Positions 1-64,000 of a stretch of DNA of 64,000 nucleotides are shown piece by piece. Origin of the DNA: Candidatus Micrarchaeota archaeon (lineage in GTDB: Archaea; B1Sed10-29; WALL01; WAMD01). The translations under genes and the position numbers were made by a program. Every line of letters begins with the position of its first letter. Positions within the stretch are counted from its first letter, which is position 1. Location: NCBI GenBank assembly GCA_964652335.1, contig CAZZDL010000001.1, forward strand, positions 89,216-153,215. The letters are read 5' to 3'. The notes beneath the pieces are model-generated. The model saw nothing but the letters and a program-made list of their open reading frames with translations, made no database searches and had not been told where the DNA came from.

Positions 1-15
1 TCCCTGAATCATAGG

Positions 16-492
16 TTGAACAGGCTCACAGCATATCTAGGAGACCTTGCTAAATACAAAGTATCTGCAATCGCGCTTCCAAGCGAGGAGAGAATAGTAT
101 ATGATTCAACCATAGACAGGAGGATTAGCCAATCAAAACCAGAACCAGGAGAGATTGTTTATGATGTTGACCCTTCCATAATAAAGGCAGACCTGCTACC
201 AGAACTATCTGCTAAACATGGGTTGTCTCTTTTTATGTCTGATGGAAAAAGAGCTCTTGTTTACGGGAGTAAAGTAGAATCTGCATTTCTGCAGCCTTTC
301 GTTTTTCTAGGTGAGACAGACAGGCTAGTGGATTTTTTAAGAAAGCAAGGGATTGGCAAGGTTATACTAAGATATAGTATATCTCCAACTGCGTACTACA
401 AGGAGAAACAGAAAATTGAGTCAAAGCTAAGCGGAAATGATACCGCGTATATCTTTAAGTCCAAGAGGTATATCCTACTGAAAAAGATTTAA
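16..492 (+). CDS. hypothetical protein (158 aa); the reading frame is open back to the window edge, so the N-terminus may be truncated
   Basis: ORF track; no recognisable motif; frame 1 has no stop between positions 1 and 15. Confidence 0.4.
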   Translation: MNRLTAYLGDLAKYKVSAIALPSEERIVYDSTIDRRISQSKPEPGEIVYDVDPSIIKADLLPELSAKHGLSLFMSDGKRALVYGSKVESAFLQPFVFLGETDRLVDFLRKQGIGKVILRYSISPTAYYKEKQKIESKLSGNDTAYIFKSKRYILLKKI

Positions 493-916
493 TGATAGTC
501 TTATTTCCCACTATTATCTTTAACGTATAATCTCCTTCATCTAGATTGTGGAACGTTAAATAGACAGGGAAATTGCAACAGTTTCCATCTGTGCTTACTG
601 TTATCTCTATCGTCTTGTTATGATACTTCATCCTGAGTCTTGGTTCTGTGCATGATTTTATGTTCTCCACCACTGTTGCTTTTCTGTTTTCTACTTTGAT
701 TAACTCTTTCTCTGTCTCATTGCATTTCCCGAAGAAATAACTTGTTATAATCGGGAGCTCTTCACTTTCATAGCTGTTCTGATTCTTGTATGAAACATTT
801 TTGGTATTGTTTTGTGTGAAGGTTTCCTGCAAATTAGTCCCTTCATTTATTCCTATGCATCCTGTCCATAATACTAACACAACTACTATAGCCAGACCGA
901 GTATCCAGTTATTCAT
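455..916 (-). CDS. secreted or lipoprotein-like small protein
   Basis: N-terminal hydrophobic signal ending LWTGC (lipobox-like); Cys-rich mature part. Confidence 0.4.
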   Translation of the reverse strand: MNNWILGLAIVVVLVLWTGCIGINEGTNLQETFTQNNTKNVSYKNQNSYESEELPIITSYFFGKCNETEKELIKVENRKATVVENIKSCTEPRLRMKYHNKTIEITVSTDGNCCNFPVYLTFHNLDEGDYTLKIIVGNKTIIKSFSVGYTSWT

Positions 917-1466
917 TTATCACACCCATTATTTTGCTATCTGTAACTGCTCCCCTCCTGATTATTTTGAGTGTGGTTGAATCAAAGACAGTTGATGCTA
1001 CTCCAGGAAGCTCTCCACCGTCTACGTATATATCTGCCCCTTCCAGAGTAAGTGCATCTTCAAATTTCTTTGGTGGTTTTTCTCCAGATAGGTTGGCTGA
1101 ACTAGCTGCTAACGGCCTTTCTGCTAACTCTCTTGCAAACCAGTGATTAGGGACTCGTAGCCCTATCTTTCCTCCTTTGGTGGGTACTATTATAGTCAGT
1201 GGACCTGGCCAAAATTTATCTGCTAGCCTCTTTGCGATGGAGTTAAACTCTCCTAATTTGTATGCCATTTTTTTGTCTCTTACCAATACAGCCAAGGGTT
1301 TTGATCTTGATCTTTTCTTTATTATGTATATCCTCTCTACTGCATCCTTCATGTCTAGATATGCTCCGACACCATAAACTGTGTCTGTAGGGAATACAGC
1401 TACCCCTCCAGCCTTTAACACTCGTTTCGTTTCTTCTAGACATTCCTTTGTATCAGTACATATCAT
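909..1466 (-). CDS. tsaC: L-threonylcarbamoyladenylate synthase (Sua5/YrdC/YciO family, YrdC-only form)
   Basis: Motifs VFPTDTVYGVGA and KPLAVLV are typical of the YrdC domain; 185 aa. Confidence 0.75.
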   Translation of the reverse strand: MICTDTKECLEETKRVLKAGGVAVFPTDTVYGVGAYLDMKDAVERIYIIKKRSRSKPLAVLVRDKKMAYKLGEFNSIAKRLADKFWPGPLTIIVPTKGGKIGLRVPNHWFARELAERPLAASSANLSGEKPPKKFEDALTLEGADIYVDGGELPGVASTVFDSTTLKIIRRGAVTDSKIMGVINE

Positions 1467-1496
1467 AAACTGATTAGTGTTCTTTGATAATAAAAA

Positions 1497-2699
1497 TCAT
1501 TCATATCTTAGTGCGTCAACAGGGTTCATCTTTGCAGCTGCTCTGGCTGGCATCACACCAGATATCACTCCAACTATAAATGAGAAAGCTAGCGAACCAA
1601 CTATAAGCAAGGGATCAAAGCTAGCTTTCAACAACTTTGTTTGCATAGCAGATGCTGCATAAACTTCAACAATCTTTGCAAAGCCTAAACCAATGGATAA
1701 TCCAATTAATCCACCAATTAGTCCAATGATACCAGACTCAAGCAGGAATATCATCATTATATCAACATCTCTTGCTCCAACAGCTTTCATCACACCAATA
1801 TGTCTAGTCCTTTCAACAACAGCCATATACATTGTATTCATTATTCCTATGCCACCAACAACAAGTGAGATTGCAGCTACAGCAATGAATACAATACTAA
1901 CAAGACCAAGTATTGTTTTGGCTCTCTCTAACAATTCCTTTGAGGTAAGCACCTGAAAATCTTCTGTTCCTCTGTGGTTTTTTAGCTTGAGTTTTATAGC
2001 CTTAGCAACGTCTTCAACGTTTCTTCCTTCTTCAACCTTCACCATTATCATATCTATCCTGTCACTCTCTCCAAATATTTCTCTAGCTGCTTCAAGTGGA
2101 ATAGATATCTGGTTATCGTCCATCCTATTCCCTATCTCGTTCATTATCCCTATAACCTTGAACTTTTTTCCTTCAATTTTTATATAACTACCAACGCTAA
2201 CTTTGTCATTGAAGACGTTCTTGTAAACATTGTATCCAACGATTGCCTTGTACATGTCCCCCCTCTTCAAACTTCTACCTTCTTTTAGTCCAACGCTTGC
2301 AAATAGGTCCGTTAACTTCTCCCCATCTTTTGATGGGATGGCATACATAAAGATGGATTTTTTATCTCCTCTGAATTCAACGTTCACTGCTTTGTAGTAC
2401 AACGGAATTGAATAATCCACTCCAGGAACATTTTCAACCACATCATTGTCACTCATCTTTAAAGGTGACCCGAGCATATTTAGAATTGGAGATGTGCTAC
2501 CCTCTGTTCCTGGGAGTATCATTATTGTGTTTGTTCCCATGCTTTCGAATTGGGAGTTTATAGCTTCCATCAGACCTTGATTTATGGATACCAAAGAGGA
2601 GACAGCAGCAATACCAATCACTATCCCTAGGATGGTCAGCCAACTTCTCAATCGCCTGTGTTTGAGGTTTATCACTGCTAGATTTATGTAGTCTTTCAC
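1497..2699 (-). CDS. ABC transporter permease, FtsX/MacB-like
   Basis: N-terminal TM, a large extracytoplasmic domain, then three C-terminal TMs (FtsX fold); 4-nt overlap with the upstream ATPase gene. Confidence 0.75.
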   Translation of the reverse strand: MKDYINLAVINLKHRRLRSWLTILGIVIGIAAVSSLVSINQGLMEAINSQFESMGTNTIMILPGTEGSTSPILNMLGSPLKMSDNDVVENVPGVDYSIPLYYKAVNVEFRGDKKSIFMYAIPSKDGEKLTDLFASVGLKEGRSLKRGDMYKAIVGYNVYKNVFNDKVSVGSYIKIEGKKFKVIGIMNEIGNRMDDNQISIPLEAAREIFGESDRIDMIMVKVEEGRNVEDVAKAIKLKLKNHRGTEDFQVLTSKELLERAKTILGLVSIVFIAVAAISLVVGGIGIMNTMYMAVVERTRHIGVMKAVGARDVDIMMIFLLESGIIGLIGGLIGLSIGLGFAKIVEVYAASAMQTKLLKASFDPLLIVGSLAFSFIVGVISGVMPARAAAKMNPVDALRYE

Positions 2700-3361
2700 T
2701 TTACTATCCTCCCATCCTTTATTTTTACTATCCTCTTAGCCTTCTTAGCTATGCTTTTATCATGCGTAACCACCACAAGTGTTTTTCCTTTTTTGTTCAA
2801 TCCCACTAACAGATCTAGAACTTCTTTTCCTGACTTTGAGTCAAGATTACCTGTTGGTTCATCAGCTAGTATCATTTTGGGGTTGTTCGCCAAAGCCCTT
2901 GCAATTGCAACTCTCTGCTGTTGCCCACCGCTCAACTGATTTGGTAAATGGCCCATTCTATCTCCAAGACCTAGCATTTGTAGAAGTGAAACTGCTCTCT
3001 CCCTCATTTTTCTTTTCTCAACTCCTTGGAAGATCATTGGCAATTCTACGTTTTGCAAAGCTGTTAAGCTAGGTATCAAATTGTAGTTCTGGAACACAAA
3101 CCCAATTATCTTTCCTCTAATTCTTGCTAGCTCAGATGGATCCATCTTTGATATGTCCTTTCCATCCAATAGTATTCTCCCTTTAGTTGGGATGTCCAGA
3201 CATCCCATCAAATGCATTAATGTTGATTTACCGCTTCCACTAGCACCAACTATTGCTACAAACTCCCCGTCCTTTATAGTTAGACTAACTCCTCTAACTG
3301 CATGAACTTCCACACTCTCACTTGGTCTGTAAGTCTTCCACACATTTTCTAGTTTTATCAA
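2696..3361 (-). CDS. ABC transporter ATP-binding protein (MacB/LolD-like)
   Basis: Walker A GASGSGKST, signature LSGGQQQRVAIARAL, Walker B ILADEPTGNLD. Confidence 0.85.
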   Translation of the reverse strand: MIKLENVWKTYRPSESVEVHAVRGVSLTIKDGEFVAIVGASGSGKSTLMHLMGCLDIPTKGRILLDGKDISKMDPSELARIRGKIIGFVFQNYNLIPSLTALQNVELPMIFQGVEKRKMRERAVSLLQMLGLGDRMGHLPNQLSGGQQQRVAIARALANNPKMILADEPTGNLDSKSGKEVLDLLVGLNKKGKTLVVVTHDKSIAKKAKRIVKIKDGRIVK

Positions 3362-3368
3362 TGTGTAA

Positions 3369-4859
3369 TCACCTTATGAACTTCTTGTATGCTATGTATC
3401 CAACGGCAATCAACACAATTAGGCCAATGATATAACCCCATGGAATAGGCTTTGGATACACCCTTATTTTTACTGTGAAATTCTGTGCATATCTGTTCCC
3501 TTGGTTATCTGCATACTCTGCAGTTATTGTTATCTCCTTAGTACCACTACCTTCAATTAGCCTAAAACTTGCAGTGCTTGTGTCTTCGCTTTTGATTGTC
3601 CCCAAGAACACCGTTTGATCGTCTATCTTTGCAACCACATTTCTCGCGTCTCCACTACCTTCATTTTCCAACTGTACAGACAACTTAAATGGCTCCCCTG
3701 CATATATCACATCCACGTCTTCGTCTAAGTCAGATATGACAAGGTGGGGGATGCCTTTTAGATTTATTCCTATCTTTTGTGTTATTGTTTCAAAATCTCC
3801 TCCAGATATTGTCAGGTCTATTGAATACGGTCTTTCCTCTGCATCCTTTGAGAAGGCGATTTCAAATTCAACACTTTTCTTTTCACCTGGGCCTATTCTG
3901 TCTACATATCTAGCAGAACTTCCAATCACAGAGAAAATCTGCTTTGTAGTCGCTCCGCTTGTTAGCCCACCAGTCTCAGATATGTAGATTGGAGCAAGAG
4001 ACACATAGAAGCCCCTTAGTGCAGAGGAACCATGGTTGACTAGATCTATCACCATTTTACATTCCTTACCTGGCTCTGGGGGTTTATCAAATCTGATAGA
4101 TTCTATAGCCAATGGCGGGTACCCAGAGACGTCAATAATAAAGTTCTCTGAGTAAGAGTTTCCATTGTATTCAACAGTAATTGTTCCAGTGTAACTGCCA
4201 GATGAAGCCAGTTTACTTGCATATATCTGGAAGTCTAAAACAGTTTCTTCACCAGTTTTCATATCTATCTCTTTTTCTGATGGGGGCTTGACAAATAAAG
4301 GGGATGGAACAGATAAGCTAACTTTTATGTTGCTTATATCTACGTTTCCATCGTTCAGCAAATGCACAGTTACATTACCTTCTTCCCCAGGCCCAATACC
4401 ACTTACGTCAACACCACTAACTTCTATTTTTTCTTTGTTTTCCACATTTATCCCAATTGTTTTCATTGATTCAATCTTCCAATATCTTGTCTTTTCTTCA
4501 GACTCGCTCCATTCAGCGTAGTAATAAGTTAGCTTATGATTCAGTGTGTACTGCCCAGGGTCAGCGTTCTTGTCTACATGTAATATGTACACCACAGTGG
4601 ATTTTTGCCCAGGATCAAGCCTCGGTATAAACCCTTTCACTTCTACACCACTGAATGGATAGGAGGGTATTACCTCTGTAGAAATGTTGTAATAGGTTTC
4701 TTTTCCCCAGTTTTCTATTGTTACCTCCAGCCTCACATCACTCCCAGGCACAGCTGGATCTGGGTATGCAGTTGGGAAGAAAGAATGGAACAACAAACCA
4801 GATGTCTCTCCAACTGCCAGACCGGTAAAGAGCAACAACACAAATAAAACCTTTTTCAT
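3369..4859 (-). CDS. cell-surface protein with N-terminal signal peptide and C-terminal TM anchor; first gene of an operon with the ABC ATPase and permease
   Basis: MKKVLFVLLLFTGLAVG signal peptide; C-terminal IIGLIVLIAVGYIAYKKFIR anchor; beta-rich repeats. Confidence 0.5.
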   Translation of the reverse strand: MKKVLFVLLLFTGLAVGETSGLLFHSFFPTAYPDPAVPGSDVRLEVTIENWGKETYYNISTEVIPSYPFSGVEVKGFIPRLDPGQKSTVVYILHVDKNADPGQYTLNHKLTYYYAEWSESEEKTRYWKIESMKTIGINVENKEKIEVSGVDVSGIGPGEEGNVTVHLLNDGNVDISNIKVSLSVPSPLFVKPPSEKEIDMKTGEETVLDFQIYASKLASSGSYTGTITVEYNGNSYSENFIIDVSGYPPLAIESIRFDKPPEPGKECKMVIDLVNHGSSALRGFYVSLAPIYISETGGLTSGATTKQIFSVIGSSARYVDRIGPGEKKSVEFEIAFSKDAEERPYSIDLTISGGDFETITQKIGINLKGIPHLVISDLDEDVDVIYAGEPFKLSVQLENEGSGDARNVVAKIDDQTVFLGTIKSEDTSTASFRLIEGSGTKEITITAEYADNQGNRYAQNFTVKIRVYPKPIPWGYIIGLIVLIAVGYIAYKKFIR

Positions 4860-4863
4860 AACA

Positions 4864-5061
4864 TCACCTCATGAATATGTCCTCAATCTTTTTTCTAAAG
4901 AACCTTGATATTTTAAACGCAAGCCTTAAGCTAGGATCATACTTACCTTTTTCTATTGAGATAATAGTTTGCCTAGTAACCCCTAGTTTCTTAGCTAGCT
5001 CTTCCTGACTTATGCCCCTTTTCTCTCTCAGTTCCTTTATCTTGTTTTTCATAGCTTCCAC
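4864..5061 (-). CDS. XRE-family HTH transcriptional regulator (65 aa)
   Basis: GISQEELAKKLGVTRQTIISIEKG matches the Cro/C1 HTH. Confidence 0.7.
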   Translation of the reverse strand: MEAMKNKIKELREKRGISQEELAKKLGVTRQTIISIEKGKYDPSLRLAFKISRFFRKKIEDIFMR

Positions 5062-5411
5062 TCATAGTATTTTGTGAATGCAAATTTCAGTATGAGGAAT
5101 GTTATCAGTGCAATTTCAAGTCCAGCTGATAGTTCTCTTTTTTCAAAGGCAGACAATATGATTATCCCAGTGAGTAGCAGAATTGCAAATACCTGGCTAG
5201 CCCTGGTGGACGCAAGCATATGTATTTGCATTATCCTCTCATCAATCAATGGTTCTTTTACTAATCCCTTGAGGAGGTAAATCAAAGTTATACCAGAAAC
5301 AAACAAGAGAATGGCTGCCCATGTAATGTTTAGCCAAATCAAGATCATAAATCCTATGAATACGATTGCGCCGATGCTCCTAGCGACCAATGTAAAGGTT
5401 TCTGCCTTCAT
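5049..5411 (-). CDS. small integral membrane protein (4 predicted TM); start overlaps the stop of the HTH gene
   Basis: hydrophobicity pattern; coupling to the XRE gene. Confidence 0.45.
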   Translation of the reverse strand: MKAETFTLVARSIGAIVFIGFMILIWLNITWAAILLFVSGITLIYLLKGLVKEPLIDERIMQIHMLASTRASQVFAILLLTGIIILSAFEKRELSAGLEIALITFLILKFAFTKYYEWKL

Positions 5412-5505
5412 GTTATCACGTAAAGGAAACTTTACGTAAAGTTTTGTTTACATAGTATAAAAGATTTACTCAAAGATTTAAATCTTTCTTTCAAAAAAGA
5501 GACAT

Positions 5506-6114
5506 ATGCAATCAAACAGAGACCTAGTAGAGTACCTTGTAAAGGCGGGATATATACGTACATATTCTGTGAAGCGTGCATTTTTGGCGGTGGATAGGAA
5601 GGATTTTGTGCCGTGGAACTACAAGCATTTGGCCTATGTGGATGAGCCTTTGCCGATTGGATATGGACAAACCATTTCTGCTCCAAGTATAATAGCAGAG
5701 ATGATTGAGATATTGAAGGTCAAACCAGATAATAAAGTACTAGAGGTTGGAACAGGATCAGGATATGTTACCGCTATCCTTTCAAAGCTAGCTAAGGAAG
5801 TATATTCAATAGAAATAGTCCCTCAGCTTTTAGAGGAAGCGAAGGAAAAGCTGAAAAGATACCCAAATGTTCACTTGTTCATTGCTAGTGGGTGGGAGGG
5901 GCTCCCCGCGTATGCACCATTTGATAGAATAATCCTTGGCTGCGCTCCAGTAGAGCCACCAGTTAAGCTGTTAGACCAGCTTTCTAATGGTGGGATTGCA
6001 GTATTCCCACTAGGTCCTAAATGGAACCAGTATTTGTACATGGCTAAAAAGAATAAAGAGATCCATCTAGAAAATCTTGGTATTCAGGTTGTATTTGTTC
6101 CAATGGTAAGGTGA
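5506..6114 (+). CDS. pcm: protein-L-isoaspartate O-methyltransferase
   Basis: SAM motif LEVGTGSGY and the PIMT-like N-terminus YIRTYSVKRAFLAVDRKDFVP. Confidence 0.8.
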   Translation: MQSNRDLVEYLVKAGYIRTYSVKRAFLAVDRKDFVPWNYKHLAYVDEPLPIGYGQTISAPSIIAEMIEILKVKPDNKVLEVGTGSGYVTAILSKLAKEVYSIEIVPQLLEEAKEKLKRYPNVHLFIASGWEGLPAYAPFDRIILGCAPVEPPVKLLDQLSNGGIAVFPLGPKWNQYLYMAKKNKEIHLENLGIQVVFVPMVR

Positions 6115-6118
6115 TGTC

Positions 6119-6517
6119 ATGAGACCAGTTTGTGTAGATGCAGTCATAGTGAAGGGTGGAAATATTTTACTACTAAGAAGGAATCATGATCCATTCTTAG
6201 GGTATTGGGTTCTCCCAGGAGGGTATGTGGAAGAAGATGAAACAGTTGAAGAAGCTTTGGTTAGGGAAATCAAGGAGGAAACAGGGCTGGATGTTCGGAT
6301 TGTTAAATTGGTGGGAGTATTCTCTGGCCCAGATAGAGATCCAAGGCACACAGTATCTGTGGCATTTCTAGCTATTCCCAAGTCAGGGAAGCTAGCTTTG
6401 AATAAAGAGGCCACAGAGGCTAAATGGTTTCCAATCCACAAGCTACCGGAAAACATTGGGTTTGATCATAAAGAGATAATAAAGGAAGCAATTGCCCGAT
6501 TGCCTGCTAATATTTAA
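6119..6517 (+). CDS. NUDIX hydrolase
   Basis: Nudix box GGYVEEDETVEEALVREIKEETGL. Confidence 0.75.
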   Translation: MRPVCVDAVIVKGGNILLLRRNHDPFLGYWVLPGGYVEEDETVEEALVREIKEETGLDVRIVKLVGVFSGPDRDPRHTVSVAFLAIPKSGKLALNKEATEAKWFPIHKLPENIGFDHKEIIKEAIARLPANI

Positions 6518-6540
6518 TAACTAGTTCTTCAAAAACTAAT

Positions 6541-7290
6541 GTGGTGAAGTGTATGGAGGTTACCTTTGCTTCTGCAAAACAATTTCAGTCTTTGATAAGT
6601 GCAGTCTCAGCCTTAGTAGAGGAAGGAGAGTTCTTCTTTGATGAGGAAGGAATGAAGCTCAGAGCCATGGATCCTTCCCAGATAGCCATGGTTGACCTTT
6701 TTTATCCAAAATCAGCATTTGAGTCATACTCAAGCTCGGGAGAAAGCATTGGAGTGAATATGGCCGACTTAGAAAAAGTAGTAAAAAGAGCCAAGGCAGA
6801 GGACAGGCTTACAATAAAAAAAGGAGATGGTAGGCTAGTTCTAGTATTCAAAGGGAAGACAAAAAGGACATTTACCCTGCCGTTGATGGATCTGGGAGGA
6901 GTTATGCCAAAGGAACCAAGTATCCCATTTGATGCAGAAGTAAAGGTTTATGCTGACTTCCTAAAAGATTCATTCAAGGACGCAAGCATTGTTTCTTCTC
7001 ATGTTGTTCTCAAGGCAACGAAAGAAGCCTTTTACATAGAAGCTAGGGGAGACAAAGGAGAGGTCAACATAGTTGCAGAGAAAGGGGAAGACGTTATCGC
7101 TGGTCTTGACGTGAAGGCAGATTCCAGGGCAATATTCCCATTGGGCTATCTGAATGATTTGATCTCCTCTGCGGAGTCTACTATGATAGTATCTCTTTAT
7201 CTAAAAACAGACGCTCCATTGAAGATGGTATATAATATAGGAGATGGTAGGGTCTCGTATTATGTTGCTCCAAGGATAGAATCTGCTTAA
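6541..7290 (+). CDS. pcn: DNA polymerase sliding clamp PCNA
   Basis: 249 aa; N-terminal FASAKQFQSLISAVSALVEEGEF is PCNA-like; length and composition fit. Confidence 0.8.
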   Translation: MVKCMEVTFASAKQFQSLISAVSALVEEGEFFFDEEGMKLRAMDPSQIAMVDLFYPKSAFESYSSSGESIGVNMADLEKVVKRAKAEDRLTIKKGDGRLVLVFKGKTKRTFTLPLMDLGGVMPKEPSIPFDAEVKVYADFLKDSFKDASIVSSHVVLKATKEAFYIEARGDKGEVNIVAEKGEDVIAGLDVKADSRAIFPLGYLNDLISSAESTMIVSLYLKTDAPLKMVYNIGDGRVSYYVAPRIESA

Positions 7291-7326
7291 TGAATCTATT
7301 TATACGCATAATGTGTATCTTTATCC

Positions 7327-9606
7327 ATGGAGAATTATGTATTCATGTGGGGTGAGGAGAATCACAACAATTACGACCTTACCCCTTTATTGCTAAATTA
7401 CGGGAGAAAAGCAATCAGCAAATTTGGGATTGGACTGAAAAATGCACTAGTTTTTAGCAGGAACTTTTATACAGAATTTTACATGCCAAAATCAGAGCTA
7501 AGAAGGGCTAAAAGATTAGGACTGGAGTTTTATCGTAAAAAATCCAACCTAAAAAAACTCATTAATGATTCAATGAGAGCCATGGAAAATGTTTACCATA
7601 GGGCAGAAACACTAGTTAACACAGATCTTAGGAGATTAACAGATGAAGAGTTTTTTGATGTATACATTTACTATGAGTCTACACTTGGTGAGATATTTAC
7701 TTGCTACTCAATAACGCAACCGCATTATCTTAAAGGATTTGAAGAGCTGTTATTTAAATTTCTTGATGGGAGAGTGGAGGACGTAAATGCCGCAGCAGCT
7801 TTACTAACAAAGCCGGATGTTAAATTTAGATTTGACAAATCAACAGACATATTCAAGTCCTTTGACGAAATTGTTAATAAGGAATCTGTTAAGATTGACA
7901 AATCTCTCATTGGCAAGAGAATATACACATTGGTTAAGACACGCAGTAAGGAAAGAGATAAATTAATTTCAAAATTGAATCCCCCCAAAAAGATTTTACA
8001 CGTGATAGATGTCTTGAAGGAAGTAGCAAGAATAAGGATGGAGATGAGGATATCTTGGATGATTGGACTGTATTATAGGGAGTTGTTGTTTAATGAGATA
8101 AAAAGGAGGAGAAAGATTAGCAGGAGAGAGCTTAGGGCTTATGACAGTGATGAGCTTGATGAGTTGGTGAGAATAGGGAAGAAATTGCCAAAGAAAAAGT
8201 TAGAGAAGAGAAAAATTGGATTTTTGAAATTAATGGAAAACGGAGAGATATTTACGTTTGAAGGAAAGAAAGCAGAGAAGATGTTTAATGAACTCATAGG
8301 AAAACTTGAAGACAAAAAAACATTGGCAGGTATTGTTGCATCGCCTGGATACACAGTTGGTAGGGCAATAATACTTAGCTATAAAAAATCAAGGGAGCAT
8401 TCGTCAAAGATTCAAAAGATGGAGGAAGGGCAGATCATAGTAACAGAAATGACTAGGCCAAATATTGTAGAAGCATGTGAGAAGGCGGGTGCAATAGTTA
8501 CAGATGAAGGTGGGATAACGTCACATGCAGCAATAGTTTCTAGAGAATTAGGTATCCCATGCATAGTTGGAACATCCATTGCCACCAAGGTCATAAAAGA
8601 TGGAGACTACCTTGAAGTAGATGCAAACAGAGGTATCGTAAGGAAATTGTCCAAAGATGAATATGAACAAAAATTGTCCCACCTTGAAAAAAGAAAGCGC
8701 AAGGGGGAAATGAAAGCAAAGGTAAAACTAGCCAAATTGAAGAAAGGATATGTGTTTTGGTTTAGTGAAATAGGAAAAGAGGATGTTTTGACAGTGGGAG
8801 GTAAGGGAGCGAACCTTGGAGAGTTGTATAAATTCGTGGATGTACCAGATGGTTTTTGTGTGTCAACTAATGCATACAAAGAGTTCATAGAGATGCATGG
8901 AATAGACAAGAAGATAAAAGACTTATTGACAGGAATCAGTTTGGATGATCCACATAAAATTGAATTAGTATCCTCAAAGATAAGAAAAATTATACTAAGT
9001 TATGAAATGCCCCAAAGAATAGAGAAGGCAATTCTTGATTATTATAGAGAGTTGAAGGCTGAAAAGGTTTCAGTTAGATCCTCAGCCACGGCAGAGGATA
9101 TGCCTGGGGCTAGTTTCGCTGGTCAGCAGGATACATACTTGAATGTTTCTGGAGAGAGGCGCGTTATTGATTCAGTTAAAAAGTGTTGGGCAAGTCTGTT
9201 TACTCCCAGAGCCATATTTTATAGGGAGAAAAATGGCATAAATCATTTAGATGTTTTGATAGGCGTAGTTATTCAAAGGATGGTTGATGCCAGATATGCG
9301 GGGGTTATGTTTACCAAGGATCCAATACATAAAAAATACATTCTAATAGAGGTTGTCCAAGGCCTTGGGGAGAAACTGGTTTCTGGTAAGGTGACTCCAA
9401 ACTCTTATTTAGTTAGTATAGAAGGTAAGGATAGGATAATATCAAAGAAGGAGAAATTTAGGTTCAAGAGGGAGCTCTTATTTGAAATTGCTCAAATAGG
9501 AAAAAGGATAGAGAGGCATTATAACTTCCCTCAAGATATAGAATGGGCTATAGATAAAAATGAGAAGATATACATACTACAATCAAGACCCATAACCACA
9601 TTGTGA
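7327..9606 (+). CDS. PEP-utilizing enzyme family phosphotransferase with permuted domain order (unknown N-domain, then phosphohistidine swivel domain, then PPDK_N ATP-grasp domain); no PEP-binding TIM barrel
   Basis: [22 protein letters not shown] (His domain) lies upstream of [33 protein letters not shown] and [22 protein letters not shown] (ATP-grasp). Confidence 0.7.
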   Translation: [759 protein letters not shown]

Positions 9607-9607
9607 G

Positions 9608-10330
9608 ATGAGCGGAATGAAAGGTGCAAAAGAAAGAGGGAGAGGAGCCCCTGGGAAAATAGGACTGAAGTTGGACGTTGGTGGCGTCCTGGTCTCAGGC
9701 GAACACTTTAAAATAGCTGATAAGGAGCTTCTTAAATACGTTGAGAATGGAGATAAGGCAAAGTTTAATGAACTTTTGAGTAAAGCGTTAAACGGTGGAA
9801 AGAAAGAATGGAATGATTTTATTAAATTTAAGCAAGAAATTAGGAGAAAAGTAGCTAAAAGGAATCCAGATAAGTTTAAGGAAGTTTTTGAGAAAGTCTT
9901 GGGCGAGGATTATATAAAGGCTGTGAGAAATGCAATAAGTTACTATAGGGAAAAAACAGGAAAGGGAGTAGCTATCCATACCACAATGGATGAAGCTGTG
10001 GCAAAGATATTCAGGGACATTTTTGGTGCAGATACAGTCGTGAAGAAGTTTTCTGATAGTGAGGGAATAGCAATAGACGATCTAGAGGCAGGAACATTTA
10101 GAAACTTGGAAGAATACGCAAAGGCAACAGGAACTGGAGTCAGGCCCGAGAGGCTAATTCTCTATTACAATTTTCCAGCGGCAATGCAAGTCGTGAAGGG
10201 GAGGGGGCATTTGAGGATAAGAGGAATAGCAGTCTTGGATAATTTTGCCAAAGGAGGAGAGATAAAGACCCCAACTCTGGCAGAACTCATACGAGAGATT
10301 GCGAAAAAAGAAGCAGGAGCGAAGAACTAA
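9608..10330 (+). CDS. hypothetical protein (240 aa), translationally coupled to the permuted PEP-utilizing enzyme
   Basis: 2-nt spacing from the upstream stop; Gly/Lys-rich N-terminus; no recognised motif. Confidence 0.5.
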   Translation: MSGMKGAKERGRGAPGKIGLKLDVGGVLVSGEHFKIADKELLKYVENGDKAKFNELLSKALNGGKKEWNDFIKFKQEIRRKVAKRNPDKFKEVFEKVLGEDYIKAVRNAISYYREKTGKGVAIHTTMDEAVAKIFRDIFGADTVVKKFSDSEGIAIDDLEAGTFRNLEEYAKATGTGVRPERLILYYNFPAAMQVVKGRGHLRIRGIAVLDNFAKGGEIKTPTLAELIREIAKKEAGAKN

Positions 10331-10386
10331 TAAACTTATTAAATCTGGAACTCTAAATCTTAAGAGCTTTCTGTTTAGGTGGTAAT

Positions 10387-13023
10387 ATGAAATGGATATA
10401 CTTTTTTGAAGAGGGAAGTAAGGACCTGAAATTCTTGCTAGGTGGAAAAGGAGCAAATTTAGCTGAAATGAAGAATTTGGGCTTACCAGTTCCAGAAGGA
10501 TTTACCATAGTAACCAAGGCTTGCCTGGAGTATATACGAACAGGAGACTGGCCAAAGAATGTGAAATCCCAATTATACAAATCCATGAAAAAATTAGAGA
10601 AAAAAACTAAGAAGAAGTTTGGAGATCCAGAGAGACCATTATTGGTTTCTGTTAGATCTGGAGCGCCTGTCTCAATGCCTGGGATGATGGATACAATTCT
10701 TAATTTGGGTCTGAACGATGAAGTGGTTGGTGGACTAGCCAAATTAACAAATAATCCAAGGTTCGCGTATGATGCGTACAGGCGGTTAATACAGATGTTC
10801 GGAAATGTTGTTTTGGATATACCTCACGAGGAGTTTGAGGAAACGCTTGCAAAATACAAGAAGAAGATAGGAGTGAAGTATGATTATGAGCTTGATGTTG
10901 ATACATTAAAGGCATTGATAAAAGAGTACAAGAAGATAGTAAAGGAGTTCCATAAACCAGGATTCCCTCAAGACCCATGGAAACAGCTGGAGATGGCAGT
11001 GGAGGCAGTATGGAGATCATGGAATAATCCAAGGGCAATAGTCTACAGAAAAGCGAACAACATACCAGATGACATGGGGACAGCTGTTAACATTGTTGAA
11101 ATGGTATTCGGTAACATGGGGGAGGATAGTGGAACAGGCGTCTTGTTCACGAGAAACCCATCCACAGGTGAGAAGAAGATATATGGAGAGTTTTTGATAA
11201 ATGCGCAGGGTGAGGATGTAGTTGCAGGTATAAGGACACCACAGGACATAAGTCAGTTGGAAAAGGTCATGCCGAAGATAGCAAGGCAGTTGAAGAAAGT
11301 AGCTAAACTTCTGGAAAAGCATTACAGGGATATGCAAGACATAGAGTTTACGGTTGAAAAGGGTAAGCTGTACATACTGCAAACAAGAACAGGAAAGAGA
11401 ACCCCGCAAGCAGCGATAAGGATAGCTGTTGACATGGTGAAGGAGAAGCTAATAACAAAGAAAGAAGCCGTCATGAGAGTGGATCCAGAAGGATTGACAA
11501 AACTCTTGCACCCAAGGATTGACTATTCCTCTAATCCAAAGATAATTGCAAAAGGACTTCCAGCATCCCCAGGAGCAGCAGTCGGTAAGGTTGTTTTTGA
11601 TTCAAATGAGGCGAAGGAACTTGGCGATGCAGGTGAAAGGGTAATCTTAGTTAGACCAGAGACAACACCAGATGATGTTCATGGAATTATAGCTTCAAAA
11701 GGCATTCTTACATCTAGAGGTGGAATGACATCACACGCGGCTGTTGTAGCTAGAGGAATGGGCAAGCCTGCAGTGGTTGGATGTGACGATATAATCATAG
11801 ACTTGGAGAATGAGAGATTTGTTGTTGGGGAGTATCTAGTCAAGAAGGGAGATATTATAACAATAGATGGGGCTACAGGTAATGTTATATTAGGAGAGGC
11901 AAAGGTCTTGCCTCCTGGAGTTTCAAAGGAAATGGACCAGCTGCTCAAATGGGCAGATGGGTTCAAGAGGCTAAAGGTAAAGGCGAATGCAGACTTGCCT
12001 GGAGATGCTAAAACTGCCAGGGAATTCGGAGCTGAAGGGATTGGGCTTTGTAGAACAGAACACATGTTCCTTGGTCCAGATAGATTACCGATAGTCCAAG
12101 AGATGATTTTGGCGACGTCAGATACAGAGAAGAGAAATGCGTTAAGGAAATTGCTTAGAAGGCAAGTGAAGGACTTTGTTAAATTGCTAGAAGTCATGGA
12201 TGGTTTACCTGTTACAATTAGACTTTTAGACCCACCTTTGCATGAATTCCTACCAGATATAACAGACCTAGAAGTAAAACTGGTGGAACTAAAGCTAAGT
12301 CATGGTGATCCAGAGGAGATAAGAAAGCTAGAAGAACTTACAGCAAAGGTTAAGCAATTGAGAGAAGCGAATCCAATGCTTGGTCATAGAGGATGTAGGC
12401 TTGGAATAACGATGCCTGAGTTGTATAGGATGCAGGTTAGAGCAATAGCAAAAGCCACGGCTGAGCTAAAGAAGAAAGGGAAAGATCCGAGGCCAGAGAT
12501 AGAAATCCCGCTTGTAGCATTTGCAGAAGAGGTTGATTATCTAAAGAAAGAGATCCTTGATGAGCTTGACAAGGTTTCAAATGAAGAGGGAATCAGATTA
12601 AAGATAAAAGTAGGGACAATGATTGAGCTACCTAGAGCCGCCATAATTGCTGGAAAGCTTGGAGAAAGAATTGACTTTATGAGCTTTGGGACAAATGACT
12701 TAACACAAACAACTCTTGGGTTCTCTAGAGATGACGCAGGAAAGTTTATTCCTGAGTACATTGAAAAGGGGATATTGAAGTTTGATCCATTCCAGGTCAT
12801 AGACACTGAAGGGGTTGGATTCTTGATGAAGCATTGTCTAGAGAATGCGAAGAAGGCGAATCCAAAAATAGAAATAGGTATATGTGGTGAACAGGGAGGA
12901 GAACCAAAGAGCGTTGATTTTTGCCATAGAATTGGTTTGGACTATGTCTCTTGTTCACCATTTAGGATTCCAGTTGCCAGGCTAGCTGCAGCCCAGGCAG
13001 CCATAAGAGAGGAGAAGAAGTGA
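10387..13023 (+). CDS. ppdK: pyruvate, phosphate dikinase
   Basis: 878 aa; N-terminus MKWIYFFEEG...GGKGANLAEM; swivel His GGMTSHAAVVARGMGKPAVVG; C-terminal PEP-binding barrel with CGEQGGEP. Confidence 0.9.
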   Translation: MKWIYFFEEGSKDLKFLLGGKGANLAEMKNLGLPVPEGFTIVTKACLEYIRTGDWPKNVKSQLYKSMKKLEKKTKKKFGDPERPLLVSVRSGAPVSMPGMMDTILNLGLNDEVVGGLAKLTNNPRFAYDAYRRLIQMFGNVVLDIPHEEFEETLAKYKKKIGVKYDYELDVDTLKALIKEYKKIVKEFHKPGFPQDPWKQLEMAVEAVWRSWNNPRAIVYRKANNIPDDMGTAVNIVEMVFGNMGEDSGTGVLFTRNPSTGEKKIYGEFLINAQGEDVVAGIRTPQDISQLEKVMPKIARQLKKVAKLLEKHYRDMQDIEFTVEKGKLYILQTRTGKRTPQAAIRIAVDMVKEKLITKKEAVMRVDPEGLTKLLHPRIDYSSNPKIIAKGLPASPGAAVGKVVFDSNEAKELGDAGERVILVRPETTPDDVHGIIASKGILTSRGGMTSHAAVVARGMGKPAVVGCDDIIIDLENERFVVGEYLVKKGDIITIDGATGNVILGEAKVLPPGVSKEMDQLLKWADGFKRLKVKANADLPGDAKTAREFGAEGIGLCRTEHMFLGPDRLPIVQEMILATSDTEKRNALRKLLRRQVKDFVKLLEVMDGLPVTIRLLDPPLHEFLPDITDLEVKLVELKLSHGDPEEIRKLEELTAKVKQLREANPMLGHRGCRLGITMPELYRMQVRAIAKATAELKKKGKDPRPEIEIPLVAFAEEVDYLKKEILDELDKVSNEEGIRLKIKVGTMIELPRAAIIAGKLGERIDFMSFGTNDLTQTTLGFSRDDAGKFIPEYIEKGILKFDPFQVIDTEGVGFLMKHCLENAKKANPKIEIGICGEQGGEPKSVDFCHRIGLDYVSCSPFRIPVARLAAAQAAIREEKK

Positions 13024-13024
13024 C

Positions 13025-15373
13025 TCACTCACTACCAGAGCTAATTAACGTCACTCTAGTCGGCTCGTTTGCAGATTTATCTCTTTCAAACCGATAGAGA
13101 GTCCCAGAGACAGCCCTTTCCATTTCATCGTCGTGCGTAATTATAAATATCTGTTCTACTAGACCTGGAAGGTGGTCCTTTAGAGTTAATGCAAGAGTTT
13201 TCACACCCTCTTTATCAAGATTATGTGTGGGTTCGTCTAGTATTAACCAGCTCAGTTTTTGAGTTAGTACCAACGCAAAGGCCACCCTCAAGGCCAAAGC
13301 AGCAGAACTTCTTTCCCCACCAGATGCTATTCCCTCAACATTGACCCATTCCCCATCATTCCTTTGCAGTTCCAGCACATAGTCCTTTTCAGCCACGTTT
13401 AACCTAAGAGATTGATAATCCTCATATGGGTATATTCTTGGCCATATGTCTGCCAAAGCAGCATTCACAGTATCTACGAATTCCTCTCTAAGTTTTAGCT
13501 GACTTGTCTCAAGCGCTGTGGCCAGGATAGCTAGGGATTTTGATATATCCTCAAATATTTTTATCTCTTCCTCCAATTTCCTTCTCCATTCTAGCTTGTC
13601 CTCTAACTCTTTGATTAACCTCTCCTTTTCCCTCACTATTTCAAATTTCCCGGCTAGTTTTGCCTTGATAGAGGAGAGATCTGAGTTTAGTTTTATGTAT
13701 TTTTCCTTTACCCTTTCGTATTCGGATTCATCAAATTTTATTTTATCCAAGTTCTCTTTTAGCTTTGATATCTCAGAATTTATCTTCTCTATTTTTTCCA
13801 GAGTGTTTTTCAGCTCTGTTTTCATTTCGTCTATTTTTCTCAGCTCATTTACCTTCTCGGTAAGCAGCTTTACCTGATCCATCTTAGTCTTTTTCTCCTC
13901 TCTGAGCTTGTTTATTTTATCCTCAATTTCCTTGACTTCATTTGCCAATTGCTCTTCATTCTCAATCTTTATCTCTCTAATCTCTTTTTCAATGTTCTCA
14001 ACGCCTTTCTCAGCCACAAGAATGTCTCTTATGATCCTCTCAATATCCATCTTTTTCCTTTTTCCTTCGTTTATCTTTTCCCTTACTAATTTGATTTCAC
14101 CTTTTGCTTTCTTAATTCCATCTTTGGCATCCATTAATAATTTCACCCTTTTTTCATTAGGTAGATCGGATTCACAAACAGGACATACTCCTTCAGCCTT
14201 TGAAAGAGATCGCTCCCTGTCCTCAAGTTTGTTTATCAATCCGATGAGGTTTGTCAATCTGTCATTCAACTCTTCTAATTCTTTATCTGCCTTTTCAAGT
14301 TCTTTATTCCATTTCTCTTTCTCTTTAATCTTTTCTTTGAGAGAAATAAGTCTTTTTTCCAGCTCTTCCTTCCTCTTTTTTGAGCTTCTTGTTTTCTCCA
14401 ATTTTGTGGCGAGGTCTAGTTTAATATTGGATAACTCGTTGATGCTGTTGTCTATTTCTTTTATGTTGTTCTCAATATCCTGAAGAGATGCCTCTGCTTT
14501 CTCAAGCTCTGGAGCTATATCTATTTCAATATATTTACCTAGCTTTGTTACCATATTTGATTTCCTAGCGTTTAGCAACTCCAATTCTCCGCTCATTTTT
14601 TCAATTTTCCTCAAGTTTTCTTCCCTAGCAATTCTTTTCTTTTCAAGTTCATCTTTTTCCCTCCTAGTTTTGTCTAGTTCTGTTTCAATCGATTTTACTT
14701 CTACCTCTAGGCTGGCTATCTCCTTTTTAGTATTTTCTATTTCAGATTTGATCTTTTCTATGTTAGATCTTATTTCCTCTATCCTCATACCTTCAATCTC
14801 TTTCTTTCTGTCTTTGATTCTATCCTTCACCCGGTTTAGTGCAGAGACTAAGTTTTTCCTAGCGTCTTCAAATTTGTCTATCCCAAGCAGTTCATCTATT
14901 TTCTGTTTTCTTTTACCGGCAGGAATTTGAAGGAAGTAGTCTATCTGGTTCTGTTCGGAGTATATTGCTTTAGAGAATAAGTCGTAGTTCATTCCTATTA
15001 TCTTTGTAACACTTTCATTTACTCTGGAGATTATGGCCTCTTTTAACTTTCCTTCCTCAAACAGTTCTGCCTTGCTAGTCCCTTTTCCCCTTGTTATCTC
15101 TCTTATTATCCTATACTCTTTCCCATCCACTTCTAGATCTAGCTCTATTCTAGCTTTGTTCTTCACCTCAGGCTTATTCATTATGTAATCCTCAAGTTTC
15201 ACCTTCCTTGACTGAACGTTTGGAAATGTCCCAAATAAAGCAAAACATATAGCATCCATAACTGAAGATTTACCAGAGCCCATTCTCCCAACTAGGACAT
15301 TAGTCCCTTTAGAAAAGACCAGTTCTGATCTTTGGTGGGATCTCCAGTTCTCTAATAGGATTCGCTTAATCAT
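13025..15373 (-). CDS. rad50: Rad50-family DNA double-strand-break repair ATPase (solo; no adjacent mre11)
   Basis: Walker A GRMGSGKSS, central zinc hook CPVC, long K/E-rich coiled coils, signature SGGERS, Walker B LILDEPTHNLD. Confidence 0.8.
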   Translation of the reverse strand: MIKRILLENWRSHQRSELVFSKGTNVLVGRMGSGKSSVMDAICFALFGTFPNVQSRKVKLEDYIMNKPEVKNKARIELDLEVDGKEYRIIREITRGKGTSKAELFEEGKLKEAIISRVNESVTKIIGMNYDLFSKAIYSEQNQIDYFLQIPAGKRKQKIDELLGIDKFEDARKNLVSALNRVKDRIKDRKKEIEGMRIEEIRSNIEKIKSEIENTKKEIASLEVEVKSIETELDKTRREKDELEKKRIAREENLRKIEKMSGELELLNARKSNMVTKLGKYIEIDIAPELEKAEASLQDIENNIKEIDNSINELSNIKLDLATKLEKTRSSKKRKEELEKRLISLKEKIKEKEKWNKELEKADKELEELNDRLTNLIGLINKLEDRERSLSKAEGVCPVCESDLPNEKRVKLLMDAKDGIKKAKGEIKLVREKINEGKRKKMDIERIIRDILVAEKGVENIEKEIREIKIENEEQLANEVKEIEDKINKLREEKKTKMDQVKLLTEKVNELRKIDEMKTELKNTLEKIEKINSEISKLKENLDKIKFDESEYERVKEKYIKLNSDLSSIKAKLAGKFEIVREKERLIKELEDKLEWRRKLEEEIKIFEDISKSLAILATALETSQLKLREEFVDTVNAALADIWPRIYPYEDYQSLRLNVAEKDYVLELQRNDGEWVNVEGIASGGERSSAALALRVAFALVLTQKLSWLILDEPTHNLDKEGVKTLALTLKDHLPGLVEQIFIITHDDEMERAVSGTLYRFERDKSANEPTRVTLISSGSE

Positions 15374-15464
15374 TGCCTAATTTTTTGTTTGTTTGTGTTA
15401 TAATTATTTCCGGTTATGGTTATAAACAGGAAGAATCATTAAACTAAAGGACAAAGGTGGTTAT

Positions 15465-17924
15465 ATGAAGAGAAAGCTCAAAAAAGATGATAATAAGGGA
15501 ATATCCCCCATTGTTTCCGTCGTCCTGTTGATTGCTATTGCAGTCATAGCCGCGGTTAGCATTTATTTCTGGTCCGCAGGCCTAGTCACAAAGCAACCGA
15601 CGCCTGAGGGCCCAATCCCAATAACTGCTGTTCCTTTGGACAATCAAGGCCATGTGGCTGTTGCAAACCTTGGTAACAAGCCATTGACACTTAGCAAGTT
15701 AAACTCTACTGCGGGTGTTGAGTGTGACTTTGGTGGGACCGTCACAATCCAGCCTGGAGGGCAGGCTATTTGTACTATTCCTCCAAAGTCTGGGAAGATT
15801 GTTTTGTGGGGTTCTGGGACAGGTTCAACAGAGATAGAGCTTTCTGGTGTTGCAGAGGTAACTGTTACGAGCTCGCCTGGGTTTTCCACTTCATCCGTTA
15901 CTCAGGCAACTGAAGAGGACTTTGAAGAGGGAGCGTTCACAAATACAAGCACAGGATCAGACGAAGTCACATTAAAGGAACAATCCGTGGTGAGCATCGC
16001 CGACGTAACAGATTCAGGCTTTTTTGGAGGAGGGAGTGACAGTCATTTACCAAACGCAGGTTATCCTGGAGGTCTAGCTGTAGGAGACATAAACGACGAT
16101 GGGAAAAAAGACATTATTATCTCCTCCCCAGGATCATATTCAAACGATGGTAGGGTTTACATATTCTTTGACATAGAGAATACTCAATGGGATCATGGCA
16201 TAGGTTATGCTAACATTACAATATATGGAGCCACTGATGGAGTTATTACTGGTCCGAGTGGGGTCTTGGGAGACATAAACAATGATGGGAAGGATGATCT
16301 GATTATAGGAGAACTTTGTGATACTTCATCTTGTGACGGTAAGGTTTTCATAGTGTATGGTCCATTATCTCCTGGTAGTTACAATATAAAGTATATAGCT
16401 AATGCAACGATATCTGGAGGACAATATTCCAACCTTGGTTACGGAATATTCGTTTATGATATAAACAAGGATGGAAAGATGGATTTCATGGTCGGCGCAT
16501 CTAATGAATCAGGAGGGAACGGTAGTTATTATTTAGTATATGGGAACAGCTATTCAGGCAACTATAACATCACAGATGTTTACTCAGCTAAGATAACAGG
16601 GAATCAATCCAGTGAGCATGTGGGGTATGGACCAGTAGCATTTGGAGATGCAAACGGAGATGGAAAAGTAGATATTTTGATAGGTTCTCCTTATTACGAT
16701 GTAGAAACAGGTTTAGCGTATGATAATCCATATGATGGTAGGGCTGTATTGTTCTATGGGCCCATCTCTGGTAACCTCAGCATGAGCTCAGGGAATGTTA
16801 CTATCTATGGTAGAAGGATGTATGATTACCTTGGTTGGGACGTTGCTCTGTATGATATAAACAAAGACGGCAAAGACGATCTTATTATCTCTTCTCCAGG
16901 GTATGATCTATATGGTCCAGCTGCTGGCACTTGGAAGGATAGAGGTGCTGTTGCAGTCTTTTTCTCTCCAGCATCTTCAGGAACGTTCCAGTTCAATGAT
17001 ACACTGGATGCACATGGCAAATGTACATTTTCTACGAATGCGGATATGGCATTCACCTTTGACAACTCCACAGATCAGAAATTTGGAAGTGCAATAGGAA
17101 TAGGTGACTTCAAAGGAAATGGAGATATTGATATTGTTATAGGAGCAAAGGATATCAATAGAGCTTTTGTATATTATGACATTGAACCCACTAATGAAAT
17201 ATATGCTCAGGCTTATGGTATCGAAAGATATTGCTCAGGAGCCGATGTTACTCTTACGATTCCGTGGGATACAAGCGCATCTCTTGGAAGTTCCATATTG
17301 ACTAAGGACGTTAACAGTGATAACAAATACGACCTATTAATTGGATCTCCTGGTTACCATGGTGATGAGGGAAGAGTGGATATTCTATCAGGCAGTTTTC
17401 CATTTACACTGGCAAGCGATCATGGGAAATATTACTCAAAGGTCTTTGACTTAAATCATCTCTCTAATCTGACATATGTCACATGGACGTCAGATGAGCC
17501 AACTGGAACAGACCTAACTATAGAGCTGAGAATAGGGAATGCATCTGACGTAGATAACTCCTCAGGGTATGACATCTTGAACGTAGCTGGAACGAACGTT
17601 TCTAAGGGAAGTATCTCGTTGGGACCTGGAACCAAAGCTCAATACATAGCTTACTTCAATACAAGCGATACATCAAAGACACCAGTCCTCTACGACATAC
17701 AGCTTACCTACAAACCGCTCTACACAAATGTAACCTATACAATAAACTACGCCTCTGGCTTAAAATGGGTTGCACTAAACAGGAGCGATGGGACATTGGT
17801 AGCCAATGAAACAGTGAGCAATTGCGATACATTCTACACGAATACTAAGGAGGTTTCCACAGCGTATAGTTATACAGTTATATACAAGGGATGCGATGGT
17901 CAGACAAAGACATATGCGGTTTAA
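15465..17924 (+). CDS. large secreted FG-GAP (integrin-alpha-like beta-propeller) repeat protein with an N-terminal archaeal class III (pilin-type) signal peptide
   Basis: N-terminus MKRKLKKDDNKG then ISPIVSVVLLIAIAVIAAV; repeated DINNDGKDDLIIG, GDANGDGKVDILIGSP and DINKDGKDDLIISSPGY motifs. Confidence 0.7.
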   Translation: MKRKLKKDDNKGISPIVSVVLLIAIAVIAAVSIYFWSAGLVTKQPTPEGPIPITAVPLDNQGHVAVANLGNKPLTLSKLNSTAGVECDFGGTVTIQPGGQAICTIPPKSGKIVLWGSGTGSTEIELSGVAEVTVTSSPGFSTSSVTQATEEDFEEGAFTNTSTGSDEVTLKEQSVVSIADVTDSGFFGGGSDSHLPNAGYPGGLAVGDINDDGKKDIIISSPGSYSNDGRVYIFFDIENTQWDHGIGYANITIYGATDGVITGPSGVLGDINNDGKDDLIIGELCDTSSCDGKVFIVYGPLSPGSYNIKYIANATISGGQYSNLGYGIFVYDINKDGKMDFMVGASNESGGNGSYYLVYGNSYSGNYNITDVYSAKITGNQSSEHVGYGPVAFGDANGDGKVDILIGSPYYDVETGLAYDNPYDGRAVLFYGPISGNLSMSSGNVTIYGRRMYDYLGWDVALYDINKDGKDDLIISSPGYDLYGPAAGTWKDRGAVAVFFSPASSGTFQFNDTLDAHGKCTFSTNADMAFTFDNSTDQKFGSAIGIGDFKGNGDIDIVIGAKDINRAFVYYDIEPTNEIYAQAYGIERYCSGADVTLTIPWDTSASLGSSILTKDVNSDNKYDLLIGSPGYHGDEGRVDILSGSFPFTLASDHGKYYSKVFDLNHLSNLTYVTWTSDEPTGTDLTIELRIGNASDVDNSSGYDILNVAGTNVSKGSISLGPGTKAQYIAYFNTSDTSKTPVLYDIQLTYKPLYTNVTYTINYASGLKWVALNRSDGTLVANETVSNCDTFYTNTKEVSTAYSYTVIYKGCDGQTKTYAV

Positions 17925-18338
17925 ATGAAGTTTATCTGCGATGCAATGCTCGGAAAGCTAGCTAGATGGCTCAGGATTATAGGATATGATACTATCCTGG
18001 CAGATAAGCAGAAGGATAGCGAGTTAGTTAGATTGGCCAAATCAGAAGATAGAGTTTTGCTGACCCTAGACAAATCAGTTCCAGGCGTACATCTTCCGTC
18101 CAGCGATCTTGAAGATCAACTAGTTTTTCTAGCAAAGGAATTGGGAATAGAGATCCCTGGGGAGCCAGTCCCTTTATTCTGTCCAGAGTGTAACGGAAGG
18201 CTGAAAGAGACAAAGGACAAGCTGCCAAAGTATGTGAATAAAGGATGGATCTGCACATCTTGTGGAAAAGTCTATTGGGAAGGATCGCATTGGAGAAGAA
18301 TTAGGGGATTCTTGAGCAGAGTTAGGAGGAGGTTATAG
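17925..18338 (+). CDS. Mut7-C RNase domain protein (DUF82) with C-terminal Zn-ribbon
   Basis: N-terminus FICDAMLGKLARWLRIIGYDT; C-terminal CPECNGR...CTSCGKVYW. Confidence 0.65.
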   Translation: MKFICDAMLGKLARWLRIIGYDTILADKQKDSELVRLAKSEDRVLLTLDKSVPGVHLPSSDLEDQLVFLAKELGIEIPGEPVPLFCPECNGRLKETKDKLPKYVNKGWICTSCGKVYWEGSHWRRIRGFLSRVRRRL

Positions 18339-18584
18339 CCTACCTAGGTCTATTACCTTGACATCAGAAACCTCTGGGATTTCAGCTAGCTTCTTCTCTA
18401 CGGCCTCAGTCCCACCTTCTTCATCCTTCACTACTACGGTTACCTTCAAAGCTTTTAATCCAAAGGCTATTGGCTCTTCCTCAATCTTTTCTGCCTTTAC
18501 AGCAGAGGCAACCTTTTCCTTCATTATCTCAAATTTTTCTGGATCTTCAGGCATGATTCTCATAACAGCAACTACTTCTCCCAT
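18333..18584 (-). CDS. ef1b: translation elongation factor 1-beta (aEF-1beta)
   Basis: 83 aa; IMPEDPE...EEPIAFGLKALKVTVVVKDEEGGTEAVE pattern. Confidence 0.8.
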   Translation of the reverse strand: MGEVVAVMRIMPEDPEKFEIMKEKVASAVKAEKIEEEPIAFGLKALKVTVVVKDEEGGTEAVEKKLAEIPEVSDVKVIDLGRL

Positions 18585-18593
18585 AAAAACACC

Positions 18594-18794
18594 TCATGGT
18601 CCTTGGAACCCACAGCTCGGGCAGGTCCATCTGACTGCCTTTGACCTGCATTCCAAGCATCTTATTATTGTCCTCCCGCAACTAGGGCACTTAAACTCTA
18701 CATATTCCTCTGTCTCCTTGTTGCATGATGTACATCTAACCACTTGCATACTCTCACCTATCCTGTTTGGCTCTATAATTTTAAATTGGGTCAT
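18594..18794 (-). CDS. Zn-ribbon protein (double CxxC); conserved EF-1beta neighbour in archaea
   Basis: CTSCN...CPSCG...CLEC...CPSCG; position next to ef1b. Confidence 0.6.
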   Translation of the reverse strand: MTQFKIIEPNRIGESMQVVRCTSCNKETEEYVEFKCPSCGRTIIRCLECRSKAVRWTCPSCGFQGP

Positions 18795-18814
18795 TTATAA
18801 ATCTAATGCCAAAT

Positions 18815-18887
18815 GCCCCAGTAGTCTAGCTGGATAGGATCAGGGGTTGCGGACCCCTGGACCCGGGTTCAAATCCCGGCTGGGGCA
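18815..18887 (+). tRNA. tRNA-Arg (anticodon GCG), CCA not encoded
   Basis: Acceptor GCCCCAG/CTGGGGC; T-arm CCGGG-TTCAAAT-CCCGG; anticodon stem AGGGG/CCCCT with loop TTGCGGA. Confidence 0.8.
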
Positions 18888-18900
18888 CTATGGGGCCTTG
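18878..18900. repeat. direct repeat copy 1 (GGCTGGGGCACTATGGGGCCTTG), spanning the tRNA 3' end plus 13 nt downstream
   Basis: exact 23-nt match with 18953-18975. Confidence 0.6.
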
Positions 18901-18952
18901 TGCCCCATGTGGGGTTATGAGTTTTCCCAAGGCTTTTTGTCAAAAGGCTTCT

Positions 18953-18975
18953 GGCTGGGGCACTATGGGGCCTTG
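18953..18975. repeat. direct repeat copy 2 of the tRNA 3' end (att-like remnant)
   Basis: exact 23-nt match with 18878-18900. Confidence 0.6.
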
Positions 18976-19023
18976 AAAGTAATATAGCTCACGCTAGTTA
19001 AATCTCTTTCGTTAATGTTCAGA

Positions 19024-19293
19024 TTAGAGCTTTTTAGATATCAATATATCAATCAGTGCTAGTCCAGCTATCACGAGATCTGTCTGCCAAGATCTCAGGA
19101 TAACTGGATTCACTAGAATCAAGAGCAAAATTACCAGCAATGAAAGATCAAGAGATACATGGACAAGCAACAGTACTATGTATCCTAGGGTGGAGGTTAC
19201 TGTGGAAGTTATTTGTTCTCCAACCTTTTCAGGCGGTCCTACTCCAGGTGGACCCAATCCATATTCCTTTTCTATATTCACCATTTCCCTCAC
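19024..19293 (-). CDS. small membrane protein (89 aa)
   Basis: two hydrophobic helices; ORF only. Confidence 0.35.
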   Translation of the reverse strand: MREMVNIEKEYGLGPPGVGPPEKVGEQITSTVTSTLGYIVLLLVHVSLDLSLLVILLLILVNPVILRSWQTDLVIAGLALIDILISKKL

Positions 19294-19385
19294 CTCCGTT
19301 TAATCTAATCTAGTTTTCTAGGATAAAAGACTTTTCTAAATTTTGCTTGATTAGGGTTTCAATATTAGGCAATTTTACAGCGTAA

Positions 19386-20357
19386 TTGATAAATATGGTA
19401 AAAAACTATAATACGAATATGGAAGAACTGACAAAAATAGAGAAAAGAGTGTTGATTTATCTGATAGCTCATGGCCTTTCTGAGCCTATAACAGCCGTTT
19501 CTAAGAAATTAAGGATAAAAACATCTACTTTAAGCTACATACTCAAAAAAATGGAGTCAAGGGGATGGATAAAGGGGTATAGGTACAGACTGAACCCATT
19601 AGCATTTGGTTATTCATATCCTTTTTGGTTTTTTGTCAAGGCAAGGCACCACAAAGACATGCATCTTCTTGATGATGCCATATTAAACCACCCAGAGGTT
19701 TATTCCACAAACAGGATAACTGGACCATACGACATAGCTTTTCTAGCATTCTTTAGGAATCAGTATGAATCAGCAGACTTCATGAACAGACTTGTAGAGG
19801 ATACATCAAAGTACATGAGAAGGATATACTCTTATCCTGTTCTCTCTCTGGAAAAGTTTCATAACATAGAAATAAGGAATAGAAACCAAGTAAAATTGGA
19901 CAAGAGGTCCATAATGATCATCAATTACCTTATGGAAAATCCAGTGTCTAACGTTTCCAAAATAGCCAGTGATTTAGGGCTCCATAGAGACACTGTGTCT
20001 AAGAGACTTAAATGGATGAAAGATAATCAGGTAATAATCAAGAGGAGCGTCGTTTTAGATAAAAGAATAACACCTCAGTTAGGCCTGGCTATAAGAAGCA
20101 TACTATTCCTGAACGTTGAACCATCAATAAGGAAAAAAGCGTTAACAACAGCCAGAAGAGAGGGATTTGTTCATGAAATGTTTTTACTTGGTTCTAGGTT
20201 TGACTCCCTATTATTGACTAGAGCTGACAGTGTTGATTGCCTTTATTCAAATATACAAAACCTTTTCTCAAAGGGCATAGCAGTTGCCACAGAAACCAGC
20301 ATAGTCTTTTATTTCAAAGAAAAAGATTCACCAATCCATTTCCTCAATGATTCTTAA
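19386..20357 (+). CDS. transcriptional regulator with two tandem Lrp/AsnC-like HTH plus ligand-binding units
   Basis: two winged-helix segments (LIYLIAHGLSEPITAVSKKLRIKTSTLSYILKKMESRGWI and IINYLMENPVSNVSKIASDLGLHRDTVSKRLKWM). Confidence 0.5.
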   Translation: MINMVKNYNTNMEELTKIEKRVLIYLIAHGLSEPITAVSKKLRIKTSTLSYILKKMESRGWIKGYRYRLNPLAFGYSYPFWFFVKARHHKDMHLLDDAILNHPEVYSTNRITGPYDIAFLAFFRNQYESADFMNRLVEDTSKYMRRIYSYPVLSLEKFHNIEIRNRNQVKLDKRSIMIINYLMENPVSNVSKIASDLGLHRDTVSKRLKWMKDNQVIIKRSVVLDKRITPQLGLAIRSILFLNVEPSIRKKALTTARREGFVHEMFLLGSRFDSLLLTRADSVDCLYSNIQNLFSKGIAVATETSIVFYFKEKDSPIHFLNDS

Positions 20358-20756
20358 TATCTTGCTCGTTTTATGTAATTTCCCATTTGTCATTCTTTTT
20401 ATCCTTACTATCTTTGGCTTTAAACCCCTCTTTTCCAGCTCTTTTTCTAGATCATCTTCATTTACATCCTGATCTGGACCAAGCGCTATAATATCTGGCT
20501 TTATCTCTTCTATTACTCGCAAGAGATCATCTTCATGTCCTAGAATCGCTTTATCCACTGGCTTCAACGCACTTACCACTACGAGCCTTTGCTCTTCAGG
20601 AATCGGACAGCCACCTTTTTTTCTTGCAACGTTTTTATCTCTAGCTACAACAACCACTAGACGATCCCCAAGCTTCTTTGCCTCCGTTAGATAGTATATA
20701 TGTCCGGGATGGATAATCCCAAATGTTCCAAATGCCATTACAGTTATCTTTTTCAT
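20328..20756 (-). CDS. cytidylyltransferase-fold nucleotidyltransferase (RibL-like FAD synthase family); the likely start is an internal Met immediately after the asnS stop
   Basis: MKKITVMAFGTFGIIHPGHIYYL has the (H/T)xGH nucleotidyltransferase motif; the track ORF is extended at the N-terminus. Confidence 0.55.
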   Translation of the reverse strand: MKKITVMAFGTFGIIHPGHIYYLTEAKKLGDRLVVVVARDKNVARKKGGCPIPEEQRLVVVSALKPVDKAILGHEDDLLRVIEEIKPDIIALGPDQDVNEDDLEKELEKRGLKPKIVRIKRMTNGKLHKTSKILRIIEEMDW

Positions 20757-22015
20757 GGATATACCCTGTTTATTGTTCTTGGGAAAGGAAGAGCGTCCCT
20801 TATATGCTCTAGATTGAGTATCCATTTAAGGAATCTTTCTGTTCCCAGCCCGAATCCAGAGTGAGGGACAGAGCCATATCTCCTCAGGTCTATGTACCAT
20901 TCATAGTTTTCTTCCTTCAATCCCTCTTCCTTTATTCGCTTGACCAGCTCATCAACTTCCCATATTCTTTCAGACCCTCCAATTATCTCTCCATGCCCCT
21001 CTGGGGCCAATAAGTCGGAGCATTTAACCAGCTTTGGGTCGTCTGCCAGCTTCATGTAGAAGGCTTTGCTCTCCTTTGGCCAGTCATAAACAAATAATGG
21101 CTTTTCCAAATCCTCGGTTAGAGCTGCTTCATGTGGCGCACCGAAGTCATCTCCCCATTCTATCTTGAATCCCTTCTTTTGCAGAGTTTCAATAGCTTCG
21201 TCATAACTCATTCTTTCAAACGGGTATTCTATCTTTTTCAGCCTGGCAATGTCTGTGAATTGGGAGATTAAATTGGCATTTTTTTCCACTAGGCTTTGAA
21301 CCACATGCGTTATCATCCTTTCCTGCAGCTTCATATTATCCTCATTTGAGAACCAAGCCATCTCAGCCTCCAAATGCCAGAACTCTGTCAAATGTTTTCT
21401 TGTTTTTGATTTTTCAGCTCTAAAACTTGGTGTGAATGAGTAAACCCTTTCAAGGACATATATCAAAGCCTCAAGATACAACTGCCCTGTTTGGCTAAGA
21501 TATGCCTCTTCTCCAAAGTAGTCAAATCCAAACAAAGTAGATCCACCTTCAGCCCCAGTTTTTGTTATTATAGGAGGATGAACCTCCCAAAATCCCTCAT
21601 TGTGGAAGAATTCTCTGAAATACCTCAAGCTTAGATCCCTAATCTTCAGTATTTTCCCCATCTTCTGGCTTCTTAGCCATAGGTGTCTTACATCTAAGAG
21701 AAACTCTGTTGACTGGTCTTTTGTAATTGGGAATCTTTCTGCCAGATGGACTATCTCTATCCATTTACCTTCTACTTCAATACCTGTTGGTGCTCTTGGG
21801 TCTTCTTTCACGATTCCTTTGATCTTTACACTTGATTCTATTGACAAATTAGCAGCTTCAGAGTTTGGATCTTTGAATACAACTTGGACTATCCCAGATG
21901 AATCTCTTAACACTACGAAAACAGCATTCTTGGTAACCCTATGCCTGTACACCCAACCCCAGATTTCAACTTCTTCTCCGACTTTTCCAGCTAATTCAGA
22001 AATCATAGTTCTCAT
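20753..22015 (-). CDS. asnS: asparaginyl-tRNA synthetase (class IIb; AspRS not fully excluded)
   Basis: class II motifs FRAEKSKTRKHLTEFWHLEAE and GSVPHSGFGLGTERFLKWIL; C-terminal FPRTINRVYP; 420 aa. Confidence 0.7.
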   Translation of the reverse strand: MRTMISELAGKVGEEVEIWGWVYRHRVTKNAVFVVLRDSSGIVQVVFKDPNSEAANLSIESSVKIKGIVKEDPRAPTGIEVEGKWIEIVHLAERFPITKDQSTEFLLDVRHLWLRSQKMGKILKIRDLSLRYFREFFHNEGFWEVHPPIITKTGAEGGSTLFGFDYFGEEAYLSQTGQLYLEALIYVLERVYSFTPSFRAEKSKTRKHLTEFWHLEAEMAWFSNEDNMKLQERMITHVVQSLVEKNANLISQFTDIARLKKIEYPFERMSYDEAIETLQKKGFKIEWGDDFGAPHEAALTEDLEKPLFVYDWPKESKAFYMKLADDPKLVKCSDLLAPEGHGEIIGGSERIWEVDELVKRIKEEGLKEENYEWYIDLRRYGSVPHSGFGLGTERFLKWILNLEHIRDALPFPRTINRVYP

Positions 22016-23263
22016 TTACCACACCCACATCTTCTTTTTGTACTCCTTCAAGATATAACTAGTTTCTGGTTTGATTATCCTAGTCTTTTTGCCTAAATGC
22101 TTTGGGGATCTTGCTAGCAGGGATTTCACCAGCCTTTTGGCCTCCTTGAACTCTCTCTTCTTTTGACTGACAAGCCTGTCTTTGCTAATATACACTCTTT
22201 TATGCTTCTCAATAAATCTCTCTGAATTTTTAAAGTCAAACACACTTGGGCCTTTCACTAGTTTCATATCCGGAAGTTCATCAACTTCAAGGTCAAGTAG
22301 GATTTCAGCTTTTCTCTTAGAATCTGTCCACCACATCTTATCAGACACTTTGAACCCATTTAGCTCTAATTGCTTTTCTAGGAAATTTGCAAACGCCTCT
22401 AGCTGACTCCATATTATTTCCTCATTTTCTTCTTTTATACTCCAAGATATAACTAAAGGCCTTTCAGGAACCTTTCTTCCCTTTCCAGGAAGTTTCCCAG
22501 TTTTTAGGAACATTCTGGCTGCGAGAACAAACCTGGCTAGGGATTCTAAGCTAACTGGTGAGGCTACATTTCTATTTGGATCAACAGGGTCAATTACTAT
22601 TAGATGCCAATTGAACCTTTTTCTCAGGTAATTTGGGTCACAGTCATCAAGACAAATAACAACTGGAGGCTCCCAAACACTGGCTTCCTCCAGCACTCTA
22701 ATAAAGCTACCATACTTTATCACAAGTAATTCACACAAATATCCAGAGAACCCTCTAACGCGGATTTCTGCTCCATAAACACCAATTTTTTTCATGAACC
22801 ATTTTAGCTTGATAACTTCCTCTGGATTTTTTAGGTGTGAGATCACATAGTCTGTATGTAGAGGAGTTCTGTCCACAGCTGATATTATCCGCTCTCCTGG
22901 AGATATCTTGTAAGCAGGGACAATATCTATGAATCTTCCCTTTAGTTCTATCCTTGTGTATGGGTGCTCTGCATAATGTATTCTGGCTTTTCCCTTAAGG
23001 AGCGAGGCAACCGCCTTTCCTATTCTCAACCCTTCCTTTCTTAGAGTATCCTTGTCAATCCCCTTGTCAAATAAGACAAAGATATCCATATCTTTTTTTC
23101 CTCTTATAAACGTCCCCTTAGCTATTGAGCCAACAAGCCTGGCTTCTAATCCAAATTTGTCATTTACGAATGAGATTATCTTTTTAGCTAACCTTTTCTC
23201 TCTTTCCATTTCAGATCTGGATGGGAATATGCTCCCAGGTACTATTTTTTCAACCTTGTCCAT
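22016..23263 (-). CDS. cca: archaeal class I CCA-adding tRNA nucleotidyltransferase (start moved to the internal Met MDKVEK)
   Basis: GSIAKGTFIRGKKDMDIFVLF nucleotidyltransferase motif; the 488-aa track ORF would overlap the divergent ATPase gene. Confidence 0.7.
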   Translation of the reverse strand: MDKVEKIVPGSIFPSRSEMEREKRLAKKIISFVNDKFGLEARLVGSIAKGTFIRGKKDMDIFVLFDKGIDKDTLRKEGLRIGKAVASLLKGKARIHYAEHPYTRIELKGRFIDIVPAYKISPGERIISAVDRTPLHTDYVISHLKNPEEVIKLKWFMKKIGVYGAEIRVRGFSGYLCELLVIKYGSFIRVLEEASVWEPPVVICLDDCDPNYLRKRFNWHLIVIDPVDPNRNVASPVSLESLARFVLAARMFLKTGKLPGKGRKVPERPLVISWSIKEENEEIIWSQLEAFANFLEKQLELNGFKVSDKMWWTDSKRKAEILLDLEVDELPDMKLVKGPSVFDFKNSERFIEKHKRVYISKDRLVSQKKREFKEAKRLVKSLLARSPKHLGKKTRIIKPETSYILKEYKKKMWVW

Positions 23264-23309
23264 CAAATCAACACCTAGTTTTTTATGTATTTTTTGCTTT
23301 TCTATATTT

Positions 23310-24749
23310 ATGTCTTCCATTAAGAAAATCAATGATATTACCGTATATCTTGTTGATCTTCCAAAGTTAAGCGAGGAGGAAAAGAAATTCATTGATTCAA
23401 TAATAGAATCTGCAGTTAGGGATTTCACAGACGCAGAGTTATCTAGGATATTCTTGGTGGATGAAAAGAAGGGTGAATTCATCCACGACGTAAAGGCATT
23501 GCTGTCTAAAGTGCAGTTTACTGTTTATCCACACGAGAGGGATCTTGTTAGATCAAGGGTTGAGAAGTTGGTTGCGAAGTACATTGGTTCAAAAAGTAAA
23601 AAGATAGTTGACCTTGCGATAGATTACTTGTTTGGTTTTGGAAGGATAACGCCTCTGCTTTTGGACCCTGATATTGAGGAGATAATGATAAATGGAGAGT
23701 CCAAGCCAGTTTTTGTAGCTCATAGGTCCTACGGTATGTGCAGGACAAATATTGTTTATGATTCAAGAGAGGAGCTAGAGCTGTTAGCTGAAAGAATATT
23801 GAACATGAGGAAGCCAACGAGGCCAATAATAGATGGCTCATTGGAGGATGGCTCTAGGTTTAGTTTGGTCTTGCCACCCGTGTCACACGCTCCAACGATA
23901 ACAATAAGGAAGTTCACGTCGGAGCCGTTTAGTATAGCCGAACTAGTCCTGAATGGGACAATGAGTATAGATCTGGCAGCTTTTCTTTGGATGGCAGTTG
24001 AAGGGATGAAGGTGAGGCCTTCAAATATCTTGATAGCTGGGGGAGCAGGATCTGGAAAGACCACGACTCTTAACGCGTTAATAGGATTCATCCCTTCTGG
24101 TGAGAGGATAGTTACAATTGAAGATACCCCCGAGCTAAACCTAGCCGAACGAGATAATGTGGTTAGATTGTATTCTTATTATGATAGTAAGAATTCTGTT
24201 AGCTTGGCAGACTTGGTTAAAGCTTCATTGAGACTGAGGCCAGACAGGATAATAGTTGGTGAAGTTAGAGGTAGTGAAGCAGAATCAATGTTTACAGCAA
24301 TGGATGTTGGATGCTCAGGATCAATGGGGACTATCCATGCTAACTCTGCAAAGGAAGTGATAAAGAGGTTAAAGAATAAGCCAATGAATGTTCCAGAGAC
24401 TTTAATTCCATTGCTTGATATAATCTTAGTACAGCATAGAGTGAACGTTCCAGGAAAAGGGATAGTTAGGAGAATAGTTGAAGTGACAGAAGTGGATTAT
24501 CTAGACAAGATAACGCTTAATACAATATACAGATGGGATAGAGAATCTGACAGTTTGGTGAAATCAGATATACCTCCAACCTTGTTTGATAAGCTTTCCT
24601 CCTTGACAGGTCTTACTAAGCTGGAGATAATGGACGAGCTTGAGAAAAGGAAAAGAACATTGAAGAACGCGTTGAACAGAGGAATTAAGACTTACAATGA
24701 GTTATATCCTGAGATATCCAAAGACCTTAGTTCCAGATCTATGTCTTAG
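23310..24749 (+). CDS. FlaI/TadA/VirB11-family secretion ATPase (orphan paralogue of the 35031 gene); start moved to the internal Met MSSIKK
   Basis: Walker A GGAGSGKTT, Asp box, Walker B RPDRIIVGEVRG, His box GTIHANS, and a TITIRKF motif shared with the 35031 paralogue. Confidence 0.8.
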   Translation: MSSIKKINDITVYLVDLPKLSEEEKKFIDSIIESAVRDFTDAELSRIFLVDEKKGEFIHDVKALLSKVQFTVYPHERDLVRSRVEKLVAKYIGSKSKKIVDLAIDYLFGFGRITPLLLDPDIEEIMINGESKPVFVAHRSYGMCRTNIVYDSREELELLAERILNMRKPTRPIIDGSLEDGSRFSLVLPPVSHAPTITIRKFTSEPFSIAELVLNGTMSIDLAAFLWMAVEGMKVRPSNILIAGGAGSGKTTTLNALIGFIPSGERIVTIEDTPELNLAERDNVVRLYSYYDSKNSVSLADLVKASLRLRPDRIIVGEVRGSEAESMFTAMDVGCSGSMGTIHANSAKEVIKRLKNKPMNVPETLIPLLDIILVQHRVNVPGKGIVRRIVEVTEVDYLDKITLNTIYRWDRESDSLVKSDIPPTLFDKLSSLTGLTKLEIMDELEKRKRTLKNALNRGIKTYNELYPEISKDLSSRSMS

Positions 24750-26280
24750 TGATTACTCCTATCTCAACAAGTTTTTCTACAGCCGCTTTCACTAGAACTT
24801 TACTGTAACCTAATGTAACACTTGCATTATCTACATTCATTACTCCACCCCTGGATTTTATGTACTCAAATACGTCCATTAGTAGCGGATCCTCCGTTGA
24901 GAAATCAGGTCTCGTTATGTGGTATGTGCCGTCTACCACTAGTCTCTTGGTTGGCTTCTCTGCCATCAGTCTAGCTATTAAATTAGATTTATATGTTATT
25001 CCAAAGAAGCCGATTATAGTTAGCAGGACTACCACCACTATTAGCCAAATTACATTGATACAGAACTTCCCTATACATACTATTCCAACTTTTACCGCAC
25101 TTTCAAACGCGCAGTTTCCTATTTCATCTTTACAAAAGTAAGGATCTGGTTCCTTGTATATAACGTCGTATTCTGTCTTTAAGTTGAATGGGTCGTATTC
25201 CCTTGTTAACTCCCCAAGATTCGTTTCAACCCAAGCATAGTAGTTTCCCCCTCTTTGTTTCCCTATAATCAGCCTGGCAGGAATACCTACCCTCCTTGCA
25301 GATTCTCTAAATATCAATGCCTTTTCCAAACTGTCATATGACGATTTATTGCTCATCACTAGCCAGTCTACATTCGTTGTCAATGGGAAATCTGGACTGC
25401 CTGATGGCAAGTCGTTCACGTAGTCTACAATTGTTGCGTATATCTCGGAGGAGCCAGATGTTAGGTCTATGCTCGGTACGAATGTTGAGGAGGCGTATTT
25501 GTTTTCTTCATTTAGTAATGGATCTTTCTCAGATAGTAGGAACACTTCCTTGTCAACAACTGATTTCACAGGAAATGCATTGAGTATTGTTGATTCTGCA
25601 AAGTACGCTCCCAAGTAATGAAACTCTAGAGTATAGGTGGATTTGGCAGGAATCTTAACTGCCCATATGAACACTTTAGATGGTTGCATAGTAACATTCA
25701 CATCTGGGAGAGGATAACTTGGAGGGTACGGTTCAAAGTATATTATTAACATGTTTCCATACAATCCCCTATCTGTTGGAGACAAATATGCAAAATGTTT
25801 TGATTGATCCTTTGCAAATGGTGCGTACATTGAATAGGGATTGTTTTCATCAGTGATCTTTACCTCAACTATAACGTCTGTTTCCTTTGTATTTTCTAAT
25901 TTTATCTCCTGTATAACATCCTTGTCAGTTATAGTCACTTGAACGTTTGCATAGACATCCTCTGCAAAGGCTTCAGGATACGTTACCTTGAAGTTACTTA
26001 TGTCTGATCCAACCACAGGCTTGTCAAATCTCGGTTCAGGCATCTCTATCTCAGAGTTTAATACTCTCATGTATGGAAACGGGAATATTGGCATTAGATT
26101 GTTTACTAGCATTCTGTTCTCTGATGGGTTTATCTTTACTAAATGTTTGTCAGACGAAAAAAGCATGAAATTGTTTTCGTCTTCTCCAACGAAGGTTAGA
26201 GCAAATACAAATTGCGACGCTAGTAATAAACCAGTAATGATGACTAGTATGTTAAAGCAATTTTTCATGCACAATTTCAT
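24739..26280 (-). CDS. secreted, membrane-anchored protein with a large extracytoplasmic domain, one TM and a C-terminal cytoplasmic winged-helix-like domain
   Basis: signal peptide MKLCMKNCFNILVIITGLLLASQFVFA; TM VIWLIVVVVLLTIIGFFGI; C-terminal LLMDVFEYIKSRGG...SVTLGYSKVLVKAAVEKLVEIGVI resembles a wHTH. Confidence 0.5.
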   Translation of the reverse strand: MKLCMKNCFNILVIITGLLLASQFVFALTFVGEDENNFMLFSSDKHLVKINPSENRMLVNNLMPIFPFPYMRVLNSEIEMPEPRFDKPVVGSDISNFKVTYPEAFAEDVYANVQVTITDKDVIQEIKLENTKETDVIVEVKITDENNPYSMYAPFAKDQSKHFAYLSPTDRGLYGNMLIIYFEPYPPSYPLPDVNVTMQPSKVFIWAVKIPAKSTYTLEFHYLGAYFAESTILNAFPVKSVVDKEVFLLSEKDPLLNEENKYASSTFVPSIDLTSGSSEIYATIVDYVNDLPSGSPDFPLTTNVDWLVMSNKSSYDSLEKALIFRESARRVGIPARLIIGKQRGGNYYAWVETNLGELTREYDPFNLKTEYDVIYKEPDPYFCKDEIGNCAFESAVKVGIVCIGKFCINVIWLIVVVVLLTIIGFFGITYKSNLIARLMAEKPTKRLVVDGTYHITRPDFSTEDPLLMDVFEYIKSRGGVMNVDNASVTLGYSKVLVKAAVEKLVEIGVITKT

Positions 26281-26779
26281 AAACTGGTCCCTCCCTCGTT
26301 AGTTTGCTCTTCATCAGCAAGATCTTATCAATTTTAAATTCTCTCTCAATCTTTTTTCCGATCATGCTTGATAATGCACTATTCGGCCTTTCCTTTACTC
26401 TTGCAAGTGTTATGTGTGGCACGTAGTTCTTATCTCTTTGGAATCCGATTTCAGCCAACTCTGCATCTATAAAATCATGTATACTTAAAATGCTTTCTGA
26501 TTCTACACCCAGCCATATCACTCTTACATAGTTTTTGTTTGGAAAGGCTCCTACACTAGTAGTATGGCATTCAAACGGTCTTTCATCAACTAGTTCAAGA
26601 ATATTTACCAATTTGTCAATCCTACTCTCTGGGACTTCTCCCAGGAATTTTAATGTTATGTGCAGGTTCTCCCTCTCAACCAATTTCATTTTTACCCCAG
26701 TTTTCTTTAGCTCCTCCTGGAGAGAAAGACATTCTTTTATGATATCATCGGTTATTGGGAACCCGAGAAACAGTCTCAC
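26252..26779 (-). CDS. thpR: RNA 2',3'-cyclic phosphodiesterase / 2'-5' RNA ligase (2H phosphoesterase)
   Basis: two H-x-T-x motifs, HITLKF and HITLARV. Confidence 0.75.
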   Translation of the reverse strand: MRLFLGFPITDDIIKECLSLQEELKKTGVKMKLVERENLHITLKFLGEVPESRIDKLVNILELVDERPFECHTTSVGAFPNKNYVRVIWLGVESESILSIHDFIDAELAEIGFQRDKNYVPHITLARVKERPNSALSSMIGKKIEREFKIDKILLMKSKLTREGPVYEIVHEKLL

Positions 26780-27441
26780 GATAACCGCCTCTCGTAGGTC
26801 TTTGTCCTAACCCATACATTGTCCTTTAGCCCTGCTAAGAATTCCTCGTCCCATTCACCATCTATATTTAGTTTTGGATCCATGCAGTTGCCCTTCTCAA
26901 ATGGCACGATGACCCATTTTCCAGGAATGGATTTACTCATTTTAGCTAGATCCTCTCTATCCAGCTGGGGATGCCATACCGTTACTACTTCCCAATATCC
27001 ATTCCAGCCGGTCAACGCCTTCAACGACTCTATTACTCCATCCCCACTCGATCTAGTTATCTCTTCATATTTTTCAAATGGTCCTTTTACGTCCAGTCTT
27101 ACAAAGTCAACAAGCTTTCTATTGATTATTTTTTTCAACATTTCTGGATTTTCACCATTTGTCTCTATCATAATCTTTAGTCCGAGAAGCTTAAGATTTC
27201 TCAGAAATATTGGAAGATCCTTTTGTTCTGTTGGCTCCCCACCAGTTACACATATGGCTTGCATGACTCTTGACGCTTTTATCTTTTCCACAGCTTCCCT
27301 TCCACTCATACCATTTCTAGCTTTTACTATCTCAGGGACGAAGCAGTATCCACATTTCCATTTACATCCACACGTATAAACCTTTCCAAATATCATACCA
27401 TTCCAATTGAAACTTTGCAGATCTAACCTGCACACCTGCAT
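26776..27441 (-). CDS. radical SAM protein of the NrdG/PflA-activase or QueE family
   Basis: CKWKCGYC (Cx3Cx2C) cluster and a VTGGEPT SAM motif; 221 aa; 4-nt overlaps with both neighbouring genes. Confidence 0.7.
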   Translation of the reverse strand: MQVCRLDLQSFNWNGMIFGKVYTCGCKWKCGYCFVPEIVKARNGMSGREAVEKIKASRVMQAICVTGGEPTEQKDLPIFLRNLKLLGLKIMIETNGENPEMLKKIINRKLVDFVRLDVKGPFEKYEEITRSSGDGVIESLKALTGWNGYWEVVTVWHPQLDREDLAKMSKSIPGKWVIVPFEKGNCMDPKLNIDGEWDEEFLAGLKDNVWVRTKTYERRLS

Positions 27442-27445
27442 AGAA

Positions 27446-29458
27446 TCACTTTCCTAGTATGAACACAGACGGAGCGTCTTCCAATATATCATAAATCATT
27501 TTGAGTTTTGGATCTTTCCCTTTCTGCTTTGCATACTTTTCCAAACTAACAGAAAACCAGTTACCACCCAGGCTGGACTTCTGCAGGTCTCTTTCTGCCT
27601 TCATCCAACCAATTAACTCTGTGCTTTCATTTATGTATGTGTTATAGTAAACATCTTTGACGCCAAAGTTTCTGTAGTTAAGATCCATGAATCTTTTTCT
27701 CACTTTTTCTGTTTCTATGTTTGCTAACTCTATGTAGACACCATCATTTTCCTGGAAGGATGTAAGTTTATTCCTAACAAAGGACACCACTTTTTCTGCG
27801 AATAGGAATGCATCTTCATCTTTTACAATGCTTTTACCTTTAAACTCCTGTATGGACGAGTCTAGGCCAACCAGATTGACTAGGGAAGGGGCGAGGTCAA
27901 GTTGGAAATATACTTCATCGTTTGAAGAATTTGTCAAGAAAGGCAATATTCTGTTTTCAAACATTCTTCTTTCTATAATCTTCCTTTTAATTACTGCGAT
28001 TTCCTTTGCATAATTCAATGCCTTTTCCAGCATTGAGAAGAATTGCGTTTCATCCTTAGCTTTCAATCCTATGTAGGGCATATTCACTGAGATCTCTTGG
28101 AGGACACCAGTCCTTAGAGTTTCAAACCACTTCCCCTTTCTACCCAACAACATATGATTTGGTGCTATTATCCCAGCGTTTTCCTTTATGATATCTGACC
28201 TTGCGTTTACTATCATAACTTTATTCTCCTTTAGGAATTCCTCTAGCTTGTTCATCGTGGAGTTTGGTATAGGTCCATCCCTGATCTTTATCACTATCCT
28301 TGGTGTCTTGAACGGTTTTTTAAGGAAATCTCCTTCACTCATGACATCAAGGAAAGAATTTAGGATCCTTACCGCTTCTCTCTCATAGTCTAGATAAGTA
28401 TCTGTGGAAGTCACTCCACCAGGGAGTATAGCCTTTTCTTTCTTTATGAAGGATGGAGCTTCAAGCTCAAAGTTCAAACTAGCTAGTGCTAGTCCACCCT
28501 TCACTCCTAGAAGTTGGTTCAGCTGATATAAAAAGCCTTGAACCAGCTGGCTTAGTTGGTTGTTATTCAAATGCATGGTATATGGGGCCAAGAACAGATT
28601 GAAGAAATCAAATCCTTGTCCTCCAGATATATGAGTGGACGCAGATATTAGTATTCTTATTATATGCGAGAACGCAGTATCTGCATGCTTTGGTGGGCCG
28701 GCCACAGTGATGTTTTCATCAATGAATAATCCATTCCTTAAGAACCATCTAATATCATTTTGCAAGGATGTAATCCTTGTCCCAAAGTAGGGTATATCAT
28801 GTATATGTATAAACCCTGAAAGATGAGCCTTTGCTATTTCCTCTGGCAACAGCTTTGTCAATGCATATTCGCTTGTGACACTGTCTCCGAATATCTTGTG
28901 TATCGTTTCTGGGTTTTTTGGAGTCACAGGAGGATTTTCTATTATATTATGCACATCGTACAACGGTAGCCCAAGCCTTGAGTACTCAAGTCTTGCTCTT
29001 GTATACTTCCTTTCCAGCAGTTTTGAATTGACCATGTCTCTTATGAGGGGAGCTGATATATACCTGAGCTCTAGCCTTCTGATATCTGATTCAACTTCGT
29101 TCGCTATCTCTTCGCATACCTTTTGAGTAAGTGTGGTTTCCTTTAGCAGACTAGAAACAATCTTTTCTTTGTCAAATGGTTCCAGTTCGCCGTTAGAGGT
29201 TCTAACGTATATTCTGTGATAGTTTTCGTACGCCCTAGCAGCGTTTTCATCCTTTTTTCTCAGCTCTTCAATTATTAGGTCATCAATCTCATCCTCTGTC
29301 ATTCCAGGTTTTACCCTATCTTTTATCCGCATTATTACCTCTGTAGCATCCCAGAAGGGGATTCCAGCCTTTCTACACTTCTCCTGGATGACCCTCGGGT
29401 TAAAATTCGAACCATTCATCACTGTATGTTTTAAATTTCGAAATATATAATTTAGCAT
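27446..29458 (-). CDS. ATP-cone domain protein with a class III ribonucleotide reductase (NrdD)-like body, lacking all cysteines and the glycyl-radical motif
   Basis: ATP cone YVRTSNGELEPFDKEKIVSSLLKE; NrdD-like AHLSGFIHIHDIPYF; no Cys after residue ~115 and no RVxGY at the C-terminus. Confidence 0.55.
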   Translation of the reverse strand: MLNYIFRNLKHTVMNGSNFNPRVIQEKCRKAGIPFWDATEVIMRIKDRVKPGMTEDEIDDLIIEELRKKDENAARAYENYHRIYVRTSNGELEPFDKEKIVSSLLKETTLTQKVCEEIANEVESDIRRLELRYISAPLIRDMVNSKLLERKYTRARLEYSRLGLPLYDVHNIIENPPVTPKNPETIHKIFGDSVTSEYALTKLLPEEIAKAHLSGFIHIHDIPYFGTRITSLQNDIRWFLRNGLFIDENITVAGPPKHADTAFSHIIRILISASTHISGGQGFDFFNLFLAPYTMHLNNNQLSQLVQGFLYQLNQLLGVKGGLALASLNFELEAPSFIKKEKAILPGGVTSTDTYLDYEREAVRILNSFLDVMSEGDFLKKPFKTPRIVIKIRDGPIPNSTMNKLEEFLKENKVMIVNARSDIIKENAGIIAPNHMLLGRKGKWFETLRTGVLQEISVNMPYIGLKAKDETQFFSMLEKALNYAKEIAVIKRKIIERRMFENRILPFLTNSSNDEVYFQLDLAPSLVNLVGLDSSIQEFKGKSIVKDEDAFLFAEKVVSFVRNKLTSFQENDGVYIELANIETEKVRKRFMDLNYRNFGVKDVYYNTYINESTELIGWMKAERDLQKSSLGGNWFSVSLEKYAKQKGKDPKLKMIYDILEDAPSVFILGK

Positions 29459-29459
29459 T

Positions 29460-29885
29460 ATGATAGAGTTAGATGAAGTGGATAAAAGGATACTTGAGCT
29501 CCTAAAACAGAATTCTAGGCTTTCATTCTCTGAGATAGCTAGGCAGTTCGGCTTTTCTGACGTAGCAATAAGGAAGAGAATAGAAAAGCTAGTTGAGAGA
29601 GGGGTTGTAAAAAGGTTTACCTGTGAGCTAGACTACGCAAAGCTAGGGAAACCAGTATCTGCGTTTATCTTCATAAAGACTAGAGCAGATAGGACAAGTG
29701 AAGTATTGGATGCCTTGAAGGAGATTCCAGATATACAGGAAATATATCAAGTGATGGGAGAGTACGATATAATAGCAAGGGCAAATGTTTCCAGCATAGA
29801 GGCGTTAAAGGAGATGACAGAGAAAAGGATATCCAATATCCATGGTGTAATGGAGGTAAAACCAAACATCATCTTCTCCCAGTGA
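29460..29885 (+). CDS. lrp: Lrp/AsnC family transcriptional regulator
   Basis: KRILELLKQNSRLSFSEIARQFGFSDVAIRKRIEKLVERGVV HTH followed by a RAM domain. Confidence 0.8.
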   Translation: MIELDEVDKRILELLKQNSRLSFSEIARQFGFSDVAIRKRIEKLVERGVVKRFTCELDYAKLGKPVSAFIFIKTRADRTSEVLDALKEIPDIQEIYQVMGEYDIIARANVSSIEALKEMTEKRISNIHGVMEVKPNIIFSQ

Positions 29886-29889
29886 TTGT

Positions 29890-30267
29890 ATGCGTATTAG
29901 AGTTTCAGCTAGGATCTATCCGACAGAGGATGAGAAACAGGTTAGGAGAGCCATTTTGTCTGTTTTTCCAGATGCAAGACTGGAAAAGGAAGGAGATATC
30001 CTGACGGGGGAGGCCAGCGGTGTTGAGAGGTTTAGGGAAGTTATTAGGTCTAGGAGGATAAGAGACACAATTGAGGAGATACTTGAAGGGAACTATTCCT
30101 CTGGAAAGACATGGATTGATTTGAATAAGCAAGATGCATTGAAAGGAATAGTGAATGTATGTGAAGATTCACCTCTTGGTTGCTTGCATGTTGAGTTTTT
30201 TCTTGAAAGAGATGAGATAAAGGAGCTAGTCTGGGGTAGTAAGAATGGAGATAGAGGCGAAGTTTAG
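29890..30267 (+). CDS. conserved archaeal hypothetical protein (125 aa)
   Basis: ORF only; overlaps the downstream CYTH gene start. Confidence 0.4.
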   Translation: MRIRVSARIYPTEDEKQVRRAILSVFPDARLEKEGDILTGEASGVERFREVIRSRRIRDTIEEILEGNYSSGKTWIDLNKQDALKGIVNVCEDSPLGCLHVEFFLERDEIKELVWGSKNGDRGEV

Positions 30268-30784
30268 AGTTAAGGATTTTTCTGGTTTGGAGAAGGCTTT
30301 GAGTAGAGCAGAGTTTGTTGGGGAGATGTCTGAGGAGGATGTATACTATGACCTGGGAAAGGAGGATAGGGTTTTGAGGCTTAGAATTAGGGATATGGAT
30401 GGGCGTCGGTCTATGATACTTACTTTGAAGATAAAGAAAAATAACAAAGGAGTAATGGTTGTGGACGAAAGGGAATGTGAGGTGGGAGAAGGCATAGCTG
30501 AGATCCTGGAAGGATTAGGTTTTAAGCAGTTTTTCAAGAAATCAAAGAAGAGAAGGACATTTGTCTTGGATGGAGTTAGTGTCAACCTGGATGATGTTGA
30601 CGGTCTAGGAAAATTTGTTGAGCTGGAATTTATAGGAGACCAAAACGATGGAGAGATAAAGCTTAAGGAGGTTGCTAGAAAGCTAGGGTTAGATTGGGAT
30701 GAAAGGATAGTTGACACATACATGGCAATGCTCCAGGCAAGTGAGCGGAAAGCTATTAAACCAGAGAAACCAAAAAAGAAATGA
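30245..30784 (+). CDS. CYTH-domain protein (triphosphate tunnel metalloenzyme / class IV adenylyl cyclase-like)
   Basis: N-terminal MEIEAKFRV, the EIExKF signature of CYTH. Confidence 0.6.
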   Translation: MEIEAKFRVKDFSGLEKALSRAEFVGEMSEEDVYYDLGKEDRVLRLRIRDMDGRRSMILTLKIKKNNKGVMVVDERECEVGEGIAEILEGLGFKQFFKKSKKRRTFVLDGVSVNLDDVDGLGKFVELEFIGDQNDGEIKLKEVARKLGLDWDERIVDTYMAMLQASERKAIKPEKPKKK

Positions 30785-31557
30785 TGAAAAAATTGATTGC
30801 TCTGCTGTTATTAATGCCTTTGTCTTTGGCATATGTCATTCATTTGGTTACACCTGTAAATACATACTTAGAGCCATTGATCCCTGTGGAAATCTCCCCA
30901 GTTGGCCCAGGTTACAGAGTGGTTTTGGCTGTTGATAGGAATACTCCAGAAAATTTTGTTTGGGACAACATTGATATGGAGACAGGTCCAAATTGGACAG
31001 TGACGTATGCAAAGGATTATAGATATATATATGCAATAATAGAAGTCCCTGTTGATGCTGAAGAGGGAGATTATCTATTAAGCTTTGTCGTTAGTGACAG
31101 AAATGGCGATCACGTTCAAGAGGATTCAATAGTGAGGATAACTGTCACCAGAAATCCAAACGATTTAGCAGAGATAGGAGACCTTGCTTCCACATCCCTA
31201 GTGGCTGGGAACGATTCAATATCATTTACAGTATACAATAAGGCGCTTGGAGAAGCCAGATACAGAATCTTTTATTCCATAGAGGGAATATCAAAGGAAT
31301 ATTCAAAGGATGTTATAATAGATCCAAACACGACAAAGTCAGTGGAGATCCCGATCAACATACCAAATGAGGGATTCTACAATATCACAGTTAGAGTGGA
31401 AAGCTTAGATACTCCAATAATAAACAAGACCATGTCCAGGCAGTATTACGTAAGGCCGACATTGAGGTCAAAGTTGTCAAGCATAAGGAATGCGTTTCCA
31501 ATAGTCCCAATAAATCTTGCACCGTTTTATGCCATACTAGGATTATTTCTGTGGTGA
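30781..31557 (+). CDS. surface protein with signal peptide and C-terminal TM anchor
   Basis: N-terminus MMKKLIALLLLMPLSLA; C-terminus FYAILGLFLW. Confidence 0.45.
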   Translation: MMKKLIALLLLMPLSLAYVIHLVTPVNTYLEPLIPVEISPVGPGYRVVLAVDRNTPENFVWDNIDMETGPNWTVTYAKDYRYIYAIIEVPVDAEEGDYLLSFVVSDRNGDHVQEDSIVRITVTRNPNDLAEIGDLASTSLVAGNDSISFTVYNKALGEARYRIFYSIEGISKEYSKDVIIDPNTTKSVEIPINIPNEGFYNITVRVESLDTPIINKTMSRQYYVRPTLRSKLSSIRNAFPIVPINLAPFYAILGLFLW

Positions 31558-33122
31558 ACATGGGGTTTTACGAGGAAATAATAGACGCAGTTCTATCTGG
31601 GAAAATAAAAGACGCAGATAGCCTACAAAAGGAAAAACAGAGACTTGCAAAAAAATATGGCCTGCAGAATATACCAAGCAATGTGGACATTTTGATGCAT
31701 GCTGATCCTTCAGTTAGGAAGAAGCTTAGTTTGCTTGTCAAAAAACCCACTAGGACCTTGTCTGGGGTTTCAGTCATAGCAGTTATGACAAAGCCATTGC
31801 CGTGTCCTGGCAGATGCATATACTGTCCAAGGGGGGACGCAGCTCAAAGCTATACTGGCCAAGAGCCGGCTGCACTGAGGGCAAAGCAGAATGTATTTGA
31901 CCCATACAGGCAAACATTAGCTAGGCTTAGGCAGCTGGAAGCTAGTGGACATCCAACAGACAAAGTGGAAGTAATTGTCATGGGAGGGACATTCACATCT
32001 GCACCAGTGGATTATCAGGAAGATTTTGTTAAAGGCATATTTGACGCACTAAATGGAGTTAAAGCAGCCAATCTAGAAGAAGCACATGAGATTAATCAGA
32101 GTTCAGAGCATAGATGTGTTGGTTTGACATTTGAGATAAGACCAGACTACTGTAGCAGAGAGGATATAAAGAGAATGCTTACGTATGGCGGGACAAGGGT
32201 TGAGCTTGGTGTACAAACAATATACAATGACATATACGAAAAGATAATGAGAGACCATACGGTAGAGGATGTCATTAGGGCGACTAAAGATCTAAAGGAC
32301 TCAGCCTTTAAGGTCTGCTACCACTTGATGCCGGGTCTTCCATATTCTTCAAGAGATAGGGACCTAGCAATGTTCAAAGAGATATTTACAAACCCATCAT
32401 TCATGCCAGATATGCTTAAGATATATCCGACGTTATTGGCCAGAGAGGAGTTTTATTCAGACAAGACCATTTGGGATTTATACAAGCGTGGTGAGTGGAA
32501 ACCTTTGACAAATGAGGAGGCTGTTGACTTACTGGCGGAAGCTATGCGGTTTGTCCCTAAATGGGTAAGGATAATGAGAATGCAGAGGGATATACCAGCT
32601 AGATTGATAGCAGCGGGTGTGACTGCTGGGAATCTAAGAGAATTAGTTTATGCGAAGGCTAAAGAAAAGGGGATAGACGTAAAGGAGATTAGGGCTAGGG
32701 AAGTTGGGATTAGGCAGAGAGAGGGGTTTGATATCGGTGAACCGGAGCTTGTGAAGGAAGAGTATGAAGCAAGTGGGGGGAAAGAAGTATACATAGCCTT
32801 TGAAGATGATAATGAAACTCTGTTCGGGTTCCTAAGGCTGAGAAAACCAGATAAACCGTTTATAGAATGGGCAAAGAATGCGGCGTTTATAAGAGAGTTA
32901 CATGTGTACGGACCAGAGGCTGAGATTGGGGAAAAGTCAGGAGCTAAGATTCAGCACAGAGGATTAGGAGAAAGGCTTGTTAAGACCGCAGAAGAGATTG
33001 CTCTGGACTGGGGATTCAAAAAGATAATAGTAATATCTGGTGTTGGAGTTAGGCCTTACTACAAGAAGCTTGGTTATTATAAACATGGCCCATATATGGC
33101 AAAGGATTTGGCTAGCAATTAA
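31551..33122 (+). CDS. elp3: Elp3-family radical SAM tRNA uridine(34) acetyltransferase
   Basis: CPGRCIYC radical SAM cluster; C-terminal GNAT motif QHRGLGERLV; 523 aa. Confidence 0.8.
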   Translation: MVNMGFYEEIIDAVLSGKIKDADSLQKEKQRLAKKYGLQNIPSNVDILMHADPSVRKKLSLLVKKPTRTLSGVSVIAVMTKPLPCPGRCIYCPRGDAAQSYTGQEPAALRAKQNVFDPYRQTLARLRQLEASGHPTDKVEVIVMGGTFTSAPVDYQEDFVKGIFDALNGVKAANLEEAHEINQSSEHRCVGLTFEIRPDYCSREDIKRMLTYGGTRVELGVQTIYNDIYEKIMRDHTVEDVIRATKDLKDSAFKVCYHLMPGLPYSSRDRDLAMFKEIFTNPSFMPDMLKIYPTLLAREEFYSDKTIWDLYKRGEWKPLTNEEAVDLLAEAMRFVPKWVRIMRMQRDIPARLIAAGVTAGNLRELVYAKAKEKGIDVKEIRAREVGIRQREGFDIGEPELVKEEYEASGGKEVYIAFEDDNETLFGFLRLRKPDKPFIEWAKNAAFIRELHVYGPEAEIGEKSGAKIQHRGLGERLVKTAEEIALDWGFKKIIVISGVGVRPYYKKLGYYKHGPYMAKDLASN

Positions 33123-33149
33123 ATATCTCTTTTTCCAAAACTGATTGGT

Positions 33150-34991
33150 ATGAGAATGGTTTTGCTACATTCGGACAGTATAAATGTGATCCCTAGAAAG
33201 AAGGCGTTGAAACAAGTAAAGGAAGCTAAGCCATTGAGCGTTGGAGAATGTTTAGTAGTTTTTACTGCGTTTGAGGATGCAGATGAGTCAGGAAATCCAA
33301 TACCGAACGCCGTCAAAGAGATAATGTCAATACTAAATAAGATCAAGGTAAGTAGGGTTGTTGTCTATCCATGGGTTCATTTGACAAGTGAGCCTTCTTC
33401 TCCAGGTTACGCTGAGAAAATGTTTACTCAGTTGTACGATGCATTGAAAGCTGAGGGTTTAGAGGTTTACTTAGCTCCATTTGGATATTACAAAGAATTT
33501 GAAATACATGTAAAGGGTCATCCACTTGCAGAATGGTCAAGGAGAGTACTGCCAGTTGAGGAACCAAAGGAAGAGGAGATTGATGAGGAAGAAGGAGAGA
33601 TGGAAGAGTTGTTTGTCATATTGCCGTCAGGGGAAGTCAGAAAGAGGGAAGAACTTGGCAAGGAGAATGAAAGGATCGAGATGGCGATAAAGGCCGAGCT
33701 TCACGAGATAAAAGAGACAAGCTTTGGGAAACCACCACACTTGGAGCTAATGAGAAGGCTTGAGATAGCGGATTATGAGGAAGTGTCTGACGCAGGGAAT
33801 TTGAGATTTTATCCAAACGGGCAGATAATCGTTGAGTTATTGAGAAAATTAGGCTGGAAGATGGCTGTGGATGATCTTGGGGCTTTGCCTGTTAGAACCC
33901 CTTACATAATAAATCCTTATCATCCAAGTGTTAGCAAAATGATATCTAAATTCCCGGAAAGAATGTACAGAGTTCTACCAGGACTAAGAGAGAAGAAGCA
34001 GGAGTTTAGGCTTAGACCTGCTTGTGACTATGGAGTATGGTCTATTTTAAAGGATGCAGTTGTTACATACAAGAACTTACCCTTCGGCTTGTACGAGTAT
34101 GATATAATCTGGAGATATGAGCAGAGAGGGGAACTCTTGGGGTTGTACAGGCTTAGAAATGCCCAGATGCCAAACCTACATGAGGTATGTAAGGATATAA
34201 ACCAAGCATTTGATAGGTTCCAAAGACATATAGAAAAGTTCGCTCTTGCTCTCTACAACTACCTGGACATGAATCCAGAGGTATTGGTGCTAAATTGTAA
34301 AAGGGACTTTTATAAGGAGCATGAGGGAGTATTCAAGAAATGGGCTAGAGAGTTAGATATACCTATAATTGTCAAGCTGTTCTCTAAGATGAAGACATAT
34401 AAGATAGCATGGGTTGATGTTCTAGCCTTTGATAGCTTAGGAAGGCCAATGGAAGTAGATACTGTACAATTGGATACAGAATCCCCTGATTGGTGGGGAA
34501 TTAGGTACGTGGATGAGGATGGAAAGGAGAAAAAGCCATTGATATTGCATACAGGTTTTGGTGTTGAAAGGACAATCGCAGCGCTGCTTGAGAAGGCATC
34601 CAGTGAGGGATCACCATCATTGCCTACTTGGTTATCCCCGATACAGCTTAGGTTTATACCTGTTGGCGAGAAGCATCTGGACATTTGTATATCTTTAGCT
34701 GAGAAGGCTAGGGAGGTTGGAATAAGGGCCGATGTCAATGATAAGAATCAGGCACTTGGGAAGAAGATCAGAGATGCAGAAAGGCAGTGGATTCCTTATG
34801 TGGTGGTTATAGGGGATAAGGAATCTCCTGATGATTTGAGCGTTAGGGTCAGAAGGACAAAGACTCAAGAGAGAATGAGCATTGACGAACTGATAGCTAG
34901 GATAAAAAAGGAATGTGAAGGCAAGCCAGAGTTGTCAGCCCCGTTCCCAGTTAGATTATCCAAACGGCCAATATTCGTTGGCTCTAGTTAG
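33150..34991 (+). CDS. thrS: threonyl-tRNA synthetase, archaeal type with N-terminal editing domain
   Basis: class II motifs FRLRPACDYG and GFGVERTIAALLE; 613 aa. Confidence 0.85.
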   Translation: MRMVLLHSDSINVIPRKKALKQVKEAKPLSVGECLVVFTAFEDADESGNPIPNAVKEIMSILNKIKVSRVVVYPWVHLTSEPSSPGYAEKMFTQLYDALKAEGLEVYLAPFGYYKEFEIHVKGHPLAEWSRRVLPVEEPKEEEIDEEEGEMEELFVILPSGEVRKREELGKENERIEMAIKAELHEIKETSFGKPPHLELMRRLEIADYEEVSDAGNLRFYPNGQIIVELLRKLGWKMAVDDLGALPVRTPYIINPYHPSVSKMISKFPERMYRVLPGLREKKQEFRLRPACDYGVWSILKDAVVTYKNLPFGLYEYDIIWRYEQRGELLGLYRLRNAQMPNLHEVCKDINQAFDRFQRHIEKFALALYNYLDMNPEVLVLNCKRDFYKEHEGVFKKWARELDIPIIVKLFSKMKTYKIAWVDVLAFDSLGRPMEVDTVQLDTESPDWWGIRYVDEDGKEKKPLILHTGFGVERTIAALLEKASSEGSPSLPTWLSPIQLRFIPVGEKHLDICISLAEKAREVGIRADVNDKNQALGKKIRDAERQWIPYVVVIGDKESPDDLSVRVRRTKTQERMSIDELIARIKKECEGKPELSAPFPVRLSKRPIFVGSS

Positions 34992-34996
34992 AGCTA

Positions 34997-35010
34997 ATTA
35001 TTTTAAATAT
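34997..35010 (+). promoter_or_regulatory. putative archaeal TATA box (ATTATTTTAAATAT) about 27 nt upstream of the pilus ATPase ATG, implying a leaderless transcript
   Basis: AT-rich TATA-like element in the 39-nt thrS-ATPase spacer. Confidence 0.3.
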
Positions 35011-35030
35011 CTCATACGTTTACTTCTTGT

Positions 35031-36602
35031 ATGGCGTATCTAGATGAGTTAATAAAATTAGGTAAAGAGAAGGAGAAGAAGAAAACTGAAGAAAAAAAGA
35101 CAGAGGAAGAGAAGAAACCATCTAAGATAGACGAATGGGTTGAAGGGTCTTTACCTCCTGGAAGCGAGCTTATAGACGCATATGGAATATGCAAGATATA
35201 CAAAGTAAAAGGAGAAAAACAGCTAATCTATGCAGTTCCAGTTCCAAAACCTGCTGGACCTGATAGAGTCATAATTGACACAATAAAAGAGGCAGCAACA
35301 AAATTGATAACTGTTTCACCCGAGCAGATAAAGGATCCAGACGAGAGAAGGGAGTTCTACAAAAAGAGAGTTATGGAAATAATAAAATCCACACCAGAGC
35401 TTGGAGTCCCTCCGAACTGGCAGCCATTCTATGCAGAAACTGTTGTTAGGGAGATGATAGGATACGGGGCGCTAGATCTCCTTCTTGAGGATGATGCATT
35501 AGAAGAAATAATGGTCATTGGTCCGGGAAAACCAGTGTATGTATTCCATAGAAAATATGAGATGTGTAAAACAAATGTAATATTTGGAACTGATGATGAT
35601 ATTAGAGCTATAATAGATAGGATAGCGAGGGACGTTGGAAGAAGAATAGATATACAGGTCCCATTGTTGGATGCTAGACTACCAGATGGGTCCAGGGTAA
35701 ATGCTACAATTCCTCCAATCAGCTTAAACGGTTCAACTATAACAATAAGGAAGTTTAGGGAAGATCCTTACACTATCGTTGATTTAATAAAGAACGGCAC
35801 CGTTAGCTCTGAACTAGCTGCCTTCATGTGGATAGCTGGGGAAGGGCTTTCAGCTAAGCCAGCAAATGTTATAATATCTGGAGGAACAAGTTCTGGAAAA
35901 ACGACAACGCTAAACGTCATGAGCATGTTTATCCCACCAACAGAAAGGGTTATTACAATAGAAGATACAGCAGAGTTGAAGCTTCCAATAGAACATTGGA
36001 TAAGGTTTGAGACTAGACCGCCAGGACTTGAGGGAACTGGGGAAATAGACATGAATGCATTGGTGAAGAACTCACTGAGAATGAGGCCAGATAGGGTTAT
36101 AGTTGGTGAAGTAAGAGGTGAGGAGGCGTTTACATTATTCACTGCAATGAACACAGGTCACGACGGTTGTATGGGCACTGTTCACGCCAATGATTCAAGG
36201 GAAACCATAGTCAGGCTAACGAATCCGCCAATGAATGTCCCAAGCGTCATGCTGTCTGCATTGGATATAATAATAACACAGAAAAAGATACATGATAGAA
36301 GGAAGGGCACCATAAGAAGAGTAACAGAGGTTGCAGAAGTCACTGGTGTTTTGGAGGGCAAACCACAACTCATTTATCTCTATGAATGGGATCCAGTCAC
36401 TGATCAAATCAAGCCTACAGGTGTCCCGAGTAAGTATCTTAGAACACTGGAAAGGTATACTGGTCTTAGTCATGCAGAGGTCATGGAGGAGCTAGAAAGA
36501 AGGAAGGAGTTCCTTGAAGGGCTTGTTTCAAAGGGTATCAGGGACATAAAATCTGTTTCTAAAGAGATAACAGCTTACATAGCTGGTGGACATAATGGCT
36601 AA
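35031..36602 (+). CDS. type IV pilus assembly ATPase, FlaI/TadA family
   Basis: Walker A GGTSSGKTT, Walker B RPDRVIVGEVRGEEA, His box GTVHANDS, TITIRKF motif. Confidence 0.85.
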   Translation: MAYLDELIKLGKEKEKKKTEEKKTEEEKKPSKIDEWVEGSLPPGSELIDAYGICKIYKVKGEKQLIYAVPVPKPAGPDRVIIDTIKEAATKLITVSPEQIKDPDERREFYKKRVMEIIKSTPELGVPPNWQPFYAETVVREMIGYGALDLLLEDDALEEIMVIGPGKPVYVFHRKYEMCKTNVIFGTDDDIRAIIDRIARDVGRRIDIQVPLLDARLPDGSRVNATIPPISLNGSTITIRKFREDPYTIVDLIKNGTVSSELAAFMWIAGEGLSAKPANVIISGGTSSGKTTTLNVMSMFIPPTERVITIEDTAELKLPIEHWIRFETRPPGLEGTGEIDMNALVKNSLRMRPDRVIVGEVRGEEAFTLFTAMNTGHDGCMGTVHANDSRETIVRLTNPPMNVPSVMLSALDIIITQKKIHDRRKGTIRRVTEVAEVTGVLEGKPQLIYLYEWDPVTDQIKPTGVPSKYLRTLERYTGLSHAEVMEELERRKEFLEGLVSKGIRDIKSVSKEITAYIAGGHNG

Positions 36603-37680
36603 GAACATAGAAGTAGAGGAAAGAAAACAAGCAGGTTATAGGAAGACCGACGTAGAAACAATAATACGAAGAATGAAAAAAGTCTATCAAGAGAGAGGAT
36701 ATTCAGAAGAAGAAGCAAAAGCACTTGTTTTGAAAAGGGCAGTTACAGGTACAAGGGCTATTGATATTGAGACAATGGCCCCAAAGGACCTAGTAAAATC
36801 CAACAACGCATTGCTGCGGATAGTTGGGATTGTTTTTTCCAGATTTAGCTTTCTTTCTTCCCTAGCAGAAAAGATTGCTGACTCTGATATAGGATCAAGG
36901 TTAATGAGGGCACTAGATTCAGTAAATTCAAGGTATTCAACAAGTCAGTACATAGCTATTGCCATGTTTGTATCCTTGTTCTCGGCTTTCATACTTTCTT
37001 TACTGTTTACATTCGCTTTGATGGACATAGCTGACCCAGTGGTGATGTTTCCGATAGTGTTTATCACTTCGTATCTGTTCTCATTTTTTATTGCGTTGAA
37101 GCTCCCTGAATCAAATGCTAAAAGGAGAGGAAAGAACATAGATAAAGTTCTTCCATTCGCATTGAGACATTTTGCGACTGAGATAAAGGCAGGTGTTGGT
37201 ATTCACAAAGCAATGAGAGCCATTGCAAATTCAGGATACGGAGCTTTGTCAGAGGAGTTTCAGAGGGTGATAGACGAAATAGAAAAGGGAGTTACCACAG
37301 AGGATGCTCTAGAAGCTTTGGCAAATAGGACAGAGTCTGATGATCTTGCTAGATCAATATTGCACATAATAAGAGCCTTGAGAACTGGTGGAAATCTGTC
37401 AGAGATATTAACAAAGATTGCAGATGATGTTTCTTTTAACCTAGCTGTTAGGATGAGAGATTTCTCAGAAAGATTGACATTGATAAGTTTGTTCTATATG
37501 ATGGCAGGAGTTGTGTTCCCTGTTTTCATATCTGTTTTGTTTGCGATATTCTCATCTGCCCCGTCCTTGGGTCTAGCCGGTGTTGTAGGACCAGATATTC
37601 TCATGATGATATATCTCATAATAATTCCCATGTCCCTGGGTGTTATCCTGTACATAATTAATGTAACTCAGCCAATGTGA
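36586..37680 (+). CDS. type II secretion system F-domain membrane protein (TadC/FlaJ-like, single domain)
   Basis: multi-TM protein with one T2SSF-like soluble domain; overlaps the ATPase stop. Confidence 0.65.
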   Translation: MDIMAKNIEVEERKQAGYRKTDVETIIRRMKKVYQERGYSEEEAKALVLKRAVTGTRAIDIETMAPKDLVKSNNALLRIVGIVFSRFSFLSSLAEKIADSDIGSRLMRALDSVNSRYSTSQYIAIAMFVSLFSAFILSLLFTFALMDIADPVVMFPIVFITSYLFSFFIALKLPESNAKRRGKNIDKVLPFALRHFATEIKAGVGIHKAMRAIANSGYGALSEEFQRVIDEIEKGVTTEDALEALANRTESDDLARSILHIIRALRTGGNLSEILTKIADDVSFNLAVRMRDFSERLTLISLFYMMAGVVFPVFISVLFAIFSSAPSLGLAGVVGPDILMMIYLIIIPMSLGVILYIINVTQPM

Positions 37681-38549
37681 TGATCATGGAGATATACAGG
37701 CAGTACAAGGCCGCCATAAAGGCGATGAATGAAGAGTGGGAACCAGACATAGTTCTGCTAGAGGCATTGTTCTTATCGTCCATATTGTTCGTTTATGTTG
37801 GATTATTCGTTGATATCTTCCTTGGTGGATTACTAGCTTTGATAGTAATGGATCTAGCTGTTGGATATCCAATTCACAGAGTGCAAAAACGGATAGAGAG
37901 CATAGAAAAAGGTCTTCCTGATGTTTTAAACCATATAGCTATCAGCATAAGGGCAGGGGCGACAGTTGAGGCGGCTTTGAAGGAGATAGCGGAATACAGG
38001 TATGGCATTCTCTCTAAGGAAATGAAAAAGGTCTTGCTGGCAATGAAGAAGGGAAAGACATTTGAGGACGCATTTAGAGATTTTGCAGAATCTTCAGGTT
38101 CTCCACTTGTTGAAAAGACAGCAGAGGTTATAATATCTGCGAAGATGTCTGGAGGAGGATTGACTGCAGCGTTAACTAGTATAGCAGATGATATTAGACA
38201 CATATACAGGCTGAAAAAAGAGAGAAAAGCAAGAACAACGACGCAAGTTCTGTTCATAATAGTTGCAGCAAATTTCGTTGCACCAATGATATTTAGCTTG
38301 CTTACCGGTGTCATGCAGTTTATGGGTTATATTGCTGGTGAAGCAGCAACGCCAGCGTTTGAGGCAATAACGTTTTATTTCAAGGTTTATCTAATAATCT
38401 CAGCCGTTTTCTCATCTGTTGCAGCGGCATTAATAAGGGAAGGAAACCTGAGTAAGGTAGTTATATATGCACCAGTTTTGTTACTAATAACGTATGGTAT
38501 ATACATGGGGGTGAGTAGCTTTGCACTCAAGCTTTTTATCGGAGGATAG
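37677..38549 (+). CDS. second type II secretion system F-domain membrane protein (TadB/FlaJ-like, single domain)
   Basis: ATGA-coupled to the previous gene; hydrophobic N-terminus and T2SSF-like segment LPDVLNHIAISIRAGATVEAAL. Confidence 0.65.
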   Translation: MMIMEIYRQYKAAIKAMNEEWEPDIVLLEALFLSSILFVYVGLFVDIFLGGLLALIVMDLAVGYPIHRVQKRIESIEKGLPDVLNHIAISIRAGATVEAALKEIAEYRYGILSKEMKKVLLAMKKGKTFEDAFRDFAESSGSPLVEKTAEVIISAKMSGGGLTAALTSIADDIRHIYRLKKERKARTTTQVLFIIVAANFVAPMIFSLLTGVMQFMGYIAGEAATPAFEAITFYFKVYLIISAVFSSVAAALIREGNLSKVVIYAPVLLLITYGIYMGVSSFALKLFIGG

Positions 38550-38679
38550 AGGGCAGATATCACTTGAACAGATACTGCTGTTGTCATCTATAGTCATGGG
38601 AATGTTGGTGCTTGGGTATTTGGTCAAAACACAGCTGAAGAATTTGTTTGCTGAGCAGAAGGTGGTTGCCAACGAAACA

Positions 38680-38716
38680 TTTAATAAGAGCATATGAGTT
38701 TATGCTAAAGGAGGTG
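38680..38716 (+). promoter_or_regulatory. TATA-like box (TTTAATAA, 38680-38687) plus a strong Shine-Dalgarno (AAGGAGGTG, 38708-38716) ahead of the major pilin gene
   Basis: GGAGGTG lies 6 nt before the ATG; own promoter in the 173-nt spacer. Confidence 0.35.
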
Positions 38717-38722
38717 TAATTT

Positions 38723-39100
38723 ATGTTTGGTAGAAAAGGTCAAGGAGCATTGGAATACTTATTGATATTGGCTGCAGTTTTAGTGATAGCAGTAATAGTG
38801 ATATTGGTTGCACACAGGATATCTACACCAGCTCAAACATCTGTTACAGTAAACCAGGACAAATTTGACTGTGCAAAGGTAGGTATAGAATTGTTGAATT
38901 ACAATGAGCTTCCACAACAGGCCAGTGACGTATCTGTGAAGTACAACGACATTTCAGATACGTGTGAGCAAACCACAACTGAGCCAGACAGTTACGATGC
39001 AAGCTGTAAGATACACTTTAAGGACAACTCAGAGCACTACCTATACGTGAATCAGCCAAATACAACATCGGTAGAGTGTTATATACAGGTATCAGCATAA
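38723..39100 (+). CDS. major pilin, Flp-like, with class III signal peptide
   Basis: MFGRKG then QGALEYLLILAAVLVIAVIVILV; G-Q cleavage context with Glu+5 and Tyr+6. Confidence 0.75.
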   Translation: MFGRKGQGALEYLLILAAVLVIAVIVILVAHRISTPAQTSVTVNQDKFDCAKVGIELLNYNELPQQASDVSVKYNDISDTCEQTTTEPDSYDASCKIHFKDNSEHYLYVNQPNTTSVECYIQVSA

Positions 39101-39113
39101 GAGGAGTGAGTAG

Positions 39114-39284
39114 ATGGATGACCGCGGCCAGACCTCGTTGGAATACTTGTATCTTCTAGCTTTTGTTGTAGGTCTGGCCGCAGCAGTTGCTCTGATAGTC
39201 AATGACATTCTAGCTATTCAGTCCAGGGCAAAGACAAAACTAGAGTATTATAGAGATCACATCCTAGGGAAGATATTAAGATGA
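39114..39284 (+). CDS. Flp-like mini-pilin (56 aa), not in the ORF track
   Basis: translation MDDRGQTSLEYLYLLAFVVGLAAAVALIV...; TGA overlaps the ATG of the peptidase gene (ATGA). Confidence 0.6.
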   Translation: MDDRGQTSLEYLYLLAFVVGLAAAVALIVNDILAIQSRAKTKLEYYRDHILGKILR

Positions 39285-40231
39285 TCTACATAGGCATAGC
39301 ATTGATAATGGTCTGTTTGGCTACTTATTTTGATTTAAAAAATAGAGTCATCCCAAGAGAAATAACCCTGGGTGGATTAGGATTAGGTCTTGCACTTAGA
39401 TTCTTGGATTCTGGGATTCATTCAAACCCTTTAAGCTTTGTCACAGTCTTGTTTTCTGTATTGACCACATTTGTTCTTGTTTATTTTCTCTGGAGGATAG
39501 GAGTCCTTGCAGGGGGAGATGCTAAGCTTTTGACAGCTTTGGCAGCTTATTTACCAGTATTCCCTTCATCCACATTTCATATCTTCTATAGACTATCCTT
39601 TGTCCCGATAATATACAATGGGATCATGGCATTTACCCCGTTTTTGTTGGTCTATTCTTTTGTCTTAGGAGATGGTTTTAGGAAACTTACACGCATTGCG
39701 CAAAAGGCGATTGGCCTTTCATTCCTTTCATTCTCTTCTTTCTCATTTTTTAGTTGGCCATTGAGTATTATTGTATTCTTAGTATTAAGCTACCTACCGT
39801 ACAAGGCATTAATTTTTCTGGTACCAGCAATCCTGGCAGGGTTAAGATTTGGATTTGGCGGATTAATTTATCAGTTCTTACTGTTCTTCTTATTGTCGTC
39901 CTTCTACGAACTTACAGTTGGGTCTATTTCATTATTTGTTAAGACAAAGAAAGTTAACGAGCTCAAAGAAGGGGATGTTTTGTACGATGTGGTGATTGAT
40001 TGTAAAATTGTTAAAAGGGATTTGTTCAACATTATCAAAGCTATTACCCAGGGAATAGCTCCATTGTCTAGAGGATTGTCTAAGGGTGAGATAGCCAAAC
40101 TAAAGAAATGTGGAATTGATACAGTTAGAATCCAGCAATCTTTCCCATTCACACCAGTCATCCTTGCCGGTTTTATTATCTGTGTAACATTTGGGGATTT
40201 GATCTATCTCTTACTTAATAGCTATTTCTAA
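39281..40231 (+). CDS. prepilin peptidase (A24 family, TadV/EppA/FlaK-like) with a C-terminal extension
   Basis: catalytic Asp contexts YFDLKNRVIPRE and LAGGDAKLL; poly-TM. Confidence 0.75.
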   Translation: MIYIGIALIMVCLATYFDLKNRVIPREITLGGLGLGLALRFLDSGIHSNPLSFVTVLFSVLTTFVLVYFLWRIGVLAGGDAKLLTALAAYLPVFPSSTFHIFYRLSFVPIIYNGIMAFTPFLLVYSFVLGDGFRKLTRIAQKAIGLSFLSFSSFSFFSWPLSIIVFLVLSYLPYKALIFLVPAILAGLRFGFGGLIYQFLLFFLLSSFYELTVGSISLFVKTKKVNELKEGDVLYDVVIDCKIVKRDLFNIIKAITQGIAPLSRGLSKGEIAKLKKCGIDTVRIQQSFPFTPVILAGFIICVTFGDLIYLLLNSYF

Positions 40232-40266
40232 CCAAAAAGGCTAAATAGGTATGATATGTTATTCTC

Positions 40267-40734
40267 TTGATGAGGGGTACATTATCAATTGATCTTTTAG
40301 TCACATCAATAGTTATTCTAATGTTAACATCAACAATAATAAGTTTTGTCTATTTTGAGGAAGAAAGAATACTTGAAGCAGGGTACGAATTGGGGGCTCA
40401 GGCTTTGGCTATATCAATTGGTTCTGCGATCAACCAGTTCATTGCAATATCCCCAGATTCTGGTAATTTATCAATATACGTAAAAGACATATCCAATGAC
40501 CCAGCTACAATATCCATGGCAGGAATTCCATTCTCCAATGTGATAGTTACATCTAAGTATTGCAATTACACAATATCAAATGGGAATGTTAATGTTACAA
40601 TAAAACTTGAGTTTGCAGGAACAGGTAGGACAAAAATAGTGAGCGCAAGTTACCCAATATTTGCAAAGGGTTTGTATAGGTCAGGCGATTGTGGGAGTAC
40701 TATAATAATAGATGCGTCAGAGGTGATTCAGTGA
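40267..40734 (+). CDS. minor pilin-like protein (class III signal)
   Basis: MMRG then TLSIDLLVTSIVILML (Asp+5). Confidence 0.5.
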   Translation: MMRGTLSIDLLVTSIVILMLTSTIISFVYFEEERILEAGYELGAQALAISIGSAINQFIAISPDSGNLSIYVKDISNDPATISMAGIPFSNVIVTSKYCNYTISNGNVNVTIKLEFAGTGRTKIVSASYPIFAKGLYRSGDCGSTIIIDASEVIQ

Positions 40735-41003
40735 AGGGGCAGATATTCACAATGGACCTGTTTCTTTCATTGATGGTTATGGTTTTGATAATCAGCATGG
40801 CAGTCGTTATTATTGATGAGCATATAGATGGATTGTATGAAAGGGCTACTGAAGTAAAACTGCAATCCATTGCAATGGACACAGCCAGTTTGCATTACTA
40901 CACGGGTAAGACAGATAACCTAACAAAGATCACGGGAGAGACATGCATACACGCAGTGAGAGGAACAGCGTCCAATGAGGTGATTGGGATTGCATGCGAG
41001 TAA
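40731..41003 (+). CDS. minor pilin-like protein; proposed GTG start (GTGA overlap with the upstream stop)
   Basis: GTG start gives MKG then QIFTMDLFLSLMVMVLI, a clean class III signal; the track ATG start would add 14 non-signal residues. Confidence 0.5.
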   Translation: MKGQIFTMDLFLSLMVMVLIISMAVVIIDEHIDGLYERATEVKLQSIAMDTASLHYYTGKTDNLTKITGETCIHAVRGTASNEVIGIACE

Positions 41004-41259
41004 GGGCGTCGTTTTTAGTATAGAAGTGGCGATTGCCTCTTTATTGTTCATGGTATCCATTGCCATGCTTTATTATTCCTCAGCAGGCTCTGAAGATATG
41101 CCATTTGAATTTCAACAGTCAATGAGGGTAGCTCATGATATGGTTACATCTGGAGATATTAGTTTGCCTGATGGATACTCAAACCAAAGCTGTGATTGGT
41201 ATGCAAGATACGCACCATTAGACTATGAGGGGTATCACGCGGAGGTATGCTTCAAATGA
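40984..41259 (+). CDS. minor pilin-like protein
   Basis: MGLHASKG then VVFSIEVAIASLLFMV. Confidence 0.45.
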   Translation: MGLHASKGVVFSIEVAIASLLFMVSIAMLYYSSAGSEDMPFEFQQSMRVAHDMVTSGDISLPDGYSNQSCDWYARYAPLDYEGYHAEVCFK

Positions 41260-41837
41260 AGGGATTTGTTAATTCATGGAGTGTCATACTAATTGCAACA
41301 TCAATAATTGTACTACTGTCTATGTTCCTGTTTATAGATATAGATTTTAGGGCATTGGACAGCGGATACATAGTTGAATTGTCAAGATGGTATGGAGACG
41401 CTGCGTACACAGCTGCCAAGGGAGGCACATGTGATCCGAAGATATTTGAAAAAAACGTTGTGAAAGAGGGTAAAGATATCCAATTTTCTTCATCTGGCAG
41501 AACCAGAAAACTCTTGTACACTGGTAAATTGGTCAATCTCAATATAACGTATGTGAAAAATTATCCGCCGGTGATAGACATAATAGATCCGTTGAATGGG
41601 ACTACTAATCAATGTGTGAACACATACACAATACAGTGGACAGCGTGTGATATAGATGAAGACAGTTTGAATTACACTGTTTTTTTAGATTCCGTGGTAA
41701 TAGGAGAGACAAATAAAACGTATTTAGACGTACCATGCACTACTCTTGATGGAACTCATGCAATCAAAGTAACTGGTACAGATGGAGAATTAAATGGTAG
41801 TGATACAGTCATCGCAACATTTACTTCATCTAGCTAG
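41247..41837 (+). CDS. minor pilin-like protein with a larger C-terminal domain
   Basis: MLQMKG then FVNSWSVILIATSIIVLL. Confidence 0.45.
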   Translation: MLQMKGFVNSWSVILIATSIIVLLSMFLFIDIDFRALDSGYIVELSRWYGDAAYTAAKGGTCDPKIFEKNVVKEGKDIQFSSSGRTRKLLYTGKLVNLNITYVKNYPPVIDIIDPLNGTTNQCVNTYTIQWTACDIDEDSLNYTVFLDSVVIGETNKTYLDVPCTTLDGTHAIKVTGTDGELNGSDTVIATFTSSS

Positions 41838-43193
41838 TTTTTCTAAATATGCTTGTGGTTTCATCCCTCTCCTCTTTGCAAGTTTCCTAATAGCTTTGTC
41901 TACCCCTGATCCATATTGAGCTGCTTTTTTAGGTCTCTTTGCTACATAAGCTGGGACTCCTTCTTCCTTTGCTATCTTTCTTAGGACTTCTTTCTTTGCA
42001 TCCCCTAGCTTTAGCTTAGGATGTATAAGCATCGCTTCCTTTACTACGTCAAGGTCTAGGAAAGGAGTTCTTAGCTCAATACTGTTTGCCATTGTTGCTA
42101 AGTCATCTCTATACAAGTCCCTTTCCCACATGGTCTCTAGGCCATCCCACATCGCATTGTGAAGGCCTGTCCATCCACCAGACCTATACGCTTCCAGATG
42201 CCTTTCATATCCAGCAAACAGTTCTTCTGTTCCCAAACCAGAGAATATGACCTTGTTTCCATCTTCTTTAGCTAGCTTTGATGCAACGTAGAATGGAAAT
42301 GCAACACCTATTTTCATGACATTTGTAGTCTCTAATTGCCTAACTAGAGTAGGTAACAATCCTTCCACAGCCTTTAAATCTAGTTCTATTGTTTTTAAGT
42401 CTATTCCTAGCTCTTCACCAACTCTTTTTGCCCATTCCATATCTTGCGAATCAGGAAACCCAGTTGTGTATGCCTGAACTTTTACTCGCTTGGATAGTAG
42501 CACGTATAAAAGCGTAGAATCAACCCCGCCAGAGAATAGGAGTGCGACTTTCTTAACATCTGATGTCATCTTCTTTACTGCGTTTTTTATTTTTTTCTTT
42601 AGAGCAGAATAGTCTTTCTTTACTGGTTCCTTCCTTTCCAGTCTTTCCCTTTTTCTTTCAATAATACCCTTTGTTGATAGGACAAGTGTTTCACCTGGGA
42701 GCACTGGCCATGTTTCACCTGGCAGAACCTTTGCCTCGCTTGCAAATTTTGGCTTCCCATTTGTAGATATCCATAACGGTTTTACTCCTAGAATGTCCCT
42801 CCCAACGATTATTTCTCCTTTTTCAATGTTAGGAATATACGCAAATGCGTATGTCCCATCTAGTTTATTCAACCCGTCTACACCGTATTTCCTTAATACA
42901 TTTATAATAGCGTCAGCACCAGATTTTGCTTTTAGTTCTTTCAGATTGTATATCCTCCCGTCAAATACTATTGCGGAATTGTATTTTGTTATTGGCTGTT
43001 TTGGTTCTTTTGTTATTCTGAATAAATTATGAGCTATCACTCCTCTTTGCTTTGCTTCTAATTGATCATAGTCTCCGTATATTAGATCACCACTTTCATC
43101 CATTAAGCCAAATCCGTTAGGCCCTCTGTGGGCTAGGCCAGTCACAAGTTTGCCGATTACTCCTCCACCAACCGTTCCAGAAACTCCAGACAT
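41826..43193 (-). CDS. asnB: asparagine synthetase (AsnB family) with Ser in place of the N-terminal Cys nucleophile
   Basis: MSGVSG N-terminus, HRGPNGFG, FDGRIYN, PP-loop SGGVDST. Confidence 0.7.
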   Translation of the reverse strand: MSGVSGTVGGGVIGKLVTGLAHRGPNGFGLMDESGDLIYGDYDQLEAKQRGVIAHNLFRITKEPKQPITKYNSAIVFDGRIYNLKELKAKSGADAIINVLRKYGVDGLNKLDGTYAFAYIPNIEKGEIIVGRDILGVKPLWISTNGKPKFASEAKVLPGETWPVLPGETLVLSTKGIIERKRERLERKEPVKKDYSALKKKIKNAVKKMTSDVKKVALLFSGGVDSTLLYVLLSKRVKVQAYTTGFPDSQDMEWAKRVGEELGIDLKTIELDLKAVEGLLPTLVRQLETTNVMKIGVAFPFYVASKLAKEDGNKVIFSGLGTEELFAGYERHLEAYRSGGWTGLHNAMWDGLETMWERDLYRDDLATMANSIELRTPFLDLDVVKEAMLIHPKLKLGDAKKEVLRKIAKEEGVPAYVAKRPKKAAQYGSGVDKAIRKLAKRRGMKPQAYLEKLAR

Positions 43194-43196
43194 GTA

Positions 43197-43433
43197 TCAG
43201 ACCTTCTTTAATTCTTCTAAAGTTGTATTTACAAAGATGACATCTTTCATAGATTCAACAAGCTTGAATGGTATTTTGACTCTAAGGTTTATTACCTTTC
43301 CAAGCACCCCGGGTGGGGACGCAATTAAAAATTTAACTTTGCCCTTTTCGTCAAAATCAATATCTGAAAGCAAACCTATCCTGTCGCCGTTTTTGTCTAT
43401 TATCTCAACCCCTTCCATCTCTGAAAATAACAT
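43197..43433 (-). CDS. PRC-barrel domain protein
   Basis: 78 aa; GVEIIDKNGDRIGLLSDIDFDEKGKVKFLI. Confidence 0.5.
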   Translation of the reverse strand: MLFSEMEGVEIIDKNGDRIGLLSDIDFDEKGKVKFLIASPPGVLGKVINLRVKIPFKLVESMKDVIFVNTTLEELKKV

Positions 43434-43480
43434 GCTATAATTGAGGAAAGGAAACTATAAAAAAATTAACCATTAATTTG

Positions 43481-44614
43481 CTATTTCTCAATCACAAGAA
43501 CACTCTCCCTTAGTGGACCGACCTTTTTCACTCTGTCTCTCATACACCATCTTTGATTGGCAACCCAGATATCTCTAGTAACAAAACCAATGTCCTCTGC
43601 CATTCTGGCCAGGACAACATCACTTTCTATTACTCTATCTGGAAAACACCCATTTCCAATTACTATACAGGCCCTTCCACCGTCAGTCAGAACCCTATAC
43701 ATTTCATCTAGGACCAGCTTCATGTCCTTGAAGTATTTGTACGCTATAAGTGGATCATCCTCCTTTAGGTAGCTTTGTAATGATAGAATTTCATCGTTAC
43801 TGAGTTTTACGTCTAGTCCTATCGCTGATGATATTCCTCTTTGTTGTCTTTTTCCAAAGAATAGTTCATTTTCTATTGAATATACTTGTGTATATTCTAT
43901 CTTGTTTAGGTAAGGTGGAGATGTTATTATGAAATTTACACATTCATCTTTCATCGGCAATGACCTGGCATCACCCTTTTCTGGATATGTGGGGACAGGT
44001 TTCAGCGGGAGCTTTCTTACATCAGATATCATTTTTTTAACTGTCCTTTTCAGCATTGGTCTTATTGGTGGAACAGGCCTCTTTCTAATCTTTATCACAG
44101 CACCGTCCTTGAATGCGTAACTACATTTGTTCGCCGCAGTCATCAAAGCTAGCAAGAAGAAGTCCCTAACCTTTTCATTGTCAATGGTGTTTATCAGATC
44201 CCTAAAGAAAACGATTTCTAGGAGTGTTATTTTTTTGAAAGCTGCCTTTACTAGACCAGAGAACTCCATTTCCCTTTCTACAAATTTTTGCTTGAATAAC
44301 CAATCTCTCCATTTTTTCAGCTCTTTTATTTCATAATCCCTTGTTTTAACTTTAGAAACAAAAACTGCAATATCTGAAACGTCAAATCCGTAACTTAAAT
44401 TGCCAACTTCTCTAGAGGCAAGGAGGCTGGTTCCCACTCCCATGAATGGATCTAGCACAACATCGTTTTCTTTTACTTCTAACTCCTTGAACATCTGTAA
44501 TACAAAGTCTCTTGAGAACCCCTCTTTATAGTAAAACCAAGAGTATATAGGAACTCTCTTGTTTGGAACGAATGTAACCAAAGGTCCCAATTCCTTTCTA
44601 TATTCTATGTTCAT
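43481..44614 (-). CDS. SAM-dependent methyltransferase (probable N4-C or N6-A DNA methyltransferase; FxGxG then SPPY order)
   Basis: motif I DPFMGVGTS; motif IV IITSPPY about 190 aa later. Confidence 0.65.
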   Translation of the reverse strand: MNIEYRKELGPLVTFVPNKRVPIYSWFYYKEGFSRDFVLQMFKELEVKENDVVLDPFMGVGTSLLASREVGNLSYGFDVSDIAVFVSKVKTRDYEIKELKKWRDWLFKQKFVEREMEFSGLVKAAFKKITLLEIVFFRDLINTIDNEKVRDFFLLALMTAANKCSYAFKDGAVIKIRKRPVPPIRPMLKRTVKKMISDVRKLPLKPVPTYPEKGDARSLPMKDECVNFIITSPPYLNKIEYTQVYSIENELFFGKRQQRGISSAIGLDVKLSNDEILSLQSYLKEDDPLIAYKYFKDMKLVLDEMYRVLTDGGRACIVIGNGCFPDRVIESDVVLARMAEDIGFVTRDIWVANQRWCMRDRVKKVGPLRESVLVIEK

Positions 44615-44946
44615 TTTACTCTCCTTATTTTTCTCTTCCTTCTTCTTGGCACCTCTTCTCCAAACATTTCAAAGCTCCTTAGTATTTCTTCCTGGCTTTC
44701 TTCTAGTATTGGCATTACATGAACTATTCTTTCAAGCATATTTTCAACTTCTAGTCTCTTCCATATATCCTCTATATCTCTTTTATCTTTGCCAGTCAGT
44801 TGTTCTCCTTCACCTATCTTAGCAACCACCCTAATGAGTTTACTCACTTCCTCTTTGGTTAATCTATCTCTCATAACAAGTATTGAGTGCATTTTCCCAG
44901 CAAGCTCCTTTATTTCTTCATCTGTTAATCCTTCACTCATTTTCAT
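44611..44946 (-). CDS. small acidic protein with a basic C-terminal tail, ATGA-coupled upstream of the methyltransferase
   Basis: 111 aa; C-terminus RRRKRKIRRVK; 4-nt overlap with the methyltransferase start. Confidence 0.4.
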   Translation of the reverse strand: MKMSEGLTDEEIKELAGKMHSILVMRDRLTKEEVSKLIRVVAKIGEGEQLTGKDKRDIEDIWKRLEVENMLERIVHVMPILEESQEEILRSFEMFGEEVPRRRKRKIRRVK

Positions 44947-44956
44947 TCACCAACAT

Positions 44957-46705
44957 TCATTTTCCTACCTCGTAATAATACTCCCCGGAAGATTTTTGCT
45001 CTATATCCTTCTGAGAACCTGGCTTATTAGCTCTTGGCCTCCCAGTGTCGGGGTCCCTTCTAAATGTTATCTGCATATCCTTTAGGAATTTATTCATACC
45101 AGATCTCATGTCCATTGGAGCTGATGCCTTTCCTGACTTACCAGGTTTTCCACTAAATACTATTAACCTGTCGGATATATAGTCTATAAACGTTATGTCA
45201 TGATCAACCACTAATGTAGTTTCCTCAGTGGATTGAGTTATTTTCCTTATTATGTCTGAAAACCTTAACCTCTGTTCTATGTCTAAAAATGCAGATGGTT
45301 CATCCAGGAGGCAAATATCTGCCGGTTTGGCCAGTGCTAGGGTTATACTTAATCTTTGTAATTCTCCACCAGACAGATTCGCCACATACTTATTTTCTAT
45401 ATCTGCTATCTCTTTCTTAAGATAGCTGTTGAATACATCAAAATCTATCTCGCTTTGCGAGATCAATTCCTTGACTGTTCCGTCAAACTCCAGGGAAATG
45501 TATTGTGGTTTATACGCTAGCTTCATTTCCAGCTCTAGTTTTCCTGAGTCATGCTCTAGCTTTCCTGCCATTATATTCATGAATGTTGATTTACCTATTG
45601 CATTTGGACCAACTATCCCTATTACTTCTCCTTTTCTAACGCTTCCCCCCTCAGCAGTTAGTGAAAATCCTGTAAATGTCTTTGTGAATGATGGGTATTC
45701 AACTAGTGTTTTTCCCTTCCATTCCTCAGCAGGAGGCTTAACTTCAAACCTTACAGGTTCTTCCCTTATCCTCATATTCTCCGCTTTGAGGAAACCGTTC
45801 AAGTATTCATTTATCCCGTTTCTTGCAGGTTTTAGTGTGGAGACTATTCCGTAGGCTCCTGGCTTACCATAGAGTACGTGAATCCAGTCACTTAAATAGT
45901 CTAGTACGACAAGATCATGCTCCACAAGCATAAACTTTTTATCCCTTGACATTCCTGCCAACAGCTTAGCCAATTTCAATCTTTCCCGTATATCCAAAAA
46001 GCTGGATGGTTCATCCATAAAGTACAAATCTGCGCCTCTTGAAAGTGATATTGCTATTGCTACTTTTTGCAGCTCTCCACCAGATAGTTCTGAAAGCTTC
46101 CTGTTTAGGTCTGGGAGAGCCATTTTATCTGCTAGCTCATTTAGCTTGTCCATGTTGCAATTGCTTTCCTTCCCTAGTTCTAATATGGTTTTATCTGATC
46201 TTGCTAGCAAGTCAACCTCCTGCGGCTTGAATGAAACTCTTACTCTCCCACTCTTCAACGCTAGGAGGTAATTCTGTATTTCTCTCCCCTTGAACTTCTC
46301 TATCACACCATCCCAAGAATCATTGTTCTTTCCTAGGTTAGGGATAAGCTTGCCGGCCAGTATCCTCATTATCGTCGTTTTCCCAATACCGTTTTGTCCT
46401 ATCAAACTTACGATTCCATCTCTTGGTGTTGGCAGACCAAATATTCTGAATCCATTCTCTCCATATTGATGTATTGGATTTTCTTTCATTTCAGGAAGGT
46501 TTATCACGGTTATAGCATGGAACGGACACTTCTTTACACAGATACCACAGCCAGTGCATAGCTCTTCATTAATAACTGGGAATCCTGTTTCTTCATCTTC
46601 CACAATGGTCTTTTCCCCCATTCTTACTCCTGGACATACCTTTATGCATACATACCCACATGCCTTTGGTCTACATTTATCCCTGTCTATGACGGCTATT
46701 CGCAT
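44957..46705 (-). CDS. abcE1: ABCE1 (RNase L inhibitor / ribosome recycling factor) with N-terminal 4Fe-4S domain and twin ABC domains
   Basis: CRPKACGYVCIKVCP and CTGCGICVKKCP ferredoxin motifs; two Walker A plus signature sets. Confidence 0.9.
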   Translation of the reverse strand: MRIAVIDRDKCRPKACGYVCIKVCPGVRMGEKTIVEDEETGFPVINEELCTGCGICVKKCPFHAITVINLPEMKENPIHQYGENGFRIFGLPTPRDGIVSLIGQNGIGKTTIMRILAGKLIPNLGKNNDSWDGVIEKFKGREIQNYLLALKSGRVRVSFKPQEVDLLARSDKTILELGKESNCNMDKLNELADKMALPDLNRKLSELSGGELQKVAIAISLSRGADLYFMDEPSSFLDIRERLKLAKLLAGMSRDKKFMLVEHDLVVLDYLSDWIHVLYGKPGAYGIVSTLKPARNGINEYLNGFLKAENMRIREEPVRFEVKPPAEEWKGKTLVEYPSFTKTFTGFSLTAEGGSVRKGEVIGIVGPNAIGKSTFMNIMAGKLEHDSGKLELEMKLAYKPQYISLEFDGTVKELISQSEIDFDVFNSYLKKEIADIENKYVANLSGGELQRLSITLALAKPADICLLDEPSAFLDIEQRLRFSDIIRKITQSTEETTLVVDHDITFIDYISDRLIVFSGKPGKSGKASAPMDMRSGMNKFLKDMQITFRRDPDTGRPRANKPGSQKDIEQKSSGEYYYEVGK

Positions 46706-46810
46706 GCTTCAATTTTTCTATCCAAGATTTAAATTTCTTCTGGAGCAACGCTATGCTTTCATATCTGTCTTAATGTAGCATATATATCTCTGATTTGAGA
46801 AAAACTAGTC
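46706..46810. promoter_or_regulatory. divergent promoter region between abcE1 (-) and pelota (+), with TATA-like elements TTTAAAT (~46729-46735) and TATATAT (46781-46787)
   Basis: AT-rich boxes about 25-30 nt from each start codon. Confidence 0.3.
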
Positions 46811-47833
46811 ATGAGAATTCTAAGCCAAGATTATCCTAGTGTGAAACTAGTCCCAGAGACTCCAGAGGACCTTTGGTATTTAGAAAAGGTTATAGACCCA
46901 GGGGATATTGTTGAGGGTATTAGCTTTAGAAGATTTAAGGCAGAGACGTCCTCAGAGAAGAAAAAGATATTTGTTAAACTAAAAGTGGAGAAGGTTTCCC
47001 TCCAAAAACACGCAAATACTCTTAGGGTTCTCGGGATCATCATAGAGGGTAGGCCTGAAGAATTCGTGAGCTTAGGCTCTCATCATACGTTGGATATTTC
47101 CCTTGGTCATTCAATTAAGTTAACAAAGAGTAGATGGTTGGACTACCATAAAAAAATGCTGGAAAAAGCTGTTGCGTCTAGCAAACGCCCAAAGCTAGTG
47201 CTAGTGGCTTTGGACGATGAGCAGGCAACTATCGCTGTCTTATCGGAAACTGGATTGGACATAAAGGCTGAAATAGAAAGAAAAGGTGGGGGGAAACAGT
47301 ACCCTGATGAAAGCATAATGAAAAAATATTTCCATGAGGTATGCAAGAAACTTTCAGAATTTGATGTTCCTAGCATTCTCCTAGGTGGACCCGGTTTTAC
47401 TAAGGAGAATATCTATGCATTCTGTCAGGAGAGTTATCCAGAGCTTGCAAAGAAGATAATCCTAGCAGATGTTAGGTCTCCTGGCAGAGCTGGCATTCAG
47501 GAAATGTTATCAAGACCAGAACTTCTTGGGTTGCTTAAGGAGAACAGAATAGCATATGAAACAGGCTTAGTAAACAAGCTTCTTGAAGAAGTATCAAAGG
47601 GAGGTCTAGCTGTGTACGGGTTGGATCAGGTAAAAGAGGCCTTGGAATTCGGGGCTGTGGAGGAGCTTTTGATCCCAGAGAGTTTTTTCTTAAACAATAG
47701 GGATGCATGCGAGGAACTGATGGAGAAGGCAGAAAATGTAAGGGCAAAGATCCATGTGATATCAGAAGATCACGACGCAGGAAAGCAGCTTAAAGCAATA
47801 GGCGTATCAGCCATATTGAGATTTAAGATATAA
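46811..47833 (+). CDS. pelA: Pelota (Dom34 homologue), mRNA surveillance and ribosome rescue
   Basis: 340 aa eRF1-like fold without a GGQ motif; typical N-terminus MRILSQDYPSVKLVPETPEDLWYL. Confidence 0.8.
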   Translation: MRILSQDYPSVKLVPETPEDLWYLEKVIDPGDIVEGISFRRFKAETSSEKKKIFVKLKVEKVSLQKHANTLRVLGIIIEGRPEEFVSLGSHHTLDISLGHSIKLTKSRWLDYHKKMLEKAVASSKRPKLVLVALDDEQATIAVLSETGLDIKAEIERKGGGKQYPDESIMKKYFHEVCKKLSEFDVPSILLGGPGFTKENIYAFCQESYPELAKKIILADVRSPGRAGIQEMLSRPELLGLLKENRIAYETGLVNKLLEEVSKGGLAVYGLDQVKEALEFGAVEELLIPESFFLNNRDACEELMEKAENVRAKIHVISEDHDAGKQLKAIGVSAILRFKI

Positions 47834-48425
47834 CATCAAATACCCGTCTAAATTCTTTTTCAAATCTTTTCCATGCTTTATCATTCTTGTCTATTTTCTC
47901 ATTCGCTTCCTTGACTAGCACTCTCCCATAGTCTTCAGTTATGACGAAATTCTCACTTTTTACTGGAACCTCCATTCTCTGTGTTCCTTCCAACTCTATT
48001 TGGAATCTATCCTTGCTAATCGCGAATATCCCCCCTCTCTTGATCCCAGCTTTGTTTTTTACTTCTAGAAGTTTTTTCACAGCTTCCATATCCTTCGCTG
48101 ATATATGAATTATAAGGGGCTCCATCTTAAACCATATAGATTTACCATTTGCCTTTTTGAGTGCATCCCAGAATTCTTCAAAGCTTATTTTTCTGTGCCA
48201 TTTAGCTAGAAATTTGGAATCCTTTTTTAGACCAGTGGGTATATCCATCAGAACAATTCTTCCATAACATGAACTTGACGTCGCAAGACTAGGAACGGAG
48301 TTTATGAGATCCAGATATGGAACCACTTCCCAATCTACTGTCCCGTCTGATTTAGCTTTTTCCAAACCTTTCATCAGTCTAGACTTAGTAGTTTCCCAGG
48401 TCAATGTTAACACCCAGTCTTTCAA
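47823..48425 (-). CDS. hypothetical protein, possibly a TYW3-like tRNA wyosine methyltransferase
   Basis: 200 aa; SSSCYGRI resembles the TYW3 signature; tentative. Confidence 0.4.
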   Translation of the reverse strand: MKDWVLTLTWETTKSRLMKGLEKAKSDGTVDWEVVPYLDLINSVPSLATSSSCYGRIVLMDIPTGLKKDSKFLAKWHRKISFEEFWDALKKANGKSIWFKMEPLIIHISAKDMEAVKKLLEVKNKAGIKRGGIFAISKDRFQIELEGTQRMEVPVKSENFVITEDYGRVLVKEANEKIDKNDKAWKRFEKEFRRVFDVIS

Positions 48426-49104
48426 ACGTTATCTTCGCTTTCTCAAACGTATTACATTCAACCACAACGTATTTGGGTTTACATACAGATATTAGAGTCT
48501 TTGTTATGTCAACCCCTAGAAGGCCATCACCTATCGCATTATGCTCATCCTTGCTTCCATGATTATCATGGATATGCATAACTAATACTCTATCTGATAT
48601 TCCAGATTCCCTAACAGCATCAACAACTCTCCATGGGGCTTTGTAGGCATACAAGGCATGACCTATGTCCAATGTTATGTTCAATCCAAATTCCTCTGCA
48701 GCTATCTCTAAGTCGGGTAGTCTGTATAAATAGTGTTTTGCATTATTTTCCAATGCTAGATTTTCTCCTTCTAGTATATTCATTATCTCCACAAGGTCTG
48801 ACCTTGAATACGCATGAAAGTTTACATAGAGAGCATCAACTTCCTTCGCTAGTTCATTTGTAACTAACATAAAATGCCTAAAGAAGCTGGAATAGGGCTC
48901 CCTTGCGAATTGATCCTTTATGTAAGCATTCGGGGCGTGAATACCAATAGTCCCCTTTACTGCCGTAATCTCTTTCATCTTAGTTATAAGCTTTGACCAG
49001 TTTAGATTGTATTCAATAAAGTCAAGACCAGTAGCCTTCAGGAATTGAGGGTATTCTTCCTCCATTACATGATGGAGGACCTTTGACGAAACCCCCCACA
49101 TCAT
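48385..49104 (-). CDS. xylose isomerase-like TIM-barrel protein (sugar phosphate isomerase/epimerase or AP-endonuclease 2 family)
   Basis: metal-binding His/Asp/Glu pattern (HAP...VNFH...DIGH...HIHDN) typical of the family. Confidence 0.55.
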   Translation of the reverse strand: MMWGVSSKVLHHVMEEEYPQFLKATGLDFIEYNLNWSKLITKMKEITAVKGTIGIHAPNAYIKDQFAREPYSSFFRHFMLVTNELAKEVDALYVNFHAYSRSDLVEIMNILEGENLALENNAKHYLYRLPDLEIAAEEFGLNITLDIGHALYAYKAPWRVVDAVRESGISDRVLVMHIHDNHGSKDEHNAIGDGLLGVDITKTLISVCKPKYVVVECNTFEKAKITFERLGVNIDLGNY

Positions 49105-49108
49105 ATTA

Positions 49109-50074
49109 TCACTTCTTTTTTATCAAGGATAAACCAGCCAATAATGCTTCCAACTGTAGCCTTTCATTAGCTCCTTCTGTTACTCTGAAATTTACTTCCC
49201 CTATCTTGTCTATTATTTCCAATTTTGCATGATCATCCATATTCATATCAAGGACTTCTCTATGCACTTGAATTAGTACGTCCTCGGCTGATAATCCATA
49301 TTCATACAGAAGTTTGTCTAGTTGCTTTCTAGCCTCTAGGAACTTCCCTTTTATTGCTAGGTCTATCATCTTCCTAGCTTCTTCTGGTTTTGCTCTAGAT
49401 GCAACTTTGTAGACCGCATCCTCATCTATTTTTTTGCTAGTTATGGCTGCCACTTGCAGTATGTTTATGGCCTTTCTCATGTCACCCTCGCTTACATAGA
49501 CTATTGCTTTGTATCCATCCTTTGTGACATGCAGTTTTTCTTTCTTAGCTATGAATTCCAGCCTGCGTATTATGTCCTTGTCGTCCAGGGGCTTGAATCT
49601 GAATAATGCACATCTAGATTGGATTGGTTCTATTATTTTGCTAGAATAGTTACAGGATAGTATGAATCTACAAGTCCCAGCAAATTTTTCCATTGTTCTT
49701 CTCAAAGCTTGTTGTGCGTCTCTTGTCAAAGCATCTGCCTCATCTAGGAATATTATCTTAAAAGGAACATCTCCGTACGGCAACGTAGCAGCAAAGTCTT
49801 TTATCTTTCCTCTTATTATGTCTATTCCCCTTTCATCGCTTGCATTCAACTCTAGAAAGTTTCTTGATATATCTTCCCCGTATAATTCATGTGCCAGGGC
49901 TAATGCTGAGGCGGTTTTGCCAACACCTGCCCTTCCAGCAAATAGCATTGAAGGCATGTTTTTGGCTTTTACATAAGCTTTTAATCGCTTTGTTATCTCT
50001 TCCTGCCCGACCACTTCGTCAAGCTTTTTCGGTCTGTATTTCTCAACCCATGGTAACTCTAGCTCCATTTGCAA
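49109..50074 (-). CDS. rfcS: replication factor C small subunit
   Basis: PWVEKYRPKKLDEVVGQEE, Walker A GRAGVGKT, DEAD, SRC motif (PIQSRC). Confidence 0.85.
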   Translation of the reverse strand: MQMELELPWVEKYRPKKLDEVVGQEEITKRLKAYVKAKNMPSMLFAGRAGVGKTASALALAHELYGEDISRNFLELNASDERGIDIIRGKIKDFAATLPYGDVPFKIIFLDEADALTRDAQQALRRTMEKFAGTCRFILSCNYSSKIIEPIQSRCALFRFKPLDDKDIIRRLEFIAKKEKLHVTKDGYKAIVYVSEGDMRKAINILQVAAITSKKIDEDAVYKVASRAKPEEARKMIDLAIKGKFLEARKQLDKLLYEYGLSAEDVLIQVHREVLDMNMDDHAKLEIIDKIGEVNFRVTEGANERLQLEALLAGLSLIKKK

Positions 50075-50143
50075 CCCTCCTAGTGCTAACTATTTATAAT
50101 AGCCATTCATATTAATAATTACGTTCCAGTTGGAGGTGTCGTC

Positions 50144-50491
50144 ATGGCGAAGAAGACCAATCCAAGAAAGAGGATAATCGTCACAACAACAGAGGAAGTT
50201 CCAGGATACAAAATTCATGACTACCTTGGTCTAGTCTGGGGGACAAGTGTTAGGGCAAAGTTTATAGGACATGACATACTAGCCATATTCAAGACATTGA
50301 TAGGTGGGGAAGTTGAACCATACACAAGAATGGCTAACGAGGCTAGGATGAGAGTGATAAAGAAGATAGTTGCCAATGCCAAAGCTCTAGATGCTGATGC
50401 GGTTATTGGATTGAGGATGCAGACTGCTCAAATAATACCTGGGACCATTGAGATATTAGCTTATGGGACTGCAGTAAAACTAAAGAAGTGA
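50144..50491 (+). CDS. YbjQ/UPF0145 family protein
   Basis: IIVTTTEEVPGYKIHDYLGLV...DADAVIGLRM...AYGTAVKL pattern. Confidence 0.7.
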   Translation: MAKKTNPRKRIIVTTTEEVPGYKIHDYLGLVWGTSVRAKFIGHDILAIFKTLIGGEVEPYTRMANEARMRVIKKIVANAKALDADAVIGLRMQTAQIIPGTIEILAYGTAVKLKK

Positions 50492-50850
50492 TTCAAATGT
50501 GCGATTTGACTGATTTAATATTGGGAGTAATAGGACTTGGGATTATTATTGGGATGTCCTATCTTATTGCATGGGATTTACCCTGGCTAATGATATTCAT
50601 AGGTTTATACTTGGTTGGGATAGTTATTGCGTGGTCATGGAGAGAATGGGTGGGTTATCCAGATTGGTGGATACTACCCATTGAGTTCTTTGGTTTGTTG
50701 ATTGGTTTTGCGATTACGTTATCTTTCAACTTTAATCCATTAACAAATGCTTGGTATTCTATCCCATACGCTCCACCACTAGTCATTCTAGTGATTTGTG
50801 TTATGGTTGGAAGCGCGGTTTATTTCATTAGAAATTTAGTAAAGCATTAA
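50488..50850 (+). CDS. small membrane protein (4 TM)
   Basis: hydrophobicity; ATGA overlap with the ybjQ-like gene. Confidence 0.4.
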   Translation: MIQMCDLTDLILGVIGLGIIIGMSYLIAWDLPWLMIFIGLYLVGIVIAWSWREWVGYPDWWILPIEFFGLLIGFAITLSFNFNPLTNAWYSIPYAPPLVILVICVMVGSAVYFIRNLVKH

Positions 50851-50874
50851 TTGTTCCATACACCAAAATAGTCC

Positions 50875-52140
50875 ATGCGTTTTTATTGGGAGAGCTATGG
50901 ATGTGCAGCTAGCACCGCAGACATGGAGAGGATACTTGGGATAGTCAAGGGACTAGGCCACTCTGAAACAAGAAACCCTGAGGATGCAGATTTTATAATA
51001 CTAAATACATGTGCTGTCAAGCTGACCACCGAAAATAGGATGATAACGAGGTTTAAGCGTTTGGCTGATTACGGAAAGCCTATTGTAGTCACAGGATGTT
51101 TACCAAGGATGAACTTTGATAGGTTTAAGAGGGAGTGCACTGGATTCGCAGCCGCTATGGATCCGTCTACAATTGATAGGATAGGGGAAGTGATCAGAAG
51201 GGTGCTATCAGGTGAAAGGGAGATAGTTGTCTTCGGAGACAAGTGGAGGTTTGATCTGCCTTGCCAAGACTTGCATCCGGTAATCCATATAGTCCCAATT
51301 AGTAATGGTTGCCTAGGTAATTGTGCATTTTGTGGAGTGAAGAACGTGAGGGGAAAACTTCAATCAGTTGAACCAGAGCTCATAATTTCAGATATAAAAA
51401 GAGCGTTGGTAGCTGGGAAGAAGGAGATATGGTTGACTTCGCAGGATAATGGAGTTTATGGCTGGGACATAGGAACAGATCTAAATGAGTTATTAGAAAT
51501 GATAGTTAAGATAGATGCAAAATTCAGACTGAGAATAGGAATGATGAACCCTCATGGAGCGAAGTCTCTTTTACCAGATATCCTTGAGTATTATTCTGAT
51601 CCTAGAATATACAGTTTTGCCCACATACCTGTCCAGAGTGGGAGTGATAGGGTTCTGAGAGCGATGAAGAGACAGCATACAGTCAAGGACTTTATTGATG
51701 TCGTGAATGAGCTGAGGGAGATAGATGATATGGCGATTTCAACTGACGTAATTGTAGGATTCCCAGGAGAAACTGAGGAGGATTTCGGGATGACAGTTAG
51801 TCTTATAGAAGAGACAAGGCCTGATATTGTGAATATTTCAAAGTTTTACCCAAGACCAAATACAGAGGCAGCGAAGATGAAAAAGGTTAAAACACAGGTG
51901 ATCTCTGACAGAACGAGGAGGCTGGCCAAGCTTGTAGATGAGATATCTTTAGAAAGAAACAAACGCATGGTAGGAAGGGAGTTCGAGGCTTTGGTAAGTG
52001 ATAGAGGAAGAAGAGCAAATTTGATTGCTAGAGCTCCAAATTACAAGCAGGTCATAGTTAGCGGGGTTGAGCTTGGTGACTTCTGCACGGTTAGAGTAGT
52101 ATCTGCTAGCAAGCATTCCCTTTTTGGTGAGGTAAAGTAA
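50875..52140 (+). CDS. radical SAM tRNA methylthiotransferase (MiaB/MtaB family)
   Basis: MTTase N-terminal Cys triad (YGCAAS...NTCAV...TGC), CLGNCAFC radical SAM cluster, C-terminal TRAM. Confidence 0.8.
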   Translation: MRFYWESYGCAASTADMERILGIVKGLGHSETRNPEDADFIILNTCAVKLTTENRMITRFKRLADYGKPIVVTGCLPRMNFDRFKRECTGFAAAMDPSTIDRIGEVIRRVLSGEREIVVFGDKWRFDLPCQDLHPVIHIVPISNGCLGNCAFCGVKNVRGKLQSVEPELIISDIKRALVAGKKEIWLTSQDNGVYGWDIGTDLNELLEMIVKIDAKFRLRIGMMNPHGAKSLLPDILEYYSDPRIYSFAHIPVQSGSDRVLRAMKRQHTVKDFIDVVNELREIDDMAISTDVIVGFPGETEEDFGMTVSLIEETRPDIVNISKFYPRPNTEAAKMKKVKTQVISDRTRRLAKLVDEISLERNKRMVGREFEALVSDRGRRANLIARAPNYKQVIVSGVELGDFCTVRVVSASKHSLFGEVK

Positions 52141-52172
52141 ACGTTTTTAACATCTAGACTCATAACATAATT

Positions 52173-52928
52173 ATGAATGTATCGTCCATCATGAAGGAAT
52201 CTATTGAAACCTATGAGGAAATGGTAGAGTTAGTTATCCCGCTTGGCCTTTTGGTCTTGCTTGTTTCTAGTTTTCTGATGCTCGGTGCTACGTATATTAG
52301 CGCAGGTGCCGGTTTTGTTAGATACCAGGACATTGTGACTATGAATCCAATTAGTATAATCTTGTTCATTGCCATTTCCCTTGTCGGCTTGTTTGCATTT
52401 TCCTTCCTTTCAGTCGGCGTTACTGCATTAGTCAAGTTTAAGAGAACCATGGACGAGCTATCATTTTTCAAACTAGCTAATAGAGCTTTGAAGTACTCGT
52501 TGAGGGTGTTTGTGGCTTGGTTTTCTCTTAGTGCGGTTTCATTCGTAATAGGATACGTTTTCAAGTCGTTTGAGGTTCCTGATATATTATTAGCTCTCGT
52601 CCTTGTCCTGCTTTGGTGGGGGGTGATATTTCTTCCTCAGACCATTGTTTTGGATGACTCTAGGCTGTTAGAGGGGATAGCGTCTAGCATAAGGTACTCG
52701 TTGAAGAATCCAGTTCAACTTTTGGTTTATTATTTCATTGGTTTTGTGATGATATTCTCTCTTACTGTTCTTGAGGTCCTCTTGGAGGCTATTCCAGCCT
52801 TTTACTGGATTGCTCCATTCATATCTTCTTTGTTCCTTTTCCTCTTCGTTGTCCCATTCCTTGAAATAATCAAATGCCAGTATTACATATCCACAAAGTA
52901 TAAGATAACCAAGGCAGGATTGACATGA
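52173..52928 (+). CDS. integral membrane protein (about 6 TM)
   Basis: hydrophobicity only. Confidence 0.4.
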
Positions 52929-54517
52929 AGTTTATTGTTGTAACTGGGGGGGTTTTCTCTGCTCTGGGAAAAGGAATAGTGACGTCTAGTGTTGGCAAGC
53001 TTCTCCAGGCAAGAGGGTTTAATGTTGTGCCAGTGAAGTTTGATGGATATCTAAACGTTGACGCTGGGACAATGAATCCATTCAGACATGGAGAAGTATT
53101 TGTTCTTGATGATGGGACAGAGTGTGATATGGATCTTGGGAATTATGAAAGGTTTCTTGGCTCAAACCTTAATTGGTGGAATAATCCCACCGGAGGGAAG
53201 ATATTTTCCAGAGTTCTAGAAAAGGAAAGGAAGGGAGAGTATCTAGGTAGAGACGTCCAGTTTATACCTCATGTAACGGATGAGATAAAGGCTTGGATAA
53301 GGAAGGTAGGAAATGATGGTAGGGCAGATATTGTGCTTGTGGAAGTTGGAGGAACTGTTGGAGATATAGAGAATAGCTATTTCATTGAGGCTATGAGACA
53401 GCTGAAGATGGAAGCTAGAAAAGACCTGATCTTTATTCACTTAACCTATGTCCCTAAGCCACCAAGTGTTGGAGAGCAGAAAACAAAACCAACTCAGCAT
53501 TCAGTTAGGCAGTTGCTTGGTATGGGTATCTGGCCAGACTTTATAATTGCTAGGAGTGAAGACCCATTATCTGAGGATGCCAGAAGGAAAATAGCGTTGT
53601 ACTGTAATGTTCCAGAGGAAAATGTTATATCAGATTACAACGTGGAAACGATATACGAAGTTCCCTTCCTACTTGAGGAGCAGGGCTTAGCCAGTAAGAT
53701 TCTTGCCAAGTTGGGGCTACAGGACAATAAGCCGAAGTTAAACGAATGGAGTAGATTAGTACATAGTATAAAGAATCCAGATACCGAAGTGGAGATAGCT
53801 ATAGTTGGAAAATACACAGCAGTCAGGGATGCGTACGCTAGCATTACAGAAGCATTGGTGCATTCTGGGGCATGGGAGAAGGCGAGGATTAAGGTCAGAT
53901 GGGTAGAGGCAAGAGATTTTGATTCAGAGGGAATAGCAGAGGCTTTGTCTGGAGTAGACGGGATAGTGGTCCCAGGTGGGTTTGGTTCAAGTGGAGCAGA
54001 GGGAAAGATTAAAGCCATAAAATATGCAAGGGAGAATAAGATACCATTTTTAGGTTTGTGTTATGGGTTTCAATTAGCTGTAATAGAGTTCGCAAGAGAT
54101 GTTTGCGGTATGGATAAAGCTAACTCCACAGAGATAGATCCGGAGACTCCCTATCCTGTTATTGATATAATGCCTGAGCAGAAGAAAATAGATAAGAAGG
54201 GTGGGACAATGCGACTTGGGGCGTATCCAGCCAAGCTAGCTCCAGGAAGCTTAGTTCAACGGTTGTATGGTAGTGAAATGGTTAGTGAGAGACATAGACA
54301 TAGATATGAAGTGAATCCAGATTATATTGAAGTGCTAGAGAAACATGGGTTGGTGTTCTCTGGTAGATCCCCTGATGGGAAGCTAATGGAGTTTTTGGAA
54401 CTTCCAGATCATCCATATTTTGTTGCAACTCAAGCTCATCCAGAGCTTAAGTCTAGGCTTGAAAAACCTGCACCTTTGTTCCTTGGATTGGTTAGAGCTA
54501 GTTTGGGGAGACTCTAG
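52925..54517 (+). CDS. pyrG: CTP synthase
   Basis: N-terminus [17 protein letters not shown]; GATase triad context GLCYGFQ and HPE. Confidence 0.9.
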
Positions 54518-54560
54518 GTTTTGGCATGGAATTTTAAATAAGGAATATCATAACTTTTTG

Positions 54561-56606
54561 ATGCGATTGATAATAGCTGAGAAGGACAAAGCAGCCAGGA
54601 GGATAGCTGAGATACTTGATAAAAAATTCAAAACCTTGAAAGAGGGCAGGGTAAATGTTTACGAGATAAACCTAAACGGGGAAGAAACATTTGTCATACC
54701 ACTGGCTGGACACATAGTTGACGTTGATTTTGATAAGGATTTCTCTTCTTGGAAAGGCACAAATTTGTATGATATAATAGACTCTGGATTTGTTTATAAA
54801 CCGAGCAGGAAAGACATTGCTCGGCTGTTAAAAGAGTATGGAAAGCTGGCTGATAGGGTAACAGTGGCGACAGACTTTGACAGGGAGGGAGAAGCCATAG
54901 GGAGAGAGGCAGTGAACATAATCAGAGAGGTAAATCCAAACATAATAGTGGACAGGGCTAGGTTCTCTGCAATAACAAAGGACGAGATAATAAACGCGTT
55001 CAAAGAGGAAAACCTTCATGAGCTTGACGAGAGTTTGGCTGACTCAGCTGATGCTAGGAGAGAAATAGATCTTTCATGGGGTGCAGTCTTGACGAGATTT
55101 ATATCCCTTGCTTCTGGGATGCTTGGAAAGAATTTCCTCTCAGTAGGTAGGGTGCAAACCCCCACGTTAGCACTCATAGTTAACAGGGAAAGAGAGATAC
55201 AAAAATTTATCCCAGAGAAATTTTGGGTAATTGAAGCGTTAGTTGAAAAGGAAAAACAGTTCAAAGCAACACACAAAGAAGAAAAATTCAAAGATAAGAA
55301 AAAGGCAGAGGAAGTGATTAGCAAGATTAACTCAGCTAGGGAAGGATTGGTACGCTCTGTGACAATGCGAAAAAGGAAGCAGTCTAGACCAATACCATTT
55401 AATACGAATGAATTCCTGAGGGCTGCAGCTTCTCTTGGTATATCTCCTTCAAGAGCAATGCAGATAGCAGAGAATCTCTACATGTCAGGTTATATCTCTT
55501 ATCCTAGAACAGATAATACAGTTTATCCAAGTTCTATAAATCTAAAGGGGTTAGTCAAAAAATTCTTGAGATCAGATTTCAAGGAAGAAGCAGAGAAACT
55601 TTTGCAGGGGAAACTTGTGCCTAGCAAAGGAAAAACGAAAACAACGGATCATCCACCTATTCATCCTACAGATATTGCGAAGAAGTCAAAGCTAGATTCT
55701 CAGTCATGGAAGATATATGAGTTGGTGGTTAGAAGGTTTTTTGCCACTCTAGCTGAAGATGCTGAAATAGCTGGAACAAAGGTTGAGATAGATATAGAGG
55801 GAGAACCGTTCATAGCTAGAGGACAGACAATAGTGAAAAAAGGCTGGCTAGAATTTTACCCATATTCAAAGGTTAAGGAAGAGGAACTGCCAAAACTGAA
55901 GAAAGGGGATGTAGTTACAGTATTGTCTGTTGAAATGCTTGAGAAAGAGACTCAACCACCAAACAGGTACACTCCTGCTTCGTTGCTGAAGGAGATGGAA
56001 AAACTAGGGCTAGGTACAAAGTCAACGAGGCCAACGATTATACAGAAGCTTTTAGACAGGGGATACATCATAGGTAGAAAAAACTATCAGCCATCCAGCA
56101 TAGCATTTAGAGTTATAGAAAGCCTGGAGAAACATGCTAGGCATATAACATTACCAGACATGACTGCATTACTAGAGAAAGAGATGGAAAGAATAGCAGA
56201 AGGCAAGAGAAAGAAGGATAAGGTTGTGAACGAGTCAAAGGAGCTACTTAGGAAGGAACTGAAGGCCTTAGAAGAGAACAAGGAGAGCATAGGCGAGGAG
56301 ATAAAGAAAGGAGCAAGGGCGGATAGAATGAAGGCTAGACTGATAGGGAAGTGCAAATGTGGTGGAGATCTAGTTATCAGACGATCAAGGAAGACAGGGA
56401 AGAGATTTGTGGCTTGTACAAATTATCCAGAATGCAGAGAGATATATCCTCTTCCACAAAAAGGCAAGATAGTTCCTCTCGGCAAGAAATGCCCAAAATG
56501 TGGTGCGCCAATGATAAAAGTTATAACAAAGAGAGGGAGCTATGAAATGTGCTTGAATCCAGACTGCGAGACCAAGAAGGGGTGGAAGAATGCCAACAAA
56601 GGTTGA
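54561..56606 (+). CDS. topA: DNA topoisomerase IA (archaeal TopA/Topo III) with two C-terminal Zn-ribbons; start moved to the internal Met MRLIIAEK
   Basis: Toprim MRLIIAEKDKAARRIAEIL...ATDFDREGEAIG, active-site region YISYPRTDN, C-terminal CxxC pairs. Confidence 0.8.
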   Translation: MRLIIAEKDKAARRIAEILDKKFKTLKEGRVNVYEINLNGEETFVIPLAGHIVDVDFDKDFSSWKGTNLYDIIDSGFVYKPSRKDIARLLKEYGKLADRVTVATDFDREGEAIGREAVNIIREVNPNIIVDRARFSAITKDEIINAFKEENLHELDESLADSADARREIDLSWGAVLTRFISLASGMLGKNFLSVGRVQTPTLALIVNREREIQKFIPEKFWVIEALVEKEKQFKATHKEEKFKDKKKAEEVISKINSAREGLVRSVTMRKRKQSRPIPFNTNEFLRAAASLGISPSRAMQIAENLYMSGYISYPRTDNTVYPSSINLKGLVKKFLRSDFKEEAEKLLQGKLVPSKGKTKTTDHPPIHPTDIAKKSKLDSQSWKIYELVVRRFFATLAEDAEIAGTKVEIDIEGEPFIARGQTIVKKGWLEFYPYSKVKEEELPKLKKGDVVTVLSVEMLEKETQPPNRYTPASLLKEMEKLGLGTKSTRPTIIQKLLDRGYIIGRKNYQPSSIAFRVIESLEKHARHITLPDMTALLEKEMERIAEGKRKKDKVVNESKELLRKELKALEENKESIGEEIKKGARADRMKARLIGKCKCGGDLVIRRSRKTGKRFVACTNYPECREIYPLPQKGKIVPLGKKCPKCGAPMIKVITKRGSYEMCLNPDCETKKGWKNANKG

Positions 56607-57387
56607 AATAGATCTGAGGAAAAGTATTCCTGAGAATGCAGCTCATTATTACGAAATGGCAAAAAAGGCAAAAAGGAAGATACCGAGATTGATAGAGGAG
56701 ATAGAAAGGACAAAGCGGTTGATAGAAGAACAAGAGAAAGAATTGGAAAAGAAACCAAAGAAGAGGAGAGAAAAGGATTGGTACGAAAAGTTCCATTGGT
56801 TTTTCACATCTGATGGTTTTCTCGTGTTAGGTGGAAAGGATGCACGTTCAAATCAAAAATTAGTTAGAAATTATCTTGAGGATAGGGATTTGTTTTTCCA
56901 TGCGGACATAAAAGGAGCGTCTGCGGTTATCCTAAAGTCTGGTGGTAAAACTATCAGCGACGAGGCAAAGAAGGAAGCAGCCAGGTTTGCATCTGCTTTT
57001 TCAAAGGCATTTTCCCTTGGGTTGAGAGCAGTGGATGTTTACTGTGTTAAGCCAGATCAAGTGAAACTGGCTGCCAAGTCAGGAGAGTTTCTGCCAAAGG
57101 GAGGTTTTGTAATTTTGGGCGAAAGGGAATGGTTTAAGGATGTCCCAGTGGAGATAGCTGTTTCATATGATAAGGAAAAGCAGAGGATAGTGTCTGGTCC
57201 AGCTGAGGCAATGAAGAGATACGGTAATTATATTCTTGTTGTCCCAGGTGAAAAGGACAAAGGAGACGTAGCCAAGGCAATAAAAAATAAGATAGACGAA
57301 TGGTTTTCAGTTGATTCATCTATAGATGAGATACTGGCTGCACTCCCAGCTGGAAAGGCTAGACTAATCCTGCCCCAACAATCCTGA
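56590..57387 (+). CDS. NFACT-R / DUF814 domain protein (FbpA/Tae2 C-terminal-like)
   Basis: GFLVLGGKDARSNQKLVRNYLEDRDLFFHADIKGASAVIL. Confidence 0.6.
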   Translation: MPTKVEIDLRKSIPENAAHYYEMAKKAKRKIPRLIEEIERTKRLIEEQEKELEKKPKKRREKDWYEKFHWFFTSDGFLVLGGKDARSNQKLVRNYLEDRDLFFHADIKGASAVILKSGGKTISDEAKKEAARFASAFSKAFSLGLRAVDVYCVKPDQVKLAAKSGEFLPKGGFVILGEREWFKDVPVEIAVSYDKEKQRIVSGPAEAMKRYGNYILVVPGEKDKGDVAKAIKNKIDEWFSVDSSIDEILAALPAGKARLILPQQS

Positions 57388-58024
57388 ACCTTGCAATTCC
57401 TTCTTTTCTAAATGGATGTTTTACTAGCTTAGCAATCCTTGTATCTCCCTTTCTTGATAACTCTACCCTAACCTTTGCATTATAGCCCAATACCTCTTTA
57501 GCTAATGGCTCATATTTGCCTTTGAAATCTGAATAGATTTGATTTGTCACCAGCACGGCTGCGTTTTTTTCTCTAGCATGCCAAGCTAGCATGGCCAGCT
57601 GCCTTGCAAGTGTTTGGTTAACTGGAAACGGATCCAGTCTATCTAGCTCCAGTCTGTAATGGTATGTTATTGGATCAGCTACTATTAGTGAGAATTCCTT
57701 CCCGGCTATGCTATTTATCATTTCTCCTTGTTCCGCAAGGCTCTTGGGCTCTAGCAGGATTGTATTCTCAAGGACCTTGGAGAATGATTCTTCAGCAATT
57801 TGGGAAACCCTTTCAAAATGAAATGATCCCTCTGGATCAATGTAAGCTACTTTGCCACCTGCCTTTATCGCATTAACCGTAGCCTGAATAGCGATATTTG
57901 ATTTTCCAACCCCAGGAGGCCCGTAGAATTCAGTTATGACTCCAGTGGGTATGCCACCGCCCAATAGGGAATCTACAGAACATCCAAGAGGAATAGCTCT
58001 TCTTCCTAAGATGGATTTTTCCAT
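57359..58024 (-). CDS. radB: RadB recombinase (RecA/RadA paralogue)
   Basis: 221 aa; Walker A GPPGVGKS; RecA-fold. Confidence 0.75.
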   Translation of the reverse strand: MEKSILGRRAIPLGCSVDSLLGGGIPTGVITEFYGPPGVGKSNIAIQATVNAIKAGGKVAYIDPEGSFHFERVSQIAEESFSKVLENTILLEPKSLAEQGEMINSIAGKEFSLIVADPITYHYRLELDRLDPFPVNQTLARQLAMLAWHAREKNAAVLVTNQIYSDFKGKYEPLAKEVLGYNAKVRVELSRKGDTRIAKLVKHPFRKEGIARFRIVGAGLV

Positions 58025-58118
58025 GCTAGTTTTCTAGTTTTGGTGTCTAATAAGTCTTTGCGTCCTAATAAGTTTTATATCCTTGTTCGGTAATAAGATT
58101 TTACTTAGGGTGGTGAGC

Positions 58119-60458
58119 ATGTCAAAAAAAGAAATAATACTAAAGGTTGCAGAGGCCTTCAGATCAGACGCTGGAAGAGGGATAGTTAGACTGGATACAG
58201 AATCTAGGAGAGCCTTAGGCGTAATGTCTGGAGATATAGTAAAGATCACTGGGAAGAGGGAGACAGCAGCCATAGTTTGGCAGGCTCATCCACAAGACGA
58301 AGGATTGGGTATAATAAGAATGGATGGAATCCTCAGACAGAACGCAGACGTCAGCATTGGAGACAAGGTGAAGATAGAAAAATTTGAGCCACAGGAGGCA
58401 ACTAAAGTAGTCCTTGCTCCTAGCCAACCGATAAGATTTTCTCCAGGATTTGAAGATTATGTTAGGAACAGAATTTTAGGGAGGCCGGTTGCAAAGGGTG
58501 ATAGAGTCTTAATTGGCGTTTTTGGCCAATCCTTGATGCTAATGGTTGTTAATACAAAGCCAAGAGGGATTGTCCAAATAGGTGAAAAGACGATTATCCA
58601 GCTTAAAACAGAACCGGTTAAGGAGTTGGCAGGGGTTCCTCAAGTTACATACGAAGATATAGGTGGATTGAAGGAGGCCATTCAGAGAGTTAGAGAAATG
58701 ATTGAGATACCGATGAAGCATCCGGAATTATTTGAGAAGCTAGGTATAGAGCCTCCTAAAGGAGTCCTGCTTTATGGCCCTCCAGGAACAGGAAAGACCC
58801 TTTTAGCCAAAGCAGTCGCCAATGAAACAGATGCGCATTTTATAGCTCTGAATGGACCTGAGATAATGAGTAAGTTCGTTGGAGAAGCAGAGGAGAGGCT
58901 TAGACAGATATTTAAGGAAGCCCAGGACAATGCTCCAGCAATAATATTCATAGATGAGATTGACGCTATAGCTCCAAAGAGAGAGGAAACAGTTGGAGAA
59001 GTTGAAAGAAGGGTAGTTGCTCAGCTTCTTGCCTTAATGGATGGTTTGCAGTCTAGAGGGCAAGTGGTTGTAATAGCCGCAACAAATAGACCAAATGCTC
59101 TTGATCCAGCATTAAGAAGGCCAGGGAGATTTGACAGGGAGATAGAGATAGGTGTTCCTGATAGGAATGGAAGGAAGGAGATTTTACAGATACATACAAG
59201 GAACATGCCAATAGAACCAGACTACAATAAGAAGCTAGTCATTGAGGAATTAAAGAAGCTAAAGCTTGATGACAAGGTGAAAAAGAAAGTAATAAAAGAA
59301 GTTGAGGGAGCTAAGAGAGGAGAGATTTCCAAAGCATTGAAGAAGCTTCCATCCAATATCAGAGAAGAACTACATAGAAAATTAGTTGACAAGCTATTGG
59401 AGGAGTTAGCGGACAAGACATATGGATTTGTTGGAGCTGACCTTGCTGCATTATGCAAGGAGGCTGCTATGAAGGCATTAAGAAGGATACTTCCGAAGAT
59501 AGATCTTGAAAAGGAGGAGATTCCAAAGGAGATCCTTGAGTCTTTACATGTAACAAAGGATGATTTCCTAAATGCTCTACGCGAAATACAACCTTCTGCA
59601 ATGAGGGAAGTGCTAGTGGAGGTTCCAAAGGTCAGGTGGTCAGACATTGGAGATCTGGACGAAGCTAAGCAAGAGCTTAAAGAGGCGGTGGAATGGCCAT
59701 TGAAATATCCACAAATGTTTGATAGAATGGGAATAAGACCGCCAAGCGGCATACTCCTGTTTGGACCTCCTGGAACAGGAAAGACCCTGTTAGCCAAAGC
59801 AGTCGCCAATGAGTCCGGAGCCAATTTCATAGCTGTAAAAGGCCCAGAGCTGTTGAGCAAGTGGGTAGGTGAAAGTGAAAAGGGAGTCAGAGAAATATTT
59901 AGGAAAGCTAGGCAAGTAGCTCCATGTGTTATCTTTTTTGATGAGATAGATGCGATAGCTCCAAGAAGAGGAATGTATGAAGGGAGCCATGTCACAGAAA
60001 GCGTGGTTAATCAATTGCTAACTGAGATGGATGGTATTGAAGATACCAGAGGAGTTGTAGTTCTAGGAGCCACAAACAGACCTGACTTGATAGATCCAGG
60101 CCTTCTAAGACCAGGAAGGTTTGATAGATTAATCATGGTCCCTGCCCCAGACAAAAAGGGAAGGCTAGAGATATTCAAAGTGCATACAAGGAAGGTCCCG
60201 TTGGCAAAGGATGTTAGCTTAGAAAAACTAGCAAAGGAGACAGAGGGTTACTCTGGAGCAGACATTGAAGCATTGGTCAGAGAGGCTGTAATGACTGCAT
60301 TGAGGGAAAACAAAGAAGCAAAGGAAGTGAAAATGAAACATTTCAAGAAAGCAATGGAAAAGGTTAGACCGAGCATAAAAGAGGATTATATGAAGAGATA
60401 TCAGATGTTCCTTGAAGGCTACAGGAAGACGAAGGAAGATCTAGGATACTATGGCTGA
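58119..60458 (+). CDS. cdc48: CDC48/VAT AAA+ ATPase (two AAA domains)
   Basis: two [17 protein letters not shown] Walker A motifs, two [12 protein letters not shown] Walker B motifs, N-terminal double-psi barrel region. Confidence 0.85.
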
Positions 60459-61045
60459 GGTTTTTCAGGCTTCTTTAGAACCAAATATATTTTTCTTTTC
60501 TTTGGATTTTTTGGATTATCTATTGCAAACTCTCCTTCAAATCCCTGTGAAACGAATGCCTTTCCAACTGCAATCATGTCCTTTTCTGATTTTGGGTAAA
60601 ACTGTATTACAGCAGATCCACCGGGTTTCAAAACACGGAAGAACTCCTTGGCTACTTTCTTTAAGTCTTTTCTTTCTATCCATTGCAATGCAGATATTGA
60701 TAATATTCCGTCAAAGCTCTCATCTTCAAACGGTATGTCTCTCATGTCAGCTAGCTTGACGTTCAGCTTTTTCCTCTTCGCTTCTTCAATCATTTTTTTT
60801 GATAGGTCTATACCTACAGTTTCAAATCCTTTTTCAATTAACACTTCCATTGAGAATCCAGGACCACAACCAACGTCAAGAATCTTTGCATTCTTTTTCC
60901 AATCGGCTAGCTCCAATGCCCTTAGAGTTATTCTTTTTTGTATTGTTTTTATCGCATTAGATTGTGAGTATGCTTCAGCGTGCTTGTCAAAGTATTCATC
61001 TGCGGTGGTTTCCTCTTCTGGCCTCTTCTTTTTTACCTTCCACAT
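60449..61045 (-). CDS. class I SAM-dependent methyltransferase
   Basis: ILDVGCGPG motif. Confidence 0.65.
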
Positions 61046-61053
61046 TTCTATCC

Positions 61054-61626
61054 CTAGAACAATGTTAGTAGCATAAATCCAGGAATTGCAATACTGATCA
61101 GCCAGACCACTGGATTCCAGAGCATTACCTTACTTCCATCTAGAGGGGGAAATGGGAGTAGATTAAAGGATGCTAAGAACAGGTTCGTCCAAGCTCCATA
61201 TACACCTATCAGTGCCAAGGTCTTTATTCCAGAAAAAACTAGGCCTAAAAATAGTATCCCCAATATTATGTTCACTGCTGGCCCTGCTATGCTGATTATG
61301 CCGTTTTCTCTTCTTGTTATTGGCCTGCCACCTATGTATACCGCTCCAGGCGCAGCGAACACGAATCTTCCACCACTCGCTAGTGCCATGCCTAGAGCTA
61401 GAATTAGCCCAGGGATCCAAGCCCTGTAAAAGGCGTGAAGGCCAAACATTCTAGCCACAGTCCTATGACCTAGCTCGTGGAATATAAATCCTAGTCCCAA
61501 AACAAAGAGGAGTATTGCAAAATCTCTGAAGAACCTATCTATTCCCAAGTATATAGAGTCTATTGAGAATGCCAAAGTAATGGTTATCCATGACACTACA
61601 AGATGAACAATCTCTGTCTTTTCCAT
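61054..61626 (-). CDS. site-2 protease family (M50) membrane metalloprotease
   Basis: HELGH and NLLPFPPLDG motifs within TM segments. Confidence 0.7.
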   Translation of the reverse strand: MEKTEIVHLVVSWITITLAFSIDSIYLGIDRFFRDFAILLFVLGLGFIFHELGHRTVARMFGLHAFYRAWIPGLILALGMALASGGRFVFAAPGAVYIGGRPITRRENGIISIAGPAVNIILGILFLGLVFSGIKTLALIGVYGAWTNLFLASFNLLPFPPLDGSKVMLWNPVVWLISIAIPGFMLLTLF

Positions 61627-61727
61627 GGCAAGAATTTTAGTGAAGTGATGTTTATATTAATAGCTTTCTTGCCACTGGTAGAAATCTTTAAATAAATCAT
61701 TTTCTCCAAGCTAATTGGGGGAGAGGT

Positions 61728-61904
61728 ATGGATGACCATGGTCAAGTATCTGCTGAGTTTTTGGTTTTAATGGCTGCAGTCTTAGCTTTGGCAACCCTTG
61801 TTGTAACCCACCTATACACAACAAGCAAGGATTTTACACGATCCAGCTTTGATTCTACAAACAAGGCAATAAAGACGATAAAGAAAATGAATGGAGGTAA
61901 ATAG
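61728..61904 (+). CDS. Flp-like mini-pilin (58 aa), not in the ORF track
   Basis: translation MDDHGQVSAEFLVLMAAVLALATLVV...; preceded by GGGGGAGAGG. Confidence 0.6.
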   Translation: MDDHGQVSAEFLVLMAAVLALATLVVTHLYTTSKDFTRSSFDSTNKAIKTIKKMNGGK

Positions 61905-61916
61905 GGGGAGAGGATT

Positions 61917-62087
61917 ATGGATGACAAAGGGCAAGTATCTGCTGAAATGCTTGTTCTAATGGCCGCTGTCCTGGCGGTAGCATGGCTAGTCCTTTCAAGC
62001 ATGAGCAGTACAGCTAAATCAAGCACAGAGACAGTAAACAGGACGACTGGAAAGATCCTAGACAAGATAGAAAAAATGACTGGTTAA
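61917..62087 (+). CDS. Flp-like mini-pilin paralogue (56 aa), not in the ORF track
   Basis: translation MDDKGQVSAEMLVLMAAVLAVAWLVL...; the same GGGGGAGAGG RBS-like element upstream. Confidence 0.6.
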   Translation: MDDKGQVSAEMLVLMAAVLAVAWLVLSSMSSTAKSSTETVNRTTGKILDKIEKMTG

Positions 62088-62088
62088 A

Positions 62089-62469
62089 ATGAAGGCACAA
62101 ACTAGCCTAGAATTCCTAGTGGTGCTTGCTGCCATGCTCTCTTTCCTAGCTGTCTGGGTAGGCATGGCAGCAAGCACAGGGTCAAGGATTTCTTCTAGCC
62201 TTGACTCTAGGGACGTTTCTCTGGCAGTGAAGACCTTGGCTAGTGACGCTGATTCCATTTGCCTAATGGCTGTTGGTTCTAGGATAGAAGTAGAATTGAT
62301 ATTTCCTGTTGAAACAGAGTTGGCTGCAAATGGGAATAACTTAGTCGCTAGCTGGGGGAACGAAAGTGTATCCTACCCAACGAGGTGTAAAGTATTTACA
62401 AGGAAGGTTGTATATGGCAATGAAAAATTCACTTTGGAGAGAGGGTTACTTGGCGTCTACATAACCTAA
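62089..62469 (+). CDS. pilin-like protein with class III signal
   Basis: MKA then QTSLEFLVVLAAMLSFLAV (Gln+1, Glu+5). Confidence 0.55.
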   Translation: MKAQTSLEFLVVLAAMLSFLAVWVGMAASTGSRISSSLDSRDVSLAVKTLASDADSICLMAVGSRIEVELIFPVETELAANGNNLVASWGNESVSYPTRCKVFTRKVVYGNEKFTLERGLLGVYIT

Positions 62470-62801
62470 TAGCCAAAGTAAAAATAGACATCCTCGGGCT
62501 TATCTCCAGAGAAATCTACTCTGCGTATGACAAATACATTTTTAGGATTTTCCCATTTCACTTTTGTCTCAATTCCGTTTCTAATTATTTTCATCTGAAG
62601 GTCTGGATTCGTGGCTTCTAGTATAATCCTTGCCTCTGATGTAGACAACCCCAAATCAAGTATTATCTCTGATATATCACTCCCTTGCTTGTATGCAACT
62701 GCTTTGTCTAGATTCACATTGTAAACTGGTCTAGCTAGAATCACTACAAGTATAAGTAATGATATTACTGCTTCAATTGTGAATGATGCCCTGCTACCCA
62801 T
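62466..62801 (-). CDS. pilin-like protein (start moved to the internal Met MGSRA)
   Basis: MGSRA then SFTIEAVISLLILVVIL. Confidence 0.4.
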   Translation of the reverse strand: MGSRASFTIEAVISLLILVVILARPVYNVNLDKAVAYKQGSDISEIILDLGLSTSEARIILEATNPDLQMKIIRNGIETKVKWENPKNVFVIRRVDFSGDKPEDVYFYFGY

Positions 62802-62802
62802 T

Positions 62803-63207
62803 TTATACTTTAAGATAAATGATATTTCCATCTTCATCCATAACCACCCTGGTTACTGAGCCGTTTCCGCAAACGGTGCAATTTTTTGAATTCACAAATC
62901 CGAGCTTGGCTAGTCTTTCTCTGGATATCCTTTGGGGTATGACCACCATTCTATCCTTGGAGAAAATAGCGGCCCCTGTTAAATGGTTGTTTATTATCAA
63001 ATCGGATCTCACAATAGACTCAGCCTGACTCCTTACCATTGACGCCGAGTTAGCGATTATAGTAGTATGGATCAAGAGTTGAGTCAGTCCAATTGAAATT
63101 GTCATTATGGTTATTATCATCCATATCTGAGCGTCAATCATCCGTATACCTCCTATAGCTTGTGTTACCAATCCCAGTTGCCCAATCGTCTTTGGAAAGC
63201 AGTTCAC
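62803..63207 (-). CDS. hypothetical protein with an N-terminal hydrophobic segment, in the pilin operon
   Basis: IWMIITIMTISIGLTQLLI; operon context. Confidence 0.35.
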   Translation of the reverse strand: MNCFPKTIGQLGLVTQAIGGIRMIDAQIWMIITIMTISIGLTQLLIHTTIIANSASMVRSQAESIVRSDLIINNHLTGAAIFSKDRMVVIPQRISRERLAKLGFVNSKNCTVCGNGSVTRVVMDEDGNIIYLKV

Positions 63208-63352
63208 CTACATTTATTTCTGTGGATTTGTAGCTTATCCTAGTAACTGGGAGAATTGCAGATACGAAAATGAACACAGCCACAAGGATGATTACAATCA
63301 CAAAAAGGGTTTCAATGCTTACCTGTCCCCTCTTCCCTCTCATACCAGACAC
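63134..63352 (-). CDS. pilin with class III signal
   Basis: MRGKRG then QVSIETLFVIVIILVAVFIFV (Gln+1, Glu+5). Confidence 0.55.
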   Translation of the reverse strand: MSGMRGKRGQVSIETLFVIVIILVAVFIFVSAILPVTRISYKSTEINVGELLSKDDWATGIGNTSYRRYTDD

Positions 63353-63764
63353 CTCCTTTTATGGTGAAGTTCGTTTCTCCAGTTAGGATTATCCCATAGT
63401 TGGATATATTTTCCGCAGGCCTGAGTATTGTCTTCCCGTTCACTATATCAATATTTATCTTTGCTACTCTTCCAGAAGCAAGATCCCCAACAAATATCTT
63501 AAATCCCCTACTCACCCAGTATTCAGTCCAACGCTTAGAATATTCCTTACATAACTCAGGTGATTTTTCACAATGCATGGCCATCTGGGAAAATGTCCTG
63601 TATATATCGTTTTGTAGGTTCAGCTGGGATTGTCTTTCTATTAATCCTAATTCAAGCTTTTTTGCATCTTCAACAAGCTTTGTTTCCACTACTAGCAACT
63701 GGACAAAGCACAGAACGAAGATCAAAACTAATATAAAACTGAATCCCTTCATCCTCTCCCCCAT
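63312..63764 (-). CDS. pilin-like or signal-anchored protein, first gene of the minus-strand pilin operon
   Basis: MKG then FSFILVLIFVLCFVQLLVV. Confidence 0.4.
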   Translation of the reverse strand: MGERMKGFSFILVLIFVLCFVQLLVVETKLVEDAKKLELGLIERQSQLNLQNDIYRTFSQMAMHCEKSPELCKEYSKRWTEYWVSRGFKIFVGDLASGRVAKINIDIVNGKTILRPAENISNYGIILTGETNFTIKGGVWYEREEGTGKH

Positions 63765-63840
63765 ATTTTCTGGGCAAAAGCTTTATAAAAAGATTAGCTC
63801 AAAATTAACTAGCTTTTTGACTATTGATGAGGGATAAGGA

Positions 63841-64000
63841 TGGGATCAGACGAACTTAGAAAGACAAGGGAAAAGATGGCAGAAGTTACATCCAGGATAA
63901 GAAGACTTAGATCCAAGGTTAGAGAACTTAAGCAAAAGAGAGACAAGGCAAATGAAAAGGTAAAAGAGCTAAAGGAGAAGAGAGACAAGGCAAATGCAGA
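63841..64000 (+). CDS. partial CDS (5' end only): K/E/R-rich coiled-coil protein running off the window
   Basis: MGSDELRKTREKMAEVTSRIRRLRSKVRELKQKRDKANEKVKELKEKRDKANA... Confidence 0.35.

Follow-up and report, generated by a model that had tools for sequence, protein, structure and literature searches.

Seven small, tightly packed genes occupy positions 61728–63764 of the window (the whole 64-kb stretch of DNA analysed), with B1, B2 and B3 on the plus strand converging on B7, B6, B5 and B4 on the minus strand. The first-pass annotation had described about seven pilin-like genes in two convergent groups, an account with which the ORFs, found at the same coordinates, and the N-terminal helices and motifs of their products agree. 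Two other assemblies of the organism, run through an independent gene caller, yielded these seven genes too, at 58, 56, 126, 123, 112, 69 and 146 aa. The genes and associated features are as follows (^, predicted cleavage site):

61687–61694, plus strand: TATA-box-like TTTAAATA, ∼34 nt upstream of the B1 start
61717–61726, plus strand: Shine-Dalgarno-like 10-mer GGGGGAGAGG, in front of B1
61728–61904, plus strand: B1, 58-aa mini-pilin, MDDHG^QVSAEF
61904–61913, plus strand: identical copy of GGGGGAGAGG, before B2
61917–62087, plus strand: B2, 56-aa mini-pilin, MDDKG^QVSAEM
62089–62469, plus strand: B3, 126-aa pilin-like protein, MKA^QTSLEF
62122–62177, plus strand: hairpin with a 16-bp perfect stem and a 24-nt loop, within the N-terminal-helix coding part of B3
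62466–62801, minus strand: B4, 111-aa pilin-like protein, MGSRA^SFTIEA
62803–63141, minus strand: B5, 112 aa, N-terminal hydrophobic helix MIDAQIWMIITIM
63134–63343, minus strand: B6, 69-aa pilin-like protein, MRGKRG^QVSIETLF
63312–63752, minus strand: B7, 146-aa pilin-like protein, MKG^FSFILVL, at the head of the minus-strand group
63753–63762, minus strand: identical copy of GGGGGAGAGG, before B7
63783–63790, minus strand: TATA-box-like TTTATAAA, ∼31 nt upstream of the B7 start

The stop codons of B3 and B4 overlap, and the gene caller placed the start of B4 at 62837. For B7, position 63752 is the likely start since a strong ribosome-binding site lies directly in front of it; position 63764, used in the first-pass annotation, is an upstream in-frame ATG. 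A GGAGGT ribosome-binding site precedes the ATG of B5 by 5 nt. A longer B5 ORF, starting from a GTG at 63207, was rejected: the conserved upstream ‘IGG’ is a GGAGG ribosome-binding site and noncoding. The 10-mer GGGGGAGAGG has exactly three matches in the 64 kb, all within the island, against 0.12 expected by chance. A pattern search for a TATA box followed by a ribosome-binding site gave a single match, that at 61687–61694, and both TTTAAATA and TTTATAAA are candidate promoters. Oligo-T terminators after the convergent genes were not consistently present among relatives. Two ORFs antisense to the plus-strand genes (61742–62065 and 62058–62258) exist, but had reasonably been set aside as artefacts, since the opposite strand holds conserved, Pfam-supported genes with a ribosome-binding site.

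All seven island proteins start with a pilin-type hydrophobic helix, and in six (B1, B2, B3, B4, B6 and B7) a class III (prepilin) cleavage motif can be recognised. A Glu at +5 is found in five of the seven (B1, B2, B3, B4 and B6). The pattern of EppA substrates, with Gly at −1, Gln at +1 and Glu at +5, is exact in B1, B2 and B6; B3 has Ala at −1 and Gln at +1, and B4 Ala at −1 and Ser at +1. Over the 18 residues that follow the cleavage site, the mean Kyte-Doolittle hydropathy of the six proteins matched by the motif scan, that is, all but B5, is 2.1–2.9. The Pfam family Class_IIIsignal (PF04021, gathering threshold 23.7 bits) was matched above threshold by B1 (27.4 bits) and B2 (27.6 bits) and below it by B3 (14.8 bits) and B6 (17.5 bits), while B4, B5 and B7 gave no match to it. 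Judged from the sequences, this shared N-terminal design exceeds chance, since it recurs in seven adjacent genes, is retained family by family in orthologues from ∼12 other genomes, and is accompanied by PF04021 matches in 14 of 15 mini-pilin orthologues. Most of the N-termini thus conform to class III signals, as had been proposed; B5 does not in this genome. In searches of Pfam and NCBIfam, B3–B7 fell into no family, and enzymatic or substrate-binding domains were not detected in the island proteins. Matches to the archaeosortase-linked NCBIfam family TIGR04205 (16 bits, cut-off 65) and to ArlG were discarded as noise from the N-terminal helix. Extracellular signatures are visible in the form of an invariant Cys pair (B3) and conserved N-x-S/T sequons (B3, B6 and B7).

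Mature B1 would have ∼53 residues and mature B2 51, neither having a globular domain. The two are paralogues (54% identical), each orthologous to a separate gene in relatives. Orthologues of B1 are present at all related loci, and B2 is 77% identical to its orthologue in L003, the closest other species. Two mini-pilin orthologues also gave weak matches to the Pfam family Flp1_like. We infer that B1 and B2 are candidate major pilins.

B3 combines a long N-terminal helix (residues 3–58 in an AF2 model) with a putative globular beta domain bearing two invariant Cys and the conserved sequon. A Foldseek search of the PDB with this model returned nothing significant, and a word-index homology search with B3 alone matched only B3 itself; the family was found with a profile built from synteny-derived orthologues. 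B3 is a candidate minor pilin. The hairpin inside its gene is the longest perfect inverted repeat of the 64-kb window, with an RNA fold of −45.7 kcal/mol (z = −4.9), and L003 keeps it through three double (compensatory) changes. As a general feature of the module it was rejected: outside the window it is confined to L003 and, as a shorter stem, L086, and is missing from four other relatives.

The orthologues of B4 retain the motif [KRS][GA]^x[FIM]T[LI][ED]A. The hydrophobic stretch of B5, read from its translation, is MIDAQIWMIITIMTISIGL; the protein begins MIDAQ, lacks in this lineage a leader or clear cleavage site, and gave no Pfam match. Its distant orthologues have G^Q..[LI]D, and CGNG[ST] is conserved near the C-terminus. 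B6 ends in a conserved N-x-S/T-YRRW motif, the sequon of which is kept in 7 of 12 sequences, and in a more distant clade its orthologues are leaderless, beginning directly at MNT[LI]EA. B7 has a class III cleavage motif (KG^F) but no Glu at +5; its orthologues all begin M[KR](R)G^[FIT] and continue into a hydrophobic stretch, and only eight relatives were found among 1.84 billion representative proteins. Its AF2 model gives a confident helix over residues 2–63 and a low-confidence C-terminus, unreliable past residue 90; the protein has a conserved Cys pair in addition to its sequon. B4, B6 and B7 would be minor pilins, and perhaps B5 as well.

The module recurs in 15 or more related DPANN contigs (Iainarchaeota/Diapherotrites, together with some MAGs labelled Micrarchaeota). 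As a rule the convergent order is the same and the neighbour is again a gene for an M50 (site-2-protease-like) metalloprotease, in the window at 61054–61626 and divergent from B1. Absence of the genes from related genomes, which the first-pass annotation had named as grounds for refuting its reading, is thereby contradicted. The whole module is present gene for gene in L003, L004, L006 and L083–L089, and in reduced forms in L005, L011, L020, L078, L080 and L082. In L005, two mini-pilins and homologues of B6, B5 and B4 are all on one strand, so the convergent layout, though common, is not a requirement; this fusion also implies that the two gene groups are functionally tied. The proteins of the island are 44–77% identical to those of L003, and its families have fewer than 20 members in 5.8 billion proteins.

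The island had been reported to lack an ATPase or peptidase of its own, and indeed no assembly gene (ATPase, platform or peptidase) was found in it or among its neighbours; in the ∼15 contexts examined, the module never adjoins an ATPase or platform gene. Assembly genes are present elsewhere in the window:

23310–24749, plus strand: second, stand-alone T2SSE-family ATPase (Pfam T2SSE, 129 bits)
35031–36602, plus strand: T2SSE ATPase (Pfam T2SSE, 164 bits)
36586–37680, plus strand: T2SSF platform gene (Pfam T2SSF, 85 bits)
37677–38549, plus strand: T2SSF platform gene (Pfam T2SSF, 71 bits)
39281–40231, plus strand: A24 prepilin peptidase (Pfam Peptidase_A24, 49 bits), with D18, a GGD80 motif and ∼7–9 hydrophobic segments

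The set at 35031–40231, ∼22–25 kb from the island and its mini-pilins, is a complete machinery of ATPase, two platform genes and peptidase, which bears out the proposal that machinery elsewhere could serve the island in trans. The second ATPase, 37 kb away, is a paralogue of the first (38% identical) with no platform gene in its neighbourhood, and is a possible alternative motor. Three pilin genes lie within the machinery region, and the whole machinery locus (locus A, pilins at 38521–41837) has seven pilin-like genes of its own; two of the pilins, A2 and A3, carry E5-Y6. By BLASTP and hhalign, the pilins of the island and those of the machinery locus resemble each other only in the N-terminal helix; a weak hhalign similarity between B4 and the locus-A gene at 40731 (76% probability) covers the first 53 residues. 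A comparison for minor pilins shared between the two loci, suggested earlier, thus came out negative, the globular domains having no detectable homology.

Several features recall the Epd pilus of Methanococcus maripaludis (clade 1, or TFF ‘system 1’): class III leaders ending in Gly, with Gln at +1 and Glu at +5, the pattern of the EppA substrates of that species (PMC3875500); a headless major pilin of ∼50–60 mature residues encoded apart from the machinery; several minor pilins of ∼110–150 aa; and one ATPase, two platform proteins and a dedicated multi-TM A24 peptidase. In both, the genes for the pilus are spread over several loci, at least four in M. maripaludis (PMC3875500). In clade 1 systems the predicted major pilins are stand-alone genes of ∼70 aa (PMC4858521), and system 1 is present in DPANN archaea, where separate loci carry stand-alone pilins (bioRxiv 10.64898/2026.04.22.720090). 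The two differ in that the leaders are acidic here (MDDxG) and Lys-rich in Epd, that B3–B7 have no detectable sequence relationship to annotated families, that the peptidase gene accompanies the ATPase and platform genes here but the minor pilins in M. maripaludis, and that the host is a DPANN archaeon rather than a methanogen. On the strength of subunit motifs, subunit sizes and the machinery gene set, an Epd-type (system 1) assignment appears to be the best reading.

Bacterial Tad/Flp pili also have a very short headless major pilin, a handful of pilin-like ‘pseudopilins’ (TadE and TadF), two platform proteins (TadB and TadC) and a TadA-like ATPase. However, position +6 of B1 and B2 is F or M and the Tyr of the Flp motif is absent; no Pfam match to TadE (PF07811) or TadG was found in the island, and that to TadF came only from B6, at 11.7 bits, far under the cut-off of 27.3. 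Secretin and outer-membrane parts are absent here, and the genes for the subunits lie apart from those of the machinery. PilA1-6 of Haloferax volcanii are likewise encoded away from pilB/pilC and share a peptidase and machinery in trans (PMC3875500, PMC4858521), but those pilins are of the DUF1628 type, with globular domains and no Glu at +5, and their genes are singletons or tandems, unlike the conserved seven-gene, major-plus-minor module seen here. With the fimU-pilVWXE proteins of P. aeruginosa and gspHIJK of T2SS there is no sequence homology, the island proteins being archaeal and much smaller, and any likeness of role is by analogy.

These comparisons make it fairly probable, though well short of certain, that the island is a self-contained set of subunit genes at a locus of its own, encoding a type IV pilus of the Epd/Tad-like class (archaeal ‘system 1’) that is assembled in trans. 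The B1 and B2 preproteins, with their MDDxG leader, would be cleaved to give headless single-helix pilins of ∼52 residues, with Gln at +1 and Glu at +5, which would polymerise into the shaft as EpdE does in Methanococcus and Flp in bacteria. B3, B4, B6, B7 and probably B5 would be low-abundance pilin-like proteins sharing the N-terminal helix, with extracellular domains that may be small, glycosylatable and partly disulphide-bonded; by analogy with bacterial minor pilins they could form a complex for priming or at the tip, with B7 and B5, the two that have no +5 Glu, as candidates for its extreme end. The leaders would be removed by the product of 39281–40231, the sole prepilin peptidase in the window, and the fibre extruded by the ATPase and two platform proteins of 35031–38549, possibly together with the ATPase at 23310. 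The major and minor roles, the processing, the glycosylation and the motor used are all put forward here as predictions. What links the island to a particular motor is solely its co-occurrence with it in one window, and a point against this reading is that the machinery locus, having seven pilin-like genes of its own, has no obvious need of the island.

The pilins of the island might alternatively join the same filament as those of the machinery locus (38521–41837). A single peptidase and a single platform pair are visible in the window; EpdE (major) and MMP1283 (essential minor) of M. maripaludis are encoded away from the epd operon; and the locus-A mini-pilin A3 has an MDDxGQ leader in common with B1 and B2. 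Against this, the sets match in number and neither looks incomplete (two mini-pilins, a ∼125-aa pilin and four pilin-like genes), a second ATPase paralogue exists, and the globular domains have no detectable homology between the sets. A single mixed pilus is therefore considered rather unlikely, and since the complement of the island mirrors that of the machinery locus, we lean towards an island set that would build its own filament. Whether such a filament would serve adhesion is a separate matter: DPANN archaea are attached to hosts in life, the distribution of the families is limited to the lineage, ‘minor-pilin-like’ genes make up five of the seven, as is typical of pseudopilus systems, and archaeal non-pilin proteins can also carry class III signals. 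All this would suit something other than an adhesive pilus: a short pseudopilus, or a cell–cell (host-contact) or DNA/protein-transfer structure, peculiar to this symbiotic DPANN clade, or else surface proteins for which the prepilin pathway is just a means of membrane anchoring. The presence of two headless Flp/EpdE-type subunits with the strongest ribosome-binding sites nevertheless favours a long homopolymeric shaft and, with the lack of detected enzymatic or substrate-binding domains, makes these options improbable.

The M50 metalloprotease might be a functional partner, either processing the short-leader or leaderless pilin-like proteins or being co-regulated with them. Its gene is head to head with the mini-pilins in the window and in L004–L006, L011, L020, L058, L078, L080 and L082–L088, an adjacency that spans MAGs labelled as different phyla, and some B6 and B5 orthologues are leaderless. 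However, methanogens and other archaea have homologues with 40–48% identity that no pilin gene adjoins, so it has the look of a housekeeping gene; in L003 it is separated from the island by two unrelated genes, and in L089 a DUF763 gene takes its place beside the mini-pilin. The synteny can be explained by shared ancestry of the genomes and, to our knowledge, A24 aspartyl peptidases have been responsible for the cleavage of class III signals wherever this has been studied; a partnership is thus very unlikely. Hardly any likelihood was left for the suggestion of the first-pass annotation that the island supplies alternative pilin subunits for surface variation, whether antigenic or phase, through recombination or switching. 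B1 and B2 are indeed tandem paralogues, and evolution has been fast, as the identity to L003 and the small families indicate, but the sole direct repeat found in 61000–64000, apart from short chance matches, is the diverged B1/B2 tandem duplication (77 nt at 74% identity), which is old, since each copy has its own orthologue in relatives. Silent or partial cassettes and inverted repeats of an invertible segment were not found in that interval, nor was a recombinase among the neighbours of the island. The same seven orthologues occur in the same order across many genomes, and a set of single-copy orthologues that stays fixed across DPANN phylum labels marks a core apparatus and not a cassette for switching.

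How the tiny symbionts that make up the DPANN archaea, most of them uncultured, attach to their hosts is poorly understood, with type IV-like pili as prime candidates for that role. There is a slim chance that the module encodes a fast-evolving filament for contact with the host, one that defines the clade of Iainarchaeota and related DPANN symbionts, and that its convergent operons with abutting or overlapping 3′-ends, its leaderless members and the lineage-specific B3 hairpin are regulatory. Were this so, antisense overlap or attenuation would set the ratio of major to minor pilins, or processing would depend on the M50 protease, which would go beyond a plain Epd-type pilin cluster. As an assembled-in-trans pilin set, the module leaves the general understanding of archaeal pilus function unchanged. 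It defines a compact, conserved unit of two headless major-pilin candidates and five unannotated pilin-like families, each with fewer than ∼20 known members, and extends to this clade the layout of pilins apart from the motor known from Methanococcus and Haloferax. B1–B7 are, in addition, concrete targets for proteomics, cryo-EM and antibodies in Iainarchaeota/Diapherotrites enrichments.

Between positions 61728 and 63764, the window carries seven small, closely spaced genes (B1 to B7) in two convergent groups; the same seven were returned by an independent gene caller in two other assemblies of this organism, confirming the arrangement proposed in the first-pass annotation:

61728-61904, plus strand, B1, 58 aa
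61917-62087, plus strand, B2, 56 aa
62089-62469, plus strand, B3, 126 aa
62466-62801, minus strand, B4, 111 aa, last in minus-strand transcription order
62803-63141, minus strand, B5, 112 aa, third in that order
63134-63343, minus strand, B6, 69 aa, second
63312-63752, minus strand, B7, 146 aa, first

Three copies of the 10-mer GGGGGAGAGG are present in the 64-kb window, against 0.12 expected by chance, all of them immediately before a start codon (B1, B2 and B7), and candidate TATA-like boxes lie ∼31-34 nt upstream of B1 and of B7. The stop codons of B3 and B4 overlap (CTAA, 62466-62469). Abutting 3′-ends, or overlaps of 0-23 nt, were seen at every convergence point compared that lacks an insertion (window 62466-62469; related contigs L003, 7073-7076, and L011, 9455-9458; also L083 and L085-L089), so that each transcript must stop within the opposing gene. 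Consistently conserved oligo-T tracts downstream of the convergent genes were not found in the window or its relatives.

The pilin-like identity of the seven products is supported: six show a class III (prepilin-type) motif, two match a curated profile, and all have a pilin-type N-terminal helix. B1 and B2 scored 27.4 and 27.6 bits against PF04021 (Class_IIIsignal; cut-off 23.7 bits), B3 and B6 fell below the cut-off (14.8 and 17.5 bits), and B4, B5 and B7 gave no match; the Pfam/NCBIfam scan found no other family fitting any of the seven. Motif conservation was judged on orthologues in some twelve further genomes. These retain MDDxG^QVSAE in B1/B2 (^, predicted cleavage site), [KR][GA]^Q.S[LI][ED] in B3, [GA]^x[FIM]T[LI][ED]A in B4, G^[QL].S[LI]E in B6 and, without the +5 Glu, [KR]G^[FIT] in B7. 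A Gly at -1, Gln at +1 and Glu at +5 is the pattern of substrates of EppA, the pilin-specific peptidase of Methanococcus maripaludis (PMC3875500). In this lineage B5 begins directly with its hydrophobic helix, without a clear cleavage site; a conserved "IGG" upstream of its ATG was considered as coding sequence and rejected, being the GGAGG ribosome-binding site of B5. B6 orthologues of a more distant clade lack the leader and start M-N/S-T-L/I-E-A (L004, 8292-8543; L005, 504-710; L006, 6349-6576; L011, 8980-9237; L083, 10449-10682). Their Met falls on pilin position +1 and their Glu on +5, which would make cleavage by a prepilin peptidase unnecessary.

In an AlphaFold2 model of B3 (17 family members as input, pLDDT 77), an N-terminal helix of 56 residues leads into a sheet of five strands, resembling the pilin "lollipop"; a Foldseek search of the PDB with this model gave no significant match. 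In the B7 model the helix (residues 2-63) was confident and the head unreliable. A cysteine pair is invariant among the aligned B3 family members, and N-x-S/T sequons occupy constant alignment columns in B3, B6 and B7, features that would fit exported, glycosylated proteins.

As first annotated, the island contains no assembly machinery. Its flanks are housekeeping genes, a full pilus machinery lies ∼22-25 kb away, and a second ATPase stands apart from that machinery:

35031-36602, plus strand, T2SSE ATPase
36586-38549, plus strand, two T2SSF platform genes
among these machinery genes, three pilin genes
39281-40231, plus strand, A24 peptidase, with D18 and GGD80 present
as far as 41837, four further pilin-like genes
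∼23310-24749, plus strand, second ATPase, 38% identical to the 35031 ATPase, with no platform gene beside it
61054-61626, minus strand, M50 (site-2-protease-like) metalloprotease, 190 aa, flanking the island together with a methyltransferase and Cdc48
other flank of the island, coiled-coil protein

Convergent with the second ATPase is a gene for a 513-aa membrane-anchored protein (24739-26280, minus strand), whose transglutaminase-core match is sub-threshold (18.7 bits; cut-off 23); transglutaminase-family surface peptidases have been linked to clade 1 type IV pilus (T4P) systems (Makarova et al. 2016).

A search with the M50 gene retrieved 75 loci, the closest from DPANN MAGs ("Nanobdellati" S016_130, 76% identity; Candidatus Iainarchaeum, 51%). 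The island was found near M50 in L003, L004, L005 and L006, and in reduced form in three Micrarchaeota-labelled MAGs (L011, L020, L058). Profile searches of 5.8 billion proteins recovered only 17 for B3 and 12 for B7, and an exhaustive HMMER scan of 1.84 billion representatives gave eight B7 relatives; both families are narrow, fast-evolving and unannotated. In all contexts recovered through B3 and B7 (L078-L089) the module again adjoins M50 and Cdc48, with no ATPase or platform gene. Only a mini-pilin and B3 are retained in L020 and L080. L005 has the mini-pilins and homologues of B6, B5 and B4 on a single strand, which indicates that the two gene groups are functionally linked. Three contigs carry a three-gene insertion precisely at the convergence point (L006, 7175-9256; L084, 11290-13368; L082, 7337-9747), encoding a Fer4_5 membrane protein, a PF07790 (Pilin_N) pilin, fused in L082 to Hint/intein-like domains, and a protein of ∼160-170 aa. 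In Candidatus Iainarchaeum (L004, 10579-14118, minus strand) the adjoining Cdc48 homologue is 1179 aa long, and its second AAA domain appears to be interrupted by an intein-like insertion with LAGLIDADG/Hint-like sequence.

In almost all module-bearing genomes, Micrarchaeota-labelled MAGs included, the M50 gene and the mini-pilin genes are neighbours transcribed divergently (the window; L004, L005, L006, L011, L020, L058, L078, L080, L082-L088), so that the adjacency is widespread in the clade. This could reflect a functional link; shared ancestry is the simpler explanation, since M50 homologues of methanogens have no pilin neighbour.

The proposal that the island provides alternative subunits for surface variation was not borne out: a repeat search found no cassettes, invertible segments or recombinase, the only repeat at the island being the diverged B1/B2 duplication. 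B1 and B2 have separate orthologues in relatives, and the presence of one fixed, orthologous set of seven genes in many genomes speaks against a switching reservoir. Sequence does diverge rapidly in the island, but this divergence separates species and is not seen inside the genome.

The longest perfect inverted repeat of the window is a plus-strand hairpin in the helix-coding portion of B3 (62122-62177; 16-bp stem, 62122-62137 pairing with 62162-62177, 24-nt loop; RNA fold z = -4.9). It is retained in L003, the closest other species, through three compensatory double substitutions, and in two of the three the encoded amino acids differ; a shuffle control (76 of 500) is uninformative with only two sequences. 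L086 has only a shorter stem, and the hairpin is absent from L085, L087, L088 and L089. It may be a lineage-specific mRNA element, and could serve in attenuation or mRNA stability between the candidate major-pilin genes and B3; it could equally, we infer, be the product of a template-switch mutation ("palindrome correction"). Positions two to five of the inverted-repeat list are its sub-stems. The next distinct repeat (12 bp, 34-nt loop, 39124-39135/39170-39181, plus strand) falls where the machinery-locus mini-pilin gene at 39114-39284 encodes its N-terminus, and may reflect Ala/Leu/Gly codon composition or an mRNA structure recurring in pilin genes.

The reading that fits the island best is a stand-alone module of subunits for an Epd/Tad-like pilus. 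Being head-less, ∼52 aa long when mature, first in their operon and preceded by the strongest ribosome-binding sites, B1 and B2 are candidate shaft subunits; B3, B4, B6, B7 and perhaps B5 would be minor pilins. Leaders would be processed by the 39281 peptidase and the pilins assembled by the 35031 machinery, the second ATPase being a possible alternative motor. One ATPase alongside two platform genes, a dedicated peptidase and numerous pilins gives the machinery locus the gene-set signature of archaeal T4P clade 1/system 1 (Epd type), reported from methanogens, Thermococcales and some DPANN (PMC4858521; bioRxiv 10.64898/2026.04.22.720090). Two of its pilins (38723-39100, G^QGALEY, and 39114-39284, G^QTSLEY, plus strand) carry Glu+5/Tyr+6, the bacterial Flp-type motif, which B1 and B2 lack. 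Island and machinery locus have the same complement, namely two mini-pilins, one ∼125-aa pilin and four pilin-like genes, and because of this mirroring we lean towards the island serving a second filament type, although similarity between the two pilin sets is confined to the N-terminal helix; extra subunits for the machinery-locus filament are less favoured. Pilin genes lie outside T4P operons in most archaea, and in clade 1 systems small stand-alone pilins probably act as the major ones (Makarova et al., PMC4858521), and the pilus genes of M. maripaludis are spread over at least four loci (PMC3875500); a pilin island without machinery is thus expected biology.
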